DNA from: an uncultured Trueperaceae bacterium
GTDB lineage: Bacteria > Deinococcota > Deinococci > Deinococcales > Trueperaceae
Length of the DNA stretch: 64,000 bases
Reading direction: 5' to 3'
NCBI GenBank assembly: GCA_963727505.1
Contig: CAVSGP010000004.1
Location: 640,001-704,000, forward strand
Shown piece after piece: positions 1 to 64,000 of this stretch (the first letter of the stretch is position 1; the number at the start of each line of letters is the position of its first letter). The position numbers and the translations under genes are program-made. The notes below the pieces were generated by a model that saw only the letters and a program-made list of their open reading frames with translations, did not search any database and was not told the origin of the DNA.

Positions 1-2
1 GC

Positions 3-629
3 TGCGTCGCGCTGGCGACCGGCTACTTCGACAACCCCAAGTCGCTGGGCGTGCCGGGCGAGGACCTGCCGAACGTCAGCCACTACTACAGCGAGGCGCA
101 CCCGTTCTTCGAGCGCAACGTAACCATCGTCGGCGCCGGCAGCTCAGCCGCAGACGCCGCGCTCGACCTGTTCCGGAGCGGCGCGCACGTGACCATGGTG
201 CATCGCGGCGCCGACTTCCGGCACAGCCTCAAGTACTGGATCCGCCCCAACCTCGAGAACCGCGTCAAGGAGGGCTCGATCGACGTCCACTTCGAGACCG
301 TGGTCCGCGAGATCCGGCCCGACCGGGTGGTGGTCGAGAAGCGGGGCGAGCGCCTCGACATCGCCACCGACCAGACCTTCCTGCTCACCGGCTACTACGC
401 CTCCCCCGACCTGCTTCGCTCGGCGGGCGTGACGCTCGACGATGCCACGTTCGCTGCCCGCCTCGATCCCGAGACCTTCGAGAGCGACGTCCCCGGTCTG
501 TTCGTGGTGGGATCCGCCGGCTTCGGCACGCGCACCAGCGACGTGTTCATCGAGAACGGCATCGTTCACGCACGCAAGGCGATGGCGGCCATCGCGCGGC
601 GGCTGCAGCGCGTCCCCAGCGTGGCCTGA
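3..629 (+). CDS. ypdA: YpdA-family putative bacillithiol disulfide reductase (5'-truncated by window edge)
   Basis: Frame open from base 3: ATGYFDNP..GVPGEDLPNVSHYYSEAHPF, VGAGSSAADAAL, SLKYWIRPNLENR, VFIENG, typical of YpdA TrxR-like proteins. Confidence 0.8.
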   Translation, partial: CVALATGYFDNPKSLGVPGEDLPNVSHYYSEAHPFFERNVTIVGAGSSAADAALDLFRSGAHVTMVHRGADFRHSLKYWIRPNLENRVKEGSIDVHFETVVREIRPDRVVVEKRGERLDIATDQTFLLTGYYASPDLLRSAGVTLDDATFAARLDPETFESDVPGLFVVGSAGFGTRTSDVFIENGIVHARKAMAAIARRLQRVPSVA

Positions 630-731
630 CCGGCACGGGCAGCTAGCGGGCGCCTGCGCCGAGCTCGCTGCGACGTCGGCGGCCGATCCCGGCCTTCTCG
701 CACGTAGACTGGTGCAAGGAGGCACGTGTTC

Positions 732-1292
732 ATGAGGAATCGGAACCAGGTCATCGGCATCATCCTGATCGTCGCCGGCATCCTCGTCGTGATGGGACGG
801 TTGGCCGGCGCCGACAGCATCGGCTGGCCGCTGTTCGTGCTGCTCCCGGGCATCGCGCTGCTGGTGTGGGCGTTCCTGGGGGGCGAGGAAGCGGCGACGC
901 TGGCCATCCCCGGCAGCATCGTGACCACCATCGGCCTGATCCTGTTCGTGCAGAACCTCGGCGACTACTTCCAGTCATGGTCCTACGCCTGGGGACTGAT
1001 CGTATCCGGAGTCGGCTTCGGGATCTTCCTGCAGGGTGCCCTCACGGCCGATCACGACCGTGAACGCGAGGGCATGCGCGTCGTCACCGTCGGCCTCGCA
1101 CTCTTCGCCGCCTTCGGCGCCTTCTTCGAGTTCTTCATCTTCGACAACTGGGCGGGGAGTTGGGTCGGCCGCTGGCTGCTTCCGCTGGCCCTCATCGCAG
1201 CTGGACTGGTGCTCTGGGCCCGCCGGGGTAGCGACGGCAGCGGCGACCGCAACGGCAGCAGCGACGCCAGCGGCGACCGCACCGGGCCGTGA
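732..1292 (+). CDS. Multi-pass membrane protein (LiaF/DUF5668-like)
   Basis: About 6 hydrophobic segments, GIILIVAG...WPLFVLLPG pattern; SD AAGGAGG at 716-722. Confidence 0.6.
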   Translation: MRNRNQVIGIILIVAGILVVMGRLAGADSIGWPLFVLLPGIALLVWAFLGGEEAATLAIPGSIVTTIGLILFVQNLGDYFQSWSYAWGLIVSGVGFGIFLQGALTADHDREREGMRVVTVGLALFAAFGAFFEFFIFDNWAGSWVGRWLLPLALIAAGLVLWARRGSDGSGDRNGSSDASGDRTGP

Positions 1293-2308
1293 AGCAGGGC
1301 AGCTCCCGGCGCGATCTCCTGCCCGTCCTGCTGATCGCGGTCGGCATCCTGTGGCTACTGTTCCAGACCGGCTTCGTGCCGCCGCGGGTGCTCTCGGCGC
1401 TGGCGTTCTACTGGCCCCTGTTGCTGATCGGCATCGGGCTCGACCTGCTGCGCGTGCGGCGCCCCTGGGCCGTTCCCTACACGGGGCTGGCGGTCATCGT
1501 CGTGGTGCTGGTCGCCGTCCTGGTCCCGCAGACGGACGCCGGCCAGTCGGTGACGCGCTTCCGCGAACCGGTGGGCGCCGCACGCAGCGCCAGCGTCCGC
1601 CTGGAGCTGTCGAGCGCGCCGACCCACGTCTTCGCTGCGCCCGACGGCGCCGCCCTGCTCGACGCCGAGACTCGCGGGCGGCCTGGCGCAGCGTTCGACG
1701 TGCGCGGCGATCGCGACAAGACGGTCACCGTCCGCGCGCAGAACCGCGGGGCCTGGGTCTTCACCCCCGTGGGCAGCAGCCGCTGGGACCTCGGCCTCGG
1801 CCGCAGCCTCCCGCTCGACCTGACGGTCGACGGCGGCTCGGGCGGTGCGACCCTCGATCTCGACGGCCTGCAGCTCGCCGCGCTCCGGACCGACGTCGGA
1901 TCCGGCTCGGTGACGTTGAGCCTGCCCGGCCAGGTCGAGAGCTATCGCGCCAGCGTCGACGGCGGTAGCGGCGCCACACGCATCACCGTACCTTCCGATA
2001 CATCGCTGGAACTCGCCCTCGATACCGGCTCGGGAGCGACGCATCTGGCGCTTCCGCCCAGCGGCCGGGTGCGTGTGACACTGCGCTCCGGTAGCGGCCC
2101 CGTGACCATCGACGTACCCGACGGGGCGGCCGTGCGGCTGGAGGTCCAGGACGACGGTTCCGGCTCGTTGCGGGTGGCGCCCAGCCTGACGCGGCAGAGC
2201 GGCTCCGGCGACACCGGCGCGTGGGAAGCGCGAGGCGCGACGGGCACACCCGGGGAGATCCTGATCATGGTGGCGAGGGCAGGGTCGGGCAGCATCACAA
2301 TCCGCTGA
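1289..2308 (+). CDS. DUF5668-like membrane anchor plus DUF4097/toast-rack-like beta-repeat protein
   Basis: N-terminal TMs with YWPLLLIGIG; repeated xDxGSGxxxL beta units; GTGA overlap with upstream gene. Confidence 0.6.
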   Translation: MKQGSSRRDLLPVLLIAVGILWLLFQTGFVPPRVLSALAFYWPLLLIGIGLDLLRVRRPWAVPYTGLAVIVVVLVAVLVPQTDAGQSVTRFREPVGAARSASVRLELSSAPTHVFAAPDGAALLDAETRGRPGAAFDVRGDRDKTVTVRAQNRGAWVFTPVGSSRWDLGLGRSLPLDLTVDGGSGGATLDLDGLQLAALRTDVGSGSVTLSLPGQVESYRASVDGGSGATRITVPSDTSLELALDTGSGATHLALPPSGRVRVTLRSGSGPVTIDVPDGAAVRLEVQDDGSGSLRVAPSLTRQSGSGDTGAWEARGATGTPGEILIMVARAGSGSITIR

Positions 2309-2337
2309 CGAAGGCGGCCGGCGTTATGCTGGCCGCC

Positions 2338-3387
2338 ATGGCACTCGACCTTTCCTTCCTCCGGGAGCTGACCTCCGCGGCTGGCACGTCGGGCTTCGAG
2401 GCCCGGCCCGCCGCGGTCTGGCGCTCGCGCGCCGAGACCGCGGGCGCCGCACTCGCCACGGACGCCTACGGCAACGTCTTCGCCACCTTCCGGCCCGGCC
2501 GCAAGCCGCGCGTGATGCTCGCCGGACACATCGATGAGATCGGACTCATCGTCAGCTACATCGACGAGAACGGCTTGCTCTACGTGCGCCCGGTCGGCGG
2601 TTGGGATCCGATGCAGCTCGTCGGACAACGCGTCCGCGTCCTCGGCCATGGGGGCGACGTGCTGGGGGTCATCGGCAAGAAGGCCATCCACCTGATGAGC
2701 GCCGAGGACCGCCGCAAGGTGCCCAGCATGGATGACCTGTGGATCGACATCGGAGCCACCAACCGCGAGGAGACCGCTTCCCTCGTGCGGGCCGGTGACA
2801 CCGCGGTCATCGAGCAGCCGTTCGTAGAGCTGCTCAACGGCCGCGTTGCGAGCCGCGCCATCGACGACCGCATCGGCGCCTACGTGGCGCTGGAAGCGGC
2901 CCGGCGCGCCGGCGGCTCCGCCGAAGTCGTGGCCGTCGCGACCGTGCAGGAGGAGATCGGCGGGGTCGGCGCGCGCGCCGCGGCGTTCGCGCTCGAACCC
3001 GACGTCGCCATCGCCATCGACGTCACCCACGCCATCGACACGCCCGGACTGGAGAAGAAGCTCCACGGCGACGTGCCGCTCGGCGGCGGTCCGGTACTGA
3101 CGGCCGGTTCCTACGTGCACCGCGCCGTGATGGAGGGCCTGCGCGCGACCGCCGAACGCGAGGGCATCCCGGTGAGTGTCGGCGTGTCCCCCCGGCGCAC
3201 GGCCACCGACGCCGACCACATCGCTCCGGCGCGCGCGGGTACGCCCAGCGCGGTGGTATCGATCCCGAACCGCTACATGCACTCGCCCAACGAGATGGTC
3301 GACCTAGCGGACGTGGAGCGCACCATCGACCTGCTGGCCGCCTTCATCGGCAGCCTCGCCGAGGACACGCGCTTCCTGCATACCTGA
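2338..3387 (+). CDS. M42 family aminopeptidase
   Basis: GHIDEIG, DDRIG, VQEEIG, IDVT, RYMHS motifs; TATGCT -10 lies 7 nt before ATG. Confidence 0.9.
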   Translation: MALDLSFLRELTSAAGTSGFEARPAAVWRSRAETAGAALATDAYGNVFATFRPGRKPRVMLAGHIDEIGLIVSYIDENGLLYVRPVGGWDPMQLVGQRVRVLGHGGDVLGVIGKKAIHLMSAEDRRKVPSMDDLWIDIGATNREETASLVRAGDTAVIEQPFVELLNGRVASRAIDDRIGAYVALEAARRAGGSAEVVAVATVQEEIGGVGARAAAFALEPDVAIAIDVTHAIDTPGLEKKLHGDVPLGGGPVLTAGSYVHRAVMEGLRATAEREGIPVSVGVSPRRTATDADHIAPARAGTPSAVVSIPNRYMHSPNEMVDLADVERTIDLLAAFIGSLAEDTRFLHT

Positions 3388-3401
3388 GTGTCGGCCGGGG
3401 A

Positions 3402-3893
3402 TCACCGACCGCCCGCGAATCCCGTTTCCGCCCACGCCAGATAGAGGGCGGCCGCCACCGCCGCCGACAGGTTGAGTGAGCGCGCGCCCGGCCGCATCGG
3501 CAGGCGCAGCGGCGCGGCCTCGGCGAGAACCGCGGCGGGAAGGCCGCGCGACTCCGGCCCGAACAGCAGCAGCAGGTCCCCCGGGGTGGCGGCCAGGGCG
3601 AGCGGCGAGGGCCCTGAAGCCGGCCCGGGCGACGCCCCCCGCGTCGACAGGGCGAGGACGCGTCCCTGCCCGAACAGAGGATCGAGCGCCGCTCGGAAGG
3701 CCGGGTAGCCGGCATGCACCTGAACGTCGGCCTGCTCCCAGTAGTCCATGCCGGCACGGCGCAGCGCTGCGGCGTTAAGACGGAAGCCCAGCGGGCGGAT
3801 GAGGTGCAGGCGGCTCCCCACCGCAAGGCAGGTCCGCGCGATCTGTCCGGTGTTGCCAGCGATCTCGGGCTCGAGCAGCGCCACGTGGAGCAC
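3402..3893 (-). CDS. trmL: tRNA (cytidine(34)-2'-O)-methyltransferase
   Basis: PEIAGNTGQIARTC, LRRAGMDYW, FGPESRGLP, RSLNLS SPOUT motifs. Confidence 0.9.
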   Translation of the reverse strand: MLHVALLEPEIAGNTGQIARTCLAVGSRLHLIRPLGFRLNAAALRRAGMDYWEQADVQVHAGYPAFRAALDPLFGQGRVLALSTRGASPGPASGPSPLALAATPGDLLLLFGPESRGLPAAVLAEAAPLRLPMRPGARSLNLSAAVAAALYLAWAETGFAGGR

Positions 3894-3963
3894 GGCGCCA
3901 GTGTGACACGCCGCCTCGCTGCCGGGCGCGGCACCCGGCAGCCGCTACACTGACCCCAGGACC

Positions 3964-6450
3964 ATGCGGCTCATCGTCACCCACGAGCAGCCCGATTTCG
4001 ACGCCCTGGCCAGTCTGGCCCTGGCCCGGTTGCTCTTCCCCAACGCCACCGCGACCATTCAGGGCGCGTTGAGCCCCGGCCTCGCGGACTTCCTGAGGCT
4101 CTACCGGGACCAGCTCGAGCTCGCCGATCCGCAGGCCATCGATCTCGACGCCGTCACCGAGCTCATCGTGGTCGACACCGCGGACGCCAGCCGCATCCGG
4201 CCCTTCGATCGCCTGGTCGGGGCGGTCCCGACGACCCTCTACGACCACCATCCGCCGCCCGCCGTCCCGATGCCGGCCGCACGCGGCTTGCGCGAGCAGG
4301 TGGGCGCCACCGCCACCCTGCTCACCCGCGAGCTGATGGCCACCGGCATCGTCATCCCACCGCCGATCGCCAGCCTGGCGCTCCTGGGCATCCACGAGGA
4401 CACCGGCAATCTCAGCTACGACCTGACCCGACCCGACGACTACCGCGCCGCCGCTCACCTGTTGGCCTGCGGCGCCAGCCTCCAACTCGTCCGGCGTTTC
4501 ACCGTCGACGCGACGTCACCGGAGCATCACGCCTTCCGGGAGGCCATGCTCGACGCCGCGCGTCCCGTGGCGGTAGCCGGCCGCCGCGTCAGTGTCGCGG
4601 CCTTCGAGTACCCGCGCTACGTCGCCGGTGTGTCGGGGCTCGCCAACGACCTCCTCGAGCTCCACCGTGCCGACGCCGCGATCGTCGCCGTACGCATGGA
4701 GGGCAAGACGCTCGTCTTCGCCCGCGCCACGGAGCGCTTCGACGTCGCATCGGCCCTTCACGAAGCCCTCGGCGGCGCGGGCCATCCGGGCGCCGCGTAC
4801 GCCAAGGCTGACCTCGACCCCCTGGAGGCGGCGCAGCGCGTACTGGACGCGCTCGCAGCGCACACCACCCCGGTCATGACCGCGGCGGACCTGATGAGCA
4901 CCCCCGTCAAGACGGTGCGCGAGAGCGTGACGGTGGCCGAGGCCCAGCAGCAGCTGCTGCTCTACGGCCACAACGGCATGCCGGTGGTGAGCGACGACGG
5001 CGCCCTCGCAGGCGTGGTGTCGCGTCGCGACCTGGAGCGTGCCCTGCGGCACGGCCTGGGCCGCAGCCGAGTCTCCGGGTTCATGAGCCGCAACGTTGTC
5101 AGCGCCGGGCGCGATGCGGTCCTGACCGAGCTCGAGGGGCTGGTGCTGCGCCACAACATCGGCCGCATCCCGATCCTGGACGGCGACACGCTCGTCGGCA
5201 TCGTCACCCGCACCGACCTCATCGCCTCGCGCCACAAGCGGCCCAGCTCCGAGGACCCCGCCCGCGCGCTGCTCGGACGACTCCCTCCCAGCGCCCAGAG
5301 GGCGCTGAAGGCGGCCCGCTCGGTGGCTGGCGACGCCTCGCTCTACCTCGTCGGTGGCACCGTGCGCGACGCCCTGCTCGGCGCCGGCTTCAAGGACCTC
5401 GACCTCGCGGTCGAGGGGGGTACCGCCGAACGCCTGGGCACCCGGCTGAACGCACGTCTGGGCGGCACCCTGTCGTGCCACGTACCGTTCGGGACCTGTA
5501 CCCTCACACTGGACGACGGCCTGGTCATCGACCTGGCGACGGCGCGCGAGGAGACCTACGACCACCCCGGCGCGCTGCCGGTCGTCACGCCCAGCACGGT
5601 CCGCAAGGACCTGTCCCGGCGCGACTTCACGGTCAACGCCCTGGCACTGCGCTTCCACCCCGAACCGCCGGAGCTGATCGATCCCTACGGCGGTGCAGAC
5701 GACCTGCGTGCCAAGCAATTGCGCGTGCTGCACCCGCTTTCGTTCATCGAGGACCCGACCCGGGTGTTGCGCGGGGCACGGCTGGCCGGTCGCCTCGGCT
5801 TCCACTTCGAGCCCGCCACCGCCGAACGGGCGCACGACGCGCTCGACCCCGCCATCGTCCGCAACGTCAGCGGCGGACGGCTGCGGGGCGAGCTGGAGCT
5901 CACGCTGGCCGAGCCGCGGGTGGCCTCTGCGCTGCGCAGCCTGGAGGAGGTCGGGGGCCTGCAGGCGCTGTTCGGGCTGCAGTCGGACGCGTCGCTGTTG
6001 CAGGCGCTCGACCGGCAGCGCCACGACCGCGACGTACCCGATGAGGCCTACCTGCTGGCGCTGCTCCTTGCAAGCGACGACGCGGCCGCCGCGGCCCATC
6101 TCGAGGCCTTCCACTGGCCCCGCCGCTACGGCCAGTTGCGCGATCGTCTGCGGGTCATGCTGCGCGCCGAGCCTGTGCGCGACGAGGATCTCGAGGGGCT
6201 CGATGAAGCGGCGCGCGTCGTCCTGCGCTGCCTCTCCCCCGACCTCGCCGCCCGTCTGACACGGCTCGAAGAGGGCCCGCCCCGACGGCGGCTGCGCGGC
6301 AGGGACGTGTTAGACTTGGGCTTGGCGCCTGGACCGGCCGTGGGACGCATTCTCGACGAAGTTGCGCGTGCCCGCGCCGACCAACGCGTGCGGACCTTCG
6401 AAGACGAGGTCGAGATGGCCAGGCAGCTCGTTCACGAGCTGCAGACGTGA
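3964..6450 (+). CDS. DHH-CBS-fused class II tRNA nucleotidyltransferase (probably A-adding type)
   Basis: DFDALAS/YDHH/GHPGAA (DHH-DHHA1), two CBS domains, VGGTVRD..DLD, RRDFTVNAL, EDPTRVLRG. Confidence 0.85.
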   Translation: MRLIVTHEQPDFDALASLALARLLFPNATATIQGALSPGLADFLRLYRDQLELADPQAIDLDAVTELIVVDTADASRIRPFDRLVGAVPTTLYDHHPPPAVPMPAARGLREQVGATATLLTRELMATGIVIPPPIASLALLGIHEDTGNLSYDLTRPDDYRAAAHLLACGASLQLVRRFTVDATSPEHHAFREAMLDAARPVAVAGRRVSVAAFEYPRYVAGVSGLANDLLELHRADAAIVAVRMEGKTLVFARATERFDVASALHEALGGAGHPGAAYAKADLDPLEAAQRVLDALAAHTTPVMTAADLMSTPVKTVRESVTVAEAQQQLLLYGHNGMPVVSDDGALAGVVSRRDLERALRHGLGRSRVSGFMSRNVVSAGRDAVLTELEGLVLRHNIGRIPILDGDTLVGIVTRTDLIASRHKRPSSEDPARALLGRLPPSAQRALKAARSVAGDASLYLVGGTVRDALLGAGFKDLDLAVEGGTAERLGTRLNARLGGTLSCHVPFGTCTLTLDDGLVIDLATAREETYDHPGALPVVTPSTVRKDLSRRDFTVNALALRFHPEPPELIDPYGGADDLRAKQLRVLHPLSFIEDPTRVLRGARLAGRLGFHFEPATAERAHDALDPAIVRNVSGGRLRGELELTLAEPRVASALRSLEEVGGLQALFGLQSDASLLQALDRQRHDRDVPDEAYLLALLLASDDAAAAAHLEAFHWPRRYGQLRDRLRVMLRAEPVRDEDLEGLDEAARVVLRCLSPDLAARLTRLEEGPPRRRLRGRDVLDLGLAPGPAVGRILDEVARARADQRVRTFEDEVEMARQLVHELQT

Positions 6451-6471
6451 GGAAGCTGCCGGGAGCTTGCC

Positions 6472-7104
6472 ATGATCCTGAGGTACTACAACGACCCCAC
6501 CGTTCTGGTGATCAGTGCCGTCGTCATGGTGATGGCGCTGATCTTCCACAACATCGTGCAGAGCTTCGTGGCGGCGCGGTTCGGCGACAGCACGCCGCGC
6601 TTCTCGGGCTTCACGGCCTTCGACCCCCAGCGCCACCTCGATCCCTTCGGCGTGCTGTTCCTGTTCTTGCTCGGCTTCGGATGGCCCAATGCGGTGCCGG
6701 TCAACAGCCGCAACTACCGGGGACGGGGACGCCAGGAGGCCTTGGTGTGGCTTTCTGGCATCGCCGCCTACCTGCTGGTGGGGTTCCTCAGCCTCGCCGC
6801 ATCGGTAGCGTTCGTGGGGCTCGGCCAGGCGCATCTCGCGATCGCGTTCCAGGCCGCCGCCGCGTACGCGGTGGTGCACGCCGTCATCAACCTGTTTCCG
6901 GTGTTACCGCTCGACATGGCGCATGCGGCGCTGGCGTGGGGCAATCCCGACGTGCGGCGGATCATCCAGCAGATCGCCGGCTTCGGCGTCCTGGGCTTCA
7001 TGGTGTTCTTCTTCATCCTGAGCTTCCTGGGAGTGATCAGCGGGTTGGTGCGGCTGTTCCTGCAGGTCTTTCTCAACATCATCGCAGCGCTGACCGGCCT
7101 CTGA
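6472..7104 (+). CDS. Site-2 protease (M50) family membrane protein lacking HExxH
   Basis: FGDSTPR...DPQRHLDPFG...GFGW...VPVN and NLFPVLPLD are present; HExxH position reads HNIVQ. Confidence 0.75.
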   Translation: MILRYYNDPTVLVISAVVMVMALIFHNIVQSFVAARFGDSTPRFSGFTAFDPQRHLDPFGVLFLFLLGFGWPNAVPVNSRNYRGRGRQEALVWLSGIAAYLLVGFLSLAASVAFVGLGQAHLAIAFQAAAAYAVVHAVINLFPVLPLDMAHAALAWGNPDVRRIIQQIAGFGVLGFMVFFFILSFLGVISGLVRLFLQVFLNIIAALTGL

Positions 7105-7153
7105 CCGGACCCTCTCCGCAACCGGACCGGCGTGCCATGGAGTTCGCAGTCGC

Positions 7154-9202
7154 TCAGCCCTGGACGCTCGGTTCAGGCTGCGAGCGACGCACGTCGACCA
7201 CCATCTGCACCACCGGCGCGTAGGTCTCGAACGCCTCCAGCAGCCGGCCCGCAGGATCGAACTTGCGGATGAGGTGGCCGCCGCGGCGCGCGGTGTAGAG
7301 GTAGCCCTCGTCGTCCACGCCGAGGTCGAGGATCGTGTCGGTGACCTCACCCTGGCGCGACTCCAGTGCGAACGACACCCCTACCTTGCCCTCCGCTGTC
7401 ACCTTGCGGACCTTGCCGGCAGCGGCGTCGCTGATGTAGAGGTTGCCGGCGCGGTCGAGCGTTACGCCGTCGAGCAAGCGCATACCAGGCTGGTCGGCGC
7501 CCAACTTGAACGCCCAGCGCGTCTGATAGCTGCCGTCGGGCGCCAGACGCTGCACCTGACGGTTGCCGAAGTCAAGAACGTAGAGGGCGCCGGCCGGGCC
7601 GACCACCAGCACGCGGGGGTCGTTGAAGGTCCCGTGCCCCTTGCCGCGGCCGCCGAAGCTGTCGAGGAACGCACCGTCGTTGCTGAAGTGCTGGACGAGG
7701 TGCGTTTCGCTGTCGAGCACGTACACGGTGTCGTCGGCGGCCACGGCCACCGACATCGGATACAGGAACTCGCCCGGTTTCATGCCGTAGGCGCCGAACG
7801 ACAGGAGCGGCTTCCCGTCCGGAGCGAGCTTGTGGATCATCCGGTGATCCTCCTGCCCGAGCCGGTACTCGAAGATCGCCGCGAAGAAGTTGCCCTGACT
7901 GTCCACGGACACCGATAGCGGCGCCGCCGAGAACGCCCCCGCGCCCACTCCGATGTCGCCGAGCGAGGTGTGCAGGTTGCCTTCGGGATCGAGGATGCGC
8001 AGGACCCCCTGGCGGGCGCTCACCGTCAGCACCAGGCGGCTGGGGAGGTTCAGGGGCTCGTCGTCGTCGAAGTCGGCCTTCTCGAGCGTGTCGTAGACCT
8101 CGTCCAGCGTCGGGCGCTCGTCCGGATCCTTGGCGATCATGCGCATCACCAGCTGGTCGAGCGCTTTGGGAACCTTCAGGTTGATCTGCCGAGGAGGCGG
8201 TGGGGTCTGGAAGATCTGCTGGTGGACGATCGCCTCGTAGCCGCCCTTGAAGGCTGTCTGGTTGGTCATCATCTCGTAGAACACCAGTCCCAGGCTGTAG
8301 ATGTCGCTGCGATGGTCGATCTTGAGCCCACGCGCTTGCTCCGGCGACATGTAGACCGGGGTGCCCACCCGCGCACCCGTCATGGTCAGGCGAGACAACA
8401 CCTTGCCCCCGGCGATGCCGAAGTCCATCAGCTTGACCGCCTCGGGTTGCACCCGCTGTTGTCCGTCGACCTCGCGCACGCCTCCGCGCAAGATCATGAT
8501 GTTGCCGGGTTTGATGTCGCGGTGGATGATGCCCGCTGAATGGATGTGCTGCAGGGCGCGTACCACGCGCTTCATGATGTCGACGTCGAGATCGAGGCCG
8601 AGTTCCTCGCCCTCGATGTACCCCTCGAGGCTACGTCCGTCGACGTATTCCATCACCATGTAGTGCTGGATGCCGATGCTGCCGTGCTCGTAGGTCTGCA
8701 CGATATTGACGTGGCTGAGGCGCTGCGCCACTTCCGCCTCGCGGTGGAAGCGACGGATGAACTTGGCGTCGGCGACGTACTGCTCCATGGGGATCTTCAG
8801 CGCGACGATCTGGTTGTCGGCCTTTCGCTTGGCCCGGTAGACGCTCGCCATGCCACCGGAGCCGACCTTCTCGAGCAGTTCGTAGCCCGGGATGTCCATG
8901 GCGTCGAAGCTGGACTGTACCCGCTTCTTGGCGCGCGCTGAGGCGCCTTGCGTGCGGTTGCGCCTGCGCTTGGGGGGAGCCACCCGGCTGCTGCGCAACG
9001 CCACCGTTCCGCCAGGCACCAGCAGCCCCAGCGCAAGCGCGTAGAGCAGCAGCGGCGAAACCGACCGAGCCAGACCACCCACCACCACGGCGCCCGCGCC
9101 GACGAGGAACGACAGCGCCAGCACCACCAGCACGATCCAGGTCGGCGCGCGCACGAGTAGCACGATGAGAATGGCGGCGATGGCGGCGAGCACGATCAGC
9201 AT
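7154..9202 (-). CDS. Membrane-anchored Hanks-type Ser/Thr kinase with C-terminal NHL-repeat beta-propeller
   Basis: GSGGMASVY, VALK, HRDIKPGN, DFGIA, GTPVYMSPE; NHL repeats (GEFLYPMSVAV, GTFNDPRVLVV); hydrophobic N-terminus. Confidence 0.9.
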   Translation of the reverse strand: MLIVLAAIAAILIVLLVRAPTWIVLVVLALSFLVGAGAVVVGGLARSVSPLLLYALALGLLVPGGTVALRSSRVAPPKRRRNRTQGASARAKKRVQSSFDAMDIPGYELLEKVGSGGMASVYRAKRKADNQIVALKIPMEQYVADAKFIRRFHREAEVAQRLSHVNIVQTYEHGSIGIQHYMVMEYVDGRSLEGYIEGEELGLDLDVDIMKRVVRALQHIHSAGIIHRDIKPGNIMILRGGVREVDGQQRVQPEAVKLMDFGIAGGKVLSRLTMTGARVGTPVYMSPEQARGLKIDHRSDIYSLGLVFYEMMTNQTAFKGGYEAIVHQQIFQTPPPPRQINLKVPKALDQLVMRMIAKDPDERPTLDEVYDTLEKADFDDDEPLNLPSRLVLTVSARQGVLRILDPEGNLHTSLGDIGVGAGAFSAAPLSVSVDSQGNFFAAIFEYRLGQEDHRMIHKLAPDGKPLLSFGAYGMKPGEFLYPMSVAVAADDTVYVLDSETHLVQHFSNDGAFLDSFGGRGKGHGTFNDPRVLVVGPAGALYVLDFGNRQVQRLAPDGSYQTRWAFKLGADQPGMRLLDGVTLDRAGNLYISDAAAGKVRKVTAEGKVGVSFALESRQGEVTDTILDLGVDDEGYLYTARRGGHLIRKFDPAGRLLEAFETYAPVVQMVVDVRRSQPEPSVQG

Positions 9203-9966
9203 CAGGCAACCTCGGCGATCACGAGCGTGATGTTGTCGGGTCCCCCGCGGTCGTTGGCCAGCGAGATGAGGTACTCCACGCTGAGCTGCCGGTTGGCGGT
9301 GCGCTTGATCTCGCCAAGGATCTCCTCGGGCTTCACCAGGCCGTGAAGGCCGTCGGTGGAGATGACGAACACGTCACCCGACTCGACGCCGATCTCGATG
9401 ACGTCGGGAGCGACCTGGGGGCGCGTTCCGAGTGCGCGGGTGATGAGGTTGCGCCACTCGTGCTGCTCCGCCTCGTCCTCGCTCAGGAGCCCCTTCTCGA
9501 GCTGCTCCTCGACCCAGGAGTGGTCCTTCGTGAGCTGGTAGATCTTGTTGCCGCGCACCATGTAGGCGCGCGAATCGCCGACATGCCCGACGTAGGCGCG
9601 GCGGCCGACCACCGCCACGCAGGTGAGCGTCGTCCCCATCCCGCGACGTCCCTGGTTCTTGATGGCCGCCGCGTAGACGCGACGGTTCGCCAGCCGCATC
9701 GCCTTCTCCGTCAGCTTGTCGATGCCGACCACCGGATTGCCGGCGCGAATCTCCTCCACGTACCGGCTGAAGGACTCGTCCAGCACCTCCATGGCGAGCT
9801 TGCTCGCCACTTCGCCGGCCGCAGCACCCCCCATCCCGTCTGCCACGGCAAGGAGCGTCAGCTCCCCGTCAGCGAGCGGGAACTGCCAGACACGATGATA
9901 GTCCTCGTTGAGGGGCCGGACGCGACCCACATCCGATCCGTGCCCCACGTTCTGTCCCAGCCGCAC
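9202..9966 (-). CDS. PP2C-family Ser/Thr phosphatase (Stp1/PrpC-like)
   Basis: GRVRPLNED, VADGMGG, GMGTT, HVGDSRAY, STDGL, GGPDNIT. Confidence 0.92.
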   Translation of the reverse strand: MRLGQNVGHGSDVGRVRPLNEDYHRVWQFPLADGELTLLAVADGMGGAAAGEVASKLAMEVLDESFSRYVEEIRAGNPVVGIDKLTEKAMRLANRRVYAAAIKNQGRRGMGTTLTCVAVVGRRAYVGHVGDSRAYMVRGNKIYQLTKDHSWVEEQLEKGLLSEDEAEQHEWRNLITRALGTRPQVAPDVIEIGVESGDVFVISTDGLHGLVKPEEILGEIKRTANRQLSVEYLISLANDRGGPDNITLVIAEVA

Positions 9967-10040
9967 GGCGTCAGTCTACCGCGACCGCTTCGGGGCCCGA
10001 ACGACAATTCCCACACATTCCGTCAGGCACGCGAGAGATG

Positions 10041-10658
10041 TCAGTTGCCCTTGGGTCGGGGTCGCCGGACCGTCTCCAGGTAGGGGTAACTCTCGAGCAG
10101 GTGCCGGTAGTCCTGGAACAGCTTCACCGCCTCGTGCTGGTCGGTCGGGAGCTCCCGGATCCGGAGGTACGCCGTCTCCCCGGCTGGCAGAACGAACGTC
10201 GGCGTGCCGAAGACGTCGCGCGCCGCTGCGTAATGGTGCTCCTGAGCGAGAACGGTGCGGCACTCGGGGTTGGTCAGATCGTCGGTGAAGCGCGGCACGT
10301 GGAGACCATTGCAGTCGGCGACCTCGTCGATGGTCGCGCGGTTCAGGGGTCGGTGGTCGCGATGACGTGCGCGCAGCAAGCCCAGCCGGAAGGCCGCGAA
10401 GGCGTCGGGCCCCTGCTTCCGGGCCGCCTGCGACGCCAGGAAGGGAAGCAAACCCTTGCTGCCCATGTCGTCATCCGGGTCGATCGGCTCGTTCCACAGC
10501 TGCCAGCGCTCGCGCGGGTCGTGGTTGAACTGGTAGAGGCTGAAGTGGCGCCACTCGAAGACCAGGTCGAGGGGGCCTGCTACCCACTCCACCAGTTCCG
10601 CCGCGCGCCACGAGTACGGGCAGGTGTAGTCGAAGAAGACGGTGACCCCTTCCGGCAT
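10041..10658 (-). CDS. DsbA/thioredoxin-fold protein with CPYS motif
   Basis: VFFDYTCPYSW and VFGTPTF (cis-Pro loop). Confidence 0.75.
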   Translation of the reverse strand: MPEGVTVFFDYTCPYSWRAAELVEWVAGPLDLVFEWRHFSLYQFNHDPRERWQLWNEPIDPDDDMGSKGLLPFLASQAARKQGPDAFAAFRLGLLRARHRDHRPLNRATIDEVADCNGLHVPRFTDDLTNPECRTVLAQEHHYAAARDVFGTPTFVLPAGETAYLRIRELPTDQHEAVKLFQDYRHLLESYPYLETVRRPRPKGN

Positions 10659-10787
10659 AGGACCATTACAAACCGGCCTCCAGTTCGCTCGGGTAGCGCC
10701 CATGACAGCCGTCCAGGGCGTGCGCGATGCGCACGCATGGCGCCTGCACCGGAACGGCCGGAGGCGTGCGGGGCCGCCCCCGCGCCG

Positions 10788-11087
10788 TCAGTTCGACTCG
10801 TCGGGATCCGAACGGGGCGGTTCCGGGATGGGGCCGTGATGCTCTTCGAAGCGCCGGATGTTCTCCTCCAGGCTCCGCAACAGCGCCTTGGCGTGACGCG
10901 GGCTGGTGATGACGCGGGCGGTAACCACGGGCGCCTGCTGCGGGTACGCCAGCGCGAAGTCCACGATGAACTCGTCGTGGGTGTGGGTGATGATGGCGAG
11001 GTTGGCATAGTGCCCCCGCGCCACCTCCGGCGGGATCTCCAGGTGGAACTCGTTCACACCCTCAGCGTACTCGTCCCGTCCGCTCAA
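10788..11087 (-). CDS. DUF3467 domain protein
   Basis: EVARGHYANLAIITHTHDEFIVDF...VTARVITSPRHAKALLRSLEENIRRFE..HGPI; TTG start overlaps upstream stop (TTGA). Confidence 0.8.
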   Translation of the reverse strand: MSGRDEYAEGVNEFHLEIPPEVARGHYANLAIITHTHDEFIVDFALAYPQQAPVVTARVITSPRHAKALLRSLEENIRRFEEHHGPIPEPPRSDPDESN

Positions 11088-11485
11088 GACGCCTCGAGCC
11101 GTCCCAACGCCTCGGCCAGTGCCGGCAGCCGTCGCTTGAGCTGGAACCGCACCCTGCCGAGGTCGGTGACGTCGGCGAGCCCAACCACCGCCACGTGCTC
11201 CGGTTCCATCTCTGCCCCGCCGTCGACGGGCGCGAGCAAGACGGGCCCTTTTTCGTACTCCACAAGCGTCTGCTGCACCGCGGCGTCGCCGAGCAAGCCT
11301 CCGAGGGCCCGGCTCGATGCCAGCGCGGTCGGCACCAGCTCCTGCAGCGCACGCAACACATCCTCGCCCAGCGCCAGGCCGTCGACCAAGGAGCCGTCGG
11401 CGCCGGCGACCGCCACGCTGGTGACGCCTCGGATCCCGAGGATCTCGCGCAGGACGTCCTTCAAGGTCGCCTCCGGAACGCTCAC
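11084..11485 (-). CDS. Roadblock/LC7 (MglB-like) domain protein
   Basis: IRGVTSVAVAGADGSLV...VEYEKGPVLL...DLGRVRFQL. Confidence 0.75.
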   Translation of the reverse strand: MSVPEATLKDVLREILGIRGVTSVAVAGADGSLVDGLALGEDVLRALQELVPTALASSRALGGLLGDAAVQQTLVEYEKGPVLLAPVDGGAEMEPEHVAVVGLADVTDLGRVRFQLKRRLPALAEALGRLEAS

Positions 11486-11847
11486 GCGGCGCCTCCGAGC
11501 GCATCGCGCAGCGACACCACGGCGGCCCGCGCGACCTCGAGCGCGCCGGAGGCCTCGTCGCCTGCCAACACGAGGGCGAGAGCGTGCTCGCCGAGCAACA
11601 GGCAGGTCAGGCGGTAACCGGGCGCCCGTACCGTGATCTCGTTGGCCTCGCCCAGCATCAGCCGGTCGGCAGCCGACCGGCAGGCCTCTGCCAGCGCACC
11701 CCCCTCGGCCGCCAGTACGTCGGCCCGCACACCGTGGCCGACCATCTCCACGGGCAGGCCGTCGCGCGTCAGCACCAGCGCCGCCACCACACCGCCTTCC
11801 TCCCCGAGCGGCGCAAGGGCTTCGCGCAGGCGCGCCTGTGCGCTCAT
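11482..11847 (-). CDS. Roadblock/LC7 domain protein
   Basis: GVVAALVLTRDGLPV...LAAEG...LGEANEITV. Confidence 0.75.
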   Translation of the reverse strand: MSAQARLREALAPLGEEGGVVAALVLTRDGLPVEMVGHGVRADVLAAEGGALAEACRSAADRLMLGEANEITVRAPGYRLTCLLLGEHALALVLAGDEASGALEVARAAVVSLRDALGGAA

Positions 11848-11956
11848 GCGAAGCTCCCCTCGATCTTGCGGGCCGCTTCGCCGGTGTGCAGGCGCGCCTG
11901 TGCGCTCATGCGAAGCTCCCCTCGATCTTGCGGGCCGCTTCGCCGGTGTGCAGGCG
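11826..11956. repeat. Perfect 62-bp tandem duplication spanning a roadblock gene junction
   Basis: 11826-11887 = 11888-11949, followed by a third GCAGGCG at 11950-11956. Confidence 0.95.
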
Positions 11957-12268
11957 GGCCTTGCCGACGTTGCCGTGGCGGTTGAGGACCAGCAGACAGA
12001 AGAGGTTGCCCTCCAGCAAGCGGGCGTAGGCGATGCGCCGGTCGCTGGTGACGATCACTTCGTGCAACGGGCCGCCACCGAGGTGCTCGCTCACGGTGCT
12101 CGATAACCCCGTCAGGGCGTTGGTGAGCTCGGCGACCACGCCTGCGAGCTCGGTGCTCTCACGGGGGGACTGCTCGATCACAAGACCGTCCATTCCGGCA
12201 ACGGCGGCGGCGAGGCACCCGTCCACCCCCTGCACGAGCTGCGCGAGGATCTCCTCCATGTCCTGCAC
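11906..12268 (-). CDS. Roadblock/LC7 domain protein
   Basis: VDGCLAAAVAGMDGLVIE...GNVGKARL; TAGAAT -10 lies 7 nt before GTG 12268 (alternative ATG 12259). Confidence 0.8.
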   Translation of the reverse strand: MQDMEEILAQLVQGVDGCLAAAVAGMDGLVIEQSPRESTELAGVVAELTNALTGLSSTVSEHLGGGPLHEVIVTSDRRIAYARLLEGNLFCLLVLNRHGNVGKARLHTGEAARKIEGSFA

Positions 12269-12420
12269 AGGCGGGATTCTAGCACGCCACCGCGCCTCGC
12301 TCCCGTTCAACCTTTCATAGTTGCAGCCTCACCCGAGCCGCGCGCCGGCCCGCGTCTGTCGTGTCCGGGGGCACCCCGGCGCAAAGGTCGCGCGCCTCAC
12401 GCTCCTGGTATCGTGACCCG

Positions 12421-13146
12421 ATGACACCGTTGCACGTTCGCGCCCACCAGGACGACGTCGCCCCCTTCGTGTTGCTCCCCGGCGACCCGGACCGGGCGCG
12501 ACGCATCGCGGAACGCTTCTTCGACGACGCCCGGCCCATCAACACGTACCGCCAGCTTCTCGGCTTCAGCGGTCACTACAAGGGCATGCCGGTCACTGTG
12601 CAGACCACCGGGATGGGCTGTCCCAGCCTCGCCATCGTGGTCGAGGAGCTGATCCAGCTCGGCGCCCGGACGCTGGTGCGCGTGGGCACCTGCGGCACCG
12701 TCGCCAGCGGCCTCGCTCCCGGCGACCTGGTGGTGGCCGTGTCCAGCATCCCCCGCGACGGCACCACCGCCACGTACCTCCACGGCGAGCCCTACGCTCC
12801 CACCGCAGACTTCGTGGTCACCCGCGCGTTGGTGGAGGCAGCCGAGGCGTCGGGTCGGCGCCCTGCCGTCGGCCTCATCCAGACCGAGGACGCCTTCTAC
12901 GCCACCGCACCCGAGGACGTCCCCGCCCTGGCGACGAAGGGCGTGCTGGCCGTGGAGATGGAGGCCTCCGCGCTGTTCACGCTGGGAGCGCTGCGGGGCG
13001 TGCGCACCGGCTGCGCGCTGGTGGCCAGCAACGCCATCGGAGACCCCAGGTTCGTGGACCCCGAGGTGCTCAACCAGGCTGTCGACGGCATGGTGGAGAC
13101 CGCGCTGGAGGCCGGGCTTGCCCTCCAGGAGGGCGGCGAGCCGTGA
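12421..13146 (+). CDS. Purine/uridine nucleoside phosphorylase (NP-I family)
   Basis: LLPGDPDRA, TTGMGCPS, RVGTCG, AVEMEAS. Confidence 0.88.
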   Translation: MTPLHVRAHQDDVAPFVLLPGDPDRARRIAERFFDDARPINTYRQLLGFSGHYKGMPVTVQTTGMGCPSLAIVVEELIQLGARTLVRVGTCGTVASGLAPGDLVVAVSSIPRDGTTATYLHGEPYAPTADFVVTRALVEAAEASGRRPAVGLIQTEDAFYATAPEDVPALATKGVLAVEMEASALFTLGALRGVRTGCALVASNAIGDPRFVDPEVLNQAVDGMVETALEAGLALQEGGEP

Positions 13147-13237
13147 GCCACCGGCGGCACGTACGCCGCCGACAGGACCGCCATCGCGCGCGGGGCGGCA
13201 GGTGCGCCCCCGCTCCCGCGCTGGGAAAGGACGACGC

Positions 13238-14080
13238 ATGAACGTAGCCGTGATCGGAGCAGGAACGATGGGGTCCGGGATCGCGCAGACCTGCGCGGTG
13301 GCTGGGCACGACGTGGTGCTGTGCGACGTGGCTCCCGGAGTGCTGGACCGTGCCGAGCGGGCGATCGCCTCCAGCCTCGGCCGGCTGGTGAAGAAGGAGG
13401 CACTCGGTCAGAGCGACGCGGACGAGGCACGCGGTCGCATCGCCATGCGCGACCGCCTCGAAGGCCTCGAGGAGGCCGGCGTCGTCATCGAAGCCGTGTA
13501 CGAGTCGCTCGAGGTGAAGCGCGACGTCTGGGGCCGGCTCGCGGCGGCCACCAGCGAAGGCGCCCTGCTCGCCACCAACACCTCCAGCCTATCGGTCACC
13601 GAGGTAGCGGGTTTCAGCGGCCGGCCGGAGCGATTCTGCGGCATGCACTTCTTCAACCCGGTGCCGGTCATGGCGCTGGTCGAGGTCGTGCGCGGGCTGC
13701 GCTCTTCCGACGAGACGGTGGAACAGGCGCGCGCCTTCGCCGAGGGGATCGGGAAGACCCCCATCGTGTGCGAGGACAAGCCGGGATTCATCGTCAACCG
13801 CCTGCTCATCCCCTACCTGAACGACGCCGTACACGCGCTGTCCGAGGGGGTTGCGTCGGCCGAGGACATCGACAGAGCGATGAAGCTGGGGGCGAACATG
13901 CCCATCGGGCCACTGGCGCTCTCGGATCTGGTGGGACTGGACGTCGGGCTGGCCGCCACCGAAGCGCTGTTCGCCGAGTTCGGCGACCCCAAGTACCGGC
14001 CCGCACCGCTCATGCGCCAGATGGTGCGCGCCGGCAAACTCGGCCGCAAGAGCGGCGAGGGCTTCTTCCGCTACGATTGA
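13238..14080 (+). CDS. 3-hydroxyacyl(butyryl)-CoA dehydrogenase
   Basis: GAGTMGSGIA, ATNTSSL, GMHFFNPVP, PGFIVNRLL, LGRKSGEGFF. Confidence 0.92.
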   Translation: MNVAVIGAGTMGSGIAQTCAVAGHDVVLCDVAPGVLDRAERAIASSLGRLVKKEALGQSDADEARGRIAMRDRLEGLEEAGVVIEAVYESLEVKRDVWGRLAAATSEGALLATNTSSLSVTEVAGFSGRPERFCGMHFFNPVPVMALVEVVRGLRSSDETVEQARAFAEGIGKTPIVCEDKPGFIVNRLLIPYLNDAVHALSEGVASAEDIDRAMKLGANMPIGPLALSDLVGLDVGLAATEALFAEFGDPKYRPAPLMRQMVRAGKLGRKSGEGFFRYD

Positions 14081-14113
14081 GGGGAACCCCCTTCCCCGCC
14101 ACCGGAGGCTTGC

Positions 14114-14917
14114 ATGAGCGATCAGGAACCCTACGAGGATTTCACCTTCGAGAATCTCCGCTACGAGGTCGACGACGGCATCGCCGTGATCACCGTCGAC
14201 CGCCAGGAAGCGCTCAACGCCCTCAACGACGAGGTGCTCACGGAGCTGTCGTTCGCCTTCGAGTTGGCCGAGGCCGACCTCGAGGTGCGAGCGCTCGTCC
14301 TGACCGGCGCCGGGCGCGCGTTCGTGGCAGGGGCCGACATCGCAGCCCTGCAACGCCTGTCGGACACCTTCGCGGGCCGCGAGGCGTCTCTCGCCGGCCA
14401 GGACCTGACCAACACCCTGGCTGCGCTGCCGATCCCCACCATCGCTGCGCTCAACGGCTTTGCGCTCGGCGGGGGGCTGGAGCTTGCGCTCGCCGCCGAC
14501 CTGCGGGTCGCCTCGCCGAAGGCCCGGCTGGGGCTCCCCGAGGTCGGCCTGGGCCTCATCCCCGGCTACGGCGGGACGCAGCGCCTACCGCGCCTCATCG
14601 GACAGGGTCGCGCTCTCGACCTCATCTTCACCGGCCGTCAGGTCGGGGCCGAGGAGGCGCTCGCCATGGGACTGGTCAACCGCATCGCCGATGATGCCCT
14701 GGAGGGCGCCAAGGAGCTGGCGCGCCTCACCATGCGCAAGGCGCCCATCGCTCTCGGCCTGGCCAAGGAGGCAGTGGTGCGCGGACTGGACGTGACCCTC
14801 AACCAGGGGCTGGAGATCGAGGCCGACCTCTTCGGCATGGCGACGACCACCGAGGACATGAAGGAGGGAACCTCCGCGTTCCTCGAGAAGCGCGATCCGG
14901 AGTTCAGCGGGCAGTAG
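14114..14917 (+). CDS. Enoyl-CoA hydratase (crotonase family)
   Basis: AFVAGADI, ALGGGLELA, GLPEVGLGLIPGYGGTQRL. Confidence 0.92.
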   Translation: MSDQEPYEDFTFENLRYEVDDGIAVITVDRQEALNALNDEVLTELSFAFELAEADLEVRALVLTGAGRAFVAGADIAALQRLSDTFAGREASLAGQDLTNTLAALPIPTIAALNGFALGGGLELALAADLRVASPKARLGLPEVGLGLIPGYGGTQRLPRLIGQGRALDLIFTGRQVGAEEALAMGLVNRIADDALEGAKELARLTMRKAPIALGLAKEAVVRGLDVTLNQGLEIEADLFGMATTTEDMKEGTSAFLEKRDPEFSGQ

Positions 14918-14922
14918 GTGGT

Positions 14923-15786
14923 TCAGCCGGGATAGAGGCGCTCGAGGTGCTCGAGCGCCAGCCGGTCGATGCGGTCCTCATGGGTGAGGCGCTCCTCGAG
15001 GTTCTCGACCCCCGCCAGCGCGCGCAGCGCGCGCTGCGCGCCCTCGCCCCAGCCGTCCCCCGCGCGGTGGCGGCCGGAGCGCTCCAGCACGCGTAGCAAC
15101 CGCTCCAGCACCGCACCCTCCAGCGGCAGAAGGTCCTCCTCACGGGGACGCTCGAAGTAGAGGCTGTGGAGCTCCAGCAGCTCACGAAGCCGGCCCACGG
15201 GAGCGGCATGGTCGTCGACCCGGAGGTCGACGTAGCGATCGTTGAAGCCGCCGTAGCCCGCACCGGCACGGACCACCAGCAGGGCCGCGCCCTGCCGTCC
15301 GCGCCGGTCGCCGCCGGCCTCGTCGCCGGCGCGCAACGCCGCCACGAGCCGCTCCGCCAGCGAGCCACGCGTCGCCTCGAACGTGTCTGCCAGGCCATCG
15401 ACCACCTCGGGACCGGCGAGGAGGTTTCCCTGCGCCGCGAAGCCCGCGCGCGCCACGCCTCCCGCCCACGGGTGGCAGGCATCGCCGGTGAAGCTCAGAC
15501 TGCGCCCGGAGGCGTCCACCAGTCCGTACTGGCGCATGGCGTGCTGGTCGTCGGTGGCGGCGAACGACTCGTGGATCAGGTCGATGGGAACGCCCGCCCG
15601 CAGCGCGGCCATGGCGCGCGGGCCGTAGCTGGTGTTGGCGTAGCTCTGGGTCGCCACGGCGCCGACGTCCGCCTCGGCGAAGGGCACGACCGCTCCGACG
15701 GCAAGGAACTTCGACGCCACGGCGATGCCGAGGTCACCGCTCTGCGCATCGCGGGCCACGATGGAAAACGTGCTGACCGGTCGCAT
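14923..15786 (-). CDS. DUF1028 domain protein (Ntn-hydrolase-like)
   Basis: TFSIVARD...GIAVASKFLAVGAVVP...AQGNLL...GGDRRGRQ...DLRVDDH. Confidence 0.85.
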   Translation of the reverse strand: MRPVSTFSIVARDAQSGDLGIAVASKFLAVGAVVPFAEADVGAVATQSYANTSYGPRAMAALRAGVPIDLIHESFAATDDQHAMRQYGLVDASGRSLSFTGDACHPWAGGVARAGFAAQGNLLAGPEVVDGLADTFEATRGSLAERLVAALRAGDEAGGDRRGRQGAALLVVRAGAGYGGFNDRYVDLRVDDHAAPVGRLRELLELHSLYFERPREEDLLPLEGAVLERLLRVLERSGRHRAGDGWGEGAQRALRALAGVENLEERLTHEDRIDRLALEHLERLYPG

Positions 15787-15858
15787 GCGCATCACCCTAC
15801 CACCAGGTCCGCGGCGCGGCGGGCTCGGCACGCGCGTGCAGACGGTAGACTCGACGGC

Positions 15859-16902
15859 ATGGAAATTCTCGAACGACTCTCGGAGCTTGCCGGCGTCCCC
15901 GGCCGCGAGGAGCGCGTGCGCGCTTTCATCGAAGAGCACATCCGCGACCATGTCGATGATCTCGAGACCGACGCGCTCGGCAACCTGCATGCGGTCAAGC
16001 GCAGTGGCACGACGGGCGCCCCCGCGCTGATGGTTGCTGCCCACATGGACGAGATCGGCTTCGTGGTTCGCTTCATCGACGATCGCGGTTTCCTGCGCCT
16101 CCAGAGCGTGGGCGGCTTCGACCCGCGCAACCTGTTCGCCCGCCAGGTCACCGTGCACGGCTCCCTCAAGGGCCGGGAGCTGGTCGGCGTCCTCAACCCG
16201 GCCGGCAAGCCCGTCCACCTCTCCACGCCGGAGGAACGCAGCAAGGTGCCGCAGCTCGACACCTTCTTCGTCGACCTCGGGCTCGACGCAGAGCGGGTCC
16301 GGGAACTGGTGCGCGTCGGGGACATGGTCACGCTGCGCCAGCCCTTCGCCGACCTGGGCGACGTCGTGACCGGCAAGGCGCTCGACGACCGGGCGGGCTG
16401 CTGGATCCTGATGGAGGCGCTGAAGCGCGTGAAGGACCCGGCCATGGACGTACACGCGGTCTTCACGGTGCAGGAGGAGGTCGGACTGCGCGGCGCCGGC
16501 ACCGGGGCCTTCAAGGTCGCGCCCGACGTGGCGGTCGCGCTCGACACCACCCTGGCCGTCGATACGCCCGACAGCCGCGACGACCTGCGCGTCACCGAGC
16601 TCGGCAAGGGCACGGCGATCAAGGTGATGGACGGTGCGAGCATCAGCACCCGCTGGCTGGTCGACGCGTTCATCGCGCTGGCGGAGCGCCGCGAGGTGCC
16701 CTACCAGCTCGAAGTGCTACCGCTGGGCGGGACGGACGCCGCCGCCATGCAGCGCTCGCGCGAGGGTGTCCCGTCGATCACGCTCTCCACGCCGTCGCGC
16801 TACGTGCACACCGTCACCGAGATGGTGTCCAAGGCCGACCTCGACGCCGCCGTCTCGCTTCTCACGGCCGCTATCGAAGAGGGTATCGACATCGCGGCGT
16901 GA
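15859..16902 (+). CDS. M42 family aminopeptidase (second paralog)
   Basis: AHMDEIG, KALDDRAG, VQEEVGLRG, RYVHT; TAGACT -10 lies 7 nt before ATG. Confidence 0.9.
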   Translation: MEILERLSELAGVPGREERVRAFIEEHIRDHVDDLETDALGNLHAVKRSGTTGAPALMVAAHMDEIGFVVRFIDDRGFLRLQSVGGFDPRNLFARQVTVHGSLKGRELVGVLNPAGKPVHLSTPEERSKVPQLDTFFVDLGLDAERVRELVRVGDMVTLRQPFADLGDVVTGKALDDRAGCWILMEALKRVKDPAMDVHAVFTVQEEVGLRGAGTGAFKVAPDVAVALDTTLAVDTPDSRDDLRVTELGKGTAIKVMDGASISTRWLVDAFIALAERREVPYQLEVLPLGGTDAAAMQRSREGVPSITLSTPSRYVHTVTEMVSKADLDAAVSLLTAAIEEGIDIAA

Positions 16903-16974
16903 GCGTCTGCCGGCGCCATTCCCGAAGCCGACCCCCCGCTGAGGGCTGCATCAGCCCGGTGCTAGACTGACGCC

Positions 16975-17736
16975 GTGATCGTTGGCATCATCAGCGACGT
17001 CCACGCCAACGTCATCGCGTTGGAAGCGGTGCTCGAGCAGCTGAAGCTGCGTGGCGCGGAGACGGTCGTGTGCCTCGGCGATCTGGTCGGCTACGGCCCG
17101 GCGCCCAACGAGACCATCGACATGCTCCGGCGCGAGAGCGTGTTGTGCACGCTCGGCGCCGCCGACGAGCGCATCGCCTACGCGTTCGCACGCCGCAAGC
17201 TCCCCCGCCGCGGCGTCGCCGACGAGATCCTGGAGTGGACGCGCGAGGTCATCGAGCCGCGCCACGTCCACTTCCTGCAGACGCTCCCGGTCCAGCAACG
17301 CATCCACACGCCGGCCGGTCGCCTGCGGTTCTTCCACGGCAGCCCGGATGACCCCGCGGAGAAGCTCAACTTGAACCAGGATCCCATCTCGCTGTCGAAG
17401 TTGCTGCAGCGCCACCGCTGCTCCATCCTCGCCAGCGGGTCCACGCACGTGCCGTTCTACCGTAAGCTTCCCAACGGGCTGGTGATCAACCCCGGGTCCG
17501 TGGGGCTGTCGCTCAACGGGGAGCCCGGTGCGGACTACGCGCTGCTCACCATCACCGAGGAGTCCATCGCGGTGCACATGGACAAGGTGGAGTACGACTT
17601 CGCTGCGGTCGCGTTCGACATCGTGGCGTGGGGGCTGCCGTCGATGGTGGCGGAGGCGATCCAGATGGGTCGTCTGCCGGAGCCCATGAACGGCGAGGGC
17701 GAGGGGAACGGCGGCGCCGGCCCCTCCGGAAGCTGA
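16975..17736 (+). CDS. Calcineurin-like metallophosphoesterase family protein with degenerate metal motifs
   Basis: ISDVHAN, CLGDLVGYG, HGSP, INPGSVG present; GNHD position reads GAAD, GHTH position reads GSTH. Confidence 0.8.
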   Translation: MIVGIISDVHANVIALEAVLEQLKLRGAETVVCLGDLVGYGPAPNETIDMLRRESVLCTLGAADERIAYAFARRKLPRRGVADEILEWTREVIEPRHVHFLQTLPVQQRIHTPAGRLRFFHGSPDDPAEKLNLNQDPISLSKLLQRHRCSILASGSTHVPFYRKLPNGLVINPGSVGLSLNGEPGADYALLTITEESIAVHMDKVEYDFAAVAFDIVAWGLPSMVAEAIQMGRLPEPMNGEGEGNGGAGPSGS

Positions 17737-17804
17737 GCGGGAGCCGGCCTGGCATCGTTCCGAACCCGTACGTCCCGCCCGAAACGGCCGCCGCGACGCC
17801 CCGG

Positions 17805-18980
17805 TCAGGCGGTCTCGATGCCCATCGCCAGCGCCTCGCCACCGCCGATGCAGATCGACGCCATGCCGCGCCGACCGCCGCGACGCTTCAACGCGCTCAG
17901 AAGCGTCACGAGGATGCGGGCGCCGGACGCGCCGATGGGATGGCCGAGCGCCACCGCTCCGCCGAGGACGTTGACGCGCTCCTCGTCCAGACCGAACTCC
18001 TGCATGGCCGCCATCGGCACCACGCTGAACGCCTCGTTGATCTCGTAGGCGTCGACGCTGTCCGGTGACCAGTCGAGGCGTGCGAAGAGCGTCTTCATCG
18101 CTTCGACCGGCGCCACGGTGAACCACTCCGGTGCGAGCGCGTGGCCGCTGTAGCCGCGGATGTGCGCCAGCACCGGCATGCCGCGCTCCTTGGCGACCTC
18201 CTCGCTGGTGATCACCAGCGCCGCGGCCCCGTCGTTGATGGTCGAGGCATTCGCCGCCGTGACGGTGCCGTCCTTCTCGAAGGCGGGCCGCAGGCCGGGC
18301 ACCTTGTCGAAGTCGACCTTGGTCGGCCCCTCGTCCTCGCTCACGGTGGTGACGGCGCCGCGGCGACCGGGCACATCGACGGGAACGATCTCGCCGGCGA
18401 AGGTGCCGTCCTGCATGGCCTGCTGTGCACGCCGGTAGGACCGCAACGCGTAGGCGTCCTGCTGCTCGCGGGTGAAGTGGTAGCGGCCGGCGCAGAGCTC
18501 GGCGCACGCGCCCATGTGCTGGTCGCTGTAGACGTCCCAGAGCCCATCGAACACCATCGAGTCGACCAGGGTCTGGTTCCCCATGCGCAGCCCTCCGCGG
18601 GCGCCGGGGAGCAGGTAAGGAGCGTTGGTCATCGACTCCATCCCGCCGGCCACCACCACCTCTACGTCCCCGACGGCCACGGCACGCGCGGCCTGGATGA
18701 CGGCCTCCAGGCCGCTGCCGCACATCTTGTTGAGGGTGACGGCCGGAGTGCGTTGTCCCAGGTCGGCGTAGAGGGCCGCCTGCCGGGCAGGCGCCTGCCC
18801 CATCCCTGCGGGCAGCACGTTACCCATCAGTACCAGGTCGACGGCGTCGGCTGCGACCCCCGCACGCTCCACCGCCGCCCGCACGGCCGCGGCCCCGAGC
18901 TGCGAAGCCTTGAGCGGCGACAGGGCGCCTTGGAAGGCGCCCACCGGCGTGCGCACGGCAGATGCGATGACGATTCCCAT
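17805..18980 (-). CDS. Acetyl-CoA C-acetyltransferase (thiolase)
   Basis: NKMCGSG, EINEAF, LGHPIGASG, CIGGG. Confidence 0.93.
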   Translation of the reverse strand: MGIVIASAVRTPVGAFQGALSPLKASQLGAAAVRAAVERAGVAADAVDLVLMGNVLPAGMGQAPARQAALYADLGQRTPAVTLNKMCGSGLEAVIQAARAVAVGDVEVVVAGGMESMTNAPYLLPGARGGLRMGNQTLVDSMVFDGLWDVYSDQHMGACAELCAGRYHFTREQQDAYALRSYRRAQQAMQDGTFAGEIVPVDVPGRRGAVTTVSEDEGPTKVDFDKVPGLRPAFEKDGTVTAANASTINDGAAALVITSEEVAKERGMPVLAHIRGYSGHALAPEWFTVAPVEAMKTLFARLDWSPDSVDAYEINEAFSVVPMAAMQEFGLDEERVNVLGGAVALGHPIGASGARILVTLLSALKRRGGRRGMASICIGGGEALAMGIETA

Positions 18981-19131
18981 GGATGACCTCCAACGTCCGG
19001 CGCCGGCCGCCGCAGCGGGCCCGGCGCCGGGCTCGACCTTCAGTATAGGAAGGCCGGGCGGTGCGTCCGGGCTGTCGGCGCCACGTTCCCGACAACCGAC
19101 GGCGAGGCCCGCCACCGCAGCGGAAGCGACC

Positions 19132-20001
19132 TCAGCGGCGGAAGGTGACGGTCGCCCGCACCCCCTGCCAGGTGACGGTGATCGGCCGGTAGAGGTCGAA
19201 CCAGGGTGGGAGGAGCAGGACCGCGGCCGCCGGGGCATCGGGGCCGACACGCGTGCTCGAGCCCTGCACCATGCGCATGCGGTAGGGGTAGCGGATCGGC
19301 AGGCTACGGCCATCCTGCTCCAGCACGAAGGTCGCGTCCCACGTGCTCGGCGCCAGCGACGACACCAGCACCAGCAGGGGTTTGTCGCTCCCGATGCGCT
19401 CCAGAGCCCCGTCGATGGCGTCCCGCTGCGAAGGCCGCACCAGCGGCAGCAGATCGAGGTCGGCGACCAGGACCGCGACCCCGTCGCCCCCCGTGGCGTC
19501 CGCCGCGAACAGGCGAAGCCCCGGGACGCCGTGGCCGAGATCGTCGACCTCGCTGCGGCCGCCGCTCCCCGCCACCGCTGGCGACGGCACCGCCAGCGCC
19601 ACCGTGCGCCCGCCGGGGAGGACGAGGCGTTCTCCCTCCAGTCGGATGCCGAGCGTATCGAGCGCGTCCGTAGGCAGGTACCAGGTCCCGTCGCGAAGCA
19701 GCGCCGGGGCGGACAGGCTGAGGGTGCTGGAGCTCGTGGCGCCCGCGGCCTGCCACAGCGCGTCGGGCGACCCCGCGAAGACGGTGAGCGTGCCCGCCAC
19801 GGCGCGCCACGTCAGGCTGCCCTCGCCGGTCACCAGGATGTCTCCGAGGGCCCGCGCCACGGGCGCCGCCGGCGTGTAGAGCGTCCCCGCCACGCGGACG
19901 GCCGCCACAGGGTCGGCCGCCACGGGGTCGGCGCGCGCGACGCCGAGCGCCGCGCCGGCCACCAGCGCCAGAACGAGGAGAGCGAGCCGGGTCGGGCCCA
20001 C
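19132..20001 (-). CDS. Secreted hypothetical protein with copper-amine-oxidase N-terminal (stalk)-like domain
   Basis: Signal-like RLALLVLALVAGAALGVARA; GTLYTP..VARALG..LSAPALLRDGTWYLP pattern; TAGGCT -10 before GTG. Confidence 0.55.
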   Translation of the reverse strand: MGPTRLALLVLALVAGAALGVARADPVAADPVAAVRVAGTLYTPAAPVARALGDILVTGEGSLTWRAVAGTLTVFAGSPDALWQAAGATSSSTLSLSAPALLRDGTWYLPTDALDTLGIRLEGERLVLPGGRTVALAVPSPAVAGSGGRSEVDDLGHGVPGLRLFAADATGGDGVAVLVADLDLLPLVRPSQRDAIDGALERIGSDKPLLVLVSSLAPSTWDATFVLEQDGRSLPIRYPYRMRMVQGSSTRVGPDAPAAAVLLLPPWFDLYRPITVTWQGVRATVTFRR

Positions 20002-20111
20002 GCCGCCGAGCCTAGCATGCGCCGACGGCGGCTCCGCGAGCGACCCGCGAGGACGCAACGCGCCGCCGACGGGGTCGTAGGGAGGCCGCACCAGGGGGGT
20101 CGCGCTGCGCG

Positions 20112-20176
20112 GGGTCGCACTCGCGGGTCGCGCTCGGGGGTCGCACTCGCGGGTCGCACTCGGGGGTCGCGCTCGC
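20112..20176. repeat. Five tandem 13-bp units GGGTCGC(A/G)CTCG(C/G)
   Basis: Units start at 20112, 20125, 20138, 20151, 20164; degenerate unit near 20097. Confidence 0.9.
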
Positions 20177-20215
20177 GGGAGGGGCGCGGGGACCGATGCG
20201 CCAGAACCGATGCGC

Positions 20216-20447
20216 TAGAATGGACGCAGTGAGCACGGTACGAACCTCACCGGGCGCGGGCGGCGGTCTCCTCTGAGACCCGGCACGGTCACCTTGCTTT
20301 GGTCCCCCTTCGACAATCCTTGCCGGCCGGGCTCCGGCCGATCCTCGCCCGCCCTTGGCGGCGGCGAGCGGGCTCGTTCGCCGGAGCGCGCCTCACGCCA
20401 CGCCACCGAAGGCCCTAGGAACGCCCTCTCGGAAAGGAGCAGCCGCT
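20216..20447 (+). promoter_or_regulatory. hflX promoter and structured leader with uORF (putative attenuator)
   Basis: TAGAAT 20216-21; GTG uORF 20229-20276; overlapping alternative hairpins 20252-20382; SD AAAGGAG 20433-39. Confidence 0.5.
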
Positions 20448-22151
20448 ATCGACAAGGTCCACGGTAAGCTCTCCGGCCTGAAGGTCGGACAGATCAAACG
20501 CCTGGGGAACCTGTACCGGCGTCGCGTCCCGCCCGACGCAGCCGTCACCAACGACCTGGCACGCGCGCTGACCGCGCTCAGCGCCGACATCGGCCGTCAG
20601 GTGAGCGTGTTGGTGGACCGGCGCGGGCGGGTGGTGACGGTGGCTGCCGGGGATGCGATCGACACACCCCTGCCTCCGCCCTCGGGGGAGGTCACGTCGC
20701 GCCTGTACGGGCTTCGACTCATCCACACCCACCTCAAGCCCGTCGGGCTCAGCGGCGACGACCTGACCACGCTCTTCCTGAACCGGCTGGACGCCGTGAT
20801 GGCGATCGAGGCGAAGAGCGACGGCCTGCCGGGGATTGCCCACATGGCGCAGGTGGCGCCCCCGACCAGCGAGCACGAGGACTGGATCCTCGACCCGCCC
20901 ATGACCGTCCCCGAGCTCGAGCGCATCGACTTCACCGAGCGTCTGCACGCTCTCGAGGAGGAGATGGCGCGACAGGTGCAGGCCCGCGAGGTCGCGCGCA
21001 GCAGTGCCGAACGTGCCGTGCTGGTGGGCCTGGAATCGGGCGAGGGCCTCATCGAGGCCGAGTCGCGCCTGGAGGAGCTGGCGGAGCTGGTTAGCAGCGC
21101 GGGCGGAACGGTGGCCTGGAGCAGCCTGCAGCAACGGAGCCACGCCGACCAGAAGACGCTGGTCGGCCGCGGCAAGCTCCATGAGCTGGTCTCCAAGGCC
21201 TACCACGAGGACGCCGACCTTATGGTCTTCGATCGCGAGCTCTCCCCTGCCCAGGCCCGTGAGATCGAGGGGCTCACCCACCTGAAGGTGTTGGATCGCA
21301 CCCAGGTGATCCTCGACATCTTCGCGCAGAACGCACGGGGCCGCGAGGCGCAGGTACAGGTCGAACTGGCGCAGCTCCAGTACCAGCTCCCGCGGCTCGC
21401 CGGTCGCGGCCGCACCATGAGCCGGCTCGGCGGTGGGATCGGCACGCGGGGCCCCGGCGAGACCAAGCTCGAGGTCGACCGGCGGCGCATCCGCGACCGC
21501 ATCGTCAGCCTCGAGAGCGCCGTCGACGAGATCAGCCAGCGCCGCACCGAGACGCGCAAGAGCCGCACCGAGGCCAGCACCCCGGTCGTCGCGCTGGTCG
21601 GGTACACCAACGCCGGCAAGTCGACGCTGTTCAACGCCCTGGCCAAGTCCGACGCCATCAGTCGCAACCGGCTCTTCGCCACCCTGCGGCCGACGACGCG
21701 CGAAGGCTGGCTCCCGGCACTCGGCGAGTGGGGCGGCAAGGTGCTCTACACCGACACGGTGGGGTTCATCCGCGATCTGCCCGAGGAACTGGTCAATGCC
21801 TTCCGGGCCACGCTGGAGGAGCTGCACGACGCTGATCTATTGCTGCACGTCGTCGACGCCGCATCACCCGGAGCGCCGGAGCGAGTGGACGCAGTCCAGC
21901 GCATCCTCGACGAGCTCGGGCTGAAGCCCCCTCGCCGCGTGGTGCTGAACAAGACCGATGCGGCGGATGCGGAGGTCTTGACGGGCCTGTTGCAACGCTT
22001 CGACGCCACCGGCGTCTCGGCGCGGACGGGCGAGGGGCTCGACGCGCTGAAGGCGTCCCTGGCGCGCGCGCTCGAGGGCGCACGTCACGTGCCGCTGCCC
22101 GACGACCCGGCGCAGGCCTACGGTTGGGCGTCGGCCCGCAACGGCGACTGA
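20448..22151 (+). CDS. hflX: GTPase HflX, long N-terminal form, probable ATC start
   Basis: DRTQVILDIF, QVELAQLQY, GIGTRGPGETKLE, GYTNAGKST, DTVGFI, NKTD. Confidence 0.93.
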   Translation: MDKVHGKLSGLKVGQIKRLGNLYRRRVPPDAAVTNDLARALTALSADIGRQVSVLVDRRGRVVTVAAGDAIDTPLPPPSGEVTSRLYGLRLIHTHLKPVGLSGDDLTTLFLNRLDAVMAIEAKSDGLPGIAHMAQVAPPTSEHEDWILDPPMTVPELERIDFTERLHALEEEMARQVQAREVARSSAERAVLVGLESGEGLIEAESRLEELAELVSSAGGTVAWSSLQQRSHADQKTLVGRGKLHELVSKAYHEDADLMVFDRELSPAQAREIEGLTHLKVLDRTQVILDIFAQNARGREAQVQVELAQLQYQLPRLAGRGRTMSRLGGGIGTRGPGETKLEVDRRRIRDRIVSLESAVDEISQRRTETRKSRTEASTPVVALVGYTNAGKSTLFNALAKSDAISRNRLFATLRPTTREGWLPALGEWGGKVLYTDTVGFIRDLPEELVNAFRATLEELHDADLLLHVVDAASPGAPERVDAVQRILDELGLKPPRRVVLNKTDAADAEVLTGLLQRFDATGVSARTGEGLDALKASLARALEGARHVPLPDDPAQAYGWASARNGD

Positions 22152-22219
22152 CCGCCGGTAGCTGGGTGCGGCGGCGTACGTGAAGCGCTGCGCCGTGCGG
22201 CCGGCGGTACCATGGCCCC

Positions 22220-24106
22220 ATGGATGACGGCGACCTCCACGACCTTCAAGGGTTGAAGGACCTGCGTGGCTTCCTGGCATTCCTTGAACGCCGCGGCGAG
22301 TTGGTGCGCGTCCGCGAGAGCGTGTCCGCCGCCTTCGAGATCACCGAGATCGCCGACCGCGTCGTGAAGCGCGGAGGACCTGCCCTGCTGTTCGAGAACG
22401 TCGAGGGCAAGGACATTCCGGTCGCCATCAACCTATTCGGCACCCGCCAGCGCACCGCCTGGGCGCTGGGCGTGGCGTCGCTCGACGCCATCGCCGACCG
22501 CATCCGCGGCCTGCTCGACGTACGCCTGGGCGGTGGCCTGCTCGGGCTCATGTCGAACCTGCCCAAGCTGCGCGAGGTCGCGTCGCTCCCCGCCAAACGA
22601 GTGCGCAACGCGCCCGTGCATCAGGTGGTGTGGCAAGGCGATGAGGTGGACCTGGCGCGTCTGCCGGTGTTGACCTGCTGGCCCAACGACGGCGGCCCCT
22701 TCGTGACACTCCCGCTGGTGGTGACGCGCGATCCCCTGCGAGGCGACGTGAACGTGGGCATGTACCGGATGCAGGTCTTCGACCGGGCCACCACCGGCAT
22801 GCACTGGCAGCGTCACAAGACCGGCGCGCGCCACCTCGAGAGCGCCCGCCAGGCGGGCGAGCGGCTCGAGGTGGCGGTGGCGCTGGGGGGAGATCCGGCG
22901 CTCACCTATGCCGCCACGGCGCCGCTCCCAACGCTTCCCGGGCTCAACGAGTACGCACTCACCGGCTTCCTGCGGGGGCGTTCGCTCGAAGTGACGCCGG
23001 GTCTCACGGTCGATCTCGACGTACCCGCCCACGCCGAGTTCGTGATCGAGGGCTACGTGGACCCCGAGGAGCCCTGGCGGCCCGAAGGTCCCTTCGGCGA
23101 CCACACCGGCTTCTACACCTTGACCGACCTCTACCCGGCGTTTCACGTCACCGCCATCACGATGCGCCGCGATCCCATCTATCCGGCCACCATCGTGGGT
23201 CGCCCCCCCATGGAGGACGCCTACCTGATCGAGGCCAGCGAACGCATCTTCCTGGTGCCCGCCCAGGTGGTGATGCCCGAGCTCGTCGACTACCACATGC
23301 CGCCGGCCGGCATCGCGCACAACCTGGTGAACGTCCGCATCGACAAGCGCTACCCGGGGCAGGCCTACAAGGTGGCGAACGGCCTGCTGGGCCTCGGGCA
23401 GATGATGTTCGCCAAGGTCCTGCTGGTTTCGGACGACGACGTGGCCGTCACCGACACGCTGGCGTTCTGGCGCGCGGTGCTGGCGCGAGCGCTGCCCGGC
23501 CGGGACGAACAGTTCGCGCGTGGCCCGATCGACGTGCTGGACCACTCCAGCCGCTCCTGGAGCTTCGGCTCCAAACTGGTCATCGACGGCACGCGCAAGC
23601 ATCCGGAGGAAGGCGACGAGGTGGCCTGGACCCCGAACGAGGAGCGGCCGGCGAGCGCGCTGCCGCACCACGCCGAGATCGCGGGGCAGCACCAGCTCGC
23701 GGGGGGGTTCTGGTTCATCACCACCCGCAAGACCCGGGCCGACCAGGGGCGCCACCTGGGCGAGTGGGCTGCGCGCCAGCCGGCCTGCCGCGGCGTGCGG
23801 TTGATCGCCGTGCTCGACGACGAGACCGATCCCGCCGATTTCGACGACTGCATCTGGACGCTCCTGAACAACATCGATCCCGAGCGCGACGTGCAGGTGG
23901 TGGACAGCTTCGCGGGCGTGCCGGTGTACGTCATGGACGGCACACCCAAGCTCGCCGAGGAGGGATTCACGCGGCCCTGGCCCCAGAAGATCCGCATGTC
24001 CGACGACGTCAAGCGGCGCGTCGGCCCCATCGTGGATCGGCTCGATCTTCCCGCCGAACCCGCTCCGGGCGACGAGCGGGACGCCGCGCTCGAGCGCGAG
24101 GCCTGA
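22220..24106 (+). CDS. UbiD-family decarboxylase (menaquinone/futalosine-pathway type)
   Basis: GGPALLFEN, NVGMYRMQ, PEGPFGDHTGFY, GRPPMED, GLGQMMFAK. Confidence 0.85.
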   Translation: MDDGDLHDLQGLKDLRGFLAFLERRGELVRVRESVSAAFEITEIADRVVKRGGPALLFENVEGKDIPVAINLFGTRQRTAWALGVASLDAIADRIRGLLDVRLGGGLLGLMSNLPKLREVASLPAKRVRNAPVHQVVWQGDEVDLARLPVLTCWPNDGGPFVTLPLVVTRDPLRGDVNVGMYRMQVFDRATTGMHWQRHKTGARHLESARQAGERLEVAVALGGDPALTYAATAPLPTLPGLNEYALTGFLRGRSLEVTPGLTVDLDVPAHAEFVIEGYVDPEEPWRPEGPFGDHTGFYTLTDLYPAFHVTAITMRRDPIYPATIVGRPPMEDAYLIEASERIFLVPAQVVMPELVDYHMPPAGIAHNLVNVRIDKRYPGQAYKVANGLLGLGQMMFAKVLLVSDDDVAVTDTLAFWRAVLARALPGRDEQFARGPIDVLDHSSRSWSFGSKLVIDGTRKHPEEGDEVAWTPNEERPASALPHHAEIAGQHQLAGGFWFITTRKTRADQGRHLGEWAARQPACRGVRLIAVLDDETDPADFDDCIWTLLNNIDPERDVQVVDSFAGVPVYVMDGTPKLAEEGFTRPWPQKIRMSDDVKRRVGPIVDRLDLPAEPAPGDERDAALEREA

Positions 24107-24136
24107 GCTTCCGGTGGGACGCCGCGCCGCCGGCGA

Positions 24137-24988
24137 TCAGCGCCGCGCCGCCACCGCGGCGACGAGGAAGAGCGCAGCCTGCACGAGCACGATGGTCGAC
24201 CCGCTGGGCACGTCGACCAGGTAGGAGAGCGCCAGCCCCACGACGGTGCTGAGCACCGCCAGCAGCACACTCAGTACGGTCATCTGCGCCAGCGACCGCG
24301 CCAGGAGCCGAGCGCTCGCCGCCGGGATCACCAGGTAGGCCGCCATCAGGATGATGCCGACCACCACGGAGCTGACCGCGATCACCAGGGCGGCGCACGC
24401 GAACAGCAGGTACTCCAGCAGGCGGGTCGGCACCCCATCGGTGCGCGCCAGCTCGTCGTCGAAGGTGGCGTACCCCAGACGCCCCCAGAGCCCCAGCAGG
24501 AACGTCACTGCCAGCGCAGCCACCACCGCGATGGCGACCAGGTCGGGGCGGGTGACGGCCAGGATGGAGCCGAACAGCAGGTCCATCAGGGACAGCCCGA
24601 GGTTGACGTCGGGCGGGATGATCGAGAAGAAGAGCACGCCGAGCGCCACCGACACGGCGAAGAACACGCCGATGGCGGTGTCGCTGCTGAGCTGGGTGTG
24701 TTCCCGCACCCAGGCGATCGCCAGCGCGGCGAGCAGGCTGAACGGCGCCGCGATCCACAGCGGGTGTTGCAGTAGGCCCACGCCGCTCGCCAGGAGGCCG
24801 CTGGAGACGATGACGAAGGCGCCCAGGCCCATGCCCCCGAAGGCGGCGTGCGCCAGCCCAGCCCCCAGGAACGACAGTCGCCTCTGGACAACGAACACGC
24901 CGAGAAGTCCGGCCATCACGGCGATCAACACGCCCGCCGCCAGCGCCCGCTGCATGAAGGCGAGGTGCAGGGCGTCCGTGAGGCTCAC
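24137..24988 (-). CDS. Zn/Mn ABC transporter permease (ZnuB-like)
   Basis: FMQRALAAG, LAHAAFGG, LLFGSIL, VVGIILMAAYLVIPAASA. Confidence 0.9.
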   Translation of the reverse strand: MSLTDALHLAFMQRALAAGVLIAVMAGLLGVFVVQRRLSFLGAGLAHAAFGGMGLGAFVIVSSGLLASGVGLLQHPLWIAAPFSLLAALAIAWVREHTQLSSDTAIGVFFAVSVALGVLFFSIIPPDVNLGLSLMDLLFGSILAVTRPDLVAIAVVAALAVTFLLGLWGRLGYATFDDELARTDGVPTRLLEYLLFACAALVIAVSSVVVGIILMAAYLVIPAASARLLARSLAQMTVLSVLLAVLSTVVGLALSYLVDVPSGSTIVLVQAALFLVAAVAARR

Positions 24989-25030
24989 GGTTCGCCCTCC
25001 CCGTCGCGCCGGGGGTCGGGGGGCCTGGGA

Positions 25031-25795
25031 TCAGAACGCCAAGGCATGGTGGTGTCCAAGGTGACCGAAGGCGCGCTCCAGGCACGATTCGCACAGCACT
25101 TCGTCGGGGGTGCCGAAGCCGTGGACCTGGCGGTTGAGCACCAGCACCCGGTCGGCGTGGTAACGCGCGGCCGCCAGGTCATGGGTCACCATCACCACGG
25201 TGGCGCCGGTATCGCGCTGGTAGACCTCCAGCAGGTCGTAGAGGTCGTGCTCGGCCAGGAAGTCGACCCCCGTCGCGGGCTCGTCGAGCAACACCAGGTC
25301 GGGCCTGCGGGCGAGCGCCCGGGCCAGATAGACGCGCTGCAGCTCCCCGCCGGACAAGCGGGCGAGTTGCCGCCGCTCCAGGTGCTCTGCCCCCACCCGT
25401 GCCAGGGCCGCGCGCGCCTGCTCGCGCTCGGCCGCGGCGATGCGGACGGGCCAGCGACGTCGCAGACCGGTGGCCACCAGCTCGAGCGCGATGGCCGGGA
25501 AGGTGCGGTCGAAGGTCTTGAGCTGGGGTACGTACCCGATGCGCTCGGGTCCGGCGCCCGCGTCCAAGCCGAAGAGCGCGGCGTGACCGCTCTGCGGCAC
25601 CACCAGCCCGAGGGCGACCTTCACCAGCGTCGACTTGCCGGCGCCGTTGGGGCCTACCACCGCCAGGAAGCACCCGGGGGCCAGCTCGAAACTGACGTCC
25701 TGCAGCACTGTCGCCTCCCCCAACCGGACGGTCACGCGGTGCATGTGCAGTGCGGAGGGTGCCGCTCCGGGCGCTCCGGGCGCTCCGCCGGTCAC
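25031..25795 (-). CDS. Zn/Mn ABC transporter ATPase (ZnuC-like)
   Basis: GPNGAGKST, IGYVPQ, LSGGELQRV, LLDEP, VTHD; C-terminal CESC..HLGHHH. Confidence 0.88.
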   Translation of the reverse strand: MTGGAPGAPGAAPSALHMHRVTVRLGEATVLQDVSFELAPGCFLAVVGPNGAGKSTLVKVALGLVVPQSGHAALFGLDAGAGPERIGYVPQLKTFDRTFPAIALELVATGLRRRWPVRIAAAEREQARAALARVGAEHLERRQLARLSGGELQRVYLARALARRPDLVLLDEPATGVDFLAEHDLYDLLEVYQRDTGATVVMVTHDLAAARYHADRVLVLNRQVHGFGTPDEVLCESCLERAFGHLGHHHALAF

Positions 25796-25850
25796 CGCTT
25801 CCGCTCCCAGCGCTGCTCCGACGAGCACGTACCGTCGCGCGAGGCAAGGA

Positions 25851-25907
25851 AACGAGAATACGTTCTCATTAGGGCTCCACTGTACTCGCGCGCGCCCGCA
25901 CTGCCAA
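25851..25907 (-). promoter_or_regulatory. Sigma70 promoter with downstream Fur/Zur-like palindrome
   Basis: Minus strand TTGGCA-17 nt-TACAGT (25907-25879); AACGAGAA-tacg-TTCTCATT at 25851-25870. Confidence 0.6.
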
Positions 25908-25948
25908 GCCCCCGCGACACCGGGCACCGTCCCAGGCCCCCAGCACGA

Positions 25949-25984
25949 CGGCGGCCGCCCGGGTAGCTACCCGGGCGGCCGCCG
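25949..25984. terminator. Perfect 36-bp GC-rich palindrome downstream of rpmB
   Basis: CGGCGGCCGCCCGGGTAG|CTACCCGGGCGGCCGCCG; no U-tract. Confidence 0.5.
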
Positions 25985-26018
25985 CTCGCAACGCCGTGCG
26001 AGGCGTCGAAGGCTTGCG

Positions 26019-26264
26019 TCAGAGCTTGTTGGGGTTCACGAACAGGGTGGGATCGAGCTGCCGAAGGGCCTTCGCGCTGATCCAGACCTTCTGGGGCTTG
26101 CCGTCGACCCACAGGGTCTTCTTCTGCAGGTTGGGCTTCACCTGGCGCTTGTGCACACCCACCTGCTTCACGCCAACGCCGCCCCGCTTCTTGGGCGAGC
26201 CCTTGCGCTTGCTGGTGGTGGTGCTGTGCGTCTTCTTCCCGGTAATGGCACACACACGCGGCAT
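26019..26264 (-). CDS. rpmB: 50S ribosomal protein L28
   Basis: MPRVCAITGKK...GGVG...KRQVKPNLQKK...ISAKALR; SD GGAGG. Confidence 0.9.
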   Translation of the reverse strand: MPRVCAITGKKTHSTTTSKRKGSPKKRGGVGVKQVGVHKRQVKPNLQKKTLWVDGKPQKVWISAKALRQLDPTLFVNPNKL

Positions 26265-26553
26265 GTTCACGTCCTCCGTCGCGTCGTTCTGGCGTTGACG
26301 TCGCGTTCATCTCCAGGGCCGCGCGCCGCTCCGTGGGGTGCTCCTCGCATGCTCCCGTGCGGTGCTAGCGCGAACCCAAACACTCGATAGTAGCACACCC
26401 CTCGCCCACCCTTCCAGGTGCCCGCCCTCCGAGACCCCCCGCACCGCCCTCCGGGAGCGCGTCCGCACGCGCCACACGGCATGATCGTGACGCCGCCCAA
26501 CCCGCGCCCCGCGGCGTCGCACGCGGGACCGCATCAGCCCATAGAATGCCCGC

Positions 26554-27087
26554 ATGACGCGCGACGAACTGGCCGCCCACATCCACCGCCGCTCGCTGCT
26601 GCACGGCCACTTCGTGCTGCGCTCGGGCGCCACCAGTGACCGCTACTTCGACAAGTACCTCTTCGAGTCCGACCCCCGGCTGCTCCGGGCGATCGCCGAG
26701 GCCATGGCTCCGCTGGTGCCGAGCGGGATCGACGCCATCGCCGGGCTCGAGCTCGGCGGCGTCCCACTGGCAGCCATGCTCTCCCAGCTCACGGGCCTGC
26801 CCACCCGGTTCGTGCGCAAGCAGGCCAAGGAGTACGGCACGTGCCGCCTGGCAGAGGGGGGCGACATCGAGGGCCAGCGCCTGCTGGTGGTCGAAGACGT
26901 CATCACCTCGGGCGGCCAGGTGGTGCTCTCCACCCGGGATCTCCGCGCCCTCGGGGCGAGCGTCGAGCATGCGCTGTGCGTCATCGACCGGGAAGCCGGC
27001 GGCACGGCCCACCTGGAGGAGGCCGGCGTCCAGCTCACCCCCCTGTTCACCATGAGCGCCCTGGAGAGCGCCGCGGGCAGCGCCTGA
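26554..27087 (+). CDS. pyrE: Orotate phosphoribosyltransferase
   Basis: GHFVLRSG..SDRYFDK, VRKQAKEYG, VVEDVITSGG. Confidence 0.88.
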   Translation: MTRDELAAHIHRRSLLHGHFVLRSGATSDRYFDKYLFESDPRLLRAIAEAMAPLVPSGIDAIAGLELGGVPLAAMLSQLTGLPTRFVRKQAKEYGTCRLAEGGDIEGQRLLVVEDVITSGGQVVLSTRDLRALGASVEHALCVIDREAGGTAHLEEAGVQLTPLFTMSALESAAGSA

Positions 27088-27126
27088 GCGCGGGGATCGC
27101 GGCGACCGGAGCGCTACCATCGGCCC

Positions 27127-27489
27127 ATGGCAGATTCCGAGCGTTCCACCGACACCCTGTTCGAACGGATCGTGCGCCGCGAGATCCCGGCCGACATCGT
27201 CTACCAGGACGATCGCGTCACCGCCTTCCGCGACATCCGACCGCAGGCGCCCGTACACGTGCTGATCGTTCCCAACGAGCGCATTCCTACCGCCGCCGAC
27301 GTCACCGACGACGACGAAGGGGTGCTCGGGCACCTGCTGGTGGTGGCCGCACAGGTGGCCGAGCAGGAGGGGCTGCACAAGGGCTACCGCCTGCTGGTGA
27401 ACTGCAAGGAGCACGGCCACCAGGAGGTCTACCACCTCCATGTCCACCTGCTCGGCGGGCGGCCGCTCGGACCCATGCTCTGCCACTGA
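27127..27489 (+). CDS. Histidine triad (HIT/HinT) protein
   Basis: [26 protein letters not shown]. Confidence 0.92.
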
Positions 27490-27542
27490 GGCGGCGACCT
27501 GCGACACGCCGGGCGCCCGCCGGCGCATGCTAGCTTCGAGGC

Positions 27543-28151
27543 ATGCATGGCCTCGCGCTCGTCGGACACGCGCTCACCCTCGACCGCCAGGCCTTCGTCC
27601 TGCTCGACCAGGGCGCGGCAGGGCTCCGGCTATCGCTGGCGGTGGTGTTCGTGGCGGGTGTCTCCGCCGCTGCCGGTCAGAGCGTGGCGCTGTTCGTCAA
27701 CCGCGTCGCGCCGCGCCGCTTCGTGCTCAGCCTGCTGCTCTCGGGCGCGGTGTACACGCTGGCCTACCTGTTCTGGTCGACGTCGCTATGGCTCATCGCG
27801 GTGCACGTCTTCGGTCACCCTCGTCCCTACCTCAACGCGCTACGCACCGTGGGGCTGGCGTACAGCCCGCAACTCTTCGGGTTCCTGGTGCTGACCCCCT
27901 ACTTCGGGTCCTTCATCTCCGCCGCCCTGTCGGTGTGGAACCTGCTCGCCATCGTCGTGGCCACCCGCGCAGTGTTCCACCTCACGACGCTCGAGGGGGC
28001 GGCGAGCGCGGCGCTCGGTTGGATCCTGCTGCAGCTCCTGCAGCGCACGATCGGCCGGCCCGTGCTCGGCCTCGGGCGGCGCTTGCGCGTCGCCGTCGCC
28101 GGGCGGCGCCTCATCTCCTTCGACGAAGCGCTCGAGGAGGGCGAGGCTTAG
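27543..28151 (+). CDS. Yip1-like multi-pass membrane protein
   Basis: About 5 TMs; GQSVALFVNRV, RTVGLAYSPQLFGFL. Confidence 0.55.
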   Translation: MHGLALVGHALTLDRQAFVLLDQGAAGLRLSLAVVFVAGVSAAAGQSVALFVNRVAPRRFVLSLLLSGAVYTLAYLFWSTSLWLIAVHVFGHPRPYLNALRTVGLAYSPQLFGFLVLTPYFGSFISAALSVWNLLAIVVATRAVFHLTTLEGAASAALGWILLQLLQRTIGRPVLGLGRRLRVAVAGRRLISFDEALEEGEA

Positions 28152-28152
28152 C

Positions 28153-29115
28153 ATGCATCTGCTCGACATCTGGATGCTCGTGGGCGTGGCGTTCCTGGCG
28201 CTGCTGCTGGCGGGCGCCCTGGCGCCGCTCGAGGCGCTCGGCTGGTGGGCGGGCTGGTACGGGCGCCGCTCCGAGGAGCAAACCGTGCACCCCGCAAGCA
28301 CCGCGGCGACGCCGCAGCACTTCATCGTCTTCCTATCGGGGATCCATAGTGTCGCCGAGCACGCCTTCGCCCGGCGCGAAGTGGTGCTCTTGGAGCGACT
28401 GCAGGGGCGCCTCCCCGCCAGCAAGATCCTCGAGGTCTTCCCCTACTCGGTGACCAACAATGCCCTGACCGGGCAACGTGCCTTCGCGCGCTTCTGGCGC
28501 TGGGCGCTGCGCATGAAGCTCAGCCGTCGCGTGCTGGCCAACATGGCCGGCATGCTCATCAATCTGCGCAACCTCTGGCAGGTCGGGGTATCGGCCGACC
28601 GGCGTTACGGACCGATCTACAACCATGGCAGCGCCGACCTCATCACCGAGGCGCTGCTGGCGGCGGGCTACATCCCCGCCAGCGGCACGCGCGTCACGCT
28701 CGTCGGCTACAGCGGCGGCGGGCAGATCGCGCTGGGCGCGGCGGGGCACTTGGACGACATCCTGGGGACCCCCGTCGACGTGATCGCGCTGGGCGGCGTG
28801 ATGGCGTCGGACCCTGCCGTCCTGCAGGTGAGGCATCTCTACGACCTCCACGGCGATCGCGACGACATCCAGCGCGCCTCAATCGTGATGTTCGCCGGCC
28901 GCTGGCCGCTCCTGCGCTACTCCCCCTGGAACCAGGCCCGGGGGAAGGGGCTGATCACGTCCGTGCGCCTCGGCCCGATGAAGCACACCGGTCGCGACGG
29001 CTACCTCTCCACCACCGCCGCGCTCTCCGATGGCCGCAGCTACCTCGACGCCACCGTCGACGCCATCGCGGGAATCGTCGAGCACGGCAACGACGCCGCA
29101 GGGGCGGCCGCCTGA
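28153..29115 (+). CDS. Membrane-anchored alpha/beta-hydrolase-fold protein
   Basis: N-terminal TM; LVGYSGGGQ nucleophile elbow; HGDRDD and KH candidates for the triad. Confidence 0.6.
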   Translation: MHLLDIWMLVGVAFLALLLAGALAPLEALGWWAGWYGRRSEEQTVHPASTAATPQHFIVFLSGIHSVAEHAFARREVVLLERLQGRLPASKILEVFPYSVTNNALTGQRAFARFWRWALRMKLSRRVLANMAGMLINLRNLWQVGVSADRRYGPIYNHGSADLITEALLAAGYIPASGTRVTLVGYSGGGQIALGAAGHLDDILGTPVDVIALGGVMASDPAVLQVRHLYDLHGDRDDIQRASIVMFAGRWPLLRYSPWNQARGKGLITSVRLGPMKHTGRDGYLSTTAALSDGRSYLDATVDAIAGIVEHGNDAAGAAA

Positions 29116-29143
29116 CGCCTGGACGTGCGCCCGCCCCCTCGCC

Positions 29144-30676
<1,533 letters not shown>

Positions 30677-30759
30677 GCCGCGATGATAACGGAGGCGACG
30701 CTCCGAACCGCGCGGCGCGAGGCCCCCGAGCGCGGTCGGGGCGGCGTTAGACTGATCCC

Positions 30760-32244
30760 ATGAGGCTCTACAGCGCAGCGCAGATGCGCTCGGCCGACGC
30801 CGCTGCGGCGGAGGCCGGCATGCCGACCCAGCTGCTGATGGAGGCCGCCGGACGCGCCGTGGCCGAGGCCACGCGGGAGCGCTTCCCGGCGGCAAGGCGC
30901 GCGCTGGTGCTCTGCGGCAAGGGCAACAACGGCGGGGACGGCTACGTTGCCGCCCGCTTCCTGCAGGGCGCCGGTTGCGCCGTCGAGGTGCTGGAGATGG
31001 CGCCCGAGCCCTCCGGCGAGGACGCTGCCGCGGCGCGGCGCGCGCTCGACGCCCACGGCGTCAAGCCGGCTCCCCTCGACGCCCACCGCCTGACCGCAGC
31101 GCTCGAGCGCTGCGATGTGGTGGTCGATGCGTTGCTCGGCAGCGGCCTGGACCGCCCCCTGCACGGCACCCTGCAGGCGTGGGTCGAACAGGTGGCGGCG
31201 AGCGCCCTCCCGGTGGTGGCGGTCGACGTGCCGACCGGTGTGTCCGCCGACGCGACGATGCCCCCCGGGCCGCACCTGAACGCCGCCTTGACCGTTCAGC
31301 TCGCCGGGGCCAAGCTCGCCAGCGCCTTCTATCCGGCGCGCAGCGCGTTCGGTGACGCCGTGGTGGTCGATATCGGCATCCCGCGGCAGGTGCTCGAGCA
31401 GGCGTCGTCCGTGACGCTGCTCGACGCCGACTGCGTGGCGCGGTGGCTTCCGACACGTTCTCCGGACGCCCACAAGTACACCGCGGGCACGGTGCTGGTG
31501 GTGGCGGGTTCCGAGCGCTACCTGGGCGCCGCCGAGCTGGCGTGCCGCGCCGCCTACCGCGGCGGCGCCGGCCTGGTGACGCTGGCCGCAGCGGACCGCG
31601 CGCCCGCCGGCTGGCCCGAGGTGGTGTTCGAACCGCTGCGCTGGGCGGATGCGTCCCCGCTCGATGCCCTCGAGGCCCTCGACCCGAAGCGGGCGCAGGT
31701 GGCGGTGGTCGGGCCGGGGCTCGATCCCGCGGCGGGGCCCTGGCTGCCCCTGCTGCTGGCGCGGCTGGAGGGCAGCGTGGTACTCGATGCCGGTGCGCTC
31801 GAGCCCGGCGCCGAGTTGCAGGACGCGGTGCGCGCCCACGGCCGGGCCGTCCTCACGCCGCACGTCGGCGAGGCCGCACGGCTGCTGGCGAGCTCGACCG
31901 GGGCGGTGCTGGCCGACCCGCTGGCCGCGGCGGCGACCCTCGCCGAACGCTATGCCGCCGTCACCGTGGTGAAGGGGGCGAGCACGGTCGTGGCCGCGCC
32001 CGACGGGCGCCAGGCGGTGTCCATGAGGGGTCACCCGGGCATGGCGGTGGGCGGCACCGGAGACGTACTGGCCGGACTGCTGGGCGCGCTGCTCACGAGC
32101 GGCGACCCGTTCGAGCGGGCCTGCGTGGGGGTCTACATGCACGGGCGCGCAGGCGAACGGGCGGCGGTCGAGCGCGGCCTGGGGCTGGTGGCCAACGACG
32201 TCGTGGAGGAGCTCACGAACGCCGCCAGCGAGCTGCTGTGCTAG
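30760..32244 (+). CDS. nnr: Bifunctional NAD(P)H-hydrate epimerase/dehydratase
   Basis: [36 protein letters not shown]. Confidence 0.9.
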
Positions 32245-32254
32245 ATTGCGGCCT

Positions 32255-33151
32255 ATGTTGCAGGTGCGCGTCCCCGCCACGAGTGCCAATCTCGGGCCCG
32301 GGTTCGACGCGCTGGGGATCGCCCTCGATCTCGACCTGACCGTCCGCGCAGCTGAGAGCGATCGCGACCGTTTCACCTACCGCGGCGACGGTCACGTTCC
32401 CGATTCCCCCCACAACCTCGTGCACCAGGGCTTCCGAGCGGCTTACCACGCGCTCGACCTTCAGCCTCCCCGGATGGCCTTCGACGCCGACAACCCGATC
32501 CCGCTCGCGCGAGGATTGGGATCGTCGTCCGCCGCCCTGGTGGCGGGCGCCGCCCTGGCCGACGCCATGCTCGGAGAGCAGCTCGGGCGCGAGGCGGTCT
32601 TCCGACTGGTGGCCCGTCTCGAGGGCCACCCCGACAACGTCGCTCCCGCCATCTTCGGAGGCTTCACGGTCTCCGCGGCCGACGAGGCCGGCGCCTTCCT
32701 CAGCGCCAGCCTGCCGCTGCCGCCGAGCTGGCGACTGCTCTACGGCGTGCCGGACTTCGAGCTGCCCACGGCCAAGGCACGCGCGGTGTTGCCATCGAGC
32801 TACGCCCGCTCCGATGCAGTGCGCACCTCGGGCCGGGCCGCGATGTGGGCGGTCGCGGTCGCGACCGACCGCCCCCAGCTCTTGCGTGTGGCATCGCTCG
32901 ACGTGCTCCACGAACCCTACCGCTCCCCCCTGGTACCCGGCCTCGACGCCTGCCGGGCGGCCCTGCGCGCCGAGGGAGCCTTCGCCGCCTACCTCTCGGG
33001 CGCCGGCCCCACGCTCGGCGTGGTGGTCGACGAGCCCCGCGTCGAGGCGTGCCGCGCGCTGCTGGAGGACTTCGCCGGTGACGGCGGGAGGGTGCTCGAT
33101 CTGGGCGCCGGCCGGGGCTACGAGGTGGGAGCCGCACCCGAGCTGGAATAG
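32255..33151 (+). CDS. thrB: Homoserine kinase
   Basis: PATSANLGPGFD, PLARGLGSS, EGHPDN, LSGAGPT. Confidence 0.95.
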   Translation: MLQVRVPATSANLGPGFDALGIALDLDLTVRAAESDRDRFTYRGDGHVPDSPHNLVHQGFRAAYHALDLQPPRMAFDADNPIPLARGLGSSSAALVAGAALADAMLGEQLGREAVFRLVARLEGHPDNVAPAIFGGFTVSAADEAGAFLSASLPLPPSWRLLYGVPDFELPTAKARAVLPSSYARSDAVRTSGRAAMWAVAVATDRPQLLRVASLDVLHEPYRSPLVPGLDACRAALRAEGAFAAYLSGAGPTLGVVVDEPRVEACRALLEDFAGDGGRVLDLGAGRGYEVGAAPELE

Positions 33152-33166
33152 CCCTGCAGGCCACGG

Positions 33167-34369
33167 CTACAGCCAGGCGCGAAGCACCTTGAACCCGGCA
33201 TCGACGCGCACCGTCTCGAAACCCTTCCAGGCGGAGAGCTCCCGCTCGTAGGGCAGCGCCTGGTTGGCAACGATCCACGCACTCCCGCCGCGCCGCAACC
33301 GGGCGCGCGCCGTATCCAGGAAGGCGCGCCCCAGCTCCAGGCGCACCTGCTTGCCGACGTGGAACGGCGGGTTCACGAGCAGCGCGTCGAAGCGCGCATC
33401 GGACGCCAGCGCAGCGTCCAGATCCGAGTGCAGCACCGTCGCCTCCGCCGGCAGGTTGCGCCGGGCACTCCGCACGGCGCTGAGGTCGTCGTCGAGGGCG
33501 GTCACCTGCGCGGCGCCGGCACGGAACGCGGCGTCGGCGAGGATGCCCGTGCCGCACCCCAGATCGGCGACAGCCGCCCCGCGGAGCGCCCCTCGGCCCT
33601 GCGCTTCGAGCGTCTCCAGCAGCACCGCCGTGCCCGGGTCGAGGGCGCGGGCGGAGTGCACGCCCGGAAGCGACCACCAGCCCCGGCCCAGCGCCTCGAA
33701 CCGGCGCCAGGGACCCGACGCTGCTGGGAGCGTCGTCGCGCCGCCCGGCTCCCCGGCGCCGGCCGGCGCCAGCCCCGTCGCGGCATCCGGTCCCCTCGCT
33801 CCCTCGAGGCGGACGACCCGCCAGCCCCGGCTCCGCCCCACCACGCTCACCTGGTCGAACCACGCCGCAGCGTCACGCTCGTAGCGCTTGGCTCCCTGAT
33901 CCTTGTGCATGGCCGCGTAGGCGACGCCGCCGGGCTCGAGCGCGCGGGCCGCGGCCGCCAGCTCGCAGCGCACGCGGTCGTTGCCGCGATCGGTGGGCGG
34001 CAGCAACAGCACGGACGGGTAGCGGGCGGGCTCCAGATCCCACGCCAGGCCGGCCGCAACCTCGACCCGCGCGTCGTCCCGGAAGCGCGCGGTCGCCGCG
34101 CGCAGGGCGGCGTAGGAAGGCTCGAGCACCACCACGCGCCGCGCGCCCGGCACCCCCAGGGCGCCCCCGCCGGCACTGCCGGTCGCATCCACCACCGTCC
34201 CGGCGAGCTCGGCGCCCGCGTCGGGCAGCGCGCCGAGCAGGGCATCGAGGAGCTCGACGAGACCGGGCGCGGGCCCCGGGAAGCCACGCACGCCGGCCGA
34301 GACGAGCAGCTGCCCGTGCCCGCCGACGACGACCGGCAGGCGATGATGGTGTGCCGCCACGACGCTCAC
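33167..34369 (-). CDS. Class I SAM methyltransferase, RsmC/RlmG-like two-domain
   Basis: PGVHSARALDPGT, DLGCGTG, NPPFH; TAGACT -10 lies 7 nt before GTG. Confidence 0.8.
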   Translation of the reverse strand: MSVVAAHHHRLPVVVGGHGQLLVSAGVRGFPGPAPGLVELLDALLGALPDAGAELAGTVVDATGSAGGGALGVPGARRVVVLEPSYAALRAATARFRDDARVEVAAGLAWDLEPARYPSVLLLPPTDRGNDRVRCELAAAARALEPGGVAYAAMHKDQGAKRYERDAAAWFDQVSVVGRSRGWRVVRLEGARGPDAATGLAPAGAGEPGGATTLPAASGPWRRFEALGRGWWSLPGVHSARALDPGTAVLLETLEAQGRGALRGAAVADLGCGTGILADAAFRAGAAQVTALDDDLSAVRSARRNLPAEATVLHSDLDAALASDARFDALLVNPPFHVGKQVRLELGRAFLDTARARLRRGGSAWIVANQALPYERELSAWKGFETVRVDAGFKVLRAWL

Positions 34370-34423
34370 GAGCCGCAGTCTACCCGCAGGGCGCTGGCGC
34401 GCCCTCGGTGGTAGCGTTGGAGC

Positions 34424-35437
34424 GTGCCGCTCGTGCTCGGGATCGATACCTCCTGCGATGACACCGGCGTCGGCCTGGTCGACGGCGGCCGCGTTCTGGC
34501 CAACGAGGTGGAGTCCCAGACTGCCCTCCACGCACGCTTCGGCGGCGTCGTGCCCGAGCAGGCCAGCCGAGAGCACCTCAGCGTCCTCGACGCGGTCGTG
34601 GAACGTGCGCTGGCGCGTGCGGGCGCCGGCCTCGCCGACCTCGACGCGGTGGCGGCCACCCGCGGGCCGGGCCTGGTCGGCGCCCTGCTGGTGGGCCTGG
34701 GATACGGCAAGGCGCTCGCCTGGGGCCTGGGCGTACCGTTCGTGCCGATCCACCACTTGGAGGGCCACATCGCCGCCGCGGTCGCGGGGTCGGGTCTGGC
34801 ACCCCCCTTCCTGTGCCTCATCGCCTCCGGAGGTCACACCGCGCTCTTCGCCGTACACGCCTGGAACGCCATCGAGCAGCTCGGACGGAGCCGCGACGAT
34901 GCCGCAGGGGAAGCGTTCGACAAGGTGGCACGGCTCCTCGGGCTCGGCTACCCCGGCGGACCGGCGCTGGCAGCCCTGGCGCAGCGCGGCGATGATCGGG
35001 CGGTGCCGCTGCCGCGCCCCATGCGCCACCAGCAGGGCTTCGACTTCAGCTTCAGCGGGCTCAAGACGGCGGTGGCGATCGCGCTCGAGCGCGAACCCGG
35101 GCTCGCGCCCGAGGACGTCGCCGCGAGCTTCGAGCGCACCGCCGTCGATGCCCTGGTCGCGGTCACGCTCCGGGCAGCGCAGCACACCGGACTGGAGAGG
35201 CTGGTCGTCGCGGGCGGCGTGGCCGCCAACGCGCGGCTGCGCGCGGCGATGGCGAGCGCCGGCCTGCGCGCCACCTTCCCCCCGCCGTCGCTGGCGACCG
35301 ACAACGGCGCCATGATCGCCCTCGCCGCGGAGCGCCGCCTCGCTGATGCCCGACAGCGCCAGGACGAGGCGCTCGGGGCCGACGCCGCGCCCTACCTGCC
35401 GCTTGCCGTCACCGGCGAGCCGAGCGCGTCGGCGTAG
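34424..35437 (+). CDS. tsaD: tRNA t6A biosynthesis protein TsaD
   Basis: LGIDTSCDDT, GGVVPE, HHLEGH, SGGHT, DDAAGEAFDK, TDNGAMIA. Confidence 0.95.
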   Translation: MPLVLGIDTSCDDTGVGLVDGGRVLANEVESQTALHARFGGVVPEQASREHLSVLDAVVERALARAGAGLADLDAVAATRGPGLVGALLVGLGYGKALAWGLGVPFVPIHHLEGHIAAAVAGSGLAPPFLCLIASGGHTALFAVHAWNAIEQLGRSRDDAAGEAFDKVARLLGLGYPGGPALAALAQRGDDRAVPLPRPMRHQQGFDFSFSGLKTAVAIALEREPGLAPEDVAASFERTAVDALVAVTLRAAQHTGLERLVVAGGVAANARLRAAMASAGLRATFPPPSLATDNGAMIALAAERRLADARQRQDEALGADAAPYLPLAVTGEPSASA

Positions 35438-36555
35438 GCCCGCGCCACCAGCGGCACCACCGAATCCTCCGAGAAGTCACGCAGCGCGCGTTGCCGCGCG
35501 GCCCTTGCGTAGCGGGCGTGGACGCCCTCGTCAGACAGCAACGCGACGGCGGCCCGAGCCATCCCCTCGATATCGCCGGGCTCCAACAGCCGCCCGCTCA
35601 CGCCGTCCTCCACCACTTCCGGCAGCCCGCCGATGCGGCTCGCCACCACCGGCACGCCACTCGCCATCGCCTCGAGAGCGGACAGACCGAACGACTCCTT
35701 GACGCTCGGCAGCAAGAACAGGTCGCTGACGGCGAGCACGTCCTCGATGCGCGGGAAGCTGCCAAGGAAGGAGACGCGTCCGGTCAGGCCGAGCTCGTCG
35801 GCGAGCGCCACGGCGGCGGGCCGGTCGGGACCGTCCCCCACCATCAGCAACCGCGCGCCGAGGCGCTCCGACACCCGCCCGAAGATACGGATGACGTCCT
35901 CCACCTTCTTCACGGCACGGAAGTTGGAGATGTGCACGAGCAGCTTCTCGTCGGGGTGCGCGAAGCGCTGGCGCGGATCGGGCCCGTCCGCCGGCGGCGC
36001 CGGCGCGGGGCGGAAGCGCTCGTGATCGACCGCGTTGGGGATCACGCGGATCGGAGCGCGCACCCCCATCTCGCGGTTGGTGTAATCGGCCAGGTAGCGG
36101 CTCACCGCGGTCACCACGTCGGAACGCTCGATGCTGTACTGGGTGGTGCGAAGGTAGGCCCGGTTGAGCCCCACCAGCGTCACGTCGGTGCCGTGCAAGG
36201 TGGTGACCACCACGGGCCGTCGGGCGGCATGCACCATGTCGCGCGCGAGCACGGCGGCCGTTGCGTGGGGGACGGCGTAGTGCGCGTGGATGACATCGAT
36301 GCCGACCTCCTCGATGACCTCGGCAAGCTTCGACGCCTCGGCCAGCGTCGTGAGCGGTGCGTCGAACAGCGGGTAGGTCATCGCCTCCACCTGGTGGAAG
36401 AAGACGTTGGGCAGCGAGGGTTCAGTGAGGCGGAACGGCACACGGTCGGCCACGAAATGCACCGCGTCGCCGGAGCGCGCGAAGCTGAGCCCCAGCTCGG
36501 TGGCGGCTACGCCGCTGCCGCCCGCCCCGCTGTGGAGCAACACGGCGATGTTCAC
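35392..36555 (-). CDS. bshA: N-acetyl-alpha-D-glucosaminyl L-malate synthase
   Basis: GGSGVAATELG, HAHYAVPH, TTLHGTDVTLVG, HISNFRAVK, ESFGLSALEAM. Confidence 0.88.
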   Translation of the reverse strand: MNIAVLLHSGAGGSGVAATELGLSFARSGDAVHFVADRVPFRLTEPSLPNVFFHQVEAMTYPLFDAPLTTLAEASKLAEVIEEVGIDVIHAHYAVPHATAAVLARDMVHAARRPVVVTTLHGTDVTLVGLNRAYLRTTQYSIERSDVVTAVSRYLADYTNREMGVRAPIRVIPNAVDHERFRPAPAPPADGPDPRQRFAHPDEKLLVHISNFRAVKKVEDVIRIFGRVSERLGARLLMVGDGPDRPAAVALADELGLTGRVSFLGSFPRIEDVLAVSDLFLLPSVKESFGLSALEAMASGVPVVASRIGGLPEVVEDGVSGRLLEPGDIEGMARAAVALLSDEGVHARYARAARQRALRDFSEDSVVPLVARAYADALGSPVTASGR

Positions 36556-36681
36556 GTCGGGACCTCGTCGAGCGCCGGGCGATCGGAGATGTCGAGCACG
36601 GTGCAGTCTATGGGGCGTGGCCGTCAGCCAGCCGTCTCCGAGGCTACCCGGTCCGCAGTCCGCACGCCGGCGGTCGGGGGA

Positions 36682-37242
36682 TCAGCCCACATTGCCCCAC
36701 AGGCCCGCCAGGTACATCTCCTGCGTGATCACGCCATGGACGGTCTCGCGCTCGCTGACCACGACCAGCTGTTCGTGTGCCAGCACCCTGCGTAGCTCGG
36801 TGACCGCCACGCCCGGAGGGACCTTGACGAGCTCCTCCCAGGAGGTGATGCTGTCGCGCCGCAGGCCCGTGACACCCACCGGGACGCCCCCTTGCTTGAC
36901 GATCACGACGCGGTTCTCGGCGAGAGTGTGGACGACTTCGCCGGCATCCACCTGTGGCACGCGCCCGGCCGCCCGACCGGCGGTCGGCGGAACCAGCAAA
37001 CCGAACGTCAGGAGCGTGGGGCTGGGAAGGTGCAGCGCCGAGCGCGCGTACACCAGCGCGCCGCTGTAGGCCACCACGAACGCCACGCCCTCCAGCAGGC
37101 CGGCGGGGTTGAAGCTGGTGAAGCCGAGACGGCCGGAACGCCCCAGGAGCAGGAACACCACGAACGAGATCAGCAGCGCGAAGCCGAACGAAGTCACCCC
37201 GCCCCAGAAGGCGGCGCTGCGCAGTTGACCCGGCCGCCTCAT
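36682..37242 (-). CDS. Two-TM membrane protein with degenerate CBS-like C-terminal region
   Basis: Two hydrophobic helices; ..PVGV.. and LVVVS..VHGVIT CBS-like strands; SD GGAGG. Confidence 0.5.
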   Translation of the reverse strand: MRRPGQLRSAAFWGGVTSFGFALLISFVVFLLLGRSGRLGFTSFNPAGLLEGVAFVVAYSGALVYARSALHLPSPTLLTFGLLVPPTAGRAAGRVPQVDAGEVVHTLAENRVVIVKQGGVPVGVTGLRRDSITSWEELVKVPPGVAVTELRRVLAHEQLVVVSERETVHGVITQEMYLAGLWGNVG

Positions 37243-37270
37243 GCGACCCTCCGGTGTCCGTGCGGAGCGC

Positions 37271-38056
37271 TCACGCGTTCGCTCCCGGGAGGCCAGGGCG
37301 GCGCTCGTCGAGAGCCCCCGGGAGATGTCCCGGACGGTCGACGTCGGCTGCCAGGGCGGCATCGTCGGTCACCAACGCGCGCGCATGGATGCCGGACATC
37401 CGTTCCAGGCGTCGCTCGAGCTGACCGATTCCCGCCGTACCCAGGAGGAGCGCCAGCAGCACGTCCACACCGAACAACCCTGCCAGTGCCAGCGGGTTCT
37501 TGCGGGCCCGGAAGGCGGCGTCGATCAGCGGCAGCAGCTTCGGCACGGCCGCAGGGGCGATCAACACGGCGTTCCCACCCGTCACCCGGCCCTCTCGAAG
37601 GCGGACGTAGGTACGTCGTTGGTGCGGGAACTGCGCGCTCGATGCTGCTTCGGTCACGGCCGGATAGACCAGGTCGGCGTCGGGCACAGCGTCGATGAAG
37701 GCGGCCAGGCCGTCCGAGGTCACCCAGGGGATGTCGGCGGTGAGCACCAGCAAGCGCGCCTCGGGCGCCTGCGCCAGCGCGGCCCCCACGCCGAGCGCAA
37801 GCGAGTCGACGAGGCGCCTCCCGGCGGGCACGGACACGTCGTAGAGGCCTCGCAGTCGGACGTTGACGGGACCGACGTACACGATGCGGCCCACCGGGGC
37901 GCAGCTGCGCAACGCCTCCAACACGTATGCGCCCATCGGCTTGCCGGCCAGCGGCACCAGCGCCTTGGCTTCGACGCCGGCGTCGGCCGCCATACGATCG
38001 CCGACCTCGCCGCCCGCCAGGACCACGGCAATGGTGGCTTCTCGGGACGCCCTCAT
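37271..38056 (-). CDS. MobA-like nucleotidyltransferase family protein
   Basis: VVLAGG...KALVPLAGKPM, TADIP, DVDRP; TACAAT -10 lies 6 nt before ATG. Confidence 0.8.
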   Translation of the reverse strand: MRASREATIAVVLAGGEVGDRMAADAGVEAKALVPLAGKPMGAYVLEALRSCAPVGRIVYVGPVNVRLRGLYDVSVPAGRRLVDSLALGVGAALAQAPEARLLVLTADIPWVTSDGLAAFIDAVPDADLVYPAVTEAASSAQFPHQRRTYVRLREGRVTGGNAVLIAPAAVPKLLPLIDAAFRARKNPLALAGLFGVDVLLALLLGTAGIGQLERRLERMSGIHARALVTDDAALAADVDRPGHLPGALDERRPGLPGANA

Positions 38057-38186
38057 GCATCGATTGTAGCGCGCGCCAGAGCGCGTTCGACGACCACGAA
38101 AGATCGGCTGGGCGGGACCGGTCCGGTCCCGCCCAGCCGACGCGCGAAACGCGCAGGTGCTGCAAGGTCGTCGGCGGCCGCCCTGC

Positions 38187-39413
38187 TCAGAGGTGGGCCT
38201 GGCTGGCCGAGAGCCGCGCGGTCTCCCCGGCCTGGATGACGAAGCTGCTGACATAGGTCCGGAAACCGGGGGCCACGAGCGTGAGCTCGTGCTGTCCGGG
38301 ATCCAGGTCCGGCACCGAAAGCCGGCCGCTGCCGTTCGGGATCGTTCCGACCTGCCGCCCGTCGATGAACGCCGTCGCGCCGCCCACGTTGGCCTGGATG
38401 ATCAGCGTGCCGGAAGCGCGCTGCAGGCTCGTGGACACCTGCCGGTCTTCGCCGCTCGCCAGGTTGAAGCTGACGCTCGCGTCCTGATAGCCGGGCAGGC
38501 TGAAGCGCGCGGTGTGGTTGCCCGCGTCGACGTTCATGCGCCCGATGGGCGTGGAGCCGACGTGGTTGCCGTCGAGGTAGACGTTCGCCCCGCGCGGGTT
38601 GCTGTCGAACGATACCGACCCGATCCGGCGGATGGGCTGGAGCTGCGCCGTGACCGACTGCGTCTCGCCCGGGCGCAGATCGACGCGGGTCTGGAACGTC
38701 TCGTAACCGTCCTTGGTGACCTTCACGTCGTGCCGCCCGGGGTGGGTGCCGAAGTTCGTCGGTGTGGTCCCCACGTAGTCGCCGTCGACATAGACCTGCG
38801 CCTGCTGCGGGTTGGAGTCGATGCGCAGGTTTCCGAAAGCGGGCTGCTGAGGCCGGTCACCGACGTAGTACAGCACAGTACTGGTCACCCAGTCCTGCTG
38901 CGGGACCGGCTTGACGACGATGGCGAAGCCGTGGACGAAGCCGTCCTGGCCCCCACTGCCGCTAGCGAAGTTGTCGCCCGACTTGAACTGCACGATGTCA
39001 CGCGTATCGAGTTGCTGCTTGCTGGCCACCGCGATGACCTTCGACAGGCCACGTGGCGGCGCGATGCTGAAGGAGTAGCGCGCGTTCGCCGGCGGGAAGG
39101 TGCGGGTCTCCCCGGCGTTCAGGCGGTTGTTCTGCCCTTGCTGGTCGTAGCGGTTGGGCAGGATCTGGGTGATCTCGCCGTCGGGCTTGACGCTGAACAG
39201 GTAGACGTAGGCCGACTGGCTCACGCGCACCGAGATCTGGACGTTCTCGCCCAGCTGGTAGACGGGTTGCGAGCCCCCCTTGTCGAGGGTCACGTCGACG
39301 TTGAAGTTGGGAGCCGGGTTGGGGTTGACGACGATCGCCTCGGGGCTGATGACGATCTTCTGGGCAAAGGCCAGCGGGAGAGCTAGAGCGAGTAGGATCA
39401 GGATTTTCCTCAT
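38187..39413 (-). CDS. Secreted DUF4384 + PEGA-domain protein
   Basis: Signal peptide; YQLGENV..AYVYLF..DGEITQILPN; three PEGA-like repeats (SNPQQAQVYVDG..GTTP). Confidence 0.85.
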   Translation of the reverse strand: MRKILILLALALPLAFAQKIVISPEAIVVNPNPAPNFNVDVTLDKGGSQPVYQLGENVQISVRVSQSAYVYLFSVKPDGEITQILPNRYDQQGQNNRLNAGETRTFPPANARYSFSIAPPRGLSKVIAVASKQQLDTRDIVQFKSGDNFASGSGGQDGFVHGFAIVVKPVPQQDWVTSTVLYYVGDRPQQPAFGNLRIDSNPQQAQVYVDGDYVGTTPTNFGTHPGRHDVKVTKDGYETFQTRVDLRPGETQSVTAQLQPIRRIGSVSFDSNPRGANVYLDGNHVGSTPIGRMNVDAGNHTARFSLPGYQDASVSFNLASGEDRQVSTSLQRASGTLIIQANVGGATAFIDGRQVGTIPNGSGRLSVPDLDPGQHELTLVAPGFRTYVSSFVIQAGETARLSASQAHL

Positions 39414-39667
39414 GGCCGGCCTCCTTTCCTATTCCTGAGGCTAGCACGCACCCTCCGAAGCGCGTGATGATGGGCTTAAACCGCTCTTCATTGAGCCTTC
39501 TTCATGTACCATGGGCTCGATGCGCGCTGTGGCGTGCGGCACTGGGACGCGGTTCCTGTCGCTCCGGCGCCGGCGCGGGCGGCGACGTCGACGCGCCCCC
39601 GGCGGACCGCGGGGGTCTCCCTCTCACGGTTCTGGTCCCTGCGCTTCGCATACTCCAGGAGATGACC

Positions 39668-40378
39668 ATGCAACGACCCCTCCTCCGCCGCCTGGCACTC
39701 CTCGCCGCTCTGCTCATCGCGGCGACGGCGAGCGCCCAGCAGCCGGACGTATCCACCGTGCTCGACAACATCACGAACGCGGCGAACGCGATTCAGGACG
39801 CTACCTTCACCGTCACGGGCAAGCTGGTGGACTCCGACGGCACGGTGATCCCTCTCGATGTGGACATCCAGGCGATCCCCCCACAGCACCTGGCCAGCGC
39901 CTACATCAACCAGCCCGACGCCCTGGCCGACAACCAGATCGTCCTCGACGGCAACGTGGTCAAGAACTACACCTTCCTGACCAACCAGATCACGCTCTTC
40001 GACGCCAACGACCCCGATGCGCTGGGAGGCCTGTTGCCGGCGAGCCCGAACGGCCAGAGCGCCCCGCAGATCTCGTTCGACCTGGGCAAGATCTTCGCGG
40101 GCTACGACGCCAGCATCAAGAACGTGACGGCCGACGGCAGCACCAAGACCTACGTGCTCGACTTCGCCAACAAGGATCCCAAGGCGAGCATCCTCAACGT
40201 CGAGGCCACCGTGCCCTCCAGCGACTGGCTGCCCCGCCGGCTCGTCTTCCTCCAGAAGGGCGACCGGGTGGTCGCCGACCTCAACGTCGAGAACCTCAAG
40301 CTCGACCAGGGACTCGATCCGAAGAAGGTCGGCTACCTCCCGCAGGACGCCGAGGTCATCGACAACCGCAAGAATTGA
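39668..40378 (+). CDS. LolA-like outer-membrane lipoprotein carrier/sorting protein
   Basis: Signal peptide; QPDALADNQIV..NYTFLTNQIT; beta-rich with LKLDQGL..LPQDAEVI end; SD AGGAG. Confidence 0.6.
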   Translation: MQRPLLRRLALLAALLIAATASAQQPDVSTVLDNITNAANAIQDATFTVTGKLVDSDGTVIPLDVDIQAIPPQHLASAYINQPDALADNQIVLDGNVVKNYTFLTNQITLFDANDPDALGGLLPASPNGQSAPQISFDLGKIFAGYDASIKNVTADGSTKTYVLDFANKDPKASILNVEATVPSSDWLPRRLVFLQKGDRVVADLNVENLKLDQGLDPKKVGYLPQDAEVIDNRKN

Positions 40379-40386
40379 ATCCGCTC

Positions 40387-40418
40387 TACCCAGGCGCCGG
40401 AGGCCCGGCGCCTGGGTA
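40387..40418. terminator. Hairpin between convergent genes
   Basis: TACCCAGGCGCCGG-AGGC-CCGGCGCCTGGGTA, perfect 14-bp stem. Confidence 0.65.
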
Positions 40419-40432
40419 AGGCGGCCGACGCC

Positions 40433-41827
40433 TCAGCCGGGCCGCTCCCCGACCATCCGTTCGGGCACGACCGCCTCGTCGAACTCCTCCTCGGTCAGGT
40501 ACCCGAGCCGCACCGCCGCCTGCTTCAGTGTCAGCCCGTCGGTGTGCGCCGTCTGCGCGATCTCGGCCGCCTTGTAGTAGCCGATCCTGGTGTTGAGCGC
40601 CGTCACCAGCATCAGGGAGTTGTCGAGGTGCTCTCGGATGCGCTCCCGGTTGGGAGTGATGCCGACCACGCAGTTGTCGGTGAACGAGGCGCTGGCGTCG
40701 CCTAGCAAACGCGCGCTCATCAGCAAGTTGTAGATCATCACCGGCTTGAACACGTTGAGCTGGAACTGGCCGTGGGTCCCGGCCACGCTCACGGCGGTGT
40801 CGTTGCCGATGACCTGCGCGCAGACCATGGTCATGGCTTCGGCCTGCGTGGGGTTCACCTTGCCCGGCATGATCGACGAGCCCGGCTCGTTGGCGGGCAG
40901 GCTGATCTCGCCGATGCCGCAACGCGGGCCCGACGCCAGAAGCCGCACGTTGTTGGCCACGGCCAGCAGGCTCACGGCCACCCGCTTGAGGGCCCCCGAC
41001 GCCTCCACGATGGCGTCGTGCGCGCTGAGGCTCTCGAACTTGTTCTCGGCGCTCACGAAGGGGTGGCCGGTCAGCTCGGCGATCACCTGCGCCACCCGCA
41101 CGGCGAACCCGGGAGGGGTGTTCAGGCCGGTGCCGACCGCCGTGCCGCCGAGGGCCAGCTCGCGAAGGTGCTCGAGACTGTTCTCGACGGTCTCGATGCC
41201 CTTCTTGACCTGCGCCGCGTAGCCGCTGAACTCCTGACCCAGCGTCAGCGGCGTCGCGTCCATCAGGTGGGTCCGCCCGATCTTGACGATGTCCATGAAC
41301 TCCCGCGCCTTGGCGTCCAGCGCCTGTTGGAGCCGGCGCAACTGCGGCAGGGTGTGCTCGACCAGCGCCACATAGGCCGCCACGTGCATGGCAGTCGGGA
41401 AGGTGTCGTTGGAGGACTGCGACTTGTTGACGTCGTCGTTCGGATGGATGGGGGTCTTGCTGCCCAGCTCGCCACCCAGCAAGCGGATCGCCCGGTTGGA
41501 GACCACCTCGTTGACGTTCATGTTCGACTGCGTGCCGGACCCGGTCTGCCAGACCACCAGCGGGAAGTGGTCGTCGAGCTCACCGGCCAGGATCTCGTCG
41601 CAGACGCGAGCGATGATGTCGGCCTTGTCCTGGGGGAAGTCGGTGAGCTCCGCGTTGGTGATCGCCGCCGCCTTCTTCAGCACCGCGAAAGCGGCGATGA
41701 CCTCGGAAGGCATGCGTTGCCCCCCGATCTTGAAGTTCTCCAGGGAGCGCTGCGTCTGCGCACCCCAGTAGCGGTCGGCGGCCACGCGGACCTCGCCCAG
41801 CGTGTCCTTCTCGATGCGGTACTCCAT
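40433..41827 (-). CDS. fumC: Fumarate hydratase class II
   Basis: [44 protein letters not shown]. Confidence 0.96.
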
Positions 41828-41902
41828 GGTTCCTCCAAGGTGACGGCGCGGGCCGCCTGACGGGCCCATGCTAACGCCGGGCGCCTCCCAGCCGGGTCGG
41901 TG

Positions 41903-42877
41903 TCAGGGTCGCAGGGCGAAGCGCAGGGCATCGGCCAGCCCATCGCGCCAGTTCGTCCAGTTGTGCCCCGCGTGGCGCTCGACATAGGCGTGCTCGACCC
42001 CGTGCGCCTCCAGCGCCCGGGCGGCGCGCCGGTTCACATCGGTGAGCCACTCCAACGTTCCGCAGGCGGCGTACCAGCGCAGCTTGCCGGCCCCGCCTTC
42101 CTCGATCGTCCGCGCCACCCACGAGCGCTCGCTGCGGTAGAAGTCCCGGTCGTCGGGATGCCCGAGGAACGCGCCGGAGAACGTCACCACGCCGCTCACC
42201 AGGTCGGGACGCTCGAGAGCCAGCGTGGCGCTGAACAGGCCTCCGAGGCTGGCGCCCAGGGCCACCAGCTCCCCGGTGGAAGGGTACCGGCGCCTCAGCT
42301 CGCCGAGCAGCTCGCGCTCGACGAAGCTGCGGTAACCCGGATGGAAGGCGTACTCGCGTGAGCGCTCCACCGGTTCCACGAACGCGACGCGCGCGGGGCG
42401 CGCCTCACCGGCCGCCACCAGCGCGGCCAGGACGTCGGCCAGCCGCGCCAGCCGGTAGAAGGCCACCCCGTCCTGCACCAGCAGCCAGGGGAGCTCCGCC
42501 TCCTCGAAGCCGGCGGGGGTCGCGACGATCACGCGGCGCTGCTGGTGGAGCTCCGCGCTCGCCACGCGCAGCCGGTCCACCGCCGCCGGCTCGGGCGGCT
42601 CGGGCGGATCCGCCAGGGCGTCGGGGCGATAGGCCGGGCCGGTCAAGGCGCTGACCTCCCTGTACCAGGGATTCTCGGCGCGCCGTGGGTTCGCCGGATC
42701 GGCGCGCATCCTGCCTTCTGCGTCGAGGAAGGCGTACTCGAAGTAGACGTCGTCGGGCAGCTCGAAGGTGAGCGGCGAGGAGCGTTCCGGGTCGACCGGC
42801 TGCGGGGAGCGGCCCATGTCGGTGAGGTCGGAGGCGAAGCGCTTCGCCCACGGGGGAAGGTCGAGCGTGACCTGCAT
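41903..42877 (-). CDS. Esterase, enterochelin-esterase-like alpha/beta hydrolase with N-terminal beta domain
   Basis: QDG, GASLGG, FSGAF, GHNWTNW. Confidence 0.75.
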   Translation of the reverse strand: MQVTLDLPPWAKRFASDLTDMGRSPQPVDPERSSPLTFELPDDVYFEYAFLDAEGRMRADPANPRRAENPWYREVSALTGPAYRPDALADPPEPPEPAAVDRLRVASAELHQQRRVIVATPAGFEEAELPWLLVQDGVAFYRLARLADVLAALVAAGEARPARVAFVEPVERSREYAFHPGYRSFVERELLGELRRRYPSTGELVALGASLGGLFSATLALERPDLVSGVVTFSGAFLGHPDDRDFYRSERSWVARTIEEGGAGKLRWYAACGTLEWLTDVNRRAARALEAHGVEHAYVERHAGHNWTNWRDGLADALRFALRP

Positions 42878-42965
42878 GGCGTCGAGTGTACCCGCGTCCC
42901 GAAGCCTCGCAGGACTTCCCGGCTGCGCCTTCGACGCCGAGCGGGGCCCTGGTAGACTCTCCGCC

Positions 42966-44135
42966 ATGGCCGCACACCCCTACGACACCCTCTCGCTGGA
43001 AACGCTCCGGCTACGTGCCAACGCCAAGTGGACACGCTTCGGGCCCGACGTCCTGCCACTGTGGGTAGCGGAGATGGACTTCCCCGTTGCCGACGCCGTC
43101 AGGGACGCGATTGCCGCGCAGGCCGTCGACAACCTCGGCTACGGTCTCGCGCATGGCCTGCCCGGCCTCGTCGAGGCGATGCAGGAACGCTTCGACCGTC
43201 GCTACGGCATGCGGCCGGACGCCGACGGCGTCCGGTTGCTCGGGAGCACCGTGCAGGGCCTCTACCTCGCCTCGCTGGCGTTCGCCGGGCCGGGCGACGA
43301 GGCGCTGCTGCTGACCCCGCTCTACCCTCCGTTCCGCGCCGCCCTGGAGAACACCGGCCGTGTCCCGGTGGACGTACCGATGATCGACGGGGCGGAGGGC
43401 TACGCCATCGATTTCGATGCCCTGGAGGCCGCCGTCACACCTGCCACGCGCTTGCTGATGCTGTGCAACCCGCACAACCCGGTTGGCCGCATGTTCCGGC
43501 TCGACGAGCTCGAGCGCCTCGCCGAGCTCGCCTTGAGGCACAACCTGTGGGTGATCTCCGACGAGCTGCACGCCGACCTCGCCTTCACAGGGACGCACCG
43601 TCCGATCGCGGGCCTCGGATCCGAGATCGCCCGGCGCACGCTCACGCTCTACGGCCCGACCAAGGCCTTCAACATCCCCGGGCTCAAGATCAGCTTCGCG
43701 TTCAGCGCCAACCCCGCCATGTTGGAGCGCATCGCCCACCACGCGCGCGGTGTGGCGCCGGGTCCCAACGTGCTGGGGCAGGCTGCCACCCTCGGGGCGT
43801 ACAACGGCGGGGACGCCTGGTTCGAGACCACCCTGGCGTACCTGCGGGCCAACCGCGATCACGTGGCCCGCCGCGTTGCCTCCGACCTCCCCGGTGTGCG
43901 CATGCACGCCCCGGAGGGCACCTACCTGGCGTGGCTCGACTTCAGGGCCACGGGCCTGGGCGACGATCCCGGGAGCGTACTGCGCGAGGAGGCTGGTGTC
44001 GGGCTCAATAGCGGGCATTCCTTCGGCAAGGGCGGCGAGGGCTTCGCACGCCTGAACTTCGCCACCAGCCGCGCCGTCGTCGACGAGGGGATGGATCGCA
44101 TCGCCGCGCGTCTCGCCTCCGGGGGCGCCGCCTGA
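42966..44135 (+). CDS. MalY/PatB-family PLP-dependent C-S lyase
   Basis: LPLWVAEMDF, LCNPHNPVGR, ISDELHAD, TKAFNIPGL, EGTYLAWLD. Confidence 0.88.
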   Translation: MAAHPYDTLSLETLRLRANAKWTRFGPDVLPLWVAEMDFPVADAVRDAIAAQAVDNLGYGLAHGLPGLVEAMQERFDRRYGMRPDADGVRLLGSTVQGLYLASLAFAGPGDEALLLTPLYPPFRAALENTGRVPVDVPMIDGAEGYAIDFDALEAAVTPATRLLMLCNPHNPVGRMFRLDELERLAELALRHNLWVISDELHADLAFTGTHRPIAGLGSEIARRTLTLYGPTKAFNIPGLKISFAFSANPAMLERIAHHARGVAPGPNVLGQAATLGAYNGGDAWFETTLAYLRANRDHVARRVASDLPGVRMHAPEGTYLAWLDFRATGLGDDPGSVLREEAGVGLNSGHSFGKGGEGFARLNFATSRAVVDEGMDRIAARLASGGAA

Positions 44136-44836
44136 ACCGCCCCGTACCGGGAGGGCCGCCACCACGCTTCTACCCTCCCGAGCTCGCGGACTGTCGCCTG
44201 TGCCCGCGCCTGGCCGCGTGGCGAGAGGAGGTCGGTCGCGTCAAGCGCCGCGCCTACGCCGACCGGACCTACTGGGCCAGGCCGGTGCCGGGCTTCGGCG
44301 ACCCCGATGCCTCCCTCCTGCTGCTGGGGCTGGCGCCGGGCGCTCACGGCTCGAACAGGACCGGGCGCATGTTCACCGGCGACGCCAGCGGCGCCTTCCT
44401 CTTCCCCGCACTGCACCGGGCTGGGCTCGCCTCGAGGCCCGACGGGAGCGAGGCCGATGACGGCATGACGCTGCGCGGGATGTGGATCACCGCCGCGCTG
44501 CGCTGCGTGCCGCCCGGCAACAAACCTCGCCGTGACGAGCTGGCAAACTGCCGTCCGTGGTTGCAGCACGACCTCGAGAGGCTGCCGCACCTTCGCGCGG
44601 TGGTGGCGCTGGGGCGGATCGCGCACGACAGCTACCTCGATCTGCTGCGTGCCGGGGGCGCCTCCATCGTCAAGGCGCACCACCCCTTCGCCCACGGCGC
44701 CGAGCACCACCTCGAGGGTGGGCTGCCGCTGCTGGACACCTATCACGTGAGCTTCCAGAACACCAACACCGGCCGGCTCACCCCCGCCATGTTCGACGCG
44801 GTGCTGGCGCGTGCCAAGGAGCTCGGCGGGTGGTGA
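44132..44836 (+). CDS. Uracil-DNA glycosylase family 5 (UdgB), probable CTG start
   Basis: CRLCPRL..YWARPVPGFGD, GLAPGAHGSNRTGRMFTGD, HVSFQNTNTG. Confidence 0.85.
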   Translation: MNRPVPGGPPPRFYPPELADCRLCPRLAAWREEVGRVKRRAYADRTYWARPVPGFGDPDASLLLLGLAPGAHGSNRTGRMFTGDASGAFLFPALHRAGLASRPDGSEADDGMTLRGMWITAALRCVPPGNKPRRDELANCRPWLQHDLERLPHLRAVVALGRIAHDSYLDLLRAGGASIVKAHHPFAHGAEHHLEGGLPLLDTYHVSFQNTNTGRLTPAMFDAVLARAKELGGW

Positions 44837-44888
44837 GGGCGGTGGACGCAGCACGCTGCCCGTACGCCCTGCGCGATAGAGTCGCGCC

Positions 44889-46040
<1,152 letters not shown>

Positions 46041-46073
46041 GAGGGCTGCGTCCCGGGCCGGCCGCTCCGCGTC

Positions 46074-46940
46074 TCAGGCTCGCGTCTCGTCGCCGAGCGC
46101 GGCCAGGCGCTCGTTCAGCCAAGCCAGGAGGTCGCCCCGCACGGTGTCCCGATCGAGATCGTTGAAGAGTTCGTGGTACCCCCCAGGGTAGGACCGCAGC
46201 GTCACGTCCTCGGACCCGATCATCGACGCCAGCTCGCGGCTGGCCTCGGGATCGTTGAGGCCGTCAGCTGCGCCGTGCATGATCAGCGTGGGCACCTGCA
46301 GCGCGGGCGCGCGCTCCAGCAACGGCGGTCCGGAGCGGACGAGCTCGTGTCCGATACGGGCCTTGATCCAGCCGTTGTAGACCAGGGGGTCGTTTCGGTA
46401 CGCCTCCACCTCCGCGGGATCGCGCGAGAGCACGGCGGCATCGAGCCGCTGCACGGGGAGCTGCGGTGCCAGGCGCGCCAGGCCCGAGGCCAGCCCGGTC
46501 AGCCAGGCCGGCGGCGGCACGGTGGGTCGCACGAAGGGAGCGCTGAGGACCAGCAGGTTCACCCGGTCGGGGTGTTCCAGGGCGAACCGCAGCGCGATGG
46601 TGCCCCCCATGCTGTGCCCCAGCAGCAGCCGCGGAAGGTCGGGGCGCTCCGCCCGAACGCGCTCGCTCAGGCGCAGTACGTCCTCGATGTAGTCCGCGAA
46701 GATGCGCACGTCGGCGCGCCGACCCGGGCTGCGGCCGTGCCCACGCAGGTCGATGGCCCAGGGCTCGATGCCGGCCGAGACCAGGGTGCTCGCGAGCTCC
46801 TGGTAGCGACCGGTGTGCTCGGCGTACCCGTGCACCAGCAGGCAGGTGGCGCGGGGCGCCTGGACGGGCCAGCGGAAGAGCGCAAGCTCGAGGGCGTCGC
46901 GGGTACCGAGCGTGCCGGTCTCGGGGACCACCGGCCTCAC
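46074..46940 (-). CDS. Lysophospholipase/monoacylglycerol lipase-like alpha/beta hydrolase
   Basis: HGYAEH, DLRGHGRS, GHSMGG, YHELFN. Confidence 0.85.
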   Translation of the reverse strand: MRPVVPETGTLGTRDALELALFRWPVQAPRATCLLVHGYAEHTGRYQELASTLVSAGIEPWAIDLRGHGRSPGRRADVRIFADYIEDVLRLSERVRAERPDLPRLLLGHSMGGTIALRFALEHPDRVNLLVLSAPFVRPTVPPPAWLTGLASGLARLAPQLPVQRLDAAVLSRDPAEVEAYRNDPLVYNGWIKARIGHELVRSGPPLLERAPALQVPTLIMHGAADGLNDPEASRELASMIGSEDVTLRSYPGGYHELFNDLDRDTVRGDLLAWLNERLAALGDETRA

Positions 46941-47190
46941 ACCTCCTCGAGCGTGACCTCGACGTCCTCCATCACGGGGTTGGACAGGACCTTCTCGGCG
47001 ATCTCACGGAGCTGCCGCTCCACCTCGGCGCGCTCGCCCTCGAGCACCAGTTCGATGCGCTTGCCGACGCGCACGCCCGAGACGTTCTCGTTGCCCAGGC
47101 GCCGCAGCGTCGCCTCCACCGCCCTGCCCTGGGGGTCGAGGATGGAGCGCTTGAGCAGCACGTCGACGATCGCACGGTAGGCGGGCACGC

Positions 47191-47194
<4 letters not shown>
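46937..47194 (-). CDS. purS: FGAM synthase subunit PurS
   Basis: [22 protein letters not shown]. Confidence 0.92.
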
Positions 47195-47949
<755 letters not shown>

Positions 47950-48021
47950 GCCCGGATGATAGCAGGTCGGCAGGGGCCGCCGAACGGGCTGCAGGCAGTC
48001 GCTCCGCGCCCCGAAGGGGCG

Positions 48022-49326
48022 CTACAGGCCGAAGCGCAGGTAGATGGCGTCGATGTGCCTCAGGTACCAGCCGGGATCGAAGGCCTCGTCGAGCTCGCCT
48101 GCGTCGAGGCGGTTGTCCGGATCGTCGGCGAGCAGCGACCGGAGGTGCGTGCCCTCGTCCCAGCTCCGCAGGCTGTTGCGCTGCACCACTTCGTAGGCGG
48201 CCTCGCGGCGCATCCCCTTGTCGATGAGCAGGTGGAGCACCCGTTGCGAGTACACCAGGCCGTGCAGCAGCTCCAGGTTGGCACCTAGGCGGTCCTCGTT
48301 GACCACGAGGTTGTGCAGCACGCCGGTGAGCCGGCGCACGGCGTAGCTGGCGAGCGTGGTGGAGTCGGGCAGGATGACGCGCTCGACGGCGCTGTGGCTG
48401 ATGTCGCGCTCGTGCCACAGCGCCACGTTCTCCAGCGCGGCCTGCAGGTTCGCGCGCAACAGGCGCGCCACCCCGGTGAGGTTCTCGCTGGCGATGGGGT
48501 TCTTCTTGTGCGGCATGCTCGAGCTGCCGGTCTGCCCCTTGCCGAAGCCCTCCTGGGCCTCGCGCACCTCGCTGCGCTGCAGATGCCGGATCTCCAGCGC
48601 GACGCGCTCCACGGTGGTGCCGAGGATGGCCAGCGCGCTCATCAGCTCGGCATGGCGGTCGCGGGCCACGGTCTGGTTGGTGACCGGATCGACGGCGAGC
48701 CCCAGCCGCTCGGCGACGCGCGCCTCGACCTCCGGGGGCACGTGGGCGTAGGTACCCACCGAGCCTGACAGCATGGCCACCGAGATGGTCTCGTGCGCCC
48801 GCCGCAGGCGCGCCTCGTCGCGCTGAAGCGCGGCCAGGAAGTTCAGGAACTTCAAGCCGAACGTCATGGGCTCGGCGTGGATGCCGTGCGTGCGTCCCAC
48901 GCTGGGGGTGTGCTTGTAGCGCACGGCCTTCTCGCGTAGCGCCTCGGACAGCGCCGACACGTCGGCCAGCACGATGTCCAGCGCCTCGCGCAACAACAGG
49001 TTCTGGGCCGTGTCGACCACGTCGGTGCTGGTGAGGCCCTGATGCAGGAACCGCGCTGGATCCCCCACGCGCTCGGCGACCGCGCGGGTGAACGCCACGA
49101 TGTCGTGTCGCGTGACCGCCTCGATCTCCTCGACCCGGTCGGCGAAGGCGTCATCGAGGGGGTGCTCGGCCAGGGCCCGGTCGATGGCCTGCGCGGTGCC
49201 GGCCGGCACCGCGCCCAGCGCCTCCCAGGCCTCGGTCGCCGCGAGCTCGACCTGCAGCCACGCTCGGTACCGGGCCGCGCCGCCCCACAGACGGCGCATC
49301 TCGGGCGTCGAGTAGCGATCGATCAT
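48022..49326 (-). CDS. purB: Adenylosuccinate lyase
   Basis: MIDRY, TRHD, GRTHGIHAEP, GSSSMPHKKNP. Confidence 0.95.
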   Translation of the reverse strand: MIDRYSTPEMRRLWGGAARYRAWLQVELAATEAWEALGAVPAGTAQAIDRALAEHPLDDAFADRVEEIEAVTRHDIVAFTRAVAERVGDPARFLHQGLTSTDVVDTAQNLLLREALDIVLADVSALSEALREKAVRYKHTPSVGRTHGIHAEPMTFGLKFLNFLAALQRDEARLRRAHETISVAMLSGSVGTYAHVPPEVEARVAERLGLAVDPVTNQTVARDRHAELMSALAILGTTVERVALEIRHLQRSEVREAQEGFGKGQTGSSSMPHKKNPIASENLTGVARLLRANLQAALENVALWHERDISHSAVERVILPDSTTLASYAVRRLTGVLHNLVVNEDRLGANLELLHGLVYSQRVLHLLIDKGMRREAAYEVVQRNSLRSWDEGTHLRSLLADDPDNRLDAGELDEAFDPGWYLRHIDAIYLRFGL

Positions 49327-49389
49327 GATCCGAACGCTACCACGGCCCCGTGGCACACCCGGACCCCGCGCCGCCGGTATGCTTGGCCC

Positions 49390-49713
49390 ATGGATCGACG
49401 TCCCTGGGCCCTGGTCGCCGGCCTCGCCGTACTGGTGGTGGTGGCGCTGGCGATGAGCAATCCCGACAAGAAGGCGTTCGCCGCGGCGTATGCCGACCAG
49501 CTGAACAACCAGGTGGTCAGCGCCTCGGACCCCATCGGCAGGCTGCTCGGGGGCCTCACGCAGAACGCCATCGAGGCCGCGCTCGAGTCCCAGGCGCGCC
49601 GCAAGAACTACCTGGTCGCGAGCGTCTACACCGTGCCCATGGCGGGCCCTGACCTGCGCGTGCTCGGCATCCTGGGGCGCTTCGTCACCCTGCAGACGCC
49701 TTCTTCGAACTGA
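49390..49713 (+). CDS. DUF4359-like small membrane-anchored protein
   Basis: N-terminal TM, SNP.., RKNYLVASVY..LGILGRF; TATGCT -10 before ATG. Confidence 0.6.
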   Translation: MDRRPWALVAGLAVLVVVALAMSNPDKKAFAAAYADQLNNQVVSASDPIGRLLGGLTQNAIEAALESQARRKNYLVASVYTVPMAGPDLRVLGILGRFVTLQTPSSN

Positions 49714-49950
49714 CGGCCCGAGCGCGGGCGCGGGCGCTCGGCGCGGCACGGCGACGCGGACGCCTGCCCAGACTCGGCAACGGAGCCTCGAATGCCGCGC
49801 TGGACGGCGCTCGAGCCCCCACGAGCGGTTTGCGCAGGGGGCGCGCCGGATGGTAGAGTCGTGCGTTGGCCCGATGCCGGTTGACGCCGCCCCTGAGCCG
49901 GTTTCTGGAGCGGTTCCTGGCGCACGGCCGCGTCCACGAGGAGGCAACCC

Positions 49951-52419
<2,469 letters not shown>

Positions 52420-52504
52420 GCGCACGGGGTCGCGTTGGCGCGTCCCTTCCCTGGTGTCCGGACGCTCGCAGGGGCACGGAACGCGCCAGGGCCGGCGCGA
52501 GGAC

Positions 52505-53455
52505 GTGAGCGAGGAACCGCTCGCTGCCACGAGGCCGGCCGTGCTGCTCGACTGCGATCCCGGGCATGACGACGCGCTGGCGATCCTGCTGGCGGGTGCC
52601 ACCACCGAGTTGGTCGGCGTGAGTGTGGTGAGCGGCAACGCGCCGCTCGACAAGACGCTCCGGAACGCGTTGGGGGTGGTGCAGCTCGCCGGGCTCGAGG
52701 TGCCGGTGCACGCCGGCGCGACGCGACCGCTGGTGGCCGAGCCCCGCCACGCCGCCTTCATCCACGGGGAGAGCGGTCTCGACGGCCCGGAGTTGCCTCC
52801 CCTGACGCGTCGGGCGGCGTCCGGCACGGCGGTACGTTTCCTGCTGGAGAGCGCCGAGGCGCGCGACGACCTGTGGCTGGTGGCCACCGGTCCCCTGACC
52901 AACGTGGCGCTCGCCCTGCGAGAGGAGCCCGGGCTGGCCCAACGGCTGCGGGGCATCAGCCTGATGGGCGGCAGCTACGGGCCCGGCAACGTCACTCCCA
53001 CCGCTGAGTTCAACATCGTGGCCGACCCCGAGGCCGCCGCCGTGGTCTTCACCTCGGGAGCGCGGGTGGTGATGGCGGGGCTCGACCTCACGCACCGCTT
53101 CCGCATGAACCCCTCCCGGGTGGAGGCCATGCGCACGCTCGGCAACCGCCCCGCCACGTTCGCCGCCGAGCTCCTGGAGGCCTACGGCGCCGCCTACGCC
53201 CGCAGCTTCGGGCCGGAGGTGGGCGTTCCCCTCCACGACCCGTGCGCGGTGCTGGCAGTAACGCATCGAGAGATGTTCGCATCCGAGGAGCGCCACGTCG
53301 AGGTCGAGCTGAGGGGGAACCTGACGCGCGGCATGACGGTCGTCGATCGGCGCGACGGCGGCCGCGGCGCGGCGCCCAACACCGAGGTGCTCACCGACCT
53401 CGACGACGAGCGCGCCTTCGAGGCGCTGCATGCCGCGCTCGCTAGCTACCCCTAG
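52505..53455 (+). CDS. Nucleoside hydrolase (IUNH/Rih family)
   Basis: DCDPGHDDA, TGPLTNVA, AEFN, LHDP. Confidence 0.92.
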   Translation: MSEEPLAATRPAVLLDCDPGHDDALAILLAGATTELVGVSVVSGNAPLDKTLRNALGVVQLAGLEVPVHAGATRPLVAEPRHAAFIHGESGLDGPELPPLTRRAASGTAVRFLLESAEARDDLWLVATGPLTNVALALREEPGLAQRLRGISLMGGSYGPGNVTPTAEFNIVADPEAAAVVFTSGARVVMAGLDLTHRFRMNPSRVEAMRTLGNRPATFAAELLEAYGAAYARSFGPEVGVPLHDPCAVLAVTHREMFASEERHVEVELRGNLTRGMTVVDRRDGGRGAAPNTEVLTDLDDERAFEALHAALASYP

Positions 53456-53512
53456 CGTGCACGGCGCGGCGCGCCTTGTGTAGAGTGACGGGAGAGGCCC
53501 GGTCGAGGACCC

Positions 53513-54193
53513 ATGATCCAGTTCCACCACGTCACCAAGACCTACCCACGGACGCACACCCATGCCCTCTGGGACGTGGATTTCCAGGTTCGCAAGGGGG
53601 AGTTCGCCTACATCACGGGGCACTCCGGCGCGGGGAAGTCGACGCTGCTGGCGCTGCTGCTCCGTCGCATCGCGCCCACCGAGGGGCACGTCTACGTCGA
53701 CGGTCAGGACGTCACGCGCCTGCGTGAGAGCCGTCTTCCCCACCTGCGCCGGAGCATTGGCATGGTCTTCCAGGACCACCGGCTGCTCGGACACCTGTCG
53801 GCCCTCGAGAACCTGGTGTTCGCGCTCCGCGCCACCGGCAACCGCGGCAACATGGAGCAGCGGGCCCTGCTGGTGCTACGGCAAGTCGGTCTGGCCCATA
53901 AGCGCAAGGCCTTCCCCATCGAGTTGAGCCTGGGCGAGCAGCAGCGCGTGGCCATCGCGCGGGCCATGGTGACGAGCCCGCCGTTGCTCCTGGCCGACGA
54001 GCCCACCGGCAATCTCGACCCCGACACCGCCATGGAGGTGCTCGAGCTCCTCAACGACGTCAACATCAAGGGCACCACCGTCATCGTGGCCACGCACTCG
54101 CGGGACCTGGTCGACCGCTTCAAGCGCCGCACGCTGGTGCTGCGCAACGGCGAGCTGGTGCGCGACGACGACCGCGGCGGCTACTCTCTCTGA
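53513..54193 (+). CDS. ftsE: Cell-division ATP-binding protein FtsE
   Basis: [44 protein letters not shown]. Confidence 0.85.
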
Positions 54194-54220
54194 GGCCGCT
54201 CGCGCTGGTCCCGGGTCCGT

Positions 54221-54970
54221 TTACAAGGTGGTGACGGTGTAGTCGAGGCGTTCCTCGGAGAGGATCATCTCCAGGAACTGGAGCTGTCCGAGCGCGTCGA
54301 TCATGGCGAAGCCGCCGTCCTTGTCGATGTAGATGCCGTCCTTCATGACGGTGTGCCCGTACACGCCGAAGCGGTAGCCCGCCTGCTGCAGCAGCTCCGG
54401 CTTGTTGAACCACCAGGTCTTGGTGTCCGGGTCGTGATAGAAGAAGTCGTCGAAGACCTGCATGCCGGGGAGCGGCCCGGCATGCGCGAAGTGCACGCCG
54501 TAGAACACGCGCTCCCGCGCGAACGTCCGGAACCAGTCGGAGAGGTCGTCGGGAAGCTCGAGCCCTCCCCGTTCGGGATTGAACTCGTCGTGGCGCAACC
54601 CTCCGCGGGTGGTGAGCTCGTACTTGTGGTCGAGGGCCGCCTCGTCGTGGTTTCCCAGGATGATGGTGACGTTGCCCATCGCTTGATCCACGAAGCGCTT
54701 GAAGCGGTACAGCTCGCGAATCTGCGCCTTGGCAGCGCGCCGCAGGTGGTCCGGATCGCCGGGATCGTACGGCTCGGCGCCGACCGCATGGGCGTAGGCG
54801 CGCTCGTCCTTGTAGTGCACGAGGTCCCCTATGCACACCACCTGGTAGCGCCCCTCGATGACGGCCGGTGTGGGCTCGTAGGTCGGCGTGCAGGCGGCCG
54901 AGGCCTTGAGCACGCGCCACAGCTCCGGCCACTGGCCGTGCACGTCGCCCACGGCGATCGCCTTGATCAC
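54221..54970 (-). CDS. Metallophosphoesterase (PPP/calcineurin-like)
   Basis: GDVHG, GDLVH, GNHD, HAG, GHT all intact. Confidence 0.85.
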   Translation of the reverse strand: MIKAIAVGDVHGQWPELWRVLKASAACTPTYEPTPAVIEGRYQVVCIGDLVHYKDERAYAHAVGAEPYDPGDPDHLRRAAKAQIRELYRFKRFVDQAMGNVTIILGNHDEAALDHKYELTTRGGLRHDEFNPERGGLELPDDLSDWFRTFARERVFYGVHFAHAGPLPGMQVFDDFFYHDPDTKTWWFNKPELLQQAGYRFGVYGHTVMKDGIYIDKDGGFAMIDALGQLQFLEMILSEERLDYTVTTL

Positions 54971-55833
54971 GAGGGCGCGCCCTTCTGCAGCAGCAGCGCT
55001 CGGAGCCTGCGGTACAGCTCGCGGGCCTCCTCGGCGGACCTACCGTAGCCTCCGTGCTCGACGACCAGGGCCGCGGCCTCGCGGCCGAGGCCTTCGGAGC
55101 GCAGGCGGTCGACCAGGCGCTCGATCGCCTGCTGGCCCTCGCTGCGGGCGGTCCCGGCACCAGCACCGGCGTCTGCCGCCGCGCCCTGGTCGGGCTCACG
55201 GTCGACATGCACGCCATCGACTGACGCGGCATCGAAGGACGCGGCATCGAAGGACGCACCTTCGAAGGATCCCTCCTCGCCGGCGTCGCCCGCTTCGCTC
55301 ACCGCCGTCGTCGCTGCGGAGGGAACGTCGTCCAGCATGGGAACGTCCCACACGCCAGCCGCCTCGGCGCCTGCATCGAGCGTCGCGTCGGGACCGACCG
55401 CAGGTTCGATCTCAGGTTCGATCGCGGACCCGGCCTCGGGCAGGAACACGGGCTCGCCGGCCTCGAGATCGAAGTCGACCCAGGCCGCGCGTGTGGTAGC
55501 CGGACGCAGCCCGCACAGGCCGGCCGCTCGTCCCAGCGCCCACGCACTCACCCGCTCCATGGCAAGCTCTCCAGCGAACGAGCGCGCCACGGCGCTCTTG
55601 TGCACGCCGAGCAGCGCCAGCTCGCACACCACCGCGTCCGGCCCGAGCGGGAGGAACCGTACGGACCAGCCATCGATACCGAGTACAGAATCCATACGCT
55701 CCACCACCGCCGCCTCGCTCACCACCGGCTCGAGGCGCGCCGTACTGCCCTCTCGATCGAGCTGGGCGACGCACCAATCGAGGGCGTGGGAGGGGAACGG
55801 TGCCGCGAGTCGAGCCCATTCGTCGCGCCGCAT
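54967..55833 (-). CDS. Rad52/Rad22-like (DdrA-related) putative ssDNA-binding/annealing protein
   Basis: LAAPFP...W...VVERMDSVLGIDGWS..VVCELALLGVHKS..ALGRAA..G pattern; acidic linker; helical C-terminal GGYG motif. Confidence 0.65.
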   Translation of the reverse strand: MRRDEWARLAAPFPSHALDWCVAQLDREGSTARLEPVVSEAAVVERMDSVLGIDGWSVRFLPLGPDAVVCELALLGVHKSAVARSFAGELAMERVSAWALGRAAGLCGLRPATTRAAWVDFDLEAGEPVFLPEAGSAIEPEIEPAVGPDATLDAGAEAAGVWDVPMLDDVPSAATTAVSEAGDAGEEGSFEGASFDAASFDAASVDGVHVDREPDQGAAADAGAGAGTARSEGQQAIERLVDRLRSEGLGREAAALVVEHGGYGRSAEEARELYRRLRALLLQKGAPS

Positions 55834-55961
55834 CAGCGCAGTATACCAGCGCCATGGCCGCGCTCAGGATGAGGTTTTCCTCGTCCCGCAGGGCCCCGCT
55901 GCGCTCCGAACCCGTGCCGCCCACGTTCGCCGCCCGGTCGCACGTGCTGTAAGGTGGTGGC

Positions 55962-58715
55962 ATGCAGAAGCGCCTCTCTCGACGCGCATCCGACGTGCGG
56001 CCCCCCGTGCTCGCATCGGTGGGGGGACCCGCGAGTGGTCCGGCGGCAGCGCAGGTCGCGCCGACCCGGGTCACCTTCACCGAGGCCAACCCCCATCGCC
56101 GCACCGTAACCACCGCGGCCGCCGCGACCCCCCGGCTCGCCCTGGCACTCGGGGCCCTGCTTGCGCTGGCGGTCGCTCCCGCCTTCGCGCAAGGTTCGGG
56201 GGCCGCGGCCGCCCCGTTCCAGGGAAGCTTGATCCAGGGCACGCCTACACCGAACGCCCCCGGCCCGAGCACGCCCGCCCAGAACACCCCCACACAGAAC
56301 ACCCCACAGAACACCCCCACGGTCACGCTGAGCGGCAACGTGCTGCACTCCGGTGGGACCGTGACCCTGGACGGCAGCGGCCTCGAGGCCGACACCGCCT
56401 ACACGGTGACGGTGACCGCGCCCGACGGCTCCAGCGACCAGGCCACGGCGCGCTCGGACGGCTCGGGCACGCTGCACTTCGACCGGGTCCTGCAGAAGCC
56501 CGGGAGTTGGACGCTGCGGTTGAAAGGGCCGGGCATCGACGCCCCCCTGTCGGTCGAGGTGTCGCAGCAGCCCGACAGCGGATCGGGCTCCGGTACGCCG
56601 CCTGGGCCCGCTGTGCCCACACCGCAGGCGCCCACACCGCAGGCGCCCACACCGCAGGCGCCCACGCCCCAGACACCCACACCCGGTACGGGCGCCCTCG
56701 GCCTCGCCATCGAGCAGGGAACGCTGGTCGCCAGCCGCGGCGGCCAGGAGGTCTGGCATCTCGACTTCGCCGCCGACAGCGGTCGTACGGCGGGCGTGTT
56801 GCAGACGAACGGAAAGGTCTACCTCGGGCACGGCAACAGCGTGCTCGTGCTCGATCCCGCCAGCGGCCAGGTGCAACAGCGCTTCGCCGTCCCGGCGCAG
56901 GTCGCCTCCCTGAGCGCGACCGGCACAGGGGTCTCGGTGACGGTCACCTACCAGGCCGGCGCCCAGCAGGAGCTCGAGCTCGCGCCGGGCGGCGTGAGCG
57001 GAACCGTCCGCTTCGACTCCGACCCCGCCATGTTCGCGTGGCTTCACAACGAAGCGGTCGTCGCCGACCCTGCCGCACGCCTCGACCGGGACCCCACGAA
57101 CCCCTGGCTGTACGTGGAAGTGGCCCAGCAGGCGAGCGAAACGCAGGCCGCCACCGACTACCAGCGGGCCCTGGCGCACGCCACCACCTTCTACGAGCGG
57201 GCGCAGTTGGCGCGCGTGTTCTACCGTGCCGGCCAGGTCGATCTGGCGAAGCAGGCGATGGATGCGGCCCTGCGCGACTACGTCGATCGGGGTTACACCG
57301 CCGAGCTGCTGACCGATCCGCAGCTGCGCGACGCGTACGGCTTCGCGTTGCCCGAGCTCACCGGTGCCGTCGAGCGGGGCGACTTGCAGACCGCCTCGTT
57401 CTGGGCGCCGTGGGTCTACCGCCTGAGCACGCCGGCCGTGCCGGCGACTCAGGCTGCGCTCCTCGAGTACAGCCGCGCCCTCCGGGCCGATGGTCAACGC
57501 AGCGAGGCGTCCTTGTGGCGCGCACGCGCGCACGAGGGGAACGGCTTCCGCCTCGGGCGCGCCCTGCGCCGCGCAGCCCTCGACGTGGGACATGCGGGCT
57601 GGTACGGCGTGGCCGCGCTGCTCGTGGCGATGGTCTTCTTGCACTTCACTCTGATCGCCAAGTACTGGAAGCCCCAGAGCCTGGCGCTCAAGCAACGTAA
57701 GGAGGGCGGTCGCAGCGCCGGCCGGGTCCCACGACTGTTCGCCATCCGCTACTACAGCTTCACGGAGAAGCTGGTACTGGTGCTGATGTTCGCGGCCGTG
57801 CTGGCGCTGGCCAGCCTCGCCGGGTGGGCCAACCGCGGCGACCGCCTACCCGCGTCCTGGCGTACCGGCACGCTGGCCGGCGTTCCCGCGCGCGATGCCA
57901 TGGCGACCGACCTGCAATCGGGAACCGTAGCGGACTTCGTCCGCGGGTACGGCGCCCAGGTCGCCGGAGACCGCGGAGCGGCCGCCGATGCCTACCGCTC
58001 GGCAGGCGACTACGCCCCGGCACTGAACAACCTGGGTGCATTGCAGGGCAGCGATGCGCTCTACCAGCAGGCGCTGGACGTGGCCCGCGACCTTCCCGAG
58101 TCGCTCTACAACCTGGGCCGCGCCACCGATCCTTCGCACCTGCACGCCGCCTATGCCGCCGACGCGCCGCTGCTGGCCGTGCCCGGTGAAACGGTGCTGC
58201 GGTCGGCCGTCGCCGGCCGCTTCCAGGACGCGCTCGGCGCCGCTTTCACCAACCCCTGGGCGGAGCTGACGGGCTTCAACCCGCTGGCGGTCCCGCTGTG
58301 GCTGTGGGACGCGTTCGTGGTGTTGTTCCTCGCGTGGGCGGCCGTCACCGTGATCTACCTGCTGGTGCCGAGACCGCGGCTGGCGCGCAACGCACCGCGC
58401 ACCGGGATCTACCACCTGCTGGCTCTGCTCATCCCCGGGAGCGGCCTGAGCGATGAGCTATGGGGCGTGTTGCTGCTGGTCCCGTGGGCCATCTTCGGGA
58501 TCGACACGCTGCTCCACTACTTCGCGCTGGGCGCCCCTGCCGGCATCCCGCTCGCCACGGACTACACGGTGCTGGCCGTGCTCTACGCCCTCAACATCGC
58601 CTCCTTCGTGGTGGAGCTCACCTCCTACCGCCGCCGCATGGCGGCCTTGCGTCGGTCCCATCCGGAAACGGCCCGCGCTTACGGCATGCGCGTGCCCGAC
58701 TCGCCTTCGGAGTGA
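55962..58715 (+). CDS. Large envelope protein: signal/TM, Ig-like, Pro/Thr linkers, TPR-like, multiple TMs
   Basis: Signal-like LALGALLALAVAPAFA; QNTPT and PQAPT repeats; ALNNLG/LYNLG TPR-like; several hydrophobic helices; start uncertain. Confidence 0.65.
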   Translation: MQKRLSRRASDVRPPVLASVGGPASGPAAAQVAPTRVTFTEANPHRRTVTTAAAATPRLALALGALLALAVAPAFAQGSGAAAAPFQGSLIQGTPTPNAPGPSTPAQNTPTQNTPQNTPTVTLSGNVLHSGGTVTLDGSGLEADTAYTVTVTAPDGSSDQATARSDGSGTLHFDRVLQKPGSWTLRLKGPGIDAPLSVEVSQQPDSGSGSGTPPGPAVPTPQAPTPQAPTPQAPTPQTPTPGTGALGLAIEQGTLVASRGGQEVWHLDFAADSGRTAGVLQTNGKVYLGHGNSVLVLDPASGQVQQRFAVPAQVASLSATGTGVSVTVTYQAGAQQELELAPGGVSGTVRFDSDPAMFAWLHNEAVVADPAARLDRDPTNPWLYVEVAQQASETQAATDYQRALAHATTFYERAQLARVFYRAGQVDLAKQAMDAALRDYVDRGYTAELLTDPQLRDAYGFALPELTGAVERGDLQTASFWAPWVYRLSTPAVPATQAALLEYSRALRADGQRSEASLWRARAHEGNGFRLGRALRRAALDVGHAGWYGVAALLVAMVFLHFTLIAKYWKPQSLALKQRKEGGRSAGRVPRLFAIRYYSFTEKLVLVLMFAAVLALASLAGWANRGDRLPASWRTGTLAGVPARDAMATDLQSGTVADFVRGYGAQVAGDRGAAADAYRSAGDYAPALNNLGALQGSDALYQQALDVARDLPESLYNLGRATDPSHLHAAYAADAPLLAVPGETVLRSAVAGRFQDALGAAFTNPWAELTGFNPLAVPLWLWDAFVVLFLAWAAVTVIYLLVPRPRLARNAPRTGIYHLLALLIPGSGLSDELWGVLLLVPWAIFGIDTLLHYFALGAPAGIPLATDYTVLAVLYALNIASFVVELTSYRRRMAALRRSHPETARAYGMRVPDSPSE
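56616..56684 (+). repeat. 15-bp coding tandem repeat (PTPQA)
   Basis: CCCACACCGCAGGCG x3 perfect plus degenerate copies; a similar QNTPT repeat lies at 56280-56321. Confidence 0.85.
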
Positions 58716-58719
58716 GAGC

Positions 58720-59742
58720 CTGAGCGCCGACGGCCCTCAGCCGCCGTCCGACGACGCAGCGGGTGCCGCTACGGGCTACCTCCTGGTCCTCGTCGCGGCG
58801 GTGCTCTGGGGGTTGCTCGGGGTGTTCGCCAAGGGCATCCTCGCCGATGGTCTGGGTCCCCTGGAGATCTCGTTCTGGCGCGCCACGCTGGCGGGCGGAG
58901 CCTTCCTGATCCACGGTCTGGCGCGCGGTCGCGTGCGGCTTGCGCGGCGCGCCGACCTGCTGCCTTTCGTGGGCTTCGCGCTGGTGGGGGTGACGCTGTT
59001 CTACGCCTCGCTGAACCTCTCGATCGCGGCCGGCGGAGTGAGTCTGGCCGTCATCCTGATGTACAGCGCGCCCGCCTTCGTGGTGGTGCTCGCCGCGCTG
59101 CTGCTGAGTGAGCGCCTCTCGGCCACCAAGGCGACGCTGGTGGCGCTGGCCACGCTGGGCGTGGTGCTGGTCGCGCGCGGCGGTGGGGCGGGGATCGACG
59201 TCAACGCCCGCTCGGTCGGCTGGGGTCTGGCCGCGGGGCTCTCCTACGCCAGCTACTACATCTTCGGCAAGTGGGTGCTGCAACGCTACGCCCCGGTCAC
59301 CATCTACGCCCTGGTCCTCCCGCTCGGCGCGCTGGGGCTGCTGCCCCTGGTCCACTTCCACGCCAAGCGGCCGGAGACCTGGCTGCTCCTGCTGGCGCTC
59401 GCGCTGGTGAGCACCTATCTGGCCTACCTCGCCTACTACACCGGCTTGAAGCGGGTGGAAGCCTCGCGGGCGGTGTTGGTGGCGACGGTGGAGCCGGTCG
59501 TGGCGGCAACGCTGGCCGCGCTGCTGTTCGGCGAGCGCTTCGGCCCCTGGGGCTTGGTGGGTGCCGGTCTGATCCTGCTGTCGGCCCTGCTATCGGCGCT
59601 GCCCGCCCTGCGCCGCCGCCCGCTGGAGCGCCGCGCTCTGGCGACCCGCATGCGCGACCGGAGCCGGAACGCGACCGCCCGCGAGGACGAACCCCGCGGC
59701 GACGCCGACGCGCGCTCCTCTGACGGTACCGGTCCACCTTGA
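58720..59742 (+). CDS. EamA/DMT family transporter, probable CTG start
   Basis: AAVLWG, ILMYSAPAFVV, ATVEPVVA; two EamA repeats. Confidence 0.85.
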   Translation: MSADGPQPPSDDAAGAATGYLLVLVAAVLWGLLGVFAKGILADGLGPLEISFWRATLAGGAFLIHGLARGRVRLARRADLLPFVGFALVGVTLFYASLNLSIAAGGVSLAVILMYSAPAFVVVLAALLLSERLSATKATLVALATLGVVLVARGGGAGIDVNARSVGWGLAAGLSYASYYIFGKWVLQRYAPVTIYALVLPLGALGLLPLVHFHAKRPETWLLLLALALVSTYLAYLAYYTGLKRVEASRAVLVATVEPVVAATLAALLFGERFGPWGLVGAGLILLSALLSALPALRRRPLERRALATRMRDRSRNATAREDEPRGDADARSSDGTGPP

Positions 59743-59765
59743 CCGTCTCCGGGCGCGATGCTAGA

Positions 59766-59803
59766 GTTGCATCGTTATCGGTGGCGCTGCATAATGCTGC
59801 GCT
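59766..59803 (+). promoter_or_regulatory. argG promoter with tandem ARG-box-like sites
   Basis: TTGCAT-17 nt-CATAAT (59767-59795); TGCAT half-sites at 59768 and 59788 (20-bp period). Confidence 0.6.
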
Positions 59804-59934
59804 CCCGCGACGGAACCCAATGCGCACCGCCCCGACCCACCCCCGCGCCCGACGCTGAGCCGCTCCCCGGAGCGGACCCGACGCGTGGCGGCCCCTGGGG
59901 GTCGGGTCCGGGTCGTGTTTTGCAGGAGGCACGT

Positions 59935-61173
<1,239 letters not shown>

Positions 61174-61204
61174 TGCGGGTGACCGCCCAGCCGGCGGCGG
61201 GGTC

Positions 61205-61699
61205 ATGGTGAGCGCGGTGGCAACACTCCCCCTCGCCTCCGGCTCGGTGCCCGCCCCCGGCAAAGCGCGGCTACGCTGGGCGGGGCTGCGGGACCTGGAA
61301 GCGCTGTGTACGCTGTTCGGAGCCGCCCGGCCCGAGGAGGCGATCGACGAGACCGAGATGGCGGCGTGGCTCGAGCACGGCGGCGCGATCGTGCTGGAAG
61401 CGGAGGGACGGACGCTCGCGGCGCTGCGCTGGCGCGAGGAGGGTGCGGGCTGGCGCGTGGACCCGGTCGCCAGCCTCCCCGAGGAACGTGGCATGGGGTA
61501 CGGACGCTGGTTGATGACGAAGGTCGAAGCGTACGCCATCCGCTCCAACATCCCGACCCTCACGGTCGAGTTGCCCTCGAGCGAGGCGTTGCCGTACTAC
61601 CGCCGGATGGGCTACCGAAGGCCCGATCCGGAGGGCGAGCCCAGCACGCTGGTCAAGCGCGTCGGCGGGACCTGGCAGGTCCAGGAGGGCGAGCGTTGA
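61205..61699 (+). CDS. GNAT family N-acetyltransferase
   Basis: [13 protein letters not shown] acetyl-CoA motif, YYRRMGY. Confidence 0.8.
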
Positions 61700-63132
61700 G
61701 CAAGAACGAGGACCAGTCCCGTCCCGACGCCGCGGCAGGCGGCGTCGGGCGCATGTGGGGCGGCCGCTTCCGCGAACCGACCGATGACCTCGTGCAACGG
61801 GTGAACGCTTCGGTCGGCGTCGACCGCGCCCTGGCGGAGGAGGACATCGCGGGCTCGCTCGCGCACGCCGCCATGCTGGCACAGCAGGGCATCCTGGACG
61901 CGGTCGACGCCGACGCCATCCGTGGGGGCCTCGAGGCCATCGCCGAAGAGATCCGCGCCGGCACCTTCGTCTGGCGCGAGGACCTCGAGGACGTCCACAT
62001 GAACGTCGAGCGCGCGCTGACCGAGCGCATCGGACCGGCCGGCGGACGCCTGCACACCGCGCGCAGCCGCAACGACCAGGTCGCCACCGACTTCCGGCTC
62101 TACCTGCGCCGCCGCCAACGGGCCCTGGAGGCGCTGCTCCACGCCCTGCGCGCCGCCCTGGCGGACCTGGCCGAGCGCCACATCGACGTGATCATGCCCG
62201 GCTACACCCATCTGCAGGTGGCGCAGCCGGTCCGGCTGGCGCATCACCTGCTGGCCTACGCCGAGATGTTCGGCCGCGACCAGGGCCGCCTGCACGACGC
62301 CCGCGAGCGCATGAACGAGAGTCCGCTGGGTGCCGGTGCGCTGGCCGGCACCGGCTTCCCCATCGACCGCGAGCGCACGGCACGCGAGCTGGGCTTCGCC
62401 GCGCCCAGTCCGAACTCGCTCGACGCCGTCTCCGACCGCGACTTCGCGCTGGAGACGCTCTCGGCGCTGGCCGTCCTGATGATGCATCTGTCGCGCCTGA
62501 GCGAGGAGCTGATCCTGTGGTCGAGCCACGAGTTCGGCTTCGTGACGCTCCCGGACAGCCACACCACCGGCAGCTCGATCATGCCGCAGAAGAAGAATCC
62601 GGACGTCTGCGAGCTGGTGCGCGGCAAGACCGGGCGGGTCTACGGCGCGCTGATGGGACTGCTCACGGTGATGAAGGGGCTGCCGCTGGCCTACAACAAG
62701 GACATGCAAGAGGACAAGGAGGGCGTGATCGACGCCGCCGACACAGCCGAGGACGCGCTACGCCTATACCTCGACATGCTCCCGCGCGTCACGTTCCACG
62801 CCGAGCGCATGCGTGCCGCCGCGGCTCAGGCCTTCAGCAACGCCACCGATCTCGCGGACTACCTGGTGCGCAAGGGTCTTCCCTTCCGGGAAGCACACCA
62901 CGTGGTCGGTGAGCTGGTCCGCCAGGCGCTGGACGCCGGCGTCACGCTCGAGGCCTTGCCGCTCGAGACGCTGCAGGCTGCGAGCGCTCGCATCACTCCG
63001 GACGTGTACCCCGCCCTGGCGCTCGAGAACGTCGTGGACGCACGCCGGAGCTATGGAGGGACGGCGCGCACGGAAGTCGAACGTCAGATCGCGCGCCTGC
63101 GCCAGGCGCTGGGCGAGGAGCAGGGAGCGTGA
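61696..63132 (+). CDS. argH: Argininosuccinate lyase
   Basis: [41 protein letters not shown] overlap. Confidence 0.96.
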
Positions 63133-63704
63133 GCGTGAAGCCACACGCCGACCAGGTGGAGCCCACCGCCCTGACGGTACGCCACGCCACCTCCGAGGAC
63201 GTGCCGCTCATCTTCGAGAACATCCGCCACTGGGCGGGCGAGGGCCGCATGCTGGTTCGCCCCATGCAGAACATCTTCGAGAACCTGCGCGACTTCTTCG
63301 TGGCCGAGATCGACGAGGGCGATGGGCCGACGTTCGCCGGCAACGGGGCCATCCACATCCTGTGGGGCGACATCGCGGAGGTCCGTGGCCTCGCCGTGGC
63401 GCCCGGAGTGCGCTCACGCGGCGTCGGTCGGCGCCTGGTCGAGGCGTGCGAGGCGGAGGCCCGGCGTGTGGGCATCCCGGTGCTGTTCGCCTGGACCTAC
63501 GAGGTGCGCTTCTTCGAGCGCTGCGGTTTCGACCTCATCGACAAGAGTCGCGACCTGCACCCCCGGGTCTGGTCGGAGTGCCTGCGCTGTCCGCTCTTCG
63601 AGGGATGCGACGAGAACGGTGTGCTCAAGCGGCTCGACGGCGTGCCGATGCCGCGCAATCTGCCCGAGCCGCCGCCGGCGAACGTGCCCCCCGGCATTCG
63701 CTGA
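63129..63704 (+). CDS. argA: Short-form N-acetylglutamate synthase (GNAT)
   Basis: [37 protein letters not shown]; downstream of argH. Confidence 0.75.
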
Positions 63705-63782
63705 CGCCGCCGGCGCAGCCCAACGCCAAACGGGCACACGCCAACGGCGCGCCCGGACCGCTGCAGACCGTACAATCCCGAC

Positions 63783-64000
63783 GTGAGACGTGAACGGCAC
63801 GTGGCCCTCATCCACACCGGCGGGACGCTCGGCATGCGTCGGGGCCCGCGCGGCTTCGAGCCCGCGCCGGGTCACCTCGCAGCGCTGCTGGCGCGCATGC
63901 CGGAGTTGGACGACCCCGGACTCCCGAGCTTCGAGCTCGTCGAGTTCGAGCCGCTCCTCGATTCCGCCGATATGGAGCCGAAGGACTGGGAGCGCATCGC
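63783..64000 (+). CDS. ansA: Type I L-asparaginase (3'-truncated)
   Basis: LIHTGGTLGM...EFEPLLDSADM..DW; TACAAT -10 lies 6 nt before GTG. Confidence 0.8.
   Translation, partial: MRRERHVALIHTGGTLGMRRGPRGFEPAPGHLAALLARMPELDDPGLPSFELVEFEPLLDSADMEPKDWERI

Follow-up and report, generated by a model that had tools for sequence, protein, structure and literature searches.

A short reading frame of leaderless geometry in the leader of an AUH-initiated hflX gene of Trueperaceae type

HflX takes apart ribosomes that are stalled or damaged. A paralogue found in Firmicutes confers resistance to macrolides and lincosamides, and a uORF attenuator turns it on. The question raised by the present locus was whether hflX of a Trueperaceae-type bacterium is controlled by a comparable device. 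The initial annotation of the window (the whole 64,000-nt stretch of DNA analysed) had proposed such a switch, consisting of a uORF and a cascade of alternative hairpins. If control by a leaderless uORF were true in Deinococcota, it would be an independent invention of a ribosome rescuer induced by stalled ribosomes. The device would be built without a Shine-Dalgarno sequence (SD), an arrest motif or a terminator, and would provide a simple test case for regulation by leaderless uORFs. If the uORF is inert, the leader is an ordinary one.

The promoter and 5' leader of hflX make up the region 20216-20447. As had been claimed, it opens with a uORF of leaderless geometry. The elements at its two ends are the following.

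20192..20219, + strand: tandem repeat of two 14-nt copies (ACCGATGCGCYAGA; Tandem Repeats Finder, period 14, 2.1 copies, 93% matches)
20216..20221, + strand: -10 box TAGAAT of the hflX promoter, the sole TANNNT within 350 nt upstream of hflX
20229..20276, + strand: uORF of leaderless geometry, GTG start, 15 codons (MSTVRTSPGAGGGLL), TGA stop (from sequence, promoter geometry and relatives)
20431..20439, + strand: strong SD GGAAAGGAG of hflX, with 8 nt between it and the start codon
20448..22151, + strand: hflX, 567 codons, ATC start (TIGR03156, PDB and Pfam matches)

The hflX product matched TIGR03156 (GTPase HflX, 2.2e-126) and the PDB entry 8vio of HflX (1.8e-85, residues 164-544), and contained the Pfam domains GTP-bdg_N, GTP-bdg_M and MMR_HSR1. 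The HflX core is preceded by a long N-terminal extension. Judged within the window, the gene appears to be a long housekeeping-type HflX rather than a second, resistance copy. Its closest protein relatives included P0003, P0002 and P0004, with 97%, 95% and 88% identity, respectively.

The start of the -10 box is carried by the second copy of the 14-nt repeat; the first copy lacks a TANNNT because C replaces T. The box region was well kept, with 10 of 12 columns invariant between the window and its three nearest relatives, L024, L001 and L002. The -10 region is GCGCTAGAAT in both L024 and L001, and GCGCTAGACT in L002. A TTGACA-type -35 element was looked for near TAGAAT and not found, and our own degenerate pattern detected no DdrO/RDRM-like operator in 19900-20500.

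A 7-nt spacer separates the box from GTG 20229, as the initial annotation had noted, and its comparison with the leaderless genes of the window also held. TANNNT preceded an ATG or GTG opening a long ORF (120 codons or more) in 15 cases with a 6-nt spacing and in 12 with a 7-nt spacing. These 27 cases are far above chance, every other spacing from 0 to 20 nt giving 0-3 long ORFs each. Since the -10 box is conserved and stands in the geometry of the leaderless genes of this genome, transcription is expected to start on GTG 20229 or next to it. This would place the uORF at the mRNA's 5' end; the main gene has an SD of its own, and no second TANNNT lies between. From the promoter geometry we infer that the uORF is translated. 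Only two ORFs shorter than 50 codons in the 64 kb had the 6-7-nt geometry, the hflX uORF being one. The other, at 1977 on the minus strand, sits within long ORFs and is probably due to chance.

Four leaders (those of the window, L024, L001 and L002) could be aligned. The window, L024 and L001 formed a clade with tree support of 99/98, of which L002 is probably the sister. The start, length and stop of the uORF were kept in all three relatives. The lengths were 15, 15, 15 and 13 codons (13 in L002), and the same aligned TGA (20274-76 in the window) closed all four. The start was (G/A)TGAGC throughout, and CTGA at the stop was invariant. The L001 uORF has the 48 nt of the window despite a shared ACGGTAC block lying one base further from the start, and that of L002 is 6 nt off this length. 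Invariant columns numbered 14 of 48 in the uORF, against a background of about 11-14%. The uORF together with the following 65 nt had 29-35% invariant columns, compared with 11-14% in the spacer beyond and in the DNA upstream of the promoter.

On the other hand, the sequence of the peptide was not conserved. The four peptides (MSTVRTSPGAGGGLL, MSTVRYLPREDRGLG, MSDGTTLRHAGGCFH and MSACIPRRAGGTV) differ and share no common motif. The window peptide is Gly-rich and those of the relatives are variable; the composition was not informative.

An ATG or GTG start codon 7-11 nt past the chosen -10 box recurred in 14 of 22 hflX leaders, representing 8 of 11 lineages. The background frequency was 0.154-0.248 and the binomial probability of this recurrence 1.1e-3 to 3.4e-5, with the qualifications that the -10 box was chosen partly by eye in the low-G+C relatives and that spacings of 9-11 nt are beyond the strict 6-7-nt geometry. 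A chance 5'-AUG or GUG on a leadered mRNA is expected in a few percent of promoters. The 5' start codon was absent from the other 8 of the 22 leaders, and four further genes had no leader at all; the device is therefore dispensable in the family. L010 was left out of all counts, the 5' end of its gene being missing from the contig.

The precedent invoked for the proposed switch, the uORF attenuator of Listeria hflXr that responds to ribosome-targeting antibiotics, is as the initial annotation had stated it (PMC6310831). The rli80-hflXr leader of Listeria monocytogenes likewise has a short uORF, of 14 codons against 15 in the present leader, before a gene of the hflX family. The logic is shared too, in that the stalling of ribosomes would be expected to raise a factor that splits them. 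The uORF of rli80 is SD-led and encodes an RLR arrest motif; the leader further has an intrinsic terminator, as well as segments defined as terminator, antiterminator and anti-antiterminator (PMC6310831). In contrast, the uORF here is leaderless and has neither RLR nor a terminator, the alternative stems were not conserved, and the two leaders share no homology in sequence or structure. RLR (R/K-x-R/K) occurred in none of the four clade peptides, nor in the 14 uORF peptides listed; this is therefore not an attenuator of the rli80 type. What stood of the proposed analogy was the conserved uORF frame in an hflX leader; the alternative stems, the arrest motif and the terminator did not. The uORFC-6-1 motif of Bacillales hflX is also a uORF candidate thought to sense stalled ribosomes. 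It belongs to a different phylum and is described with strong covariation and a conserved Arg-Leu-Arg (PMC8632094), neither of which was seen here.

Leaderless leader peptides on leadered mRNAs are described in the same phylum for cysS, trpE and other genes of Deinococcus deserti (PMC4007540). There, a -10 box directly precedes the 5'-terminal AUG or GUG, a short ORF lies at the mRNA's 5' end, and the main gene has its own SD. The leaderless Cys uORFs of mycobacteria are comparable (bioRxiv 10.1101/834739). Such peptides are rich in the sensed amino acid and precede tRNA-synthetase or biosynthesis genes, whereas here the gene is hflX and the peptide is uninformative. The HflX protein is reported to increase after mitomycin C in D. 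radiodurans (PMC8533742).

The 3' end of the uORF bears a local hairpin.

20265..20280, + strand: hairpin H1, a perfect inverted repeat (GGTCTC, loop CTCT, GAGACC)

The uORF stop straddles the loop and 3' arm of H1. H1 was identical in L024 and not kept in L001 and L002 (66.7% of cells paired), and its local stability was ordinary. By eye, a hairpin enclosing the uORF stop recurred in the window, L024, L001, L002, L007 and L025. It was rejected as a candidate, its stability being ordinary as well (fractions of 0.07-0.98 against the background of each genome, in 14 leaders). In the window, GGAG of the hflX SD is predicted to pair with CUCC 20268-71 inside the uORF with a probability of about 0.48, and this is its main predicted partner. 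The SD partners in L024, L001 and L002 sit elsewhere, and chance would suffice to give a 4-nt CUCC.

A leader of E. coli, toiL-topAI, resembles the present one in having no terminator hairpin and a uORF that can pair with the SD of the main gene. As reported, the main gene becomes exposed to Rho when it is poorly translated, and a specific arrest peptide is not needed (PMC12121999). toiL is, however, SD-led and proven, whereas the CUCC pairing here is a prediction of 4 nt in one genome, and the rut-like composition of the present leader was not significant. In E. coli tnaC-tnaA, a ribosome held at the uORF stop beside a C-rich tract blocks Rho. Here there is no conserved arrest peptide, and the C-rich tract of the window was not above chance.

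The reading that we tentatively favor, as possible and still far from assured, is toiL/topAI-like: translation of the leaderless uORF would influence, in cis, an hflX whose own initiation is weak. The 5'-terminal GUG would be bound by 70S ribosomes, which would then translate the uORF; the act of translation, not the peptide, would be relevant. It would affect an hflX with an intrinsically weak start (AUC), which a long untranslated spacer keeps apart from the uORF (171 nt between the uORF stop and the ATC start). The variable sensed would most likely be ribosome occupancy at the uORF 3' end, which bears H1 and the CUCC able to pair with the hflX SD. If a ribosome were kept at this position, it may free the SD and/or the segment 20275-89, so that translation of hflX would rise and shield the transcript from polarity. 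The downstream stems of the proposed cascade would play no part.

Nearly equal in standing, and somewhat doubtful as well, is the reading that the uORF is a by-product of a leaderless-type promoter that happens to start on GUG. Its peptide, whether made or not, would be without consequence, and the hairpins would be what any RNA of 72% G+C offers. The promoter, together with a purposely poor AUH start that IF3 discriminates against, would determine the output of hflX.

The conserved HflX protein begins at the non-canonical codon ATC 20448. ATH was the start in 27 of 27 long-form hflX genes (26 of 26 of Trueperaceae type, plus L062). The 26 comprised 15 ATC, 8 ATA and 3 ATT, and never ATG, GTG or TTG. 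At the N-terminus, I1 was invariant and K3-G6 nearly so. An SD-like GGAG or AGGAG lies 4-16 nt upstream in 22 of the 26 genes. A canonical in-frame start upstream was absent in 14 of the 26, and in L005, L014 and L018 an in-frame stop is found just 6 nt upstream of the ATH. TTG 20355 was rejected as the hflX start because the 31 extra residues lack conservation and, in relatives, this stretch contains stops or -10 boxes. The NCBI protein P0061 is the translation of L009 with M for ATA (569 of 570 residues identical). As judged by these comparisons, the ATH start, which lies outside the proposed switch, is the strongest conserved signal at the locus. None of the papers listed by our literature searches reports a non-canonical hflX start, and PMC2830850 does not mention hflX.

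This universal start favors the by-product reading, as do the leader structure at chance level, the unconserved peptide, and the leaders and genes that do without a 5' start codon. In D. deserti, 173 extra transcripts with a 5'-AUG or GUG are reported, most of them with no assigned role (PMC4007540), and control of non-canonical starts by IF3 is established (PMC2830850; PMC5472188). Against it, the start, length and stop of the uORF survive indels across the clade, the uORF and the block that follows it are 2-3 times more conserved than their neutral neighbours, and 5' start codons are enriched across lineages. It also leaves unexplained a conserved CGACAAYC motif and the hairpin H3 (below).

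Starts discriminated by IF3 are described for infC (AUU/AUA) and dnaA of D. deserti (ATC; both PMC2830850) and for sigR of Streptomyces (GTC; PMC5472188). hflX resembles these in that its conserved start is not AUG and follows a good SD, in being a gene of the translation apparatus, and in belonging to a phylum known for such starts. It differs in that in four relatives the mRNA would begin right at the AUC, and its IF3 dependence is putative. Judged from their sequences, L003, L004, L013 and L023 would produce natural AUC-initiated leaderless mRNAs. To our knowledge, the current rules for leaderless initiation require a 5'-AUG or GUG and do not allow a 5'-AUC. The family-wide AUH start, which appears leaderless in these four genomes, is a concrete and testable case of control at the level of the start codon for a translation-quality-control factor. 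It is conceivable, and in our view rather unlikely, that Trueperaceae tie HflX synthesis to the state of translation initiation through both elements, a leaderless uORF sampling 70S loading and an obligatory AUH start.

Downstream of H1, the conserved part of the leader contains three further elements.

20275..20334, + strand: helix of 20275-89 with 20322-34 (-23.9 kcal/mol, 13 pairs)
20303..20319, + strand: pyrimidine tract and, after it, the motif CGACAATC(C) at 20311-19 (motif count)
20324..20340, + strand: hairpin H3, perfect, 7 bp, all G+C, CGGCCGG, loop GCT, CCGGCCG (from inverted repeat and relatives)

A third reading, which we consider improbable, takes the conserved 5' half (20229 to about 20340) as a unit of its own with the uORF secondary. 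One form of it would be a short RNA with its end at H3; in another, a protein or RNA bound at the pyrimidine tract, CGACAAYC (CGACAATCC) and H3 would control read-through or stability. The conservation indeed ends directly after H3. H3 is perfect and invariably paired (100% of cells in the three relatives aligning there), and a constitutive short RNA of this kind is described in Listeria as rli80 (PMC6310831). H3 showed no covariation because six of its seven pairs never vary. It is followed by GATCCTCGCC with no U-tract, and the half has no Rfam family. A covariance model of the conserved half (R1), run over the window and 26 loci, found only its own four training sequences and nothing in other leaders; the next best match (18.8 bits, E 0.076) was on the wrong strand. 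H3 was also considered as a repeated extragenic palindrome, and rejected: it is unique in the window and present in 2 of 80 loci.

The motif CGACAAYC occurred five times in 6543 nt of hflX leaders and ten times in 349 kb elsewhere, an enrichment of about 25-fold. The copies are in the window, in L001, and in the distant L006 (twice) and L009. Against a role as binding site, it has no partner sequence, its distance to the start varies from -38 to -211, and no second copy in the window is above chance. As a regulon motif it was rejected, with 4 matches in the window versus 3.06 expected. Three other roles were considered, those of a palindromic operator, of a -35 box followed by a -10, and of a coding frame; none suited every copy.

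The helix 20275-89/20322-34 is the only helix of the initial annotation that was largely kept (82.6% of cells on the four-sequence alignment A3, not above shuffles). It was kept through sequence identity, with 5 of 13 pairs invariant and one double change. The helix excludes both H1 and H3, so that the conserved half has an alternative of its own, H1 / 2:3 / H3.

The remainder of the leader, up to the SD, contains most of the proposed cascade.

20341..20430, + strand: variable spacer with stems 2, 3 and 4 of the cascade (20344-54, 20357-68, 20375-82; from column conservation)

In the cascade, a ribosome on the uORF would decide between two pairings of 20344-54, with 20252-62 or with 20357-68, and two pairings of 20357-68, with 20344-54 or with 20375-82. 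The four pairings named in the initial annotation are all present in the sequence with good duplex energies: -17.0 kcal/mol for 20253-62/20346-54, -23.9 for 20275-89/20322-34, -16.6 for 20344-53/20357-68 and -9.0 for 20360-66/20375-82. Compared with randomly drawn segment pairs of equal geometry, each came out ahead (fractions 0.001-0.067), the duplexes having been hand-picked from a 230-nt region of 72% G+C. Segment 1 lies inside the uORF, and the long 1:2 stem belongs to the MFE fold of the window's leader.

Comparison of the relatives did not bear out the cascade. On alignment A3, 64.5% of cells were paired in 20253-62/20346-54, 60.7% in 2:3 and 47.6% in 3:4; none was above shuffles, and the last two were not above slid controls either. 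Stems 2-4 fall in the least conserved part of the leader. In this spacer, 13 of 90 columns were invariant, against 29 of 260 in the DNA upstream of the promoter, and the mean pairwise identity of 0.38 equals that of the upstream DNA. The relatives form different hairpins there, and L001 and L002 have deletions. Among the four leaders no helix covaried; RNAalifold gave weak consensus energies of -20.7 and -15.1 kcal/mol, with covariation terms of -0.12 and +1.62.

Folding of the whole leader was also ordinary. Its MFE was -102.2, compared with a shuffle mean of -106.6 (z +0.96), and 165 of 200 shuffles were at least as stable. The MFE structure made up only 0.0008 of the ensemble. Ranked among 400 real windows of the same genome, the leader came at the 66th percentile (84th once G+C was adjusted for).

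The initial annotation had noticed the lack of a U-tract and had inferred Rho-dependent or translational control. Indeed, 19900-20700 contained no terminator-like site. The suggestion of Rho received no support in the window, where the rut-like tract was not above chance (P = 0.22). The best 78-nt C>G window (C 36, G 19) was in the top 1.2% of single windows, and this apparent signal was removed by a length-matched null. After correction for the length searched, P was 0.22 in the window and 0.88 in L024, and it fell below 0.05 in 3 of 21 leaders.

With no excess stability, no terminator for 3:4 to form, and 3:4 away from the hflX SD and making no contact with it, the four-segment attenuator set by the uORF ribosome appears largely refuted by the comparison, and we regard it as very improbable.

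At the gathering score, Rfam 15 had no match in the whole window, and at E<=10 the best in 19900-20700 was an unrelated sRNA (E 1.2). The hflX leaders of 10 relatives likewise gave no match. The only Rfam match in these 10 related loci was an FMN riboswitch, located elsewhere in L025.

TANNNT boxes in the window preceded long ORFs (at least 120 codons, opened by ATG or GTG) at two spacings, 6 nt (15 ORFs) and 7 nt (12 ORFs). All other spacings from 0 to 20 nt gave 0–3 each. These long ORFs, at least 27 in 64 kb and on both strands, included ubiD at 22220, right after hflX. In this genome, leaderless mRNAs appear to be the prevailing kind.

ORFs shorter than 50 codons occurred at the 6–7 nt spacing at only two of the 134 TANNNT boxes. 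One was the short upstream ORF (uORF) before hflX; the other sits inside long ORFs. TAGAAT was the sole TANNNT in the 350 nt before hflX. Because of this spacing pattern and the single box nearby, the geometry placed the start of the hflX mRNA very probably at or beside 20229. The leaderless geometry before the uORF had been proposed in the initial annotation, and the 27 long ORFs made the case stronger than it was there. The elements of the leader were:

20216–20221, plus strand: −10 box TAGAAT, first of the leader elements, then GTG
20229–20276, plus strand: uORF of 15 codons, GTG at 20229, stop TGA at 20274–20276
20265–20280, plus strand: H1, hairpin GGTCTC/GAGACC, uORF stop at the loop edge
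20324–20340, plus strand: H3, perfect hairpin CGGCCGG/CCGGCCG

The window has a G+C content of about 71%. HflX is encoded by ORF 20355–22151 (TIGR03156, 2.2e-126; PDB HflX chains, best 1.8e-85, residues 164–544), with the Pfam domains GTP-bdg_N, GTP-bdg_M and MMR_HSR1. Its protein relatives were Trueperaceae MAG proteins of 66–97% identity. The conserved sequence in these began with I(D/E)KVHGKLSGLK, which in the window corresponds to ATC 20448; GGAAAGGAG lies at 20431–20439, 8 nt ahead of it.

Among species-representative genomes, a single scan found 80 loci, 26 of them with long-form HflX. The usable long-form loci numbered 25 (L001–L009, L011–L025, L030); L010 was excluded, its hflX 5' end being absent from the locus. 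L062 is a distant long-form hflX (45% identity). The other 53 loci encoded short-form HflX, chiefly of Actinomycetota, and were left out of the comparison.

At the codon aligned with this first isoleucine, all 27 long-form genes (the window, the 25 loci and L062) carried ATC, ATA or ATT. The 26 Trueperaceae-type starts were 15 ATC, 8 ATA and 3 ATT, and ATG, GTG or TTG was found at none of them nor in L062. In 14 of the 26, no canonical start lay in frame between this codon and the stop upstream of it; in L005, L014 and L018 that stop was just 6 nt away. A Shine-Dalgarno sequence (SD), strong in most of the genes, was present 4–16 nt before the codon in 22 of the 26. The four SD-less genes had a TANNNT box instead, at 6 nt (L003, L004, L023) or 5 nt (L013):

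L003, L004, L023, 2986–3003: TANNNT before the hflX ATC, without SD or leader
L013, 30–46: TANNNT before the hflX ATC, without SD or leader

This arrangement, which arose at least two times on the HflX tree, implied that these four mRNAs would be leaderless and start with AUC. The NCBI protein P0061 matched the L009 translation in 569 of 570 residues, with M replacing the ATA-encoded residue. P0061 begins at the ATA, and therefore annotation pipelines already put the start there. Judged by sequence comparison, the strongest signal at the locus is this conserved, predicted non-canonical start codon. In the excerpted text of PMC2830850, non-canonical starts in Deinococcota are given for dnaA (ATC), infC (ATA) and rpsL (CTG), with no occurrence of hflX. 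Literature searches on hflX with start codon, IF3 or AUU, or with Deinococcus, found no report of a non-canonical hflX start.

Only three leaders, those of L024, L001 and L002 (HflX identity 90%, 83% and 77%), could be aligned with that of the window. On the HflX tree the window, L024 and L001 formed a clade (support 99/98), of which L002 was probably the sister. Invariant columns in the four-leader alignment were distributed as follows:

Invariant columns by block of the hflX leader
−10 box: 10 of 12
uORF: 14 of 48
uORF stop to H3, 20277–20340: 23 of 65
Spacer 20341–20430: 13 of 90
SD to ATC+15: 22 of 32
Region 5' of the promoter: 29 of 260

These blockwise counts therefore indicated that the leader is constrained in its 5' half, and that the part holding stems 2, 3 and 4 of the hairpin cascade proposed in the initial annotation (20344–54, 20357–68 and 20375–82) is not. 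A covariance model of the conserved half recovered just these four leaders among 27 sources.

All four leaders opened with (G/A)TGAGC, 7–9 nt past the −10 box, and the uORF ended in the same invariant CTGA after 15, 15, 15 and 13 codons. The peptides were unlike: the window and L024 have just MSTVR in common, where two third-base changes are synonymous. In L001 the shared ACGGTAC block lay one base farther from the start with the total length unchanged, and the L002 uORF differed by 6 nt in length. By this comparison, the frame, length and stop of the putative uORF are conserved, and its peptide is not. The pattern would fit a translation-relevant uORF or a length-constrained RNA alike, which four sequences cannot separate.

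More widely, 14 of 22 leaders and 8 of 11 lineages had an ATG or GTG 7–11 nt past the −10 box chosen for them, which in low-G+C genomes was picked from several, partly by eye. Against a background of 0.154 (all TANNNT) or 0.248 (GCTANNNT), the 8 of 11 lineages had a binomial probability of 1.1e-3 to 3.4e-5. Spacings of 9–11 nt would leave a few 5' bases ahead of the start codon. Three of the 14 ORFs overlapped hflX. The 5' start codon was absent in the other 8 leaders, and four further genes had no leader. L011 and L016 (Truepera sp.) had short uORFs about 160–185 nt before hflX, encoding MSRFTYA and MTGFRIVYA. Both end in F...YA-stop, although the Ala codon has changed synonymously and the stop codons are different, which hints at peptide-level constraint in this lineage.

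The promoter box, uORF, SD, AUC start and conservation pattern were read directly. We tentatively preferred a translated leaderless uORF acting on a weakly initiated hflX, as in toiL-topAI. Transcription would start on GUG 20229, and 70S ribosomes would translate the uORF. Ribosomes near its end, where H1 and a CUCC lie, would change how accessible the hflX SD and/or the 20275–20340 block is. Initiation of hflX, presumably weak by design through its AUC start, would thereby be raised, and translation would then shield the transcript.

A close rival, almost as probable, takes the uORF for an inert by-product of a promoter of the leaderless kind; control would then be exerted through the promoter and the AUH (AUC/AUA/AUU)/IF3 step. 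Many 5'-AUG/GUG leaders of D. deserti may be such, according to the excerpted PMC4007540. The preferred uORF reading resembles toiL-topAI as excerpted in PMC12121999. It is unlike Listeria rli80 (PMC6310831, excerpt), with its RLR and terminator, and uORFC-6-1 (PMC8632094, excerpt), with its covariation and RLR. Mitomycin C treatment raised the HflX protein in D. radiodurans, and did so independently of IrrE (PMC8533742, excerpt), and hflX is therefore stress-responsive in the phylum.

Both a uORF ahead of hflX and, in Deinococcota, leaderless leader peptides are kinds already known. A leaderless uORF before hflX, without RLR or terminator, would be a new variant, if functional; the literature search found no description of any Deinococcota hflX leader. 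The interest of the locus rests on the conserved uORF and, more so, on the family-wide AUH start.

Within the conserved half, H1, 20275–89/20322–34 and H3 formed another set of pairings, which exclude one another; the set was intact in the window and L024 alone, which are near-identical there. H3 was invariant and therefore gave no sign of selection as structure. The chief predicted partner of the SD in the window was CUCC 20268–71 within the uORF (p ~0.48); in the relatives the predicted partner was a different one. A hairpin round the uORF stop that seemed recurrent by eye was rejected, its stability being ordinary in all 14 leaders.

CGACAAYC with a pyrimidine run before it turned up again in the leaders of hflX genes from distant Trueperaceae. 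The motif lay at 20311–20319 in the window and, relative to hflX, at about −112 in L001, −211 and −38 in L006 and −91 in L009, and was about 25-fold enriched in hflX leaders over the remainder of the loci. A separate RNA or protein-binding element based on this motif and H3 seemed unlikely.

In the proposed cascade, 20344–54 can pair with 20252–62 (1:2) or 20357–68 (2:3), and the latter with 20375–82 (3:4). The sequence statements behind it were all correct on re-reading. The named duplexes were good (−17.0, −23.9, −16.6 and −9.0 kcal/mol), and the long 1:2 stem was part of the MFE fold, which made up 0.0008 of the ensemble. The whole leader was slightly less stable than its dinucleotide shuffles (z +0.96; 165 of 200 folded at least as well), and its rank among 400 real windows of the same genome was the 66th percentile. 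On its structural side, the observation does not rise above chance.

Paired cells in the four-leader alignment
20253–62/20346–54: 64.5%
20275–89/20322–34: 82.6%; 5 of 13 pairs invariant, one double change
Helix 2:3: 60.7%
Helix 3:4: 47.6%

No helix exceeded column shuffles of this alignment, and where stems 2–4 sit the relatives showed other hairpins or deletions. No Rfam family was found for the leader. With its helices not above the shuffles and stems 2–4 in the unconstrained spacer, the switch was not borne out, and the exact cascade is very improbable.

From the lack of a U-tract, Rho-dependent or translational control had been suggested. The leader indeed had no terminator-like site. The Rho part lost support: the best C-rich 78-nt window (C 36, G 19) ranked among the top 1.2% of windows taken singly, and against equal-length stretches P was 0.22 in the window, 0.88 in L024 and below 0.05 in 3 of 21 leaders.

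Upstream, a divergent leaderless-geometry gene (19132–20001, minus strand; TAGGCT, 7 nt, GTG at 20001) had an N-terminus that is hydrophobic and signal-like, and belonged to no Pfam family. In several relatives, a CTAGCA-type box at the same place suggests conserved synteny. Between the divergent promoters lies a tandem array (20097–20191) of the 13-nt unit GGGTCGCACTCGC, in about 6 copies or 26 nt × 3, with no counterpart in the aligned upstream regions of the three close relatives; the 13-nt repeat as called spans 20097–20179. A 14-nt tandem duplication (20192–20219) reaches into the start of the −10 box; its upstream copy reads CAGAAC, not TAGAAT, so there is no second −10 box.

HflX residues 1 to about 185 (20448–21000) formed a conserved N-terminal domain outside the known families, with no Pfam match at E<=10 and no PDB sequence match. 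Its AlphaFold model (pLDDT 84.8) matched almost only JAB1/MPN proteins (CSN5, Rpn11, PfJAMM1), weakly (E 1e-3 to 3e-2, TM 0.2–0.47). H93, H95 and D105 were invariant and S102 nearly so, in a pattern HxHx6Sx2D, one residue shorter than the JAMM zinc motif. On this model, HflX may be fused here to an MPN-like module.

An unrelated FMN riboswitch (97.3 bits) was found in L025 at 1283–1511, minus strand, about 1.5 kb upstream of hflX.
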